Part shown: piece by piece, positions 1 through 35,813 of the stretch | How positions within the stretch are numbered: position 1 is the stretch's first letter | Layout of the letters: each line of letters begins with the position of its first letter | Virus record (IMG/VR): IMGVR_UViG_3300045988_082386 | Strand: one strand, 5' to 3' | Source of the DNA: a virus | DNA length: 35,813 nt | Position numbers and translations under genes: made by a program | The notes under the pieces: model-generated | What the model was told of the DNA's origin: nothing | Database searches by the model: none | Seen by the model: only the letters and a program-made list of their open reading frames with translations

Positions 1-55
1 ATTTATAGGCTATTCGCCATTATATCGTATTATTCGATAATTGTAGCAACCTTAC
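1..55 (+). repeat. Left copy of exact 55-bp terminal direct repeat
   Basis: atttataggctattcgccattatatcgtattattcgataattgtagcaaccttac is identical to 35759-35813. Confidence 0.97.
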
Positions 56-152
56 TAGATATGATTATTTTTATTGTTTTCACATTATTTTAGTTATTTA
101 TTATTGATTTATTTTAAGTAATTATATTACTTCTATATATTCTTATAAATAA

Positions 153-173
153 ATAATGTCATTTTAATGTCAT
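153..173 (+). promoter_or_regulatory. Candidate integrase arm-type site pair (2x TAATGTCA)
   Basis: ataatgtcattttaatgtcat matches 35698-35718 at 19/21 positions in the same orientation. It contains two TAATGTCA octamers 12 bp apart. Confidence 0.45.
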
Positions 174-244
174 AGTTCATTCAAACACATACAATAAATA
201 TTTAATTTTCATATGTCCAATAACCGCTTTATATTGTCCTTTAT

Positions 245-949
245 TTATTTGCAAATTTTTGTGTTTACATTGTATACCCAACAATCATGTCCCATTATGT
301 GGTAAAACTTACCTTGAACCTTATCCACTGCAAGTCTCTGACCTTTCTTAAATTTACCAAGGCTCTTTGTTCTTGCTAATGCTTTAGGCTCTTTTCTCTT
401 GTGGCAGTTCTTTGTTGTCTTAATATACTTAATTGGCTTTTTAATTAAGAACAGATATTTAACATACTGCTCCCACTCTGCTCTTGTTGTTGTCTCCCAT
501 TTTCCACCACTGTTCCAAGGATCATAAATATAAATGTGGTCTTTTGTAACTTTACGTACAAAAACATAATGGCCAGATGTAGTCCAGATTGATTTTCCCA
601 TGCAGGCAATTCCAACATATCTTCCCCCTTTAATCTTTTTAAGGAAATCAGTTACAACTGCTGCATTTTTCTTTCCATATAAGCTTGTGTAATTTAACTG
701 TACAGAATTAGCATAGCCATAATGCTTCAATGCCTTAACCATTCCACTATAGTATGTACCTGAGCCGTGACAAGAACAACCATTATCTTCCATCCATTTT
801 GCTGTTTTTGCTGGTGTAATAGATGGGACTAAATCATATACTGCATCTGCTATAGATGTTGGACCACAACCTTGTGCTGAAATTGTTCCCCCGGAATAAT
901 AATTCTTGTTCCACTTAGTATCTTTCTGCTTAAAATTCTTATATCCCAT
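245..949 (-). CDS. Endolysin candidate: papain-like (peptidase C39-like) cysteine peptidase with C-terminal SH3b-like wall-binding domain
   Basis: N-terminal YYSGG..QGCGPTS carries the catalytic Cys motif, followed later by SGHYVFV...YDPW (His/Asp). A basic linker leads to a C-terminal segment GQRLAVDKVQGKFYHI..CWVY that resembles SH3. SD GAGGTG lies 6 nt upstream. It is the last gene of the lysis cassette. Confidence 0.7.
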   Translation of the reverse strand: MGYKNFKQKDTKWNKNYYSGGTISAQGCGPTSIADAVYDLVPSITPAKTAKWMEDNGCSCHGSGTYYSGMVKALKHYGYANSVQLNYTSLYGKKNAAVVTDFLKKIKGGRYVGIACMGKSIWTTSGHYVFVRKVTKDHIYIYDPWNSGGKWETTTRAEWEQYVKYLFLIKKPIKYIKTTKNCHKRKEPKALARTKSLGKFKKGQRLAVDKVQGKFYHIMGHDCWVYNVNTKICK

Positions 950-952
950 AAT

Positions 953-1255
953 TTACACCTCACTTTCCATCACTTCAATTCCATATTCTTCTGCACATGT
1001 ATGCTCAATCTTACATCCTCTGTATTTATCCCAATCTTTACAGAAATATGCAATATCTGCATCTGCCAAAAGTTCCAAGCTCTTACCTAAAAACCACAAT
1101 GGCTTTGCATTATGTGGTGCATTTTCAAAAAAGCTGTCAATGATTTCTACCTCTTCATTATGCTTTTCCCTTATTGCTTTAATTGCTTTTTCTCTTTCTG
1201 ACTTAATCTGTTCATCTGTTTTGTCTCTCATTGGCTGACTTATAAATACTTTCAT
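953..1255 (-). CDS. DUF4406-like (nucleoside 2-deoxyribosyltransferase-like fold) protein
   Basis: MKVFISQPMRD at the N-terminus and ADADIAYFCKDWDKYRGCKIEHTCAEEYGIEV near the C-terminus match the pattern I recall for DUF4406. SD GAGGGA is present. The gene lies between holin and endolysin. Confidence 0.55.
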   Translation of the reverse strand: MKVFISQPMRDKTDEQIKSEREKAIKAIREKHNEEVEIIDSFFENAPHNAKPLWFLGKSLELLADADIAYFCKDWDKYRGCKIEHTCAEEYGIEVMESEV

Positions 1256-1260
1256 TCTAA

Positions 1261-1722
1261 TTATCCCTCGCTTTCTTCATCATCCATATGTATCTTTTCT
1301 TCTGTCTGACTTTTTATGTTCTTAACTAATGGCATCAGAAAAGATGGTATTTCAACTCCAATATCTACTATGTTTTCTAAAATGCTTATCAGTTCATTAC
1401 ATGTAATCCATATTGCAACTATGCAGCTTACCAGAAACGTAAACGGAAGTGTTATTCCTGCTGTTTGTGATGCATACAAAATCAGTTGGTCTATTACTGC
1501 ACCTACAACTACCAACAGCCACATTGACACTTTCTTTGCAATTCCCCTAAAGCTCTTGTATGAACTTATGGTTCCATCTTCTCTGTACTTTGCAGCCATT
1601 AAGCCTGTTCCATAGTCAATAATGTTACAAAGCACCATTAATAATGTAGGAATGTATAATATTCCTAATATGGAAGACAACATGCTTCCTATTGCTGTTA
1701 CGATTTCTTTAATGTGTTTCAT
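1261..1722 (-). CDS. Holin (phage_holin_4 / TcdE-like family)
   Basis: It has multiple TM helices. The stretch NIIDYGTGLMAAKYREDGTISSYKSFRGIAKKV is typical of the toxin-secretion/phage-lysis holin family. SD AAGGAG is present and the gene lies upstream of the lysin. Confidence 0.88.
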   Translation of the reverse strand: MKHIKEIVTAIGSMLSSILGILYIPTLLMVLCNIIDYGTGLMAAKYREDGTISSYKSFRGIAKKVSMWLLVVVGAVIDQLILYASQTAGITLPFTFLVSCIVAIWITCNELISILENIVDIGVEIPSFLMPLVKNIKSQTEEKIHMDDEESEG

Positions 1723-1751
1723 ATTTGTACTCCTTTTCTTTATTTTGCTGT

Positions 1752-1780
1752 AAAAAACAAGACCTTATGTTTACGGTCCT
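1752..1780 (-). terminator. Weak intrinsic terminator candidate between tail-fibre genes and lysis cassette
   Basis: On the minus strand, AGGACC-N10-GGTCTT is followed by GTTTTTT. The stem needs a G.U pair that is valid only on the minus strand. The stem is short (6 bp). Confidence 0.3.
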
Positions 1781-1815
1781 AAATGCACTTACTTATAAAT
1801 TTTCTCTTAAAAAAA

Positions 1816-2130
1816 TTACAATTTTTCTGTAATTTCCTTAACCATTCCATCATTTGAAGGGATTATACTTTCGATAATATCGTCAAAGTCTACACCCAAA
1901 GTTGTAAAATAACTTGTTACAAGTGAACTGTCCTGTTCTTCATCATAGTTTTTTCCACCATCTGTGGTTTTTCTTAAAACAGAAGCTGTTCTACTGTAAA
2001 AGCAGATTTTTGTATTATCAATTACACCTTCAAATACAATATAGGTATCCTCTACATACTGATAAACATCCGTATTTTCAGGATACAAGTATTGCATAGG
2101 ATATGTTTTTTTAAAAATTCTTTTTTTCAT
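1816..2130 (-). CDS. Hypothetical protein (tail-fibre module, possibly fibre accessory)
   Basis: An ORF with an SD-like GGAAAGGCGG. I recognise no motif. Confidence 0.55.
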   Translation of the reverse strand: MKKRIFKKTYPMQYLYPENTDVYQYVEDTYIVFEGVIDNTKICFYSRTASVLRKTTDGGKNYDEEQDSSLVTSYFTTLGVDFDDIIESIIPSNDGMVKEITEKL

Positions 2131-2154
2131 TATTAACCGCCTTTCCTTATATTA

Positions 2155-3096
2155 TTAACCTGTAATAAAAGATACTGAAAATGATAAACTTGTATTAATA
2201 GGAATAGTTGAACCACCACTATATTTTGCAATTACTACATTTCCACTTGCATTAATTATCATTAACCAATACTTACCTGAACCAAGGTCACCACAAATGC
2301 GATACAACGGATCTGCTGGTCTGTACCCCGATGGTAATGTAAATATCTTATAAAATGTAGACGAGGATGTTGTATTTATTGCTGCACTTGTAGTGATAAC
2401 CCCTCGTAAATCAACAACTTTTCCAACACGTCTATATCTGCAACGATAATTACTTGCACAGGCTATATTAGAACCAAAATTTGTAATGTTTTGCCATCCG
2501 GTATCATAAGTCTGTCCATTTAATTTCAAAATGCTAACATCTGCATCACCTAAGCTTAAGGTTCCTTGACCTGCCGTTATTCTCACATCATAATCAGATG
2601 TGCTTGTTGCACTTGCATGGAAGTCAATATATTTTCCAACTTCCATAACACCATCTGCACCAATGCTTGGAATTGTTGAAAACACCTGATTAGTTCCAGC
2701 GTTTACAGGAAAGCCACCAAGTTTCTTTGCGTTGTTTGCATCACCACCAGCAGAATCAGAACCAGCATATTTGGATATAACAGTGTCAGTTAATGCCAAG
2801 GTAGACCATGAACTCCATCCACCGCTGTTGTATCTTTTATACATTTTATTCAAGGCAACGTCAGGAATCCAAATCTGAAATACAGTTCCTTCTCCACTTA
2901 CATACAAAGTTCCCCAGTTAGTTGTAGGGCAGTTCGTACAAGCTGTTGTCTTAATATGATAAATACCTGTATTTGTTAATGTGTTCCAATCAGTAGCTGT
3001 AGTTATTACATACTGCCTGATGTACATACTTTTAAGTAGGCCCTGAATTATTCCTAATCCGGTTAAATCTAAAACTTCCATTGTTTCTTTAGCCAT
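2155..3096 (-). CDS. Tail fibre / receptor-binding protein with pyocin-knob-like domain
   Basis: TATDWNTLTNTGIYHI...TNCPT..WGTLYV resembles a pyocin knob domain. MEVGKYIDFH...SDYDVRIT is a motif common in fibre tips. SD GAGGTG is present. Confidence 0.7.
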   Translation of the reverse strand: MAKETMEVLDLTGLGIIQGLLKSMYIRQYVITTATDWNTLTNTGIYHIKTTACTNCPTTNWGTLYVSGEGTVFQIWIPDVALNKMYKRYNSGGWSSWSTLALTDTVISKYAGSDSAGGDANNAKKLGGFPVNAGTNQVFSTIPSIGADGVMEVGKYIDFHASATSTSDYDVRITAGQGTLSLGDADVSILKLNGQTYDTGWQNITNFGSNIACASNYRCRYRRVGKVVDLRGVITTSAAINTTSSSTFYKIFTLPSGYRPADPLYRICGDLGSGKYWLMIINASGNVVIAKYSGGSTIPINTSLSFSVSFITG

Positions 3097-3111
3097 AATG
3101 CACCTCTTTTC

Positions 3112-3936
3112 CTACTGTTCAAACAATGCTCTAATTTTATCGGCTGAAATGGAAACTATGGTTACACCTTCTAAAGATTCAACTCTACCTTGTAACGCTT
3201 CAATATTATCTGTATTTGTTTTTACCTGCCCATTTGCGAGTTCTTTAACTGCGTTCTTGGCATTTGTTTCAGCAGTATCAGCCTTTGTTTTAGCATCTGT
3301 AGCAGCCGCACTAATGGCTTCCTGTTTAGCAGTAGCGATAGCAGCTGTGAAATCTACACTGGCAACCTTAGAATTAATATATTCTACGATTGTTTTTGAT
3401 TCGCTACCTTCAGGTAATGAACCTACTAATTTAACTAAATTAGCAATATCAGTCTTATTTGTTTGAATAGTCTGATTCATTGCCGACGCATCATTTTCAT
3501 GTGTTGAAATCCAGGTTGCTATTTCTTTTAAAGTATCATAAGCTTCTGGTGCTTCAGCTATAATTTTAGCTACGGCATCTGCCACCTGTTTAGCAACAGA
3601 GCCTTCAGTCTGTGCGTTTCCATTTAATGTTGCTATTGCAGTAGTATTGGCTTCCACATCAGACTTTATTTTTGAATCATCATAAGTGACTGACTTTATC
3701 TTGGCTTCTAATTCTACTTTCACTGACTTAATAAGAGCTCTTACGGAATCTTCCGTATTTTCGTCACCATTTAACTTATCTAAAGCATCATTAATATTTT
3801 TAAGTTCAGTCTTTTTTAATTCATCAATTTTTGTCTGTGCTGTACCTACTGTTTCTTTCTGCTCAAGTAATGCCAGTATCTCTGAATGATAAATTGACAA
3901 ACCAAGGGCATCTAATACTTCCTTTATTTCTGACAT
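3112..3936 (-). CDS. Coiled-coil tail fibre shaft protein
   Basis: The sequence is long and Ala/Lys/Glu-rich with heptad-like repeats. SD GGAGGAG is present. It lies directly upstream of the knob protein. Confidence 0.6.
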   Translation of the reverse strand: MSEIKEVLDALGLSIYHSEILALLEQKETVGTAQTKIDELKKTELKNINDALDKLNGDENTEDSVRALIKSVKVELEAKIKSVTYDDSKIKSDVEANTTAIATLNGNAQTEGSVAKQVADAVAKIIAEAPEAYDTLKEIATWISTHENDASAMNQTIQTNKTDIANLVKLVGSLPEGSESKTIVEYINSKVASVDFTAAIATAKQEAISAAATDAKTKADTAETNAKNAVKELANGQVKTNTDNIEALQGRVESLEGVTIVSISADKIRALFEQ

Positions 3937-4401
3937 TTATTCTCCTCCTTCCTGTCTGAATAAGTTTTTTATGTAATCTTTTGAAATAACCTCCACTGTT
4001 TCTCCTACCTTGACATACTCATTTGAAGACGTATTCCACACAGATATATTTCTTTCTGCCATATTCACATACAACTCATTATCTTTACCTTTAGACGGTA
4101 AAACATAACTCTTAACAAGATTGCACTGTTCCTTTCCTGTAACCTGCACCCACTGATTATCATAAAACCATAGAATTCCTGTTTTTTTCACAAAGCAAAA
4201 ACAGGTTGAATCTGTTTCATAATCTTCTCTTTCTTCATCTGTTTCAAGAATGTTTATTTTGTTATAGAATGTTCTTTTCCCATTTAAGTCAAGAACAATT
4301 CTCCCCTTATCTTTTACAAAAATAAGTTGTCCGTCAGTTATGGATATATCCTGTAGTTTTTTCTGTTCTGTTGCAACTATTGATAACTTATGTTTTTCCA
4401 T
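3937..4401 (-). CDS. Hypothetical tail/baseplate-associated protein
   Basis: An ORF with SD GGAGTG, abutting the next gene with no intergenic gap (stop TAA followed directly by ATG). Assigned by synteny within the tail-tip module. Confidence 0.55.
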   Translation of the reverse strand: MEKHKLSIVATEQKKLQDISITDGQLIFVKDKGRIVLDLNGKRTFYNKINILETDEEREDYETDSTCFCFVKKTGILWFYDNQWVQVTGKEQCNLVKSYVLPSKGKDNELYVNMAERNISVWNTSSNEYVKVGETVEVISKDYIKNLFRQEGGE

Positions 4402-4415
4402 CCATATTTCACTCC

Positions 4416-4946
4416 TTATACTTCTGTAATGAAAACTGCTGCGCTGTCCTTAACTTCCTGAATTATTTCCTGTTTATCCTCTTCGGTAATAACATAATCC
4501 TGACCGTTAAATTTTCCACTGTCCGCATCTTTCCTTATTGATTCCGCTATCTCCTTTGTTTCCTGCATTATTCCTTCCACCTGTTGTCTGAAACTTTCTT
4601 CCTCTGGTTCTGGAACTATATCACCCGGTCTTGCGCGGGGAATAATAGGGATAGTTATTTTCTTTTTAGTTGTTTGCGAATCTTCATTTATATATTGAAC
4701 ATACGCTGTAATTTCCAATCCTTCTGCAATTAAAAAGTCAGGTATGATAACCTGACTTTCCTGAATTATTCTGTTTGAAGTTTTTTCTGAATTACTATTT
4801 GAAAACTGTACTTCTGCTCCATCTGGAACATTAATGAATTTTAAAATTTGACCGGTATCATGTTGAAACACCGCTGGTGTTGTGACTTTGATATTGCTGC
4901 CAAATTCAATAGAAATAATATTTTCTTCTTTTGATGTACTATTCAC
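4416..4946 (-). CDS. Hypothetical tail/baseplate-associated protein
   Basis: A GTG start with SD GGAGGTG at 8-nt spacing. Assigned by synteny. Confidence 0.55.
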   Translation of the reverse strand: MNSTSKEENIISIEFGSNIKVTTPAVFQHDTGQILKFINVPDGAEVQFSNSNSEKTSNRIIQESQVIIPDFLIAEGLEITAYVQYINEDSQTTKKKITIPIIPRARPGDIVPEPEEESFRQQVEGIMQETKEIAESIRKDADSGKFNGQDYVITEEDKQEIIQEVKDSAAVFITEV

Positions 4947-4949
4947 TGA

Positions 4950-5249
4950 TTATACACCTCCTAACCTTTCTTTGAGTTTAGCCACTTCATTTTTTACTTC
5001 ATTAATTTTGTCACGCATATTTTGTCTTTCAATGTGAAGTTGCTCTATATCATATTCTAATTCTTTGCCTATTAAGCTGTTTTCGTAAGATTTAATAATT
5101 TTATAATCTGATTCACTTAATATTCTTTCTAAATCAGCCAATTCTTCATTCTTCTGCATTAATTCTTTTTCTACATTCTCATGTTCTTCGATCATTTTTA
5201 ATTCTTCTTCTGTAGCTTCTCGCTCTAAACCATCTTCAATAATTATCAT
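4950..5249 (-). CDS. Small coiled-coil protein (XkdW-like / fibre-assembly-like)
   Basis: The protein is Glu/Lys-rich and predicted coiled-coil. The SDYKIIK...ERQNMRDKIN pattern is reminiscent of tail-fibre assembly proteins. SD GGAGTAAG is present. Confidence 0.5.
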   Translation of the reverse strand: MIIIEDGLEREATEEELKMIEEHENVEKELMQKNEELADLERILSESDYKIIKSYENSLIGKELEYDIEQLHIERQNMRDKINEVKNEVAKLKERLGGV

Positions 5250-5251
5250 AC

Positions 5252-7648
5252 TTACTCCTTCTTTGCAGTATATTCGTCCTTTAAGGATGTAACTCCTGAC
5301 ATTGTCTTTTCAAATACAACCGAGTCAATCTGTTCTCTAACTGTAACAGGATTTCCATCAGAATCTGATGACCACTTATCTACACCAAATGTAACCATAT
5401 CTCCCGGTTCTAAAAAAGGAAGTCCCAGCGAATTTAATTTGAATGGTCTGTAGACTAACGAGCCATACTTTTCAGGAGCATCAATAAACTGGTACAACCG
5501 TTCAGCAGACATCCATTTCTTGAAAAGTGGATTCAATGTAAAAGATACTTTATTTGAATTAGAACTTCCGTAAAGCACATTGCTACCATCTTCATCTGTA
5601 ATATAGCGACCTGTTAAATTAAACTTATCATCTTCAAGTTCAATATTTTCTATCTCATATATAAACGATAAATTGATTTTTCCGTTTGGATGATATAACA
5701 AATTCTTTGGTTTCCAAAAGTTCTTTAGCACATTGCCTGATAAATCCCATTCCTTCGAAAAAACTTCTCTTGCAGTATATAATGTAGCCTTAAATGTTTT
5801 CCAAAATTTCTCATTAACTTTTGACACCACAATTGAATAAGAATTTGTAATATATTCATTTAGATATATAGTTTGACTTTGCTTTATGTTAATGCCACCT
5901 AAACTAATACTTACGCCTAACTCTTCTGCTAAATCATTATCAAACTCAAACACAATCTTCCAATCATTGTTTAGTTGTCTGGGTGGTAGGTATTTATAAC
6001 CTCCTCTAACATTCATAAATTCCAAAACTTCTGCTCCATAATATGGATATGATGATTCTTCATCTATAAATTGTAGGTTACTCAAATCTCTTTGGCACTC
6101 ATAATACCTTGTTTCATTGTATTCGTTTGTGAATTTAACTACATCTCCAGCTTTGTATTCTGTTCCGCTTTCCTTAGAATATTCGCCCTTATAATTTGAA
6201 TCTTCTACTGCCGATTTTTTAAATATTTCTATATATTTAATTTTTTCATCAACAGGGTCTAAATATCCATCTACTAAATTGCCATTACAAATCCACTGTA
6301 GCATTTGCTGTCCTGAATATTCTTTTTCTAGTTTTCCAATAGTAAGCTGTGAATCATCATTAAATAACGTGGTACTTTGCTGAGTAATTCCTAAATATTT
6401 ACACACTCCATCTCTCAATGTTTTAAAAGTAGGTCTGTTAGGATAATAATTCGATAATCTTTGTATATATTGTGTTCCAAGTAATGTTCCATTAATACTT
6501 GCAGTATATACATTAGCTAGAGTCATTCTTTTGAAACTTGGGAAATCATAAGTACGTTTAAAACGATAGTAATATCTAATTGTTTTGCCATTTACAGTTG
6601 TGTCTTCATAAACTACCTGATTTGTCTTATATTCTATATTTTGAGTGTATTTTCCCTGATAGTCATACAATTCAATATAACCTTTTCCATTGCTGTCCAC
6701 AGTATTTATTAAACTTTTTATAGATGTACTTTGAAAATCATACAATTTATCGTAGGCTGTCAAATCCTTATAGCGTGGATCAGATGTTTGTTTTATGAAG
6801 CTTTTGATTTTCCCTCTAAAAATAACAATATCCTGAGTATTAGATGTATCTATGTAACCATATAATTTTTCACAGTAATCTAACTTAGTTGGGTAAAGTT
6901 CGTACTCCATAAGAGTTGTTAGTTCGTAAACTCTTAAACTGTCTAAGAAATCTACCAAAACATCCCTATCATCACATTTTACTTCTGAAAACCATCCCTC
7001 TAGTGAATTTCCATGTGAATCGCTTTTCGCAAAAATTATGTCTTTATTGTCATAATTTGATGTCAAATTATTAATGTGTCCATAGTATGATCCATTTTTA
7101 TACCATGTTCTAACAAACATTGATAAGCCTTCAGGAACAACTTTTGTTCTTTCTATGTAAACTCCCACTAACCTTTCAGGGGACCTACCAGGAAGTGCGT
7201 ACTTTGAAGCTGATTCTTTATATTTCCATTCATTGAAATTAACTTCTGTTCTTTTCAATAAACTTGATCTTGATGTTGATATAGGTGTTTCGTTATATTT
7301 ATAATACTCTCCGTCAAATTTGACTATATCACCCTCAACATAATTCACTCCTTCCTGCCACTCACCCTTATAGTTATCATCTTTTACACTTAAAGATACT
7401 ACTATATTCTTATTCGTAATATCGTCATTTATATCAAAGGTAGTAACTTTAAATTCTGTAGCAATGCATCCCTGAACCATCATTTTTGAATCAGAGCATA
7501 TAGATCTTAACAAATTCATGCTATCTTCTTTTATATTATCGTTTGTTATGTCTTTGATATTAGAATCATTAGGGAAAGATATTGTCAGCTTTTTATTTAC
7601 ATTATGTTCCGTATAAGCTCTAATAGTATCATCATTTACATTTAACAT
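5252..7648 (-). CDS. Tail-tip / baseplate protein (Tal-like) with two CBM5/12-like carbohydrate-binding inserts
   Basis: A 798-aa ORF directly after the Dit-like gene. I moved the start to ATG 7648, which has SD AAGGAGG 5 nt upstream; the ORF-track TTG at 7669 lies before that SD. It contains two W/Y..Y..GD(I/V)VKF..Y(Y) motifs. Confidence 0.7.
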   Translation of the reverse strand: MLNVNDDTIRAYTEHNVNKKLTISFPNDSNIKDITNDNIKEDSMNLLRSICSDSKMMVQGCIATEFKVTTFDINDDITNKNIVVSLSVKDDNYKGEWQEGVNYVEGDIVKFDGEYYKYNETPISTSRSSLLKRTEVNFNEWKYKESASKYALPGRSPERLVGVYIERTKVVPEGLSMFVRTWYKNGSYYGHINNLTSNYDNKDIIFAKSDSHGNSLEGWFSEVKCDDRDVLVDFLDSLRVYELTTLMEYELYPTKLDYCEKLYGYIDTSNTQDIVIFRGKIKSFIKQTSDPRYKDLTAYDKLYDFQSTSIKSLINTVDSNGKGYIELYDYQGKYTQNIEYKTNQVVYEDTTVNGKTIRYYYRFKRTYDFPSFKRMTLANVYTASINGTLLGTQYIQRLSNYYPNRPTFKTLRDGVCKYLGITQQSTTLFNDDSQLTIGKLEKEYSGQQMLQWICNGNLVDGYLDPVDEKIKYIEIFKKSAVEDSNYKGEYSKESGTEYKAGDVVKFTNEYNETRYYECQRDLSNLQFIDEESSYPYYGAEVLEFMNVRGGYKYLPPRQLNNDWKIVFEFDNDLAEELGVSISLGGINIKQSQTIYLNEYITNSYSIVVSKVNEKFWKTFKATLYTAREVFSKEWDLSGNVLKNFWKPKNLLYHPNGKINLSFIYEIENIELEDDKFNLTGRYITDEDGSNVLYGSSNSNKVSFTLNPLFKKWMSAERLYQFIDAPEKYGSLVYRPFKLNSLGLPFLEPGDMVTFGVDKWSSDSDGNPVTVREQIDSVVFEKTMSGVTSLKDEYTAKKE

Positions 7649-7658
7649 ATCTTCCTCC

Positions 7659-8066
7659 TTAATACTCAATTAATGTAATTTTAATTGGATTATACAAAAG
7701 TTCCTTACCAAAGCTGTTTTTTATAGTGTAATCAGTATCTGGAATATACATATATGCCTTTTGGTATCTCAAACTTTCTGTACTCCAATATGTAACTCGA
7801 ACCTTTCTCTCTCTTGCATTAACAGTTCCTATTGCAATAATACTGGATATTTCTTTATATTCACTTAGTAAAAGAGGTGGTGTTTCAAATTCTATTTTTG
7901 TTTTGTAATTTGGAGAAGTTTGTCTAACAAGATAATTATCAGCGTTTCTGTATGCTTTTAATTCCGTCCTCTGATTATCAGTGGAGACATAAGATTCACT
8001 TTTAATATATTTCATTGGAAAAACTGCGCTTCCAAACTTAAGTAAATATCCTTGATATTCTGCCAT
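7659..8066 (-). CDS. Distal tail protein-like (Dit/DUF6711-like)
   Basis: It lies immediately after the tape measure gene. SD GGAGG is present. The protein looks beta-rich. The call rests mainly on synteny. Confidence 0.5.
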   Translation of the reverse strand: MAEYQGYLLKFGSAVFPMKYIKSESYVSTDNQRTELKAYRNADNYLVRQTSPNYKTKIEFETPPLLLSEYKEISSIIAIGTVNARERKVRVTYWSTESLRYQKAYMYIPDTDYTIKNSFGKELLYNPIKITLIEY

Positions 8067-8085
8067 AATCCTATACCTCCACTAA

Positions 8086-11000
8086 TTAATTATTCCAAAC
8101 CGGTCTACCGGTTTTTCTCTTTTCCTGAATAACTTCCTGTTTAACCATATTGAATACACCCTTTGAATTTTGTTGTACTACTATTTGAATAGTTACACCT
8201 GAAAGAGCACTTAACAGTTCCTGATTTCCTATTCCGTTTTCCTGCTGCACTTCTCTTAAGCCCTGCTTAATAGTTTCAAGTGGTGCTTCAATGTTAGTTC
8301 CATGTTTCTGATCACCCACCATTGCAAGAAATGGAGCATTTGGTTTTAATACTGCACCATTAGCCAGCTTAGGAATTTGTGGCACTGCCAATGGGTTTTC
8401 ATTCCACAATTTCTTAAAAGGATGCCATTTCATAATCTTTACATCTCTTATCATGTTAAGCATTTTATTAATGGCATTAAACGGTTTACTTATAATAAAA
8501 TTAATTCCGCTAATAAGAGCATTTACTACAGTCTTAAACACAGATGTTATTCCTTCTTTTATTCCTGTAAATACTTTTCCACCCTTGCAAAATACATCTT
8601 TCACTGCTTTCCATGCACCACTAAATGTATTTTTAAACCAATTTCCTACGTGTGAAAAAGCTCCCTTGATTCCATTCCACACCTTAACAAAAAATGCTCC
8701 CGGATTCTTCCAAATTTCCTTAATGGATTCAAGTGCTGAAAAGAATGATTTTTTAAAGAATTCTCTTACTCCTGATGCTCCCGCAAATACATTCCTGATT
8801 AATTCCCATGCTTTTTTTAGAATTGTAAAAATACCTGATGCTACATTTTTTATGACGGATGAAATTTTGCTACAAATTGCAATTATTATACTTTTGACAA
8901 AATCCATTGCAATTTTAATAACATTCTTTATTCCATCAAAAACACTGCCAAATATTTCCTTTATTCCATCCCAAGCCTTTTGCCAATCACCTGTAAATAT
9001 TCCAACAATGAAATCAATTATTCCGTTAATTACATTCATAAGTGTTGTAATAGCTACACTTATAAAACTAATAACAGTTTTCACTTTTATCCATATAAAC
9101 TCAATTGTTGGACCAAGTTTTGCCATCATATTCTGTATAATCCATCCAATGATAGGTGATAAAAAGTTAAACAACTTTCCTGTTGCATCAATAATTCTGC
9201 CAATAAATCCTACTACACTTCCTACTAACGGCTTTATGTAAGTATTTAAAAGATCTGATATTCCATCTGCAACTCTATCAAAAACAGGTGCAATATACGA
9301 TTCGTAACCATCAATAACATATGACAAAATTGTTGATAATCCGGAACCTATATTGTCAAATGCAGGTTTAACATATTCGTCATAATTGCTCTGTATAATT
9401 TGAAAAACTCCCTGAATATACTCTTTTATTCCACCAACAACTTCCTTAATCGGTGCAAGAGTATCGCTTATTGCATTTTTTATTTCATCTTTATTTTCAA
9501 TAATTGGTGTAGTAATTGCTGATAAAACATCTCTTCCGATTTTTTCACACAGAACGTACAATTCTAATCCAGCAGTTGTGAATATTGCTAATATATCAGC
9601 TACAATCTGCTGTGCATCATCACCTTCAAACACTGTAAATATATCTGCTATAGCTTCAAAGAAATTGCCCCATATAGTGGCTCTCTCGGATGAAATATTA
9701 AATATCTCTACTAATTTAGTTTTTATAAAATCTTTGTTTTGGTCAAGGAACTTATTAACTCCACCAATCAACATTGTTGCAATGCTAACTCCAATGGATG
9801 CAATTGAGCCTAATATTCTACCGAAATTATATATAATGGTATCTACCCAATTACTTGCAGCGTTTACTACTTCCGGGTCAGTAAAGATCTCTTTTAAATT
9901 ACTTCCTATGTTCTTTAGATAACCTAAAATCTTATCAAAGCCATCACTTTTAAAACCAAGACTAAATCCTGCTCCAAATAACTTTGCAAGTTTTTTGAAT
10001 TTATTTAATACAGTGGATAATAACTTATCCATCTTTCCTAAAGCACCACTACTTGCATCTATACCTTTTGTTGCGTCAGACATTCCTGCAATTGCACTGG
10101 CACCACCTGAACCTGAATCATCACTATCTGATGAACTGTCTTGTTGCTTTACATTTAACTGGTCAAAACTTGCAAGACTTTTCGCAGCTTTAGCAGCTTT
10201 CTTTGTCGCTTTAGTAAGATTATTTACTCCTGATGTTGCACTATCAGAATTATCTGAAGCTTTTGCTAATTCATCACTTGTAGTTTTAACTGATGATTCT
10301 TCACTTGACTTATTGCCTGTTATCATATCTGTAAAAGATTTAAACGCACTAGCTAAAGCACTTAATTTTCCGAGTAATGTATTGATTAATTTTAAGACCG
10401 GTGTAAATACATTTATTAATCCTTGTCCTATACTAGCTTTTAAGCTATCCATCTGTAATGAAAGTATTCTTGTTTGGTTTGCCCAACTATCTGATGTTCT
10501 TGCAAAGTCTCCTGAGGCATCAGCTAACTTACTCTGTACAAACGAATATCTTAATGCAACTTTCTCCTGCTCTGACATTTTATCAGTTGTCTTACCAAAT
10601 CCATTTTGTAACGCATACTGATCTAATGCTGTTTGTGTCATTACAACACCTAAATCTTTTAGGGATTCAGTCTCACCAGTGAATACTGACTTAAGCTTTG
10701 TATAGGCTTCATCCTGACTAATATTATAAAAAGATGCAACATCACCGGATAATCCTGTTAAAGTTGTACTCATATCTGCTGCTTCTTTTTCAGAAAAGCC
10801 AAATGATTTTGACATAGAGCCAAATGTACCCGCATATCTTTTAGCCATTGTTTCTGATAAACCAAACTGCGTAGCTGCGTTCTTTGCGAATTTATCAATT
10901 GTTCCACTCATCTTAGGAAAGGCTACATCAACTACGTTTTGAACTTCAGTTAAATCAGAACCAAGTTCTATACACTCTTTTCCAAAATCAATAGTCTTTT

Positions 11001-11130
11001 TAATTGCAAATGCTCCAGCTATTGCTGCACCAACTTTTTTCGCAACTCCCATAAGTCCATTCAATTGTGAATTGACACCTTGCGAGTTCAATTTCAAGTC
11101 AAGAGCAACTGTTCCCACGCTTTGAGCCAT
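8086..11130 (-). CDS. Tail tape measure protein
   Basis: 1014 aa. The N-terminal region resembles the TP901-family TMP core (GLSETMAKRYAGTFGSM..., DLGVVMTQTALDQYAL). It has long hydrophobic/Gly-rich repeats and sits after the chaperone pair. Confidence 0.92.
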   Translation of the reverse strand: MAQSVGTVALDLKLNSQGVNSQLNGLMGVAKKVGAAIAGAFAIKKTIDFGKECIELGSDLTEVQNVVDVAFPKMSGTIDKFAKNAATQFGLSETMAKRYAGTFGSMSKSFGFSEKEAADMSTTLTGLSGDVASFYNISQDEAYTKLKSVFTGETESLKDLGVVMTQTALDQYALQNGFGKTTDKMSEQEKVALRYSFVQSKLADASGDFARTSDSWANQTRILSLQMDSLKASIGQGLINVFTPVLKLINTLLGKLSALASAFKSFTDMITGNKSSEESSVKTTSDELAKASDNSDSATSGVNNLTKATKKAAKAAKSLASFDQLNVKQQDSSSDSDDSGSGGASAIAGMSDATKGIDASSGALGKMDKLLSTVLNKFKKLAKLFGAGFSLGFKSDGFDKILGYLKNIGSNLKEIFTDPEVVNAASNWVDTIIYNFGRILGSIASIGVSIATMLIGGVNKFLDQNKDFIKTKLVEIFNISSERATIWGNFFEAIADIFTVFEGDDAQQIVADILAIFTTAGLELYVLCEKIGRDVLSAITTPIIENKDEIKNAISDTLAPIKEVVGGIKEYIQGVFQIIQSNYDEYVKPAFDNIGSGLSTILSYVIDGYESYIAPVFDRVADGISDLLNTYIKPLVGSVVGFIGRIIDATGKLFNFLSPIIGWIIQNMMAKLGPTIEFIWIKVKTVISFISVAITTLMNVINGIIDFIVGIFTGDWQKAWDGIKEIFGSVFDGIKNVIKIAMDFVKSIIIAICSKISSVIKNVASGIFTILKKAWELIRNVFAGASGVREFFKKSFFSALESIKEIWKNPGAFFVKVWNGIKGAFSHVGNWFKNTFSGAWKAVKDVFCKGGKVFTGIKEGITSVFKTVVNALISGINFIISKPFNAINKMLNMIRDVKIMKWHPFKKLWNENPLAVPQIPKLANGAVLKPNAPFLAMVGDQKHGTNIEAPLETIKQGLREVQQENGIGNQELLSALSGVTIQIVVQQNSKGVFNMVKQEVIQEKRKTGRPVWNN

Positions 11131-11153
11131 ATATTTTTCCCTCCTCTCCTAAT

Positions 11154-11489
11154 TTATTTAAAAACAATAGCTTCTGAATTAAGTCCTGCCATTTCAAGAA
11201 ATACCTTTTCAAATTCTATTGTGGCTTTTTCTGCCTCTCTCTTATCCATTTGCTTAACATTTCTATTTCTCCAGTCACTTCGAATTTTTCTCTGTTCAGC
11301 AGTAAAATTTTTAAGCATGTCCTTATCATCTTCTGCCCTAATTGCAACTATTCTTCCAAGAATTGTATCAGGACCTATTCCCACAAGCAGGCTTCGAAAT
11401 TCACTCCATTTCATTTCTTTTATGTCGGCAATTCTTAATCCATACTGTGTAGTAAAAGAAGCCACTATTAAGTCAAAATCATCAATCAA
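11154..11489 (-). CDS. Tail assembly chaperone, downstream (T-like) frame; Gp15-like
   Basis: FTTQYGLRI...MKWSEFRSLLVGIGPDTILGRIVAIR resembles the phage Gp15 family. The only start is TTG. The frame stays open upstream into the 3' end of the preceding chaperone ORF, in the -1 register. Confidence 0.65.
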   Translation of the reverse strand: MIDDFDLIVASFTTQYGLRIADIKEMKWSEFRSLLVGIGPDTILGRIVAIRAEDDKDMLKNFTAEQRKIRSDWRNRNVKQMDKREAEKATIEFEKVFLEMAGLNSEAIVFK

Positions 11490-11503
11490 ATCATAGAACG
11501 GAT

Positions 11504-11800
11504 CTACTCCCCCGATTCTTCTTCCTCATTACCCATAATCACAGAAATAGTTGTCATTACAACTGTCTGAAAATCTTTAAAGCTCAGCTTCATATTCATT
11601 AACTTTTTATGAGATTCCTTAGTGAATATAATTTCACACATTTTAATTACATCCTCTGCTGTTGGATTATCAGATACAAGACCTAACACCTTTAACATAT
11701 TTTCTGCTGACGCATCAGCTTCAAGTTCTGCATCCTTAATCTTAATCTTTGGGTTTTCTTCAAAATCTAATTTATCTGTTATATCTACTACTTTTGACAT
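11504..11800 (-). CDS. Tail assembly chaperone (G-like)
   Basis: An acidic small protein between the major tail protein and the TMP. The start is set to ATG 11800, which has SD GGAGGA 7 nt upstream; the ORF-track start at 11836 lies inside the upstream terminator. Confidence 0.65.
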   Translation of the reverse strand: MSKVVDITDKLDFEENPKIKIKDAELEADASAENMLKVLGLVSDNPTAEDVIKMCEIIFTKESHKKLMNMKLSFKDFQTVVMTTISVIMGNEEEESGE

Positions 11801-11812
11801 ATTAATTCCTCC

Positions 11813-11853
11813 TAAAAAAATAGAGCAAGCTAACACTATTGCTAACCTGCTCT
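11813..11853 (-). terminator. Intrinsic (attenuating) terminator after major tail protein gene
   Basis: On the minus strand, AGAGCAGG-N16-CTTGCTCT is followed by ATTTTTTT. The one G.U pair is valid only on the minus strand. Confidence 0.55.
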
Positions 11854-11869
11854 TTATTATTCCAACAAA

Positions 11870-12304
11870 TTAAATTGCCGGTGTAATTGTTGGCTTTCCG
11901 TTTGACATTACATCAAATTCCAACGGTGCAACATTTGTACTATCTGCTGCTCCCAATGCTGTAATATTAAATACAGCCCCCTCAATAAGCACTTTTGTAC
12001 CATCAGGGAATGTCCACTGAAAAATTCCTTCTGCATCTCTTCCGTTTTTAAATGATTTACTGGCTACATAATCATTACCTGCATCTCCAACATTTCTTTT
12101 ACCGGAAACTGAAATAGTCATTCCTTTAGCCGTCATTAATCTTCTTATCCAGCCGTCTGTATTCATTGGAGTCCATTCTTCAACACCATTGTCAAATGAA
12201 ACTGAAAAAGATTCCATGTCAGCAATATCAGATAAACTTGACGAATCTGCACCTACCTGAAACTGATTCTCATACACCGGATAAACACCTGGTTTCTTTG
12301 CCAT
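11870..12304 (-). CDS. Major tail protein
   Basis: 144 aa with a TP901-1/phi13-like pattern (FQVG...WTPMNTDGW...GKRNVGDAGN). SD GGAAGGAG is present. It lies upstream of the chaperones. Confidence 0.8.
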   Translation of the reverse strand: MAKKPGVYPVYENQFQVGADSSSLSDIADMESFSVSFDNGVEEWTPMNTDGWIRRLMTAKGMTISVSGKRNVGDAGNDYVASKSFKNGRDAEGIFQWTFPDGTKVLIEGAVFNITALGAADSTNVAPLEFDVMSNGKPTITPAI

Positions 12305-12318
12305 TTTATTGCTCCTTC

Positions 12319-12708
12319 CTATATTTTGTAATAAATATTCAATTCAATTACCCTTTCATATATTCCCTTATCATCAGTACCAACATCAATAGGCTCTGAT
12401 GATAACATTTCTATGTAGGGTATTTCTATATTGTTAATAACCACATCTCTTGATTCACTTATTTTTCTATAAAGGTCATATGCCTGACGTTCTGTATCGT
12501 TTGCATCATTATTCCAATGAAGCAGTATTGAAATAGGCTTTATATCGTAACTCTCCAAACCGCCTATACATTTTCTAGGTGTTCTATTAGCGTTTAACTG
12601 ATAAACACCTATAGACTTATCCAACTTATTATCCAGCTTTCCCATATAATAATGTTCAGCAAGATTAAATTGTTTAAGCCAATCCTTAACATCATTTAAA
12701 AATAACAT
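12319..12708 (-). CDS. Tail terminator / head-tail joining protein
   Basis: Assigned by synteny as the last of four small connector genes. SD GGAGG is present, and the TAATG overlap with the upstream gene suggests coupling. Confidence 0.55.
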   Translation of the reverse strand: MLFLNDVKDWLKQFNLAEHYYMGKLDNKLDKSIGVYQLNANRTPRKCIGGLESYDIKPISILLHWNNDANDTERQAYDLYRKISESRDVVINNIEIPYIEMLSSEPIDVGTDDKGIYERVIELNIYYKI

Positions 12709-13091
12709 TATAGGCCTCCGTTTCTTCTATACAGTTCTTTGAATGTTTCAACTGCAAAATTTTGCTTTTTGCCTTTTGGAAGATAGTCCTCAAACCATTT
12801 TCCACTTGCATTAGCATTTTCTGCAGTATTAAAATTATATTCCGGATGGTAATATAATCTTCTCGCATACGGGGTAGATGATACGATTTGAACTTCACCT
12901 TTGCTACTTCCATCATAATCTACAAACGTAGCAGTATTTTGAAGTGTACCTTTATCAAAAGGCATTATTCCTGCCTGTTTAATATCTGACTGTATTGCAT
13001 CTGCAGTTTGTTCTAACGATACGATTGCAGCCTTATTCAGCTTGTTAATTACACCTTTATTCAATTTAATTACTGATTTTGCATTTAACAT
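12708..13091 (-). CDS. Head-tail joining protein (HK97 gp10-like / minor capsid family)
   Basis: Assigned by synteny. The PYARRLYYHPEYNF motif is typical of gp10-like tail-completion proteins. SD GGAG is present. Confidence 0.55.
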   Translation of the reverse strand: MLNAKSVIKLNKGVINKLNKAAIVSLEQTADAIQSDIKQAGIMPFDKGTLQNTATFVDYDGSSKGEVQIVSSTPYARRLYYHPEYNFNTAENANASGKWFEDYLPKGKKQNFAVETFKELYRRNGGL

Positions 13092-13430
13092 CTAATTCAA
13101 CTCCAATACTGTAAAATTAACTGTCCCATCAGGATTTCGTGACTTTGTTCCTTTATAAATTGTTCTTTTAACTCCATGAACTTCAACATATCCACCACTT
13201 ATAATCGCCTGTCTAGGACATATATCACCATTAAAATAAGCTTTACCTGATAGAGTTACAATCTTTTGTTCAGCAGTTAGTTTGGTGTACGCATTATCCT
13301 GATAATTACACTTTAATTCTTCATTACTAACGATAATTGGAGAACCGGTTTCTGATACACCTTCACCATAAATTACCACTGTAATATCTGTTTGACATAT
13401 TCTGTCTGGAACTAATTTAGGATATTTCAT
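13092..13430 (-). CDS. Head closure / head-tail adaptor protein
   Basis: Assigned by synteny. The start is moved to ATG 13430, directly after the upstream TAG, with GGTAGGTG 6 nt upstream. Confidence 0.5.
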   Translation of the reverse strand: MKYPKLVPDRICQTDITVVIYGEGVSETGSPIIVSNEELKCNYQDNAYTKLTAEQKIVTLSGKAYFNGDICPRQAIISGGYVEVHGVKRTIYKGTKSRNPDGTVNFTVLELN

Positions 13431-13431
13431 G

Positions 13432-13821
13432 CTATACACCTACCAATCTGCAACATAAACCTGTTTGCTCTAAAAGTGAGTACAAATCTCTTTGAATTGC
13501 AACTCCACTTTCAATGTGAATATTCCATGTACTACCAATACTCATTGATACTCCATTTATAGAATAACTTGAAAGTACAGATGAAATTAAATCTTGATTT
13601 TCGTACTCAAAGTCTGCCTGTCTACATACAACCTCGCAGATAATTTCTTTTTGAAACTCTGTCAGGTTATCAAATCCATATTTTCTAATTCTGTTATAAG
13701 TCAGTGAATCAATGTGTCTGCTTGCCTGTCTTAATTTATTAAGCACATCCTCTTGTGGAATGCTTTTTAAATCAGACAATTCCAAATAGTCATTTATGTT
13801 AGCATAAGGGGTATAAGCCAT
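13432..13821 (-). CDS. Head-tail connector (gp6-like)
   Basis: It lies downstream of the capsid module. The F..Q..I..A.C.QA.. pattern is typical of gp6-like connector proteins. SD GGGGGTGA is present. Confidence 0.55.
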   Translation of the reverse strand: MAYTPYANINDYLELSDLKSIPQEDVLNKLRQASRHIDSLTYNRIRKYGFDNLTEFQKEIICEVVCRQADFEYENQDLISSVLSSYSINGVSMSIGSTWNIHIESGVAIQRDLYSLLEQTGLCCRLVGV

Positions 13822-13832
13822 AGGCTCACCCC

Positions 13833-14153
13833 CTATTCAGCACTTTTGATTTTCTTGATAATTCCATCTTTTGATGTGGCATTACCTAAATCAATGTTGT
13901 GCTCTGTAGCATAGGCTTTTAAATCCTCAATTTCCATTGAAGAGTATTTATCGCCTTTAACTTTTTCAAGCTGAGACTTTAATTCGTCTCTTTCCTTAAC
14001 TACCTGCTCATATTCAGAGTATGGAACTGTAGCTTTAGGTGAACGCTTTAAAATTTTTCCTTCTTCATCAAAAATGTCATATCCCATTGAAAGGTATGAT
14101 TCCATTTCAATTTCAGAAACTGTATAAACTTTATTGTCTTTTCTAGCTGTCAT
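13833..14153 (-). CDS. Small head-associated protein with C-terminal HeH/Rho-N-like motif
   Basis: The start is set to ATG 14153 (SD AGGAG), located after the capsid stop. The C-terminal IEDLKAYATEHNIDLGNATSKDGIIKKI resembles a Rho-N/HeH helix-extension-helix. Confidence 0.55.
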   Translation of the reverse strand: MTARKDNKVYTVSEIEMESYLSMGYDIFDEEGKILKRSPKATVPYSEYEQVVKERDELKSQLEKVKGDKYSSMEIEDLKAYATEHNIDLGNATSKDGIIKKIKSAE

Positions 14154-14167
14154 TCCTATTCTCCTTT

Positions 14168-15064
14168 CTAAGCTGCTGCTGTGTGAATAATACAACCATC
14201 TTTTAAAAGTTCATCAATAGCAAATGTACCATTGAACTTTCTGTTCTGGTAAACATAGTTGTCAGCAGTTCTTGAATCTGTTCCCGGTGTAAATACCGAA
14301 ATATAGCTATACTTATTTCTAGATACCTGACATTCAGGATCGATTAAAATATAGTCCATCTGAACAGCAGAACCATCTGCCACGCAACCATTTGTAAAGT
14401 TATAAGCACTCTTAAATCTTGCTGATGGAACCTGCTTAATCATTCCAATATCATCAATAGAATGTACTCTTCTGTCAATTCCTTTTGCTCCACTTGCTTC
14501 AAGTGTTCTCTGAACACCATCTGCATTCTTAAGTAGCTTATAGTAAGCTGGTGTGCAATAAAGAATTACTCTGTCAAGTGGAACACCTGCTTCTGTCATT
14601 GCTTCAAGATTATCGTCAAAATCTGAAAGGACATTAGCTGTAGTTAAAGCTTCTGTTTTAACTTTTGCTCCTACTCTCTTAGCTTCTGTGTAAAGCTTAC
14701 TAAATGTGTAGCAGTCAGCTTCAGGAATAGCCTGAGTTGTCTCAAATCTTTTCTGAATATTAGCAACTGCAACTACCATGTTAGTTTCATCAATGTCCAT
14801 TGGATCAATAGCAAACTCAATATCTCTATCATGATCTAAAGTCTTTACTTCATAATCATTTGAATATGTGCCTGCATTAAATCCTAAATTGTTTCTTGAA
14901 TGGTCCTTATAACCACTTACAGATAATTTAGGAATTTTTAAAGTTTTTCCATTCACAATCTGAATGTCTGAATTTGAATTATACAGGTCTACAGAAATCT
15001 GTGCCTGGCCATATAATTCTGTTAAAATGTTTCTGAAAATTTCAGCATACTGTAATACTGCCAT
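14168..15064 (-). CDS. Major capsid protein
   Basis: 298 aa, directly after the scaffold gene. SD GGAGG is present. The IDPMDIDETN...IPEADCYTFSKLY pattern is typical of Firmicute siphophage major capsid proteins. Confidence 0.82.
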   Translation of the reverse strand: MAVLQYAEIFRNILTELYGQAQISVDLYNSNSDIQIVNGKTLKIPKLSVSGYKDHSRNNLGFNAGTYSNDYEVKTLDHDRDIEFAIDPMDIDETNMVVAVANIQKRFETTQAIPEADCYTFSKLYTEAKRVGAKVKTEALTTANVLSDFDDNLEAMTEAGVPLDRVILYCTPAYYKLLKNADGVQRTLEASGAKGIDRRVHSIDDIGMIKQVPSARFKSAYNFTNGCVADGSAVQMDYILIDPECQVSRNKYSYISVFTPGTDSRTADNYVYQNRKFNGTFAIDELLKDGCIIHTAAA

Positions 15065-15077
15065 GTATTTCTACCTC

Positions 15078-15746
15078 CTATTTTTTCTTTATTCCAAAGA
15101 TGCCTCTTAATAAGTCATCCTGGTTTTGATTTTGATTGTTGTTTGGAGCACCAATAGGTTTAAATCCCTGATTATTAGTTTCTCCACTGTTTGCTGGTTT
15201 AAGTGCAGGAACATCTTCTAAAACTTTGTTAATTGCTGCTTTTACCTTTTCAGCATCAACTGTCCCATCTTCTCCTGCCACTTCCTTAAAATCAGCCATT
15301 TTGATTACATAAGGAATTGATTTTGAATCAATACCTAATTCCACAGCCTGTAATGTTGCAGAATTTTCAATAATTAGTTGTAAATTTTGGCTCTGCACCT
15401 GTGCTATTTGTGACTGCATTCCCGCAATATTCGGTGTATTCTTTGCTTTCTGTTCCTTGTAAGCATTAATTGCCTGTGTCACTTCCTGCTGGGACATTCC
15501 CTGTTGCTGAAAAAATGACTTTAGTGCTGACTGCTCTGCTCTTGCAGTTCTACTATTTACAATTCCATCAAGCTGTTCCTGAGTGTATGTTGCACCCTGG
15601 TTATTGTTTCCAGTATTTTGGTTACTGTTACCTTCTCCGGCATTATTGTTTGGATTGCCGTTACCCTCTCCGCCTTCTCCTGAGCCTTCTGCAAAAAACT
15701 GAATGTTCATAGGCATTTTCCCTGTTTTTCTTGTTCTAAATTTCAT
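15078..15746 (-). CDS. Scaffolding protein with L27-like NIQFFA N-terminal (Prp cleavage) motif
   Basis: It sits between MuF and the capsid gene. It has a low-complexity G/N/E/Q tract followed by a helical region. The start is uncertain: ATG 15746, 15716 or 15710. The ORF-track start at 15827 abuts the upstream stop and lacks an SD. Confidence 0.7.
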   Translation of the reverse strand: MKFRTRKTGKMPMNIQFFAEGSGEGGEGNGNPNNNAGEGNSNQNTGNNNQGATYTQEQLDGIVNSRTARAEQSALKSFFQQQGMSQQEVTQAINAYKEQKAKNTPNIAGMQSQIAQVQSQNLQLIIENSATLQAVELGIDSKSIPYVIKMADFKEVAGEDGTVDAEKVKAAINKVLEDVPALKPANSGETNNQGFKPIGAPNNNQNQNQDDLLRGIFGIKKK

Positions 15747-15827
15747 TACACATATTCCTTTCCGTTTTAGCTCGTCAGCATATTCCGAGAGTTTTAAGCC
15801 ATCACGTTTTGGGCATATAAAAAGCAC

Positions 15828-15989
15828 CTACTTATTTGTAGATGCCTTTGGTTCGTCTTTTTCAACTACTGCGCCTAGTTTTAATAAATACTCTTTACGC
15901 TCTTTTGTTTTTGCCTTAACCTCATCCCCTGCTTTTACCAAAGTAAGGTTGTTTTCCTTATCATAGAAATCAATCTTGGCTATTAACAT
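15828..15989 (-). CDS. Small hypothetical protein (53 aa), below ORF-track cutoff
   Basis: ATG 15989 has SD GGAGGT 6 nt upstream. Translation is MLIAKIDFYDKENNLTLVKAGDEVKAKTKERKEYLLKLGAVVEKDEPKASTNK, ending in TAG. Confidence 0.5.
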   Translation of the reverse strand: MLIAKIDFYDKENNLTLVKAGDEVKAKTKERKEYLLKLGAVVEKDEPKASTNK

Positions 15990-16022
15990 TTGTTACCTCC
16001 TATTCCTTTCTTATTTTGTTGC

Positions 16023-16057
16023 ATAAAAATACCACCTAGTAAAAAACTAGATGGTAT
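16023..16057 (-). terminator. Intrinsic terminator inside head operon
   Basis: On the minus strand, ATACCATCTAG-TTTTTTA-CTAGGTGGTAT is followed by TTTTAT. The 11-bp stem has one U.G pair that is valid only on the minus strand. Confidence 0.55.
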
Positions 16058-16192
16058 CTATGCCATTGGCCATTCTTTCATTTTTTTCATTTCTTCTTCA
16101 GATTTTTTTATTGCTTCTTCAATTTCCTCTGGACTTCTGTCTGTTTTTACAATATAATCTCTTTCCTTAATTATGCCAGTATCTCTTTCCAT
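16058..16192 (-). CDS. Small hypothetical protein (44 aa) overlapping MuF 3' end
   Basis: ATG 16192 has SD AAGGAGGGG 8 nt upstream, inside the MuF coding sequence. Translation is MERDTGIIKERDYIVKTDRSPEEIEEAIKKSEEEMKKMKEWPMA. The stop abuts the terminator hairpin. Confidence 0.5.
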   Translation of the reverse strand: MERDTGIIKERDYIVKTDRSPEEIEEAIKKSEEEMKKMKEWPMA

Positions 16193-17835
16193 TCAATAAG
16201 CCCCTCCTTTGAAAGTTCTTGTAATGCCTTTTCTTGCGCTTCTAATATAGGTAAATTATAATTTTTCCCCATATATTTGTCAACTTTATTATCTAAATAT
16301 GTAGCTGGAAATGGCCTATTTCCTACCTTATATTTAAAAACTTTTAAATCATGTGTAATTACTAATCCAAAATCATATTTTCTATATCCAGCAACTACAA
16401 AATCACTACCAGTTGGCAATATATTTGTGGGATGATTGTGTATTCCTATTTTTGATGGCATTTGCCTTATCAATTCAATTTCTTCTTTATTTAATTCTAC
16501 TCCTAAAATATTGTTACTATTCGTTTTAGAAAATAATTTTTTTCCTGCTTTCTTACTAATAATATAAAGATCTTCTCCATCAGTTCCATTTCTATGGGTT
16601 AGCATAGCTTTTGCATATTTTCTTAGAGAATTATTTGTTGCTGAATCATTAGTTAATTGGTTAAATTTCTTTCCAAATTCTTTCTTCATTTTAATCAAAT
16701 CAACATTATTATTTCCAACTCTTTTACTATTAAATTTCCCACTTTCTGCAACCTTTTCTATATTTATGCCATTTGAGAATTCTTTTATATTATTCCATTG
16801 ATTTGTTCTAGTCGCATACTTTTTCTTATTTTCTTCATCTAAAGAATAATTAGATAACCTATCAAACTTATCTACATTCCTCTGTATCAATTTGTTTCTG
16901 TTTTCCTGCTTTTCTGCAATCACAGCCTGCTTCATTTCTTTCTTTGTTATCTTTTCAGGTTTATCAGAAATTCCTGGAAAATATGTACTATGACCATCTT
17001 TGCAATTAGGATGATATAAACCTCCGGCTATTGCCTGTGACATTAATGGATAAGGACCATCACTAGCCTTCCCACCACTCCAAACATCATCAATTAATAT
17101 TTTTCCAGTCCAGTTAGCACATTTAGGACAAGGTAAACCTCTTTTATGAACTACAACGGTTGATATGCCCCATTCCTGACGCTTTGCACCTTCTCCCTGT
17201 AAATATGCCCTAGTGTTTGCTGTTCTTAAAGCCATTGCAGCATAGGAAGCTATATTAACTCTGGCACCATTTTTATACTGTATGCAATTAATGCCTCTTC
17301 CTAAGTAATCTTTTGTAGCCATATCAACTGCTTTCTCGTAAGTACCAGCACCTGTATTAAAATATACCTGTGCATTGAATATTGCTTTTCTATATTGGTC
17401 ATTTGCCATTCTTAGCATTGCAGTTTCAGCACGTCGCATACTACCATTTATTTCATTAAGTAATGCATCAAGTTTTCTATCATTAACACGAAAAAAAGCA
17501 CCTTCAATGGTGCTCTCTGCTTTATGTGTTAATTTCGCTCCTTTTTTAATGGCTTCCAAGATTTCTTTTTCCTGATCTGTTGCTCCGGTTTTTCTATGCA
17601 ACAATATGGATTTGTTAATCTTATCATTTATATCTCTAAACTGCTTATTGAATTTCTTGCTATTTTTCTGTTTATAGATATTTAAAGCCTTTAATTGTTC
17701 TGCTTGCCAGGAAGTCCAATTATAGCCTTCCTTTGTTTCTTCTGCTCTATGATGAGATAAGTTTTTCATCATAGAATTAAGTAGTTCATTTTCTATTGCT
17801 CTAAAAGCTTCCTCTACATCATAATCTTTTGGCAT
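16171..17835 (-). CDS. Head morphogenesis protein (SPP1 gp7 / MuF family) with approximately 250-aa C-terminal extension
   Basis: The MuF core is recognisable (RTANTRAYLQGE...LYHPNCKDGH). The C-terminal extension contains IGIHNHPTNILPTGSDF. SD GGAG is present and the gene follows the portal gene. Confidence 0.85.
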   Translation of the reverse strand: MPKDYDVEEAFRAIENELLNSMMKNLSHHRAEETKEGYNWTSWQAEQLKALNIYKQKNSKKFNKQFRDINDKINKSILLHRKTGATDQEKEILEAIKKGAKLTHKAESTIEGAFFRVNDRKLDALLNEINGSMRRAETAMLRMANDQYRKAIFNAQVYFNTGAGTYEKAVDMATKDYLGRGINCIQYKNGARVNIASYAAMALRTANTRAYLQGEGAKRQEWGISTVVVHKRGLPCPKCANWTGKILIDDVWSGGKASDGPYPLMSQAIAGGLYHPNCKDGHSTYFPGISDKPEKITKKEMKQAVIAEKQENRNKLIQRNVDKFDRLSNYSLDEENKKKYATRTNQWNNIKEFSNGINIEKVAESGKFNSKRVGNNNVDLIKMKKEFGKKFNQLTNDSATNNSLRKYAKAMLTHRNGTDGEDLYIISKKAGKKLFSKTNSNNILGVELNKEEIELIRQMPSKIGIHNHPTNILPTGSDFVVAGYRKYDFGLVITHDLKVFKYKVGNRPFPATYLDNKVDKYMGKNYNLPILEAQEKALQELSKEGLIEWKEILA

Positions 17836-17837
17836 TT

Positions 17838-18062
17838 CTAATCAACTCCATTAGCATATACTCTAAATCCAGCCTTTTTAAACTGTCTTTTCAACTTCTT
17901 TACTTGTGAAACTGAACTACATTTGTCATTACGCATTTCAATCACTTTGTCTTTTTCCAAAGCATATATACCTCTTGGCACCTGCTCGCTTGCTAATCTA
18001 AGTAGGTTCATTGCCTTGTTCTTCGACATCTGATAAACTTTCTTCCCCACTATTACCTTCAT
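17838..18062 (-). CDS. Small basic hypothetical protein between portal and MuF
   Basis: An ORF with SD GGAGA 9 nt upstream of ATG 18062, overlapping the portal 3' end. Internal ATGs at 18029 and 18014 are alternative starts. Confidence 0.45.
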   Translation of the reverse strand: MKVIVGKKVYQMSKNKAMNLLRLASEQVPRGIYALEKDKVIEMRNDKCSSVSQVKKLKRQFKKAGFRVYANGVD

Positions 18063-19539
18063 TAATCATTTCTCCTTCCAACTTTAAAGCCGGTTCTTCC
18101 TCGTCTGTGATTCCCTGCTCTGCTTTTAATCTTGCTACTTCTTCCTTTTTCCATTCTTCGTCCTTTGTATCTCCATACAATTCATCAACAGAAGCTTCAA
18201 CGCTCATAATTCCTTGTGTTTTTGCTTTTCCAACTGTTTCAACCTGACTTTCAAATGATGGATTAGCATATTCGCTGAAATCTATTGTACATTTAATCTC
18301 TGTTGGCATATTGTTCTGACTGATACTAACAACATCAAACACCTTTTGAATAAATAAAGGTATTTGGTCCTGCAATATATCAACTACATTTCCTCTTGTA
18401 TAAAGAGTTGTTTTCTCTTTTTCTCGCTGTGCATCTGCATTATCCAACTTCTTTACATCAATTCCTAATGTGCTTGGACTGATAAGCCCCTGCAAACATA
18501 AATCCAAAGCTGTAATATATGTTGCAAGGTATGAATCGTGTGGAATGGCAGGCTGAGTAACTTCAATTTTATTTTGAGAGTTCTCTGACATATCATCACC
18601 CTTTATTATGTAAGAATTATCAAATGCGTTGGACTTAATTATTGCTCCAGTATCAGGATTTCTTGGAAGTAATGATTCAGGAATCCACTCCTTGCTTCTG
18701 CCTTTTCTTAATGCATCCATCCATTGACTCCATGCTTCATCAAGCGCATCAAAATCATCTGTCTTTTTATCAAATATTGACTGTCCTCTACCTTCCCATT
18801 TTGGACTTTTACCATACTTAATCGGATGTGCCATTATCAGGGATTTATCAAATCCCATGTCTACTAAATTACTTAAAATCGGGATAGTATTTAGTGGCAC
18901 TTCGATATTGTCTGTTTCTCTGTAAAGTTTGTATCTGATGTAACCATATCCATAATGTTCCTTTAACACATACACTGTTTCGTTATGTGTATATTCTGTT
19001 ATAAATACAACTTCCTGTATTCTTCCCCTGTTATACACATAATCAACCTTATCTGCTCCATAAAACTCAATAATAGGATACATGCTTATACTTTCATCTA
19101 AAGATAATTTAAAAGCACCATCACCAAGAATAAGCATTTTAGTTACTGCATCTTTCAATATTTCTTTGAAATTGTTATCCTTGGAAATATCATTCCATTC
19201 TCTTTTATCTGATTCCTTATTAAAAGAAATCTGGCTAAAATCATTGATAACTATGTCTGTAAGTCTATCAACAATTATTCCAGGTAAACCTGTATGAATT
19301 TTTCTTATTTCTCTACCAACAGTTGACTTTGCAGCCCAAAACTTCACACCATCATCACCACCGGGAATATTCTGATAAAACTGTGTTAATTCATAACTTT
19401 CACCACGATACCAAATGATATTCTTTACACAGTTTCCATCATGATCTAATAATTCTCTAATACTAAAGGTCTGTTTTGGAGCATCTTGTATTTTCAAAAA
19501 ATGTCTTATTCCATCTCTCATTTTATCCATTAACCTCAT
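17998..19539 (-). CDS. Portal protein (SPP1 gp6-like)
   Basis: 513 aa. It has the ATGA overlap with terL, the IWYRGES...FWAA...KIHTGLPG pattern and an acidic C-terminus. Confidence 0.88.
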   Translation of the reverse strand: MRLMDKMRDGIRHFLKIQDAPKQTFSIRELLDHDGNCVKNIIWYRGESYELTQFYQNIPGGDDGVKFWAAKSTVGREIRKIHTGLPGIIVDRLTDIVINDFSQISFNKESDKREWNDISKDNNFKEILKDAVTKMLILGDGAFKLSLDESISMYPIIEFYGADKVDYVYNRGRIQEVVFITEYTHNETVYVLKEHYGYGYIRYKLYRETDNIEVPLNTIPILSNLVDMGFDKSLIMAHPIKYGKSPKWEGRGQSIFDKKTDDFDALDEAWSQWMDALRKGRSKEWIPESLLPRNPDTGAIIKSNAFDNSYIIKGDDMSENSQNKIEVTQPAIPHDSYLATYITALDLCLQGLISPSTLGIDVKKLDNADAQREKEKTTLYTRGNVVDILQDQIPLFIQKVFDVVSISQNNMPTEIKCTIDFSEYANPSFESQVETVGKAKTQGIMSVEASVDELYGDTKDEEWKKEEVARLKAEQGITDEEEPALKLEGEMINEGNSGEESLSDVEEQGNEPT

Positions 19540-20924
19540 TCTTTTTTAACTCCTATTTTCTTTCTGTATGGAATCCAGCTGTACTGAACAGAATTGACCA
19601 TATGATCATTTCCATCTTCCGGTTCCTGGTCCTTTTCTTCTAACCAAGAATACTTCTCTAACTCTTTTATGTATTCCCTACAAGTCTCTACAATATAAAA
19701 ACTTGGCTGAATGTCTTTATCATCTTTAAAGTTCATCCAACCAAGCTGTAATATAATTCTGTCTATAATTTTCACAGCTTTATATGCAGGATTAAATACA
19801 TATAAGCACTGCGCATGTTCTCTCTTAAATTTGTTTAACTCTGTAATAGTTGCCGCATCTGCTGAATCAACAAATACGTGCTTTGCAATCCCCCATTCTT
19901 TTCTGTTTCTTTCTAAGAAATCATAATAGTTATTTGCAGTATCAGATGGAGCTACAGGAGTGCCTATTTCAGCATTGTTGTAAACTCTTTCATCTAAAAG
20001 AATGTATCTTCCTTTGTTGGTAATTCCTGCAAAACTCATTGAAATGGTATCAGGGCTTTTTGTTGAGTAAGCAGTATCTAATCCACTTGTATATATTTCA
20101 AACCATTCGGTCTGTTTCTTATCAGCCCTGTTTCTAACAAATACTTTTGCATCAGAAACTGTAATTAGATGATGTTTTCTATCAAATATACTAAATACAA
20201 GACCTGTTGCCTTTCCTCTAAGACCTAATATCTTGTTTTTGTACATCTTAGTTCCCACAGGAACTGCATCTATTTTGTCCTGAATATCCTGCTCTGTTAA
20301 ACTGGCATTATCATAAAAAGTAAAATACCAATGAACCCAACCAACTTTTTCAGGCTCATTTAGTTCTGCCAGCAGTTCTTCCGGATAATCTTTGACATAT
20401 TTCTTCAAAGGTCTACTGTGGTTGATAAACTCTTTATATACAAGCAAGTCCGGACTATCAGGATTTGACGTAGTCATCATATACTTGCATCTATGTGAGA
20501 TTTCTCTTAAAAACTCCATATCAGCAGTATTAACTTCATCAATGTACACACAACCTTGCTGTGAACCTAATACCTTTTTCCAACGTGCTTTATTATCATA
20601 ACCACAGACATATATTATCTTTTCACCATTTGGTGTCTGATACTTAATGTGTGATAGACCAATTCTGCCTTGACCTTTAGGATAATATTCAGCTAGACCA
20701 TCAAACTGGTCTAAAAGTCCTCTTTCATTGTTGATTACATTCTTTTCAACTGTACCAAGGTCTGCTCCGGCAATAACATGATACTTAATATCACTCTTTG
20801 CTACCATAAGCATAAACTTAAATATACCTACTGTAGTTTTTCCTGCTGCAGTAGTTCCCTCAAGGAAATCTCGCTTGGTTTCCGTTAAGATAAACTCTTT
20901 AAATTTAGGTGATAATTGTAACAA
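19536..20924 (-). CDS. terL: Terminase large subunit
   Basis: A Walker A-like GTTAAGKT motif lies near the N-terminus, with a C-terminal nuclease-type region. The start is TTG with SD AGGGTG. The gene follows terS. Confidence 0.92.
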   Translation of the reverse strand: MLQLSPKFKEFILTETKRDFLEGTTAAGKTTVGIFKFMLMVAKSDIKYHVIAGADLGTVEKNVINNERGLLDQFDGLAEYYPKGQGRIGLSHIKYQTPNGEKIIYVCGYDNKARWKKVLGSQQGCVYIDEVNTADMEFLREISHRCKYMMTTSNPDSPDLLVYKEFINHSRPLKKYVKDYPEELLAELNEPEKVGWVHWYFTFYDNASLTEQDIQDKIDAVPVGTKMYKNKILGLRGKATGLVFSIFDRKHHLITVSDAKVFVRNRADKKQTEWFEIYTSGLDTAYSTKSPDTISMSFAGITNKGRYILLDERVYNNAEIGTPVAPSDTANNYYDFLERNRKEWGIAKHVFVDSADAATITELNKFKREHAQCLYVFNPAYKAVKIIDRIILQLGWMNFKDDKDIQPSFYIVETCREYIKELEKYSWLEEKDQEPEDGNDHMVNSVQYSWIPYRKKIGVKKE

Positions 20925-20926
20925 TA

Positions 20927-21415
20927 CTAATCACCCTCTCTTACAGGCTTAATCTGTTCCAATATGCTGGCTATGTTATCCAATTTTTCAGCTTTCTTTT
21001 CCTCTGCCTCATTGTTTACATCTACTTTGTCTGTATATAAACCATATCTCTTGCCAAGAAGTTCGGCTGCTTTTAATCTCTCTTTCTCTGATGGTGGCTT
21101 TTCAATTGTTCTTGCTTCACTGCATCCATCTCCTATTCCCTCAACTACTAACTCACTTGAAGAACTTTCCCCTCTAAGCACTGACGTTAAATATTCAAGC
21201 ACTTCCTGAGCATCTGCTGTTCTTTCATTATGCAATTCAGCCAATTGCTTTTCTATGTACTCTTTAATCTCCGGCTTATTCATAAGTCTTGAAGCAGCTG
21301 CAGCCGCAACATTATCATTCTTAACACTTGGATAAGCTTTCTTATAAGCCAATGTTTTATTAAATTCAGTATCTGATAAAAGTTCATCACAAAATTTCTG
21401 TTCTTTAATTGTCAC
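20927..21415 (-). CDS. terS: Terminase small subunit (Terminase_2/P27-like)
   Basis: EQKFCDELL...NKTLAYKKAYP....AAAAASRLMNKPEIKEYI is the classic pattern. The start is moved to GTG 21415 (SD AAAGGAG, 8-nt spacer), because the ORF-track GTG at 21424 lies inside the SD. Confidence 0.88.
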   Translation of the reverse strand: MTIKEQKFCDELLSDTEFNKTLAYKKAYPSVKNDNVAAAAASRLMNKPEIKEYIEKQLAELHNERTADAQEVLEYLTSVLRGESSSSELVVEGIGDGCSEARTIEKPPSEKERLKAAELLGKRYGLYTDKVDVNNEAEEKKAEKLDNIASILEQIKPVREGD

Positions 21416-21457
21416 TACAACCACTCCTTTCTACTTACGCATTTATTTTTGAACACG

Positions 21458-21484
21458 AAAAAAGACACCATAAGGTGCCTTTTC
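21458..21484 (-). terminator. Promoter-proximal intrinsic terminator upstream of terS
   Basis: On the minus strand, AAAAGGCACC-TTAT-GGTGTCTTTT is followed by TTCG. The GC core has one G.U pair and the T6 tract follows. Confidence 0.6.
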
Positions 21485-21552
21485 CGAACTATACTAATTA
21501 TCTTATGGGGGAATGAAAAAATTAAAACATCAACCATTCTTAACACAATACC

Positions 21553-21598
21553 ATTATAGCATTATGTAATGTGAACTAATATGTCCTATTGTGAACTA
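21553..21598 (-). promoter_or_regulatory. Candidate activator-dependent late promoter with two TAGTTCACA repeats
   Basis: On the minus strand there is an extended -10, TGCTATAAT (hexamer at 21553-21558), but no -35 consensus. Direct repeats TAGTTCACA lie at 21570-21578 and 21590-21598, 20 bp apart. Confidence 0.45.
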
Positions 21599-22018
21599 TG
21601 CTAATTTGTTAATTTTTCTAAACTCTTCCAAAGCTCTGCCATGTAACTTTAGAATCCATCTATAACTATAGTTCATTTCCATTGCTATCTCTTCCCACTT
21701 CTTGCTCTGGCAATACCGCTTGTACAGTATCTGCTCATAGTCAGTGTTGTTTAACTTCTGTATGCTAATAATTACCTCTGCTCTAGCTAAAGCAAATTCA
21801 CGCATAAGATTGTTCCAATTATCTTCCTTTTCGTTTATCTTGCATATTGTCTCAGCCATCTTGTCCTGTGCTCCAGAAGACATTACTCTCTCTTGCTGCT
21901 GAACTGCACCGGTACTTACCACCATTTCTCTCAATGTGTCTATCTCTTCTTTAAGCATCTTCATTTTTGATTCAAGATTTCTTACCTGATTAAGATACTC
22001 CTTTGCTGTCATTTCCAC
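21596..22018 (-). CDS. Late-gene transcriptional activator (DUF1492 / RinA- or ArpU-like, sigma region-4-like HTH)
   Basis: An N-terminal coiled coil is followed by YEQILYKRYCQSKKWEEIAMEMNYSYRWILKLHGRALEEF, a sigma-70 region-4-type HTH. It lies immediately upstream of terS. Confidence 0.75.
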   Translation of the reverse strand: MEMTAKEYLNQVRNLESKMKMLKEEIDTLREMVVSTGAVQQQERVMSSGAQDKMAETICKINEKEDNWNNLMREFALARAEVIISIQKLNNTDYEQILYKRYCQSKKWEEIAMEMNYSYRWILKLHGRALEEFRKINKLA

Positions 22019-22121
22019 TGTTTTTCTTTTCCTCCTCTTTGTACTCTTCCTGTCCTAATTTATACATGCAATATCCTAGAAATACTGCATTTATTAACAA
22101 AAGTATGTATGCTATTATCAC
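21990..22121 (-). CDS. Small membrane peptide (43 aa), below ORF-track cutoff
   Basis: GTG 22121 has SD GGAGAG 6 nt upstream. Translation is MIIAYILLLINAVFLGYCMYKLGQEEYKEEEKKNSGNDSKGVS, giving one TM helix and a charged tail. It overlaps the activator start in another frame. Confidence 0.4.
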   Translation of the reverse strand: MIIAYILLLINAVFLGYCMYKLGQEEYKEEEKKNSGNDSKGVS

Positions 22122-22142
22122 TGCTCACTCTCCTTCCGGGCA

Positions 22143-22176
22143 TAAAAAAACCAACCACCGAATATTGGTAGTTGGT
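22143..22176 (-). terminator. Strong intrinsic terminator after moron gene
   Basis: On the minus strand, CCAACTACC-AATATTC-GGTGGTTGG (9-bp stem, one U.G pair) is followed by TTTTTTTAT. Confidence 0.8.
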
Positions 22177-22202
22177 CTGTTTTCTAACTATAGAACTATT
22201 CA

Positions 22203-22604
22203 TTAATCTTCATTCTCAAAGAGATGCTTATATTTGATATCATTACCATATAATGCTGGAAAAACTTCCTTCCAGCATCCTTCTTCCCAAAATGCCTTTG
22301 CTATAAATTCGCAAAAATGATATTCAATGGCTGGATTTCTATGACTAGCCGCTATAAATCCTCCAAATATATCTTGAATTGATGTCTCGTATTCTGCACT
22401 TGAAACAGATATACCATTTTCAATTTTATTACGCATATCTTCCATCACATCTTGAATTTGTAAATATTCATCTCTAGTTATGTTGTATTCTAGAAAAATT
22501 CTACTAACTTCAGAATTATCTAATATTAATTTTTCTCTAAATTCTAATTGCTCTACTCTTTGGGATAATTCCCCATATTTTTTGTTTAATTCTTCAATAT
22601 TCAT
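22203..22604 (-). CDS. Moron-encoded hypothetical protein (DUF1878/YhaI-like)
   Basis: It has its own promoter, SD AGGAGGA and terminator. The RVEQLEFREKLIL... and F.EFIAKAF patterns are reminiscent of DUF1878. Function is unknown. Confidence 0.7.
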   Translation of the reverse strand: MNIEELNKKYGELSQRVEQLEFREKLILDNSEVSRIFLEYNITRDEYLQIQDVMEDMRNKIENGISVSSAEYETSIQDIFGGFIAASHRNPAIEYHFCEFIAKAFWEEGCWKEVFPALYGNDIKYKHLFENED

Positions 22605-22639
22605 ATCTTATCCTCCTATCCTAAATATTTATTGACATA

Positions 22640-22668
22640 ATTATATCATTCCAACTACCAATATTCAA
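22640..22668 (-). promoter_or_regulatory. Sigma-A-type promoter of moron gene
   Basis: On the minus strand: TTGAAT (22663-22668), a 17-nt spacer, then TGATATAAT (extended -10, hexamer 22640-22645). Confidence 0.65.
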
Positions 22669-22688
22669 TTGTCAATGTTCTGTCGCTT

Positions 22689-22775
22689 TTATTCTTCTTC
22701 GCTGTCTCCAGCTTGTACACTCTCGCACATTCTGCACTCATCACAAGGTGCTTCAATTCCGAATATGCACGCCAT
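22689..22775 (-). CDS. Possible 28-aa Cys-rich peptide
   Basis: ATG 22775 lies directly after the TAG of the upstream gene. Translation is MACIFGIEAPCDECRMCESVQAGDSEEE. The SD is only weak (GGTGA). Confidence 0.25.
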   Translation of the reverse strand: MACIFGIEAPCDECRMCESVQAGDSEEE

Positions 22776-23054
22776 CTAATCACCTGCCTTCTCTTTCAGT
22801 CTAATTGCAAGCACAACATAATCTTTTTCTAAGCCCCATCCACTAAGCACATATGTAATCTCATATAACTTATCGTGTAAAGGGTGTTTTGTGTACCTTC
22901 TTCCATCTAGTCTGTTTCCATATTCATCAGCAACTTCAAACCTGATAAGGTCACCTTTCTGATAACCTCTATCGTTTTTTCTTATCTCGAAATTTTTATT
23001 CCCAATGATTATTTCATCTGCGAATTGTTTTAGTATTTTTAATTTGTGTGTCAC
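22776..23054 (-). CDS. DUF3850 (ASCH/PUA-like fold) protein
   Basis: HKLKILKQFADEIIIGNKNFEIRKNDRGYQKGDLIRF matches the DUF3850 signature as I recall it. The GTG start forms a GTGA overlap with the upstream stop, and SD GAGAGG is present. Confidence 0.75.
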   Translation of the reverse strand: MTHKLKILKQFADEIIIGNKNFEIRKNDRGYQKGDLIRFEVADEYGNRLDGRRYTKHPLHDKLYEITYVLSGWGLEKDYVVLAIRLKEKAGD

Positions 23055-23347
23055 TTTTTTACCTCTCTCTTCACTATATTTTTACTTTCTATAAATGCAG
23101 CCATCTTGTCTGCCATTTTATCGCCTGTTTTAAAATCTCCTACTTCGTAACATATTTGTTGACGACTATCTAATCTTGCTATTTTTTCGTCTAACTGTGC
23201 TATGACCTTATCCACGTCATAGGCTGTCGGTTGATTTTCAATAAATTCATCAATTCCCATAAATTCATAATCTTTTCTTAAATCACAATCACCTTCTAGC
23301 GATTCGTGTAATACTTCAATTAACTTATCTGCATCTATTAATCGCAT
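23051..23347 (-). CDS. Hypothetical early protein
   Basis: The start is set to ATG 23347 (MRLIDADKL...) with SD AAAGGAG upstream. Confidence 0.55.
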   Translation of the reverse strand: MRLIDADKLIEVLHESLEGDCDLRKDYEFMGIDEFIENQPTAYDVDKVIAQLDEKIARLDSRQQICYEVGDFKTGDKMADKMAAFIESKNIVKREVKK

Positions 23348-23352
23348 TCTAA

Positions 23353-23547
23353 TCACTCTCCTTTCAGCATTTCACCTGTTCCACCATCTAATTTATTTCT
23401 ATGCATAGGTTTAATCTTTAATCTGTAGCACAAAAGATTCAATATAGAACATGCTTCACTGTCGAGTACACTATGTCCTTTTGTGTTATATATTTTTGCT
23501 ATTTCTCTTGCTACTTTCTTTTTACTAATAAATCCTAAATTATTCAT
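23353..23547 (-). CDS. Hypothetical early protein
   Basis: An ORF with SD AAAGGACAGGAAG. Confidence 0.5.
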   Translation of the reverse strand: MNNLGFISKKKVAREIAKIYNTKGHSVLDSEACSILNLLCYRLKIKPMHRNKLDGGTGEMLKGE

Positions 23548-23570
23548 CTTCCTGTCCTTTCTTATTTGAC

Positions 23571-23771
23571 TTATTCAAAATAACCTGTTGTATAATTTAC
23601 TCTTATGGGTTTATCACCTATAACTTCCGTTTTTAATGACGCATCTTCAAGGGACAATATAACTGTGCAGTCATTTAGTTCGAAAACTACTGTGTCACCA
23701 TCATTGATTTTTTCATCTTCACCAAACTCTCTCTTAAAAGCATCAATTAAAATTAGTAATAAATCATCCAT
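23571..23771 (-). CDS. Hypothetical early protein (acidic)
   Basis: An ORF with SD GAGGAA. Confidence 0.5.
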   Translation of the reverse strand: MDDLLLILIDAFKREFGEDEKINDGDTVVFELNDCTVILSLEDASLKTEVIGDKPIRVNYTTGYFE

Positions 23772-23773
23772 AT

Positions 23774-24163
23774 CTATTCCTCACTTTCTGCTAGTTTTGC
23801 GTATTTCCAAGACTTTACAGCATATTCATTATTTGCTGTCCAAGATGTAGCTCCATACTTCCACGCATAGACTTTCCCGTCTTCAAATTTAGCAAAATAT
23901 CTTTTAGTCCATTCACTGCTTTCATAATCTCTAACCAGAATTGGTGTATCAACCTCAACCTTGCTCCAATCGACCTGTTCAACGTGTTCAGATTGTAGCC
24001 ACTGCTCTACCTTTTTAGGACTACAAGCGTCTTGGTCCTTGAACACACAATCTAAACAGAAAAGCTCATCACACATTTTCGGCTTTCCCGTTATTGAATC
24101 GATACCTATGTGTCTAATTATTATTTCCTTTAATTCATCTTTGTAATATTCAATATTAAGCAT
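23774..24163 (-). CDS. Hypothetical early protein
   Basis: An ORF with SD AGGAGGA. Confidence 0.55.
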   Translation of the reverse strand: MLNIEYYKDELKEIIIRHIGIDSITGKPKMCDELFCLDCVFKDQDACSPKKVEQWLQSEHVEQVDWSKVEVDTPILVRDYESSEWTKRYFAKFEDGKVYAWKYGATSWTANNEYAVKSWKYAKLAESEE

Positions 24164-24239
24164 AATATAATATCCTCCTATTTTTAAAATTATTAGCTGA
24201 ATCTAGTGTAATATCTTATATGTATATGCATATTCTCCT

Positions 24240-24407
24240 TTATGCTTCGAAATTAAACTCATCAGATGAAATCTTGATGTTGATAATCTTCTGATAAATA
24301 TCAACATACATTTCATCCTTGTCTCTGTTGTATGTAACTTCCGCATACTTGTTACCCATTGGCTGTCCCCAAATGGTACACTTGTCATTCCTCTCACTCC
24401 TTAACAT
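24240..24407 (-). CDS. Possible small protein (55 aa, or 39 aa from internal ATG); frame ambiguous
   Basis: The frame giving ...MGNKYAEVTYNRDKDEMYVDIYQKIINIKISSDEFNFEA has typical composition. The overlapping 24203..24397 frame has the better SD but an atypical basic, Ser/Thr/His-rich composition. Confidence 0.3.
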   Translation of the reverse strand: MLRSERNDKCTIWGQPMGNKYAEVTYNRDKDEMYVDIYQKIINIKISSDEFNFEA

Positions 24408-24410
24408 TTC

Positions 24411-25664
24411 TTAACATTTTTTTAAATCCTCTATTGTCATCTGCTTTGCTGGAATATCTTCCCATTCAACTCCTATATAATCCAAAACTTTGCCCCATCC
24501 GTATTTTTCTCCTGTAGCTTTATCTTTGCAACATTTGTACATCCAAAACTCCCATTCTTTAGGATTTTCTTCTCTCAATCTATCGAATCTGTGTGGTCTT
24601 TTTTCAAGATGTATTCCAAATCCACACATTGAGCATCCGGTTCTTTGAGCTTTTGTTGTTCTTAGTGTTCCATCCGGTTCTTTTTCAATCACACCATATA
24701 TTTCTGGAATGATTGTTTTAAGTGGTTCATATGGAATTATCTTTCCTTCCTTATTTCTGCTATAAGGTTGTTGCATATATAATTGTTCAAAAATGTCTAT
24801 ATGCTCTAAATACCATTGATTCATTTCTAAGGCTAACTTCAATATGTCTTGCCTTAAAAAGATTGCAAATGGTGCTGATCTGATGGTTGTCTTGCCATAG
24901 TAATTACATCCATGTTCCACAAGAGCTTCTTCTCTCTGACCACCTTCTGATGCCATCATTCCAAGATATGCATGTGAATTATGCTCTTTTGCCCAATCAT
25001 CACAAGGCTTTTCCTTTAGGTAATAGCAGCAATCGTTTGATACTTTAAAATCAGGTTTGTTATAATTAACACCTTCATTCTCATTTTCGTAACCACCAAA
25101 TAAATTCAACCATTTTTGTGGCAATTTCATTCTGCTATTCTTTGCAAAATGTCCTAACTCTCCACATTCTCCTGTTATAATTGCATGTCTCACAGTCTTA
25201 TTCTTATCTGTAGGATTTTGAAGTAACTGTATTTTTCCTGCAATACGCTTACTTATTACTGGAAAACCAATATTGTTTAATACATCAACCTTTGTCTTGT
25301 ATGATTTAACAATTTCTATACCTAATGCTTTGTGTACTTTTTGAATACTTTTATCTTCAACTCCCGATACAGATATTCCCGGTACATTTATTCCTATGCT
25401 TTTAAGCCATATGTATAGCGTAATACTATCTAAACCACCAACAGATACATGAGCATTAAGTCCACGTTCATGCATTTCATCATAAAACTCCCATGCTATA
25501 CCTTTTTGTCTTGATAACTTGTCCTCATATGCAAGATTCTGCTTCTCCGTAAATTCTCTTTTTTTGTCTTGCTTTGCTTTCTTCCATGCATTCTTTACAA
25601 AATCAGGAGCATCTTTTGTTACATATTCATTTTTCTCTATTAAAAATTCAAATTGTCCTTCCAT
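24411..25664 (-). CDS. PAPS reductase-like PP-loop ATP pyrophosphatase family protein with Cys clusters
   Basis: It has a PP-loop-like SVGGLDS motif. Cys motifs are NDCCYYLKEKPC, TGCSMCGFG and YKCC. The architecture resembles IbrA/DUF3440-type phage PAPS-reductase homologues. Confidence 0.75.
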   Translation of the reverse strand: MEGQFEFLIEKNEYVTKDAPDFVKNAWKKAKQDKKREFTEKQNLAYEDKLSRQKGIAWEFYDEMHERGLNAHVSVGGLDSITLYIWLKSIGINVPGISVSGVEDKSIQKVHKALGIEIVKSYKTKVDVLNNIGFPVISKRIAGKIQLLQNPTDKNKTVRHAIITGECGELGHFAKNSRMKLPQKWLNLFGGYENENEGVNYNKPDFKVSNDCCYYLKEKPCDDWAKEHNSHAYLGMMASEGGQREEALVEHGCNYYGKTTIRSAPFAIFLRQDILKLALEMNQWYLEHIDIFEQLYMQQPYSRNKEGKIIPYEPLKTIIPEIYGVIEKEPDGTLRTTKAQRTGCSMCGFGIHLEKRPHRFDRLREENPKEWEFWMYKCCKDKATGEKYGWGKVLDYIGVEWEDIPAKQMTIEDLKKC

Positions 25665-25722
25665 TTCTTCCAGGAGTAAGAATTCTTTTATGTGCGCACA
25701 ACTCTTTCTCCTTTCGATTTTT

Positions 25723-26124
25723 TTATTTAATTACTGTTCTCAAGTCTCTTCTTTCAGTCTCCATGTCAATTCCACATTCTTCTGCAATTATTTTTACCTG
25801 CTCTTCCCAATTGCTGTAATCCTCTGCAATACATTCTGCTTTCAGGTCAAATCTTTTAAACATCTGCTTTATTCTTTTGTTACCAAAACCAAATTCATCA
25901 TGCATTGTTACAGCCATAAGAATTTTTATGTATAAGATTGTGTTATATTTAACATTGTCACTGAATTTATCTAAATCTGCCTTAGATACCCTTAAAGGTA
26001 GATCTATCGCATTACGCATCTTCAAATCTTCTTCCAATGCATCTATTCCCTTTTCCTTGGCAAGCCTTAAAGCATAAGCCATTCCTTCACGTCTCGCCTG
26101 CTCCTCTTTTGATATTTTTGCCAT
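25723..26124 (-). CDS. Hypothetical early protein
   Basis: The start is set to ATG 26124 (MAKISKEEQ...) with SD GGAGG 8 nt upstream. Confidence 0.55.
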   Translation of the reverse strand: MAKISKEEQARREGMAYALRLAKEKGIDALEEDLKMRNAIDLPLRVSKADLDKFSDNVKYNTILYIKILMAVTMHDEFGFGNKRIKQMFKRFDLKAECIAEDYSNWEEQVKIIAEECGIDMETERRDLRTVIK

Positions 26125-26269
26125 TTTTCTTTCCTCCAACTTTTAATTCATTTGCATATGGTTTAGACCTGAATGCTTTCACAGCATAACTTCTCGGTCT
26201 TCCAAAATTAACGAATAAATCTTCTTCATGCGTTAATATGTGTCCAAATGCTTTTTCCGTATTTCTCAC
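26087..26269 (-). CDS. Small hypothetical protein
   Basis: GTG 26269 has SD GGAGG 10 nt upstream. The 3' end overlaps the next gene. Confidence 0.4.
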   Translation of the reverse strand: MRNTEKAFGHILTHEEDLFVNFGRPRSYAVKAFRSKPYANELKVGGKKNGKNIKRGAGET

Positions 26270-26290
26270 TAACGCTGTTCCTCCTGCTGG

Positions 26291-26470
26291 CTAGTTGCCT
26301 AACTGTTTTCTTTTTAGTTCCAGCTCTGCTCTTTCCCTTGCGATTGCTCTCAACTGTTCTTTGTCTTCGTATGATAAAAAATCTGCCATTTGAATCATAA
26401 ACTCCTGTCGGTCCAGTTCTGCAATTCTATTATTTATCTCTACAACCACGTTAGAATTAAATCTGTTCAT
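26291..26470 (-). CDS. Small coiled-coil protein (59 aa), below ORF-track cutoff
   Basis: ATG 26470 overlaps the 3' end of the DnaD-like gene by 14 nt. Translation is MNRFNSNVVVEINNRIAELDRQEFMIQMADFLSYEDKEQLRAIARERAELELKRKQLGN. Confidence 0.5.
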   Translation of the reverse strand: MNRFNSNVVVEINNRIAELDRQEFMIQMADFLSYEDKEQLRAIARERAELELKRKQLGN

Positions 26471-27341
26471 TAGTTTTTCCTTTCTTCATATCGTCAAACA
26501 TCTTCCGGTTATTTAACAGTGCCTGCTTTTCCAATGCATCATGATCATATTCACGTTTCTCAAATGCAGCAAAGGTGTTTTTCTTTGTGTTACGTTTAAT
26601 CGGATAAAATGTGTTCCAATCTCCTGCTATTGCATTACTAACAACTTCTATCTTCTCTTTTGTGTTTACTGCCACCTGATTTAAGCGGTCAATTAAAATC
26701 TTTAACTGATAGCCAACCACCGGTTTTCCTTTCTTCTCACGCATTATCAGATATTGCTCGAATAATTCATTTAATTTTTCATCAGAAAAAAAGCCACTGC
26801 TTTTCTTTTCTTTACTTTTATTTACTTTACTTTCCTTTTCTTTATGTATTTTCTCTACAGATAAACTTGAATTAATCTCGGATTTACCACAATTATTCTC
26901 GGATTTATCTTCAAAAAGGGTAACTTTAATATAGGATGCTGTTTCTTCTTCTTTTAAGAGCCAGTATTTACCAACAATTATTGCTTTCTTACTTGCTCTT
27001 GTCTTTACAGCTTCCTGATACCTTTTTTGTATTCCGGCAGAGGTAAGAACCTTGTCCGACTGAAAAAGTTTGCTATCAAACAGTGACCGTTCCAATAAGA
27101 AGTTTAATACCTGCTTCACCTTGTTGCTTTCCATGTTTAAATCATCTGAAATAATGTATTCCAAATCTTCATCAACAATTAGAAAGTAACCATTCTCCTT
27201 GTAAATCTCGCAAAGCAGATATTGATATATAACTATGCCATCTGCTCCATATCTGCTTTTCAAGATTTTCACCTTTTTATCTGAGAAAAAACCAACATCA
27301 AAGGGAAAGTATTCCAAACCTTTTTTTATTGGTCTTGCCAT
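26457..27341 (-). CDS. Replication initiation/replisome organiser (DUF4373 Lin1244-like N-domain + DnaD-like C-region)
   Basis: MARPIKKGLEYFPFDVGFFSDKKVKILKSRYGADGIVIYQYLLCEIY is the characteristic DUF4373 N-terminus. SD AAGGAGAC is present. Confidence 0.82.
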   Translation of the reverse strand: MARPIKKGLEYFPFDVGFFSDKKVKILKSRYGADGIVIYQYLLCEIYKENGYFLIVDEDLEYIISDDLNMESNKVKQVLNFLLERSLFDSKLFQSDKVLTSAGIQKRYQEAVKTRASKKAIIVGKYWLLKEEETASYIKVTLFEDKSENNCGKSEINSSLSVEKIHKEKESKVNKSKEKKSSGFFSDEKLNELFEQYLIMREKKGKPVVGYQLKILIDRLNQVAVNTKEKIEVVSNAIAGDWNTFYPIKRNTKKNTFAAFEKREYDHDALEKQALLNNRKMFDDMKKGKTNEQI

Positions 27342-27345
27342 TCTC

Positions 27346-27798
27346 TTAGTCTCCTTGCGTAGTCTCTATGCCTACCAACACACCAGCTTCTTCATTCTGC
27401 TCTGTGTACCTTTTATGTACTTCCAGTTCACAAATCTGTGTATCGTCTCCATAAGCTACTTTATTTAATGCGTCACATATAACCTTTGCTATATTATCCG
27501 CATCCGGTTTCTTACATGGAAGTCCTTCTCTTGCTTCCATTAACAAACGTCTTTTCTTGCTTGTACTTTTGGGTATTTCGAAAACTGCCTCAATGTACAT
27601 GTGAATAGGCTCTTTATTAAAATACCCTTCAAACCTGTTCTCTTTTGCCTGCTGAACATAACTTGTTTTTATCAGGTTTTCATAGAGAACAGTTCCCTCG
27701 GGAGTAATGCTCTGCATTCTCCCAAGTTTTGGATTATAAAATGTTCTCGCCCTTGCTTTTCCCTTTGGTGGGCCCGGAACCTTAAACTGCATTTCCAT
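27346..27798 (-). CDS. rusA: RusA-family Holliday junction resolvase
   Basis: PGPPKGKARAR at the N-terminus and KKPDADNIAKVICDALNKVAYGDDTQI are RusA catalytic-Asp motifs. SD AAGGAG is present. Confidence 0.88.
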   Translation of the reverse strand: MEMQFKVPGPPKGKARARTFYNPKLGRMQSITPEGTVLYENLIKTSYVQQAKENRFEGYFNKEPIHMYIEAVFEIPKSTSKKRRLLMEAREGLPCKKPDADNIAKVICDALNKVAYGDDTQICELEVHKRYTEQNEEAGVLVGIETTQGD

Positions 27799-28093
27799 TC
27801 TGTATCTCCTTTACCCTTCTTCGTGTTGCCAGCAAGGACCAGCCAATTCTTTTTAGTCTGCTGTCTTCCTGCTTAAAATACTTCACTACCAAATCATCTT
27901 CTTCTCCCTGAATTGGTTGGAAGTATCCTTTTCCGTTTGAAAGATTCAATATAACAGTATTTCTTCTTGCCAACGATATTGCTTCTCTTACGTCTCTATC
28001 ACTTAATCCGGTTACTCTTTCCAACTGTTGCCTTGATATGGCATTTTCTTTACCAAAAGGAATGTAGTCAACTATCTTTATACTTTCTTTCAA
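27782..28093 (-). CDS. Putative winged-helix DNA-binding protein
   Basis: ISRQQLERVTGLSDRDVREAISLARRN resembles an HTH. The start is TTG with SD GGAGG 8 nt upstream. Confidence 0.5.
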   Translation of the reverse strand: MKESIKIVDYIPFGKENAISRQQLERVTGLSDRDVREAISLARRNTVILNLSNGKGYFQPIQGEEDDLVVKYFKQEDSRLKRIGWSLLATRRRVKEIQNGNAV

Positions 28094-28112
28094 TTAACCA
28101 ACCTCCTTTCCT

Positions 28113-28134
28113 GCCTGCTGTAAATTCAGCAGGC
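28113..28134. repeat. Perfect 8-bp stem hairpin between recT and wHTH gene
   Basis: GCCTGCTG-taaatt-CAGCAGGC. On the minus strand it sits directly 5' of the SD and has no T-tract. On the plus strand it is followed by TTATTT. Its role is unclear. Confidence 0.3.
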
Positions 28135-28182
28135 TTATTTCGTGATTAAAATATTTTTCCTATTCCTGACTGTTGCCTGTTA

Positions 28183-29115
28183 CTAAAAATTAAAAAATGC
28201 TGACTGTACATTCTTTTCTTCTATGTTATTTGTTGTTGTGTTATCAGTTGGTGTTTCAACTGTTACGTTACTGCTCTGTGTCTGTTCCTGCACAATTTCC
28301 TGGTTTTCTTCTGAAACACTGACTTCTTCATATTCCTGCTGTTCAACCGGCTCGTTATCCACGTATGTTCTTGTTCCATCTTCATTAATGACTGCCATGT
28401 CACTGTCAATAGCTCTTTGCATGTCAATGCTCATAATTCCCCACTTGCTGATAATCTGTCTAAGCATTGTCTTATATGCCATTCCATCAAAGTCCTTACT
28501 CCAGAAAGTCCACTTTGTTCCTTTCTTTATGTCTGCTGCATAACCTTGTGAATACTTAATTGCATGAGCTTTCATCTTTTCCTTTGACCAGTACATGGCT
28601 TTCTTAAATCCGTTTGTATATTCAAACATTGCATAATAGCCAATTGTTTCTGCCTTTTCTCTCTCATTTTCATCTGCAATGAGATTTACTTCTATGTCTT
28701 CATTAAGTGGGTCAAATCTGATTAATTCGCCTTTCTTAATGGCTAACACATTTAATTTCTTATACTGTCCTGATCTGATGGCTAACTGAATATAACCTTT
28801 GTAGCCTAACTGAAACTGTGCCACCTTAATGCCTGCCTTGTTATCCTTAAACGGAACCATGTAATACTGACCTAACTGTGGACTTGGTGAAAGATTTAAA
28901 CTCTCACCTAAAAGTGCAGCACTTACTATTGAAGAGTTCTCACACTCCTGCAATGTTGGGTTATTACCAACCGCACTTACTATTGAACTGATGAAACGTT
29001 GACCGTTCTTTCCACCTATTACACCATTAATCTGATTCTTTACTGCATCATTCTTAAGATATGCTGTAAAACTTGTTTCCTTACTTCTCTTTGCTAAACT
29101 GTTTGATACTGCCAT
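28183..29115 (-). CDS. recT: RecT-family single-strand annealing recombinase
   Basis: SIVSAVGNNPTLQEC...SIVSAALLGESLNLSPSPQLGQYYMVPF...FQLGYKGYIQLAIRSGQY matches RecT. The start is set to the second ATG at 29115 (SD AGGAGG, 8-nt spacing). Confidence 0.9.
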   Translation of the reverse strand: MAVSNSLAKRSKETSFTAYLKNDAVKNQINGVIGGKNGQRFISSIVSAVGNNPTLQECENSSIVSAALLGESLNLSPSPQLGQYYMVPFKDNKAGIKVAQFQLGYKGYIQLAIRSGQYKKLNVLAIKKGELIRFDPLNEDIEVNLIADENEREKAETIGYYAMFEYTNGFKKAMYWSKEKMKAHAIKYSQGYAADIKKGTKWTFWSKDFDGMAYKTMLRQIISKWGIMSIDMQRAIDSDMAVINEDGTRTYVDNEPVEQQEYEEVSVSEENQEIVQEQTQSSNVTVETPTDNTTTNNIEEKNVQSAFFNF

Positions 29116-29127
29116 TTTCATTTCCTC

Positions 29128-30045
29128 CTACTGTATTGGACCATATTCTATATTGTTGCTTGTTAAAAATTCCTTAAGCTCTCTAAGCTGTTTCTGTGTG
29201 CCATAAACTTTAAAAGAAACTGCAAATTTTCTCTCCTCTGTAACTGTTGCTTCAACTATCTTTGTAGCTTCAACCTCCTGCTGTGTTTCTTCCGGTTGCT
29301 GTTCCACTACTACCTGCTTACCTGCCTGAACAACTTTCTGTGCTTCTGCTTCTTCTCTGGCTTTTCGCTCTTCCATTTCAGCCTTACGCTTTGCTTCATA
29401 TTCAGCTTTCTTTCTTGCGTTTTCTTCAAACTGCTGCTTAACTGATATAGCTTCAGTCATATCCAGGTTCTTAAGATATGCCTGCTTCATTTCAAACTGG
29501 TATTCTCCGGTATCAGCATTAATTACTTCAAGATCATGTCTCACTCTGTCTCTCAAATCTTCAATTTCGTTTACAATAGATTTAAAAGTTGTTGAGCTGT
29601 TTAAAAAGCTTTCTTTGAATACTCTGTCAAAAGTTAAAATCTCTGCAATGCCCTCTGCTCCTTCAACAGACATTGCCTTATCATAGATTTCTTTTACCTT
29701 TTCACGTTTTTCTTCTCTCAACTTTTCGGTGTAGGCTTTTACCTGAGAAGCAATATTGTCATTTGCTTCACCAATGATCGATACTAATTCCTTAACCTGA
29801 CTTTCAAACTGTGTATAAGGTTCAAGCATCATCTTCTTAACGTCTTTTCGCTTATCTTCTAAAACCTTAATGAACTTGTTTAATTTTGCTCTGTCCGCCT
29901 TTGCTTCCTTGATGTTTTCATCTGTATACACCAAAGAACCATACATTTCTGCCTTTTCTGTTATTTCTTTCTTTAATTCTTCAAAGTTCCAGTCAATCTG
30001 TTTAACTGTATTTTCTTTAGTTGGGTTGTAAATTTCTAATTCCAT
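29128..30045 (-). CDS. DUF1351-family protein (recombination-module accessory)
   Basis: IDWNFEELKKEI...YTDENIKEAKADRAKLNKF is typical of DUF1351. It lies between the exonuclease and recT. Confidence 0.7.
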   Translation of the reverse strand: MELEIYNPTKENTVKQIDWNFEELKKEITEKAEMYGSLVYTDENIKEAKADRAKLNKFIKVLEDKRKDVKKMMLEPYTQFESQVKELVSIIGEANDNIASQVKAYTEKLREEKREKVKEIYDKAMSVEGAEGIAEILTFDRVFKESFLNSSTTFKSIVNEIEDLRDRVRHDLEVINADTGEYQFEMKQAYLKNLDMTEAISVKQQFEENARKKAEYEAKRKAEMEERKAREEAEAQKVVQAGKQVVVEQQPEETQQEVEATKIVEATVTEERKFAVSFKVYGTQKQLRELKEFLTSNNIEYGPIQ

Positions 30046-30057
30046 TTGTTTCCTCCA

Positions 30058-30675
30058 TTAAATCTCCGGAAGAATCAGAGCCGGTTGTTTTCTCTGCTTA
30101 ACTGATTTGATAAACTCATATTCTTCCTTTTTTAGTATTTCTATATCTTCTGTCACATCTTCTCTTTCAATGTGATAATCCTTTGTGATAAGTCTTATTC
30201 TTTGGTTCCAAACACTTTTAATCTGTGCTCTTAACTCCACAAACTCATATTCTGTTACCATCAGGTAATGCAACACCTGTATGTAATAGTTATCAGGAAT
30301 GTGTTCGCCATCCCATTTTTCCTTGTGCATTGAACCGAACAACTCGCTGGTCTTACATTCAAATATGCCTTTTCGTCCGGTTTCAATTTCTGTTAGTTCT
30401 CCATCAAGTGATGCATGCGCAAACGGATATTTATCATTAAGAAGCATATTGTCACCAAAGTATTCAACTTTATATTCCGGGTGGTCTAATGCAAATATTG
30501 CTCTTATATGTTCTTCTGCCTTTGTTCCGTAGATAACATAAGGCTTGTCCGAAATATCAATAGGTTCTTTAATTCCTACCATTTCTTTCCAAAGCTCTTC
30601 ATTTGTTTTGTACGGATTAAGACCTAACACTGCTGCTGCATCAGAACCACCTATTTTGCCTTTTCTTGCTTCCAA
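30058..30675 (-). CDS. YqaJ-like (lambda Exo-type PD-(D/E)XK) recombination exonuclease
   Basis: (EL)WLEARKGKIGGSDAAAVLGLNPYKT is the YqaJ N-terminal signature. The annotated TTG start cuts into that conserved motif. The frame is open up to an in-frame TAG at 30718-30720. Confidence 0.85.
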   Translation of the reverse strand: MEARKGKIGGSDAAAVLGLNPYKTNEELWKEMVGIKEPIDISDKPYVIYGTKAEEHIRAIFALDHPEYKVEYFGDNMLLNDKYPFAHASLDGELTEIETGRKGIFECKTSELFGSMHKEKWDGEHIPDNYYIQVLHYLMVTEYEFVELRAQIKSVWNQRIRLITKDYHIEREDVTEDIEILKKEEYEFIKSVKQRKQPALILPEI

Positions 30676-30717
30676 CCATAATTCCTTGGTCGGAAAACTC
30701 TTTCTGGTAACTATTGC

Positions 30718-31029
30718 CTATTCCTCCATCAAAATCTCGTCCACTGCTCCACACAGTAGGCTTGTTGCTAACACCATTCCTGCTGAATACAACAGCTTCA
30801 TTGGAATACTGTCAACACAAATCCAATTGTTGTACCACATTACAATTACAACAACGATACCAATTATCAGATTCTTGTATCTGTTTGCAACTCTGTACTT
30901 TTCCTGTAAAACGTGGTAATCTTTAGGTGTATTGTTTTTGTGAGAGCTTGAATGTAGTGGTGTATATTCAGGCTCTTCTTTTTTGGTTTCTTTTACTTCT
31001 CTTACTTCAAGTCTTGTGTCTTGTTCCAT
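30718..31029 (-). CDS. Small membrane protein (2 predicted TM helices)
   Basis: The hydrophobic stretches are LIIGIVVVIVMWY and LLYSAGMVLATSLLCGAV. SD AAGGAG is present. Confidence 0.6.
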   Translation of the reverse strand: MEQDTRLEVREVKETKKEEPEYTPLHSSSHKNNTPKDYHVLQEKYRVANRYKNLIIGIVVVIVMWYNNWICVDSIPMKLLYSAGMVLATSLLCGAVDEILMEE

Positions 31030-31039
31030 CTTTTGCTCC

Positions 31040-31312
31040 TTATAATTCCATACATATTATTTCCATTAGGTCATCTAACAAATTACGTTCTTCTTCTGAA
31101 ATTTTTTCATTAATTTTTTTATCTTCGCTTTCTATTTGTTCTTCGCTTTTCATAGCAATTTCAATTAATCCCTTAAAAAGCCTATTTCCTAATTTTTCCC
31201 CATGTTCTTCAATCAGATTTTCTTTTGCAGCTTTTAAAACCATTCCTGTTTCTGTAAATAATAAAAACATTGGTCCTTTCATTTCTACACTGCATCCCTT
31301 TGCAACTATCAT
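31040..31312 (-). CDS. Hypothetical early protein
   Basis: ATGA overlap with the upstream gene; SD GGAGGAGC. Confidence 0.55.
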   Translation of the reverse strand: MIVAKGCSVEMKGPMFLLFTETGMVLKAAKENLIEEHGEKLGNRLFKGLIEIAMKSEEQIESEDKKINEKISEEERNLLDDLMEIICMEL

Positions 31313-31509
31313 TTTGCTCCTCCAATCTTTCCAACCATATCAGTTATTTTTTCATTCGACCAACTTCTTGGTTCAGTCAATCTTGGACAATGTGTGTCCA
31401 TAATGTCCTCTTCTTTTCCCAAAGGACAGTTCCTGCAACTACCTGAATACTTCCTGCATATATCACGCAAATCCCGGTAGCTGTTAATTGCTCCAATCAA
31501 TTTAATCAC
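31309..31509 (-). CDS. Small Cys-rich hypothetical protein (possible Zn-binding)
   Basis: C..C spacing is visible in CRKYSGSCRNCPLG....HCP. The start is either GTG 31509 or TTG 31500 (SD GGGAG). Confidence 0.5.
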   Translation of the reverse strand: MIKLIGAINSYRDLRDICRKYSGSCRNCPLGKEEDIMDTHCPRLTEPRSWSNEKITDMVGKIGGAK

Positions 31510-31515
31510 TCCCTT

Positions 31516-31689
31516 CTATGAATAAAATCTTTCATTAAAATATTTAGTTGGAACCTTGCCTGACATTGTAATGTAGCCTTTCTCTTTCAATTCTGCATTC
31601 ATCTGCTTAATTATCTTGTATGCAAATGAAAGACTACACTCCATTGTTTGAGCAATATCCTTTGCTCCCATAAATTGCTTCTCAGGCAT
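31516..31689 (-). CDS. Excisionase-like / MerR-type HTH DNA-binding protein
   Basis: FMGAKDIAQTMECSLSFAYKIIKQMN...GKVPTKYFNERF matches the HTH_17/Xis pattern. The start is set to ATG 31689 (SD AGGAGG, 8-nt spacing). Confidence 0.6.
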   Translation of the reverse strand: MPEKQFMGAKDIAQTMECSLSFAYKIIKQMNAELKEKGYITMSGKVPTKYFNERFYS

Positions 31690-31701
31690 ATCTATCACCT
31701 C

Positions 31702-31923
31702 CTATTTCTCATTGCTTGAATTATTTTCACGTTCGATATTGAAAAAAATTTCATCAACCTTTACCCCAAATAAATTTGCTAATTTTACAGCATTTCGTAT
31801 CTTAACCATACCAAAGTCTGCTTCCCAAGCATTATAAGTTTGTGTTGAAACTCCCAGCTTTTTAGCAGTTTCTGACTGATTCAATCCTTTTCTAGCACGT
31901 AGTTCTTTTAGTGAATACCTCAT
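31702..31923 (-). CDS. XRE-family HTH regulator (second early HTH)
   Basis: LKELRARKGLNQSETAKKLGVSTQTYNAWE is an HTH_3 motif. The start is set to ATG 31923 (SD AAAGGAAG). Confidence 0.7.
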   Translation of the reverse strand: MRYSLKELRARKGLNQSETAKKLGVSTQTYNAWEADFGMVKIRNAVKLANLFGVKVDEIFFNIERENNSSNEK

Positions 31924-31981
31924 TAATTCTTCCTTTCTTGTGTCTTTTTGAAACACTTTTTTCTTCATTCATTTTGAAAAC

Positions 31982-32010
31982 TTGAATTTTTATTTAGAAA
32001 ATGTTAAAAT
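31982..32010 (+). promoter_or_regulatory. Plus-strand sigma-A-type promoter facing into the ORF-free region
   Basis: TTGAAT (31982-31987), a 17-nt spacer, then TGtTAAAAT (hexamer 32005-32010). Confidence 0.5.
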
Positions 32011-32016
32011 TTTCTT

Positions 32017-32399
32017 ACCCTGACTTGGGCAAGAAAGGAGTTGATCTTTTGACCAAACTTTTGTTTTTGCCCTGTTCTCTTAATTTGAGGTTGCAATAAT
32101 GGTTAGCCAAAGCATTTAAAACTGGCGTAAAATGTAGTAATTAGTACGGCGTTACTACTCAGGTGCTAGAGTATAATACACAGAGACGGCACTCGTAAAA
32201 TGCTTCACCGTACTTAATGCTCCTCTTAATCCGTCAACTAATGGGCTATTATATTTTTGCGCAGAACTAAAACTGCATAAGTGACGGAGTCCTTGATAGA
32301 AGCATTTAGCTCCATTAGATGTGGTGAAAACCTGCAAAGTACATAGGGTTAAAAAATTTAGCATTTAACTGTTAGGAATGGAGCTCCTAACAGTTTTTT
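32017..32399 (+). ncRNA. Candidate structured/antisense RNA of unknown class (about 380 nt)
   Basis: The region is bracketed by the plus-strand promoter and a plus-strand-specific terminator. It has no credible ORF and contains several 7-9-bp perfect complementary segments, some nested. It is visibly less AT-rich than its surroundings. Confidence 0.4.
32368..32399 (+). terminator. Intrinsic terminator (plus strand), overlapping 3' end of convergent cro-like gene
   Basis: ACTGTTAGGA-atggagc-TCCTAACAGT forms a perfect 10-bp stem followed by TTTTT. On the minus strand no T-tract follows. Confidence 0.75.
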
Positions 32400-32608
32400 G
32401 TTTGTTTTGGTAAACGTGGCTTAAGAAAAAAATCTGTATTTACATTCAATACACCACAAATTATTGAATATTCTTCAAATGTAATTCTTCTTTTTCCATT
32501 AAGTGCTAAATTTAGTTTTGGAAGTTCTATACCTGTTTGCCTACTAACAAATGCTTGTGTAATTCCTTTTTCTTCTAAGTAACTTTTTATTTTTATTCCT
32601 ACTTCCAA
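32387..32608 (-). CDS. Cro-like XRE-family HTH regulator
   Basis: KSYLEEKGITQAFVSRQTGIELPKLNLALNG is an HTH_3 motif. The start is TTG with SD GGAGGA 8 nt upstream. The gene is divergent from the repressor gene. Confidence 0.75.
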   Translation of the reverse strand: MEVGIKIKSYLEEKGITQAFVSRQTGIELPKLNLALNGKRRITFEEYSIICGVLNVNTDFFLKPRLPKQTKNC

Positions 32609-32631
32609 TTACAATATCCTCCTTTCTTATT

Positions 32632-32706
32632 TCGATATTTTCGAAACTAACTGTATAATACACCGATATTTTCGAACTGTCAATATATTTTTTCGATATT
32701 TTCGAA
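32632..32706. promoter_or_regulatory. Operator array: three copies of CGATATTTTCGAA in the switch region
   Basis: Exact 13-mers start at 32633, 32664 and 32694, spaced 31 and 30 bp apart. Related half-sites are aatcgaaat (32721-32729) and tttcgatta (32742-32750). Confidence 0.65.
32655..32683 (-). promoter_or_regulatory. Early lytic promoter (PR-like)
   Basis: On the minus strand: TTGACA (32678-32683), a 17-nt spacer, then TATTAT (32655-32660). The spacer contains operator copy 2. Confidence 0.65.
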
Positions 32707-32713
32707 TTTTTTA

Positions 32714-32742
32714 TTTACATAATCGAAATAGAGTGTTATACT
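32714..32742 (+). promoter_or_regulatory. Repressor-gene promoter (PRM-like)
   Basis: TTTACA (32714-32719), a 17-nt spacer, then TGtTATACT (hexamer 32737-32742). Confidence 0.55.
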
Positions 32743-32770
32743 TTCGATTAACAGATAGGAGGTGTATAAT

Positions 32771-33223
32771 ATGACTTTTGGAAAAAGATTAAGAGAATCT
32801 AGAAAAGCTAAAAGCTATACTCAAAAGGATTTAGCTAACCTGATTGGAGCGAAACATAACTCCATAAGTGATTGGGAAAATGATAAAAATAAACCAGATC
32901 CTGACACTATCGAACTTTTATGTGGTGTTCTTGATATAACCCCAAATTATTTACTTAATTCAAACACTGATGATTTCTCACCATTAGAAACTGAAATCAT
33001 AAAAAAATACCGTACACTTGACGAACACAGTAAAGAACTTATTTTAACCATCCTCAATAAGGAATATGAACATATGCTTGGTAAAAACGGTACATCAAAT
33101 ACTGCTTTTGCTTCATTAAAACATAATAATTTGCTTAATGCAGCACATCAAAGAACAGATATTGATATTCCAGAAGGAATTGATACATCAGAAAACGACA
33201 TTATGGACGACGAAAACTTCTAG
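32771..33223 (+). CDS. cI/ImmR-like phage repressor (XRE HTH, no S24 peptidase domain)
   Basis: FGKRLRESRKAKSYTQKDLANLIGAKHNSISDWENDKNKP is an HTH_3 motif. The start is set to ATG 32771 (SD AGGAGG, 8-nt spacing). An ImmA-like gene follows. Confidence 0.85.
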   Translation: MTFGKRLRESRKAKSYTQKDLANLIGAKHNSISDWENDKNKPDPDTIELLCGVLDITPNYLLNSNTDDFSPLETEIIKKYRTLDEHSKELILTILNKEYEHMLGKNGTSNTAFASLKHNNLLNAAHQRTDIDIPEGIDTSENDIMDDENF

Positions 33224-33248
33224 TCCAAAAACGAAAGAGGGTTAAAGG

Positions 33249-33713
33249 ATGACATATGAAGAATTATTAATCGAAAGTGATAACCTAGGACTAATCGTGA
33301 AAGAAAAGCCTTTGGAATATCACGACGGAAGGATTAAGGGGAATCGTGTAGCAATTAGAAGCACAATTCCTACAAACACACAAAAAGCGTGTGTATTAGC
33401 TGAAGAAATAGCACATCACATCACTTCCACTGGTGATATATTAGATATGAGTAATATTTCAAACAGAAAACAAGAATATAAGGCAAGAATTTGGAGTTAC
33501 AATAAATTGATAGATTTACAAGGTTTTATTAATGCTTTCGAACACCATTGTACTAACTTATACGAAACAGCAACTTTTCTTGGTGTTACAGAGCAGTTTC
33601 TTGCAGACACAATAAATGCTTATATGCATAAATATGGATGCTACATAAGGTACAAGAATTATGTTATTGAATTTGGATTTAATTCAGTAAATGTAATAAT
33701 GCAATACAATTAA
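33249..33713 (+). CDS. ImmA/IrrE-like (DUF955/M78) putative anti-repressor metalloprotease, EExxH variant
   Basis: YEELLIESDNLGLIVKEKPL...CVLAEEIAHHITS...NRKQEYKARIWSY matches the short ImmA family. The usual HExxH reads EEIAH here. Confidence 0.65.
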   Translation: MTYEELLIESDNLGLIVKEKPLEYHDGRIKGNRVAIRSTIPTNTQKACVLAEEIAHHITSTGDILDMSNISNRKQEYKARIWSYNKLIDLQGFINAFEHHCTNLYETATFLGVTEQFLADTINAYMHKYGCYIRYKNYVIEFGFNSVNVIMQYN

Positions 33714-33732
33714 TTTTAAGGAGGGAAAAAGT

Positions 33733-34485
33733 ATGGCAATGATTAAATGTGTAGAATGTGGAAAGGAATTTTCAGACAGAGCCTCTGCTTGTCCTGAATG
33801 TGGTTGTCCTACAGAATATTCAGTAGATTCAAATAATGTTGCTTCTGATTCTGATGGATTTGTAGAGCAGGATTCTATTGTAGAAGATGAAACAGAAGAA
33901 TCTACAACTAATATCAGCGACACAGTAAAGGATTTCGCAGGTAAAGCTTTAGCATCTTGGAATGACAGAAACCATGCCACATCAAAAGTTAATGTAATTA
34001 AGGTGGACGAACAACATAGAACTTTTCAAATTAAAGGATATATACCTAAACATAAAAGTGGCGGTGTTGGAAAAGCTTTAAAAGGTGCTTTAGCTGTATC
34101 TACATTTGGTATGTCAAGCATTATAAGCAGTAGCGTAAATTCAGCAGGTGCTAACAATTGGTATAATTTTGATGACCTGGTAAGCTATGAGCTTTTAGCT
34201 GATGATTCTGTTGTAGTAAGTGGCGGTGTAGGCCAAGCATTAATAGGTGGTTTAGCCTTTGGGGGTGCTGGTGCAGTTGCCGGTGGCATTACCGGAAAAA
34301 GAAAACAGAAGAAAAAAATCGAATCTCTTATTATTAGAGTAACCTTAAATGATTTCAAGACACCTTGCATTTGCATTCCTATTGTAACTAAAGCTGTCAA
34401 AGTTGGAACAAAAGATTATTTCCAAGCTACAACTGAAGCTCAACAGGTATTATCAATGCTTGATGTAATTGCACATAATAAATAA
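33733..34485 (+). CDS. Zinc-ribbon protein with acidic linker and glycine-zipper membrane segment (lysogeny-module accessory)
   Basis: The N-terminus has CVECG...CPECGCP. An acidic low-complexity linker follows. The segment GGVGQALIGGLAFGGAGAVAGGITG is followed by KRKQKKK. SD AAGGAGGG is present. Confidence 0.7.
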   Translation: MAMIKCVECGKEFSDRASACPECGCPTEYSVDSNNVASDSDGFVEQDSIVEDETEESTTNISDTVKDFAGKALASWNDRNHATSKVNVIKVDEQHRTFQIKGYIPKHKSGGVGKALKGALAVSTFGMSSIISSSVNSAGANNWYNFDDLVSYELLADDSVVVSGGVGQALIGGLAFGGAGAVAGGITGKRKQKKKIESLIIRVTLNDFKTPCICIPIVTKAVKVGTKDYFQATTEAQQVLSMLDVIAHNK

Positions 34486-34530
34486 TTATTTAAAATAAAA
34501 AAGAGCCAGCCACTAACGACCAGCTCCAAT

Positions 34531-34569
34531 GTGATGCAATATCACCCTGAACAAGTTATATTGTATCAC
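34531..34569 (+). terminator. 12-bp inverted repeat upstream of int (possible terminator or regulatory hairpin)
   Basis: GTGATGCAATAT-N15-ATATTGTATCAC (one G.U pair) is followed by TTTTAGG. The loop is large and the T-tract short. Confidence 0.35.
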
Positions 34570-34656
34570 TTTTAGGAGCATCTGGTCAATCCGAACTACT
34601 GTTCATAGGCTGGATGTTATTTTTATACCCTTTTTAGGGGAGAAAGGAGATACAAT

Positions 34657-35712
34657 ATGGCTGTTTTTAAAGATGAAACTAGAAATACTTATTATGTAAA
34701 CTTATATTACACAGATTATACAGGACAAAAAAAGCAAAAAAGAAAGCGTGGATTTAAACTAAAAAAAGATGCTATAAATTGGGAACGTGAGTTTTTACTG
34801 CAAATGCAAGGAGAACCTGATATGACCTTAAACTCTCTCGCTCAATTATATCTTATGGATATAAAAACAAGATTAAAAGAAGTAACTTATGATGGTCATA
34901 AACATTTATTAAACAATAGAATACTTCCATATCTGGGCAATAAACCAATTAATTTAATAACTCCTGCTGATATAAGGGTATGGCAAAATAAACAGATTTC
35001 CCAAGGATATTCGGATGCATACCTTAAACGTATGAACAACCTACTTGTTGCTACTTTAAACTTTGCTGTGAAATTCTATAATTTAAAAGAAAATCCATGT
35101 CATTTAGCTGGAACTATGGGAAAACGAAAGCGAAGTAAAATAACATTCTGGACCAAAGAAGAATATTTTAAATTCATTGCTTTAGTTGATGATATTACAA
35201 AGTATACAATGTTTCAAACTCTTTACTATACCGGTATTAGAATTGGAGAATTATTAGCTTTGACATACAATGATATCGATCTAGATAATGGAATCATTAG
35301 AATAAACAAAACCGTCAATTTTAAAGGTGGAAAGGTTATCTTCACTTCTCCTAAAACACCAAAAAGTAATAGGGAAATAACAATTCCACAATTACTAGTT
35401 AAAGATTTAAGTAATTATATTAAGAAAATTTATAGCTATAAAATGACCGACCGTGTCTTTCCATATACAAAAGCTATTCTTTATAAGGAACTCAAAAAGA
35501 AAAGTGAACAGGCTGGACTAAAAAAGATACGAATACATGATTTTAGACATTCACATGCAAGTTTATTAATTGATATGGGTATTAACCCATTACTTATTTC
35601 TGAAAGATTAGGGCATGAACGGGTTGAAACTACTCTTAATATCTACAGTCATTTATACCCTTCTAGATCAGATGAATTAGCCGAAAAACTAGATAAAATA
35701 ATGTCATATTAA
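34657..35712 (+). CDS. int: Tyrosine integrase (phage integrase family)
   Basis: An N-terminal arm-binding/SAM-like region is present, with catalytic motifs TGIRIGELLAL...HDFRHSHASLL...LGHERVETTLNIYSHLY. SD AAAGGAG is present. Confidence 0.95.
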   Translation: MAVFKDETRNTYYVNLYYTDYTGQKKQKRKRGFKLKKDAINWEREFLLQMQGEPDMTLNSLAQLYLMDIKTRLKEVTYDGHKHLLNNRILPYLGNKPINLITPADIRVWQNKQISQGYSDAYLKRMNNLLVATLNFAVKFYNLKENPCHLAGTMGKRKRSKITFWTKEEYFKFIALVDDITKYTMFQTLYYTGIRIGELLALTYNDIDLDNGIIRINKTVNFKGGKVIFTSPKTPKSNREITIPQLLVKDLSNYIKKIYSYKMTDRVFPYTKAILYKELKKKSEQAGLKKIRIHDFRHSHASLLIDMGINPLLISERLGHERVETTLNIYSHLYPSRSDELAEKLDKIMSY

Positions 35713-35718
35713 TGTCAC
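35698..35718 (+). promoter_or_regulatory. Candidate integrase arm-type site pair (2x TAATGTCA), overlapping int stop codon
   Basis: ataatgtcatattaatgtcac matches 153-173 at 19/21 positions. It lies on the other side of the terminal-repeat junction. Confidence 0.45.
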
Positions 35719-35729
35719 AAAAAGAAAAA

Positions 35730-35760
35730 GGACTTAGGAAAATCTCCTAAGTCCCTTTAT
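35730..35760 (+). terminator. Intrinsic terminator of int
   Basis: GGACTTAGGA-aaatc-TCCTAAGTCC forms a perfect 10-bp stem followed by CTTTATTTAT. Confidence 0.75.
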
Positions 35761-35813
35761 TTATAGGCTATTCGCCATTATATCGTATTATTCGATAATT
35801 GTAGCAACCTTAC
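35759..35813 (+). repeat. Right copy of exact 55-bp terminal direct repeat
   Basis: Identical to 1-55. It begins 46 nt after the integrase stop and overlaps the T-tail of the int terminator. Confidence 0.97.

What the first reader, a model, noticed from the sequence alone, without database searches (positions are those of the whole stretch)
31982..32399. Promoter-to-terminator bracketed, ORF-free, highly self-complementary element on the lysogeny strand inside the early lytic leader
Genes elsewhere in this genome are packed with 0-30 nt gaps, yet 31969-32386 (about 420 bp, between the cro-like gene and the next early HTH gene) has no credible ORF. The only ORF-track hit, 32155..32364 (-), has no SD and an atypical composition.

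The plus strand, which is the orientation of the repressor and integrase, carries two signals:
- TTGAAT-17 nt-TGtTAAAAT at 31982-32010.
- A plus-strand-only intrinsic terminator at 32368-32399, whose hairpin overlaps the stop of the convergent cro-like gene.

Between these signals I can read perfect complementary segments:
- 32198-32206 AAATGCTTC pairs with 32299-32307 GAAGCATTT.
- That helix encloses 32230-32236 TCCGTCA with 32282-32288 TGACGGA.
- That in turn encloses 32261-32264 GCAG with 32273-32276 CTGC.
- 32134-32140 GTAGTAA pairs with 32152-32158 TTACTAC.
- 32143-32149 AGTACGG pairs with 32208-32214 CCGTACT.
- 32238-32244 CTAATGG pairs with 32312-32318 CCATTAG. This helix crosses the others, so it is either a pseudoknot or an alternative fold.

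AGCATTTA occurs three times (32111, 32301, 32360). An 11-nt copy of the PR -10 region (GTATAATACAC, 32171-32181 versus 32653-32663) lies on the opposite strand, so convergent transcription is possible.

My inference is a structured RNA of about 380 nt made in lysogens. It would be antisense to the leader that the PR transcript must cross to reach the downstream early genes (second HTH regulator, xis, recombination and replication). It could be a lysis-lysogeny regulator or an RNA of an unrecognised class. I cannot match it to any RNA family from memory.
Basis: partly seen in the sequence, partly recalled or inferred. Interest (0 to 1): 0.72.

Follow-up and report, generated by a model that had tools for sequence, protein, structure and literature searches.

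The report
Full-length FuFi-1 phage RNA unit
The gene-free gap after the phage's cro-like gene encodes a member of FuFi-1, a known structured RNA family of unknown function; here and in about 200 related phages the RNA is roughly twice as long as the database model, carries a tiny conserved reading frame, and is transcribed head-on against the lytic promoter.

Summary
The element is real, but it is not an unrecognised RNA class. Window 32230-32399 (+) is a full-length match to Rfam RF02986, FuFi-1 (139 bits, threshold 59.6). FuFi-1 is an orphan structured RNA of Firmicutes and Fusobacteria phages (Weinberg 2017).

The 31982-32010 promoter, a 5' hairpin, a Shine-Dalgarno site and a short reading frame (32049-32099, MTKLLFLPCSLNLRLQ) are conserved upstream of FuFi-1 in about 200 phage or prophage loci. 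Two covarying long-range helices (32077-80/32345-48 and 32087-90/32222-25) join this 5' part to the Rfam domain.

So "ORF-free" is wrong.

Context is conserved too. The unit sits next to Cro/cI-type regulators. In 99 of 127 units a near-consensus promoter downstream points back through it, as PR does here.

Function is still unknown. My best guess is a constitutively made prophage RNA that gates early lytic transcription beyond cro, with translation of the short frame coupled to folding. The element is a new member of a known family, and the family's boundaries appear to be underestimated.

The parts
31982..32010 (+). Promoter of the unit. The -35 is TTGAAT (31982-87), the extended-10 TG is at 32002-03, and the -10 is TAAAAT (32005-10). 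The inferred transcription start is about 32017.
   Evidence: 9/12 matches plus TG. The position and hexamers are conserved in the alignment of homologous loci. Of unique units, 83 of 141 match at 10/12 or better and 100 of 144 have the TG. No copy of the window's operator TTCGATATTTTCGAA lies here. The start site is inferred from the -10 position.
32018..32029 (+). 5'-terminal hairpin CCC-UGACUU-GGG.
   Evidence: Paired in 82.9% of cells in alignment A4, against 28-45% when the partner is slid. Compensatory changes are few (GCC/GGC versus CCC/GGG). The hairpin is conserved but only weakly covarying.
32034..32040 (+). Shine-Dalgarno sequence AAAGGAG, 8 nt upstream of the TTG start codon.
   Evidence: Nearly invariant across about 170 unique 5' domains. 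It is also predicted to pair with 32058-62 in helix H1, mostly through G-U pairs.
32049..32099 (+). Short ORF: TTG start, 16 codons, TAA stop, peptide MTKLLFLPCSLNLRLQ. The family consensus is M-T-K-L-L-x-L-P-(V/A/C), with a variable tail.
   Evidence: The start-codon column reads TTG 104, ATG 36, GTG 11, CTG 1, ACG 4 and TTA 8. All 8 TTA cases have an in-frame ATG or GTG one codon upstream. The Pro codon uses all four third bases. Leu-Leu is written as CTT TTG, CTT TTA or TTA CTT. The length variants I inspected between the start and the Pro codon, taking the nearest in-frame ATG or GTG as the start, are multiples of 3 (-3, +3, +3, +12). Translation itself is inferred.
32077..32080 (+). 5' arm (CUCU, ORF codons 10-11) of a long-range helix to 32345-32348.
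   Evidence: 95% of cells paired, 3 of 4 pairs with compensatory change. The alignment-free check over 120 unique units of all size classes found CCCTT/AGGG, CCTTA/TAAGG, CTCTT/AGAG, CCAGA/TCTGG, CCTGT/ACAGG, CTTTT/AAAAG, CCCGG/CCGGG and others.
32345..32348 (+). 3' arm (AGGG of the conserved AUAGGGU, unpaired in the Rfam model) of the long-range helix to 32077-32080.
32087..32090 (+). 5' arm (GAGG) of the helix that closes the variable mid-domain. It pairs with 32222-32225.
   Evidence: 96.4% of cells paired, 3 of 4 pairs compensatory (AU 14, GC 10, UG 3, CG 2 at the outer pair).
32100..32221 (+). Variable mid-domain, an expansion segment absent or shorter in other size classes. It contains hairpin 32098-101/32113-16 and helix 32143-51/32206-14, and probably hairpins around 32156-32173 and 32186-32204.
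   Evidence: The start of the 5' domain lies 56-297 nt upstream of the start of the 3' domain (and 490 nt in one locus), with modes near 83, 147 and 210 nt. Helix 32143-51/32206-14 is paired in 96% of cells with 6 compensatory pairs. The two inner hairpins were judged by eye and not tested formally.
32222..32225 (+). 3' arm (CCUC) of the helix that closes the mid-domain, just 5' of FuFi-1 P1.
32230..32399 (+). FuFi-1 RNA domain as defined by Rfam RF02986. It comprises P1 32230-36/32282-88, the invariant GCAG-AACUAAAA-CUGC hairpin, helices 32289-93/32338-42, 32302-08/32316-22 and 32323-25/32330-32, and the terminator.
   Evidence: 139.3 bits against a gathering score of 59.6, E about 1e-30, model positions 1-175 of 175. 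The helices covary in A4.
32367..32399 (+). Intrinsic terminator: an 11-bp stem, a 7-nt loop and UUUUUUG. Its 3' arm overlaps the stop codon of the convergent cro-like gene.
   Evidence: the only terminator-like site in 31000-33500, on the + strand. All 11 pairs are compensatory in A4.
32387..32608 (-). Context: convergent cro-like HTH gene (73 aa).
   Evidence: Pfam HTH_26 and HTH_3. A small convergent Cro/C1-type HTH gene is the first downstream neighbour in 59 of the 101 loci with enough flank for two downstream neighbours (37 of them followed by a cI-like gene, 22 by another minus-strand gene).
32655..32683 (-). Context: PR-type lytic promoter TTGACA-17-TATTAT. It points back through cro and the FuFi-1 unit and is flanked by three operator copies at 32631, 32662 and 32692.
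   Evidence: (11/12 matches). An equivalent promoter at 10/12 or better lies on the minus strand within 700 nt downstream in 99 of 127 units, against 5 of 112 in the upstream control.
31702..31968 (-). Context: the next early gene on the PR transcript (88-aa HTH protein). Its start codon is 14 nt from the -35 of the FuFi-1 promoter.
   Evidence: Pfam HTH_3, E = 8e-15.
32762..33223 (+). Context: cI-like repressor on the same strand as the RNA, followed by an ImmA/IrrE-type M78 peptidase (33249-33713) and the integrase (34657-35712).

Best explanation
**What it is (shown)**
- Window 31982-32399 (+) is a self-contained transcription unit for a full-length FuFi-1 RNA (Rfam RF02986).
- An extended-10 promoter at 31982-32010 starts an RNA of about 383 nt near 32017. 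An intrinsic terminator at 32367-32399 ends it.
- The Rfam model covers only the 3' 170 nt.
- The conserved 5' part has a terminal hairpin, a Shine-Dalgarno site and a 16-codon ORF at 32049-32099.
- A variable mid-domain is closed by helix 32087-90/32222-25.
- The ORF's codons 10-11 (32077-80) pair with the conserved AGGG (32345-48) just upstream of the terminator. The RNA is therefore one compact fold.
- The unit lies on the lysogeny strand, between the cro-like gene and the next early gene. It is head-on to PR, so every PR transcript must be made across it in antisense.

**How it most likely works (inferred)**
- No copy of the window's operator motif lies at the promoter, so the RNA is probably made constitutively in the lysogen.
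- I think the most likely role, at about 35-40%, is gating of early lytic expression beyond cro.
- One proposed route is convergent-promoter interference. The unit's promoter sits 14 nt from the start of the next early gene.
- A second proposed route is formation of a roughly 380-bp duplex with the PR leader.
- Ribosomes on the short ORF would compete with the two long-range helices. Translation would then decide which fold, and which stability or activity, the RNA adopts.
- A second, trans-acting activity of the ornate 3' domain, such as binding a protein, is likely. Simple antisense action would not need such a conserved structure.

The confidence value refers to identity and architecture, not to mechanism.
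For: **Identity**
- 139.3 bits, full model length.
- 8 of 8 further loci are also FuFi-1 above the gathering score.

**5' extension**
- Conservation profile.
- 138 of 152 loci with the 3' domain have the 5' domain upstream on the same strand. Most of the remainder are cut by contig ends.
- The reverse search with a 5'-domain pattern recovers FuFi-1 again.

**Single fold**
- RNAalifold and pair counts on 35 sequences that are less than 93% identical give 94.1% of cells paired, against 79.9% in shuffles and 39-45% when partners are slid.
- 53 of 68 pairs show compensatory change.
- The long-range helix has at least 9 different compensatory variants across all size classes.

**Strand**
- G-U 255 against A-C 37, plus the promoter and the terminator.

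**Short ORF**
- Start-codon statistics, rescue of TTA by an upstream ATG or GTG, synonymous Pro and Leu codons, and in-frame indels.

**Context**
- Neighbouring Cro/C1 HTH proteins and cI-like repressors with or without an S24 peptidase domain.
- A convergent strong promoter in 99 of 127 units, against 5 of 112 in the control.
- L045 has a 12/12 minus-strand promoter between the FuFi-1 terminator and cI.
- No operator lies at the unit's promoter.
Against: - Nothing here shows expression, translation or any phenotype.
- The single-sequence MFE is only marginally better than shuffles (z = -1.8).
- Helix H1 around the Shine-Dalgarno site and start codon, and the 5' hairpin, are conserved but barely covary.
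- Four related loci have ACG and one has CTG at the start position. The peptide tail is not conserved and changes frame through a 1-nt indel in some lineages, including the window. Part of the apparent coding signal could therefore be an RNA-level constraint.
- Context is not uniform. In 22 loci both downstream neighbours are on the minus strand, and in 28 of 127 units no strong convergent promoter was found.
- A simple antisense or interference role does not explain the sequence and structure conservation across two phyla.
- Weinberg et al. found no self-cleavage and could not assign a function.
Confidence: 0.85

Rival explanations
1. It is a leader or attenuator for the repressor operon, analogous to lambda PRE. 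Transcription from 31982-32010 normally stops at the 32367-32399 terminator. Under some condition sensed through the short ORF or the fold, it reads through, runs antisense across cro and continues into the cI-like gene at 32762.
For: - The RNA is co-oriented with a cI-like HTH repressor lying within about 0.2-0.7 kb downstream in most loci.
- In 37 loci a convergent cro-like gene lies between them. Among the 37 loci whose first two downstream genes are co-directional, an HTH repressor directly follows in some, for example L045.
- The layout of leader peptide, structured RNA and terminator resembles classical attenuators. The short ORF is Leu-rich.
- The promoter's position downstream of cro and pointing towards cI mirrors lambda PRE (established knowledge of lambda).
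Against: - The terminator is long, fully covarying and followed by a U-tract in essentially all members.
- I found no segment that covaries with a terminator arm in the way an antiterminator would. The purine-rich top of the 5' arm does not track the variants of the 32077-80 segment.
- cI-like genes have their own promoter downstream of the terminator. Examples are L045 8565-8593 and window 32714-32742.
- 22 loci have no co-directional gene downstream.
- Weinberg et al. report that the motif is only rarely in potential 5' UTRs.
Confidence: 0.12
2. It is a trans-acting prophage "moron" RNA unrelated to the phage's own switch. It would be a stable structured RNA, possibly also encoding a peptide, made from the prophage to act on a host or competitor target, for example superinfection exclusion, defence or counter-defence, or host physiology. 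Its place in the immunity region would only reflect where lysogen-expressed cargo is tolerated.
For: - It has its own strong promoter and its own terminator, the classic moron layout.
- The sequence and fold are highly conserved while the flanking genes differ.
- The family spans Lachnospiraceae, Oscillospiraceae, Peptostreptococcaceae and Fusobacterium.
- Conserved single-stranded stretches such as AUAGAA, CCUGCAAAG and AAACAAAUUU could contact a partner.
- Inverted repeats flank the unit in some lineages, which hints at modular acquisition.
Against: - The position is not random. It is nearly always beside Cro/cI-type regulators and in the path of a convergent strong promoter, in 99 of 127 units against 5 of 112 in the control.
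- No target or partner can be named from the sequence.
Confidence: 0.25
3. It is a type I toxin-antitoxin-like module. The RNA would be a highly structured toxin mRNA whose 5'-3' long-range pairing and sequestered Shine-Dalgarno site keep the short ORF silent. The antisense PR leader, or another antisense RNA, would act as antitoxin.
For: - A short ORF with a strong Shine-Dalgarno site whose start codon sits in a hairpin (32042-46/32051-55).
- 5'-3' long-distance pairing, its own promoter and terminator, a prophage location, and antisense transcription across it.
- These features recall the hok, aapA1 and fst mRNAs (my own knowledge of those systems).
Against: - The peptide is 12-24 aa. Only its first 9 or so residues are conserved, it has a central Pro, and it has no membrane-spanning hydrophobic stretch.
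- No dedicated antisense promoter is conserved inside the unit. The TATAAT at 32172-77 is not conserved.
- The most conserved part of the RNA is the non-coding 3' domain.
Confidence: 0.05
4. It is not a functional RNA. It would be a decayed protein gene, for example an antirepressor, or a spacer whose signals are chance matches.
For: - Related phages carry Rha or Ant genes after cro. RG-TP1 is an example.
- Promoter-like hexamers are common in AT-rich DNA: 18 found against 10 expected in 31000-33500.
Against: - A full-length Rfam hit at E about 1e-30.
- 53 compensatory pairs.
- More than 200 homologous units with a conserved promoter and terminator.
- The 69-aa minus-strand ORF is not conserved.
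Confidence: 0.01

Closest known systems
FuFi-1 RNA motif (Rfam RF02986; Weinberg et al. 2017, NAR 45:10811, PMC5737381)
   Same: - Window 32230-32399 matches the whole 175-position model at 139 bits.
- It has the same P1 helix, the same invariant GCAGAAC-AAAAC-UGC hairpin, the same internal helices and the same 3' intrinsic terminator.
- It has the same habitat: phages and prophages of Firmicutes and Fusobacteria, next to XRE-type HTH genes.
   Different: - The published model stops at P1.
- Here and in about 200 homologues the transcription unit extends 90-300 nt further 5'. The extension has a conserved promoter, a 5' hairpin, a Shine-Dalgarno site with a short ORF, and an optional mid-domain.
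- The "unpaired" AUAGGGU of the model pairs with the 5' extension.
- I could not read the paper's supplement, so I cannot say whether its authors noticed any of this.
Lambda OOP RNA and P22 sar RNA (phage cis-antisense RNAs in the immunity region)
   Same: - Each is a small RNA with its own constitutive promoter and terminator.
- Each is transcribed against the early lytic transcript just downstream of a cro- or arc-type regulator gene.
- As with OOP, the 3' end overlaps the 3' end of the upstream lytic gene. Here 13 nt overlap cro.
   Different: - OOP (77 nt) and sar (about 69 nt) are short and simple. They act by pairing with the coding or RBS region of cII or ant.
- This RNA is about 383 nt, ornate and conserved across phyla, and it carries a short ORF.
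- Apart from cro's last codons it overlaps only an untranslated spacer, not the RBS of the next gene (start codon at 31968, RNA start at about 32017).
- There is no sequence relationship.
Convergent lytic/lysogenic promoter pairs (coliphage 186 pR/pL; lambda PR/PRE)
   Same: A lysogeny-strand promoter faces a strong lytic promoter, so that elongating polymerases from one must cross the other. This arrangement is conserved in 78% of units.
   Different: - In 186 and lambda the lysogenic promoter drives the repressor gene.
- Here its transcript is terminated after 383 nt, before cro and cI.
- The product itself is a conserved structured RNA.
Dual-function RNAs (S. aureus RNAIII/hld, B. subtilis SR1/SR1P)
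   Same: A structured regulatory RNA of a few hundred nucleotides that also contains a short translated ORF.
   Different: - There is no homology.
- The ORF here is much shorter (12-24 codons).
- It overlaps the arms of long-range helices, which suggests that translation and folding compete.
- Neither activity has been shown.

Membership tests
FuFi-1 RNA (Rfam RF02986) | Covariance-model score at or above the curated gathering score (59.6 bits) over the full model. | tested here: met
   139.3 bits, model positions 1-175 of 175, E = 9.7e-31.
FuFi-1 RNA (Rfam RF02986) | P1 helix enclosing the invariant GCAGAAC-AAAAC-UGC hairpin, followed by a multi-helix domain. | tested here: met
   32230-36/32282-88 and 32261-64/32273-76 are paired in 97% and 99% of cells in 35 homologues. 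Helices 32289-93/32338-42 and 32302-08/32316-22 covary.
FuFi-1 RNA (Rfam RF02986) | Rho-independent terminator at the 3' end of the motif. | tested here: met
   32367-32395 plus a U-run. All 11 pairs are compensatory.
FuFi-1 RNA (Rfam RF02986) | Found in Firmicutes or Fusobacteria phages and prophages, near XRE-type genes. | tested here: met
   The window is a prophage-like genome with an integrase, cI-like and cro-like HTH genes and an ImmA-type peptidase. Homologues come from IMG/VR contigs and from Lachnospiraceae, Oscillospiraceae and Fusobacterium genomes.
Cis-antisense phage regulators of the OOP or sar type | Own promoter and terminator, transcribed convergently to the early lytic transcript. 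| tested here: met
Cis-antisense phage regulators of the OOP or sar type | The RNA overlaps the RBS or a substantial coding part of the regulated gene. | tested here: not met
   The RNA (about 32017-32399) overlaps only the last 13 nt of cro (32387-32399). It does not reach the RBS or start of the next gene (31968).
Leader-peptide transcription attenuator | Short leader ORF upstream of an intrinsic terminator. | tested here: met
   ORF at 32049-32099, terminator at 32367-32399.
Leader-peptide transcription attenuator | Mutually exclusive antiterminator and terminator pairings, and a co-directional regulated gene immediately downstream. | tested here: inconclusive
   No segment was found that covaries with a terminator arm. 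In the window the next gene is convergent (cro) and cI follows 360 nt later with its own promoter. In some loci a cI-like gene follows directly.
Type I toxin-antitoxin toxin mRNA | ORF encoding a small hydrophobic, membrane-active peptide (typically 19-60 aa). | tested here: not met
   12-24 aa, with a conserved N-terminal MTKLLxLP(V/A) only, a central Pro and a variable tail.
Type I toxin-antitoxin toxin mRNA | Dedicated antisense antitoxin RNA with its own conserved promoter. | tested here: not met
   Only the PR-type promoter reads antisense. The internal TATAAT-like 11-mer is not conserved in homologues.
Prophage moron | An autonomous promoter-terminator unit inserted between phage genes and expressed from the prophage. 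| not testable with these tools
   The promoter and terminator layout is met. Expression in the lysogen cannot be tested here.

The most novel reading that the evidence does not exclude
FuFi-1 as catalogued is only the 3' domain of a 250-490-nt dual-function RNA that is a core, previously unrecognised component of the genetic switch of many Clostridia and Fusobacteria temperate phages. It would be fired from a constitutive promoter head-on against PR. Its short ORF (MTKLLxLP...) overlaps the arms of two long-range helices, so ribosome traffic would decide whether the 5' and 3' domains lock together. The phage's lysis-lysogeny decision, or maintenance of lysogeny, would thereby be coupled to the host's translational state.
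Probability: 0.25. Interest if true: 0.8.

Novelty: new member of a known kind. Interest (0 to 1): 0.55.

Why it matters
- FuFi-1 is one of a handful of widespread bacterial RNA motifs flagged in 2017 as likely to have a "sophisticated biochemical function". The only paper in the searched library that mentions it assigns no function.
- This analysis places a member in a readable genetic context: between cro and the early genes, on the repressor strand, facing PR.
- It also shows that the real unit has a conserved promoter, a probable translated mini-ORF, and 5'-3' long-range pairing that the Rfam model misses.
- That gives experimenters the correct construct boundaries. Earlier in vitro tests presumably used the 175-nt domain only.
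- It also gives concrete mutations to make: the start codon, 32077-80/32345-48, and the promoter.
- The hosts (Blautia, Mediterraneibacter and other Lachnospiraceae) are dominant human-gut bacteria whose prophage switches are poorly understood.
- If the RNA turns out to be only an accessory, the result is still a corrected family definition.

Tried and rejected
1. **Decayed protein gene.** Rejected. There is a full Rfam hit and strong covariation, and the 69-aa minus-strand ORF is not conserved.
2. **tRNA or tmRNA.** None found in the window.
3. **Other Rfam families for the 5' half.** Only chance-level hits: rli52 at E = 6 and CRISPR-DR at E = 2.5-4.5.
4. **Close relatives among deposited phages.** One weak hit to the cro/cI segment only (RG-TP1, 68% identity). 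It carries Rha and Ant genes where the window has FuFi-1.
5. **Local hairpin CUC...GAG right after the ORF (my first reading).** Replaced by the two long-range helices. These covary, while the local register is inconsistent between sequences.
6. **Shine-Dalgarno site pairing with the CUCCU before P1.** Not favoured. CUCCU covaries with 32087-90 instead.
7. **Antiterminator search.** No segment covaries with the terminator arms.
8. **Repressor operator at the unit's promoter.** None found.
9. **Flanking inverted repeats as a general feature.** Present at 13 nt or more in about 31 of 189 units from several lineages, but absent in the window (9 nt, chance level).
10. **Unanchored codon statistics.** My loose regular expression picked wrong start codons and the result was discarded. 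The anchored table is used instead.
11. **Single-sequence folding to choose the strand.** Uninformative: z = -1.8 against -2.8. The G-U against A-C count settled the strand.
12. **Supplement of Weinberg 2017.** Not held.
Full report
**1. What is at the coordinates**

The window is a temperate-phage genome. Lytic genes run on the minus strand. The plus strand carries a cI-like HTH repressor (32762-33223), an ImmA/IrrE-type M78 peptidase (33249-33713) and a tyrosine integrase (34657-35712).

A cro-like 73-aa HTH gene (32608-32387, minus) is driven by a near-consensus promoter, TTGACA-17-TATTAT, at 32683-32655. Three copies of the palindrome TTCGATATTTTCGAA lie around it. The next early gene, an 88-aa HTH protein, starts at 31968. 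The 418-bp gap between the two genes is the finding.

The scan confirms the + strand promoter-like site at 31982-32010 (TTGAAT-17-TAAAAT, preceded by TG). It also finds a single + strand intrinsic terminator at 32367-32395.

**2. Identity**

cmscan against Rfam 15 finds exactly one family above threshold in the whole window. It is RF02986, FuFi-1 RNA, at 32230-32399 (+): 139.3 bits against a gathering score of 59.6, E about 1e-30, covering all 175 model positions including the terminator.

Weinberg et al. [quoted passage not shown] They thought the properties of these motifs suggest a sophisticated biochemical function. FuFi-1 is rarely in 5' UTRs, showed no self-cleavage, and has no known function. 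No other paper in the searched library mentions it.

**3. The unit is bigger than the Rfam model**

One of them (L033) is identical to the window over this region.

In an alignment of 80 unique 521-nt segments, conservation does not stop at the model's first position. Two upstream stretches are as conserved as the Rfam domain: the -35 and extended -10 at 31982-32010, and 32031-32080. The flanks outside 31982-32399 are not conserved.

I built profile HMMs of the 5' part and the 3' part.
- 138 of 152 loci that have the 3' domain also have the 5' domain upstream on the same strand. Most exceptions are cut by contig ends.
- The reverse experiment scanned IMG/VR with a 5'-domain pattern. It gave 98 new loci, of which 64 have the 3' domain by nhmmer.
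- The other 34 carry GC-rich 3' domains with insertions. The five of these I ran through cmscan are all full-length FuFi-1 above the gathering score.

In this data set the two parts always travel together.
- The start of the 5' domain lies 56-297 nt upstream of the start of the 3' domain, with one locus at 490 nt and modes near 83, 147 and 210 nt. This reflects an optional mid-domain.
- The whole units, from the 5' domain to the terminator, measure about 240-490 nt.
- The window belongs to the long class (389 nt from 32012 to 32400).

Genome hits place the family in Blautia, Mediterraneibacter, Eisenbergiella and other Lachnospiraceae, in Oscillospiraceae/Acutalibacteraceae and Peptostreptococcaceae, and in Fusobacterium. 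About 17 chance hits in unrelated phyla are expected for a pattern of this size.

**4. One fold**

I aligned 35 full-length long-class units that are less than 93% identical to one another (alignment A4).

The RNAalifold consensus has 68 pairs.
- 94.1% of cells are paired, against 79.9 ± 0.4% in column shuffles and 39-45% when partners are slid by 1-3 columns.
- 53 pairs show compensatory change.

Besides the Rfam helices, the consensus contains the following, in window coordinates.
- A hairpin around the ribosome-binding site: 32036-40/32058-62 plus 32042-46/32051-55. It is conserved, rich in G-U pairs, and has little covariation.
- A long-range helix, 32077-80/32345-48.
- A helix, 32087-90/32222-25, that closes the variable mid-domain.
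- A hairpin, 32098-101/32113-16.
- A helix, 32143-51/32206-14.

The long-range helix joins the 5' extension to the conserved AUAGGGU that is unpaired in the Rfam model. An alignment-free tabulation over 120 unique units of all size classes shows it changing in concert:

| 5' segment | 3' segment | Units |
|---|---|---|
| CCCTT | AGGG | 20 |
| CCTTA | TAAGG | 13 |
| CTCTT | AGAG | 9 |
| CCAGA | TCTGG | 7 |
| CCCAT | TGGG | 5 |
| CCTGT | ACAGG | 5 |
| CTTTT | AAAAG | 5 |
| CCCGG | CCGGG | 2 |
| CCCGA | TCGGG | 2 |

Further variants occur once each.

G-U pairs outnumber A-C pairs 255 to 37 in the consensus pairs, so the + strand is the strand under structural selection. Single-sequence MFE z-scores (-1.8 for +, -2.8 for -) are not informative.

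**5.

| Helix | Cells paired | Verdict |
|---|---|---|
| 32230-36/32282-88 | 96.7%, 7 of 7 pairs compensatory | supported |
| 32143-49/32208-14 | 95.5%, 6 of 7 pairs compensatory | supported |
| 32261-64/32273-76 | 98.6%, invariant | supported |
| 32198-206/32299-307 | 61.5% | not supported; its 3' arm belongs to covarying hairpin 32302-08/32316-22 |
| 32238-44/32312-18 | 46.5% | not supported |
| 32134-40/32152-58 | 52.7% | not supported; it would form a pseudoknot with 32143-49/32208-14, and the alignment is poor there |

AGCATTTA three times is chance: 5 copies in the window against 3.8 expected. The 11-mer shared with the PR -10 region is a real exact repeat (0.04 expected). Both copies are on the + strand. 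Homologues have (U)AUAAAAC at that position, so it is not a conserved internal promoter.

**6. A short ORF**

Eight nucleotides after AAAGGAG (32034-40) lies TTG (32049). It opens 16 codons that end at TAA (32097-99) and encode MTKLLFLPCSLNLRLQ.

Across 164 unique 5' domains the start-codon column reads as follows:

| Codon | Count |
|---|---|
| TTG | 104 |
| ATG | 36 |
| GTG | 11 |
| TTA | 8 |
| ACG | 4 |
| CTG | 1 |

- Every TTA case has an in-frame ATG or GTG one codon upstream.
- The consensus peptide is M-T-K-L-L-x-L-P-(V/A/C).
- The Pro codon uses all four third bases.
- Leu-Leu is written as CTT TTG, CTT TTA or TTA CTT.
- Replacements are conservative.
- The length variants I inspected between the start and the Pro codon, taking the nearest in-frame ATG or GTG as the start, are multiples of three (-3, +3, +3, +12).
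- From codon 9 or 10 onwards the peptide is not conserved, and the nucleotides there are the covarying helix arms.

I read this as a genuinely translated mini-ORF, at about 70-75% probability. Its 3' half doubles as the arms of helices 32077-80/32345-48 and 32087-90/32222-25. A translating ribosome would then be incompatible with both long-range helices. The ACG and CTG exceptions, and the frame-shifting 1-nt indel after the Pro codon in some lineages including the window, are the main caveats.

**7. Context**

I oriented all loci on the RNA. The counts cover the 101 loci with enough flank for two downstream neighbours.

| First two downstream neighbours (strand relative to the RNA) | Loci |
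|---|---|
| Small convergent Cro/C1-type HTH gene, then a co-directional cI-like repressor (HTH with or without an S24 peptidase domain) | 37 |
| Two co-directional genes; for those tested, often the repressor itself | 37 |
| Two minus-strand genes, often two small HTH genes | 22 |
| Co-directional gene, then a minus-strand gene | 5 |

The upstream neighbour is usually a minus-strand early gene, for example an ORF6N-type antirepressor in L004 and L010.

A promoter matching the consensus at 10/12 or better lies on the minus strand within 700 nt downstream of the terminator in 99 of 127 unique units. The figure is 5 of 112 in the 700 nt upstream.

In L045 the RNA lies directly between a cro-like gene and the cI-like gene. 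There a 12/12 minus-strand promoter sits between the FuFi-1 terminator and cI. The lytic transcript must therefore cross the whole unit in antisense before its first gene.

The unit's own promoter has no copy of the window's operator, which suggests constitutive expression.

**8. Mechanism**

The following are shown:
- family identity
- unit boundaries
- the fold
- the folded strand
- conserved translation signals
- the conserved head-on arrangement with a lytic-type promoter

The following are inferred.
- The RNA is made in the lysogen.
- Its promoter, 14 nt from the start of the next early gene, and PR interfere with each other.
- The RNA and the PR leader can form a duplex of about 380 bp.
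- Translation of the mini-ORF competes with the closure of the 5' and 3' domains.

I rate the candidate roles as follows.

| Role | Probability |
|---|---|
| Gating of early lytic expression or maintenance of lysogeny | about 35-40% |
| Trans-acting "moron" function unrelated to the switch | about 25% |
| PRE-like conditional leader for cI | about 12% |
| Type I toxin-antitoxin-like module | about 5% |
| Something else | the remainder |

Antisense control of translation in the manner of OOP or sar is unlikely. The RNA overlaps only cro's last 13 nt and no ribosome-binding site.

**9. Novelty and score**

The element is a new member of a known, functionally orphan family.

The possibly new findings are the extended architecture and the conserved switch-region geometry.
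- The architecture comprises the promoter, the mini-ORF, the mid-domain and the 5'-3' helices.
- I could not check the 2017 supplement, so I cannot say whether any of this was already noted there.

These findings make an open question, what FuFi-1 does, more directly testable. Interest: 0.55.

Noticed in passing
L205, L178/L220/L106 group, L007/L072/L102, L123, L184/L216, L086 (locus coordinates); not in the window: In about 31 of 189 unique units, an exact inverted repeat of 13-18 nt brackets the whole FuFi-1 unit. One copy covers or adjoins the -35 and the other lies right after the terminator. Examples are CATTGACTGCGGCGGGGA, CATTGACAGCGGTAAAA (about 26 nt with one mismatch by eye) and TACATCCCTTATGTAAG. 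The repeat sequences differ between lineages. They could be operator pairs, a long-range stem in the antisense lytic transcript, or traces of modular mobility.
   Followed up: partly
window 32171-32181 and 32653-32663 (+): The exact 11-nt direct repeat GTATAATACAC is shared by the FuFi-1 mid-domain and the PR -10 region (0.04 expected by chance). Homologues have (U)AUAAAAC at the first site. The meaning is unexplained.
   Followed up: partly
window 32631-32645, 32662-32676, 32692-32706: Three copies of the 15-bp palindrome TTCGATATTTTCGAA (the middle one with 2 mismatches), spaced about 30 bp apart between cro and the cI-like gene. They are presumably the operators of the switch. No copy with fewer than 2 mismatches occurs elsewhere in the window.
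   Followed up: partly
L175, L178, L182, L193, L205 and relatives (for example L175:2201-2424): These are GC-rich FuFi-1 variants with 50-100-nt insertions inside the 3' domain. They score only 61-98 bits with the Rfam model and are missed by a sequence-only HMM, but they keep the same 5' domain and short ORF.
   Followed up: partly
L200, L234, L239, L248 (start-codon position of the short ORF); L220: Four related loci have ACG instead of ATG at the short ORF's start. L220 carries an in-frame 12-nt duplication (GACCAAACTTTT twice) within the short ORF.
   Followed up: no
L082:9879-9947 (-) and L082:1046-1117 (-): A type II hammerhead ribozyme (Rfam RF02276, 44 bits) and a tRNA lie on the same viral contig as a FuFi-1 unit.
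   Followed up: no
window 32367-32399, read on the minus strand: On the minus strand the terminator hairpin is followed by UUAAAUGCUAAAUUUUUU. In the family the same position reads UGCCAAAUUUGUUUAC, which is a moderately U-rich tail. The hairpin might act as a weak tR1-like pause or terminator for PR transcripts just after cro. The scan did not call it.
   Followed up: no
window 32762-33713 (+): The repressor module is of the ImmR/ImmA type: an XRE HTH protein followed by an M78 IrrE-like peptidase. It is not LexA-like cI with an S24 peptidase domain. Other FuFi-1 phages use S24-type repressors, so the RNA is not tied to one induction mechanism.
   Followed up: partly
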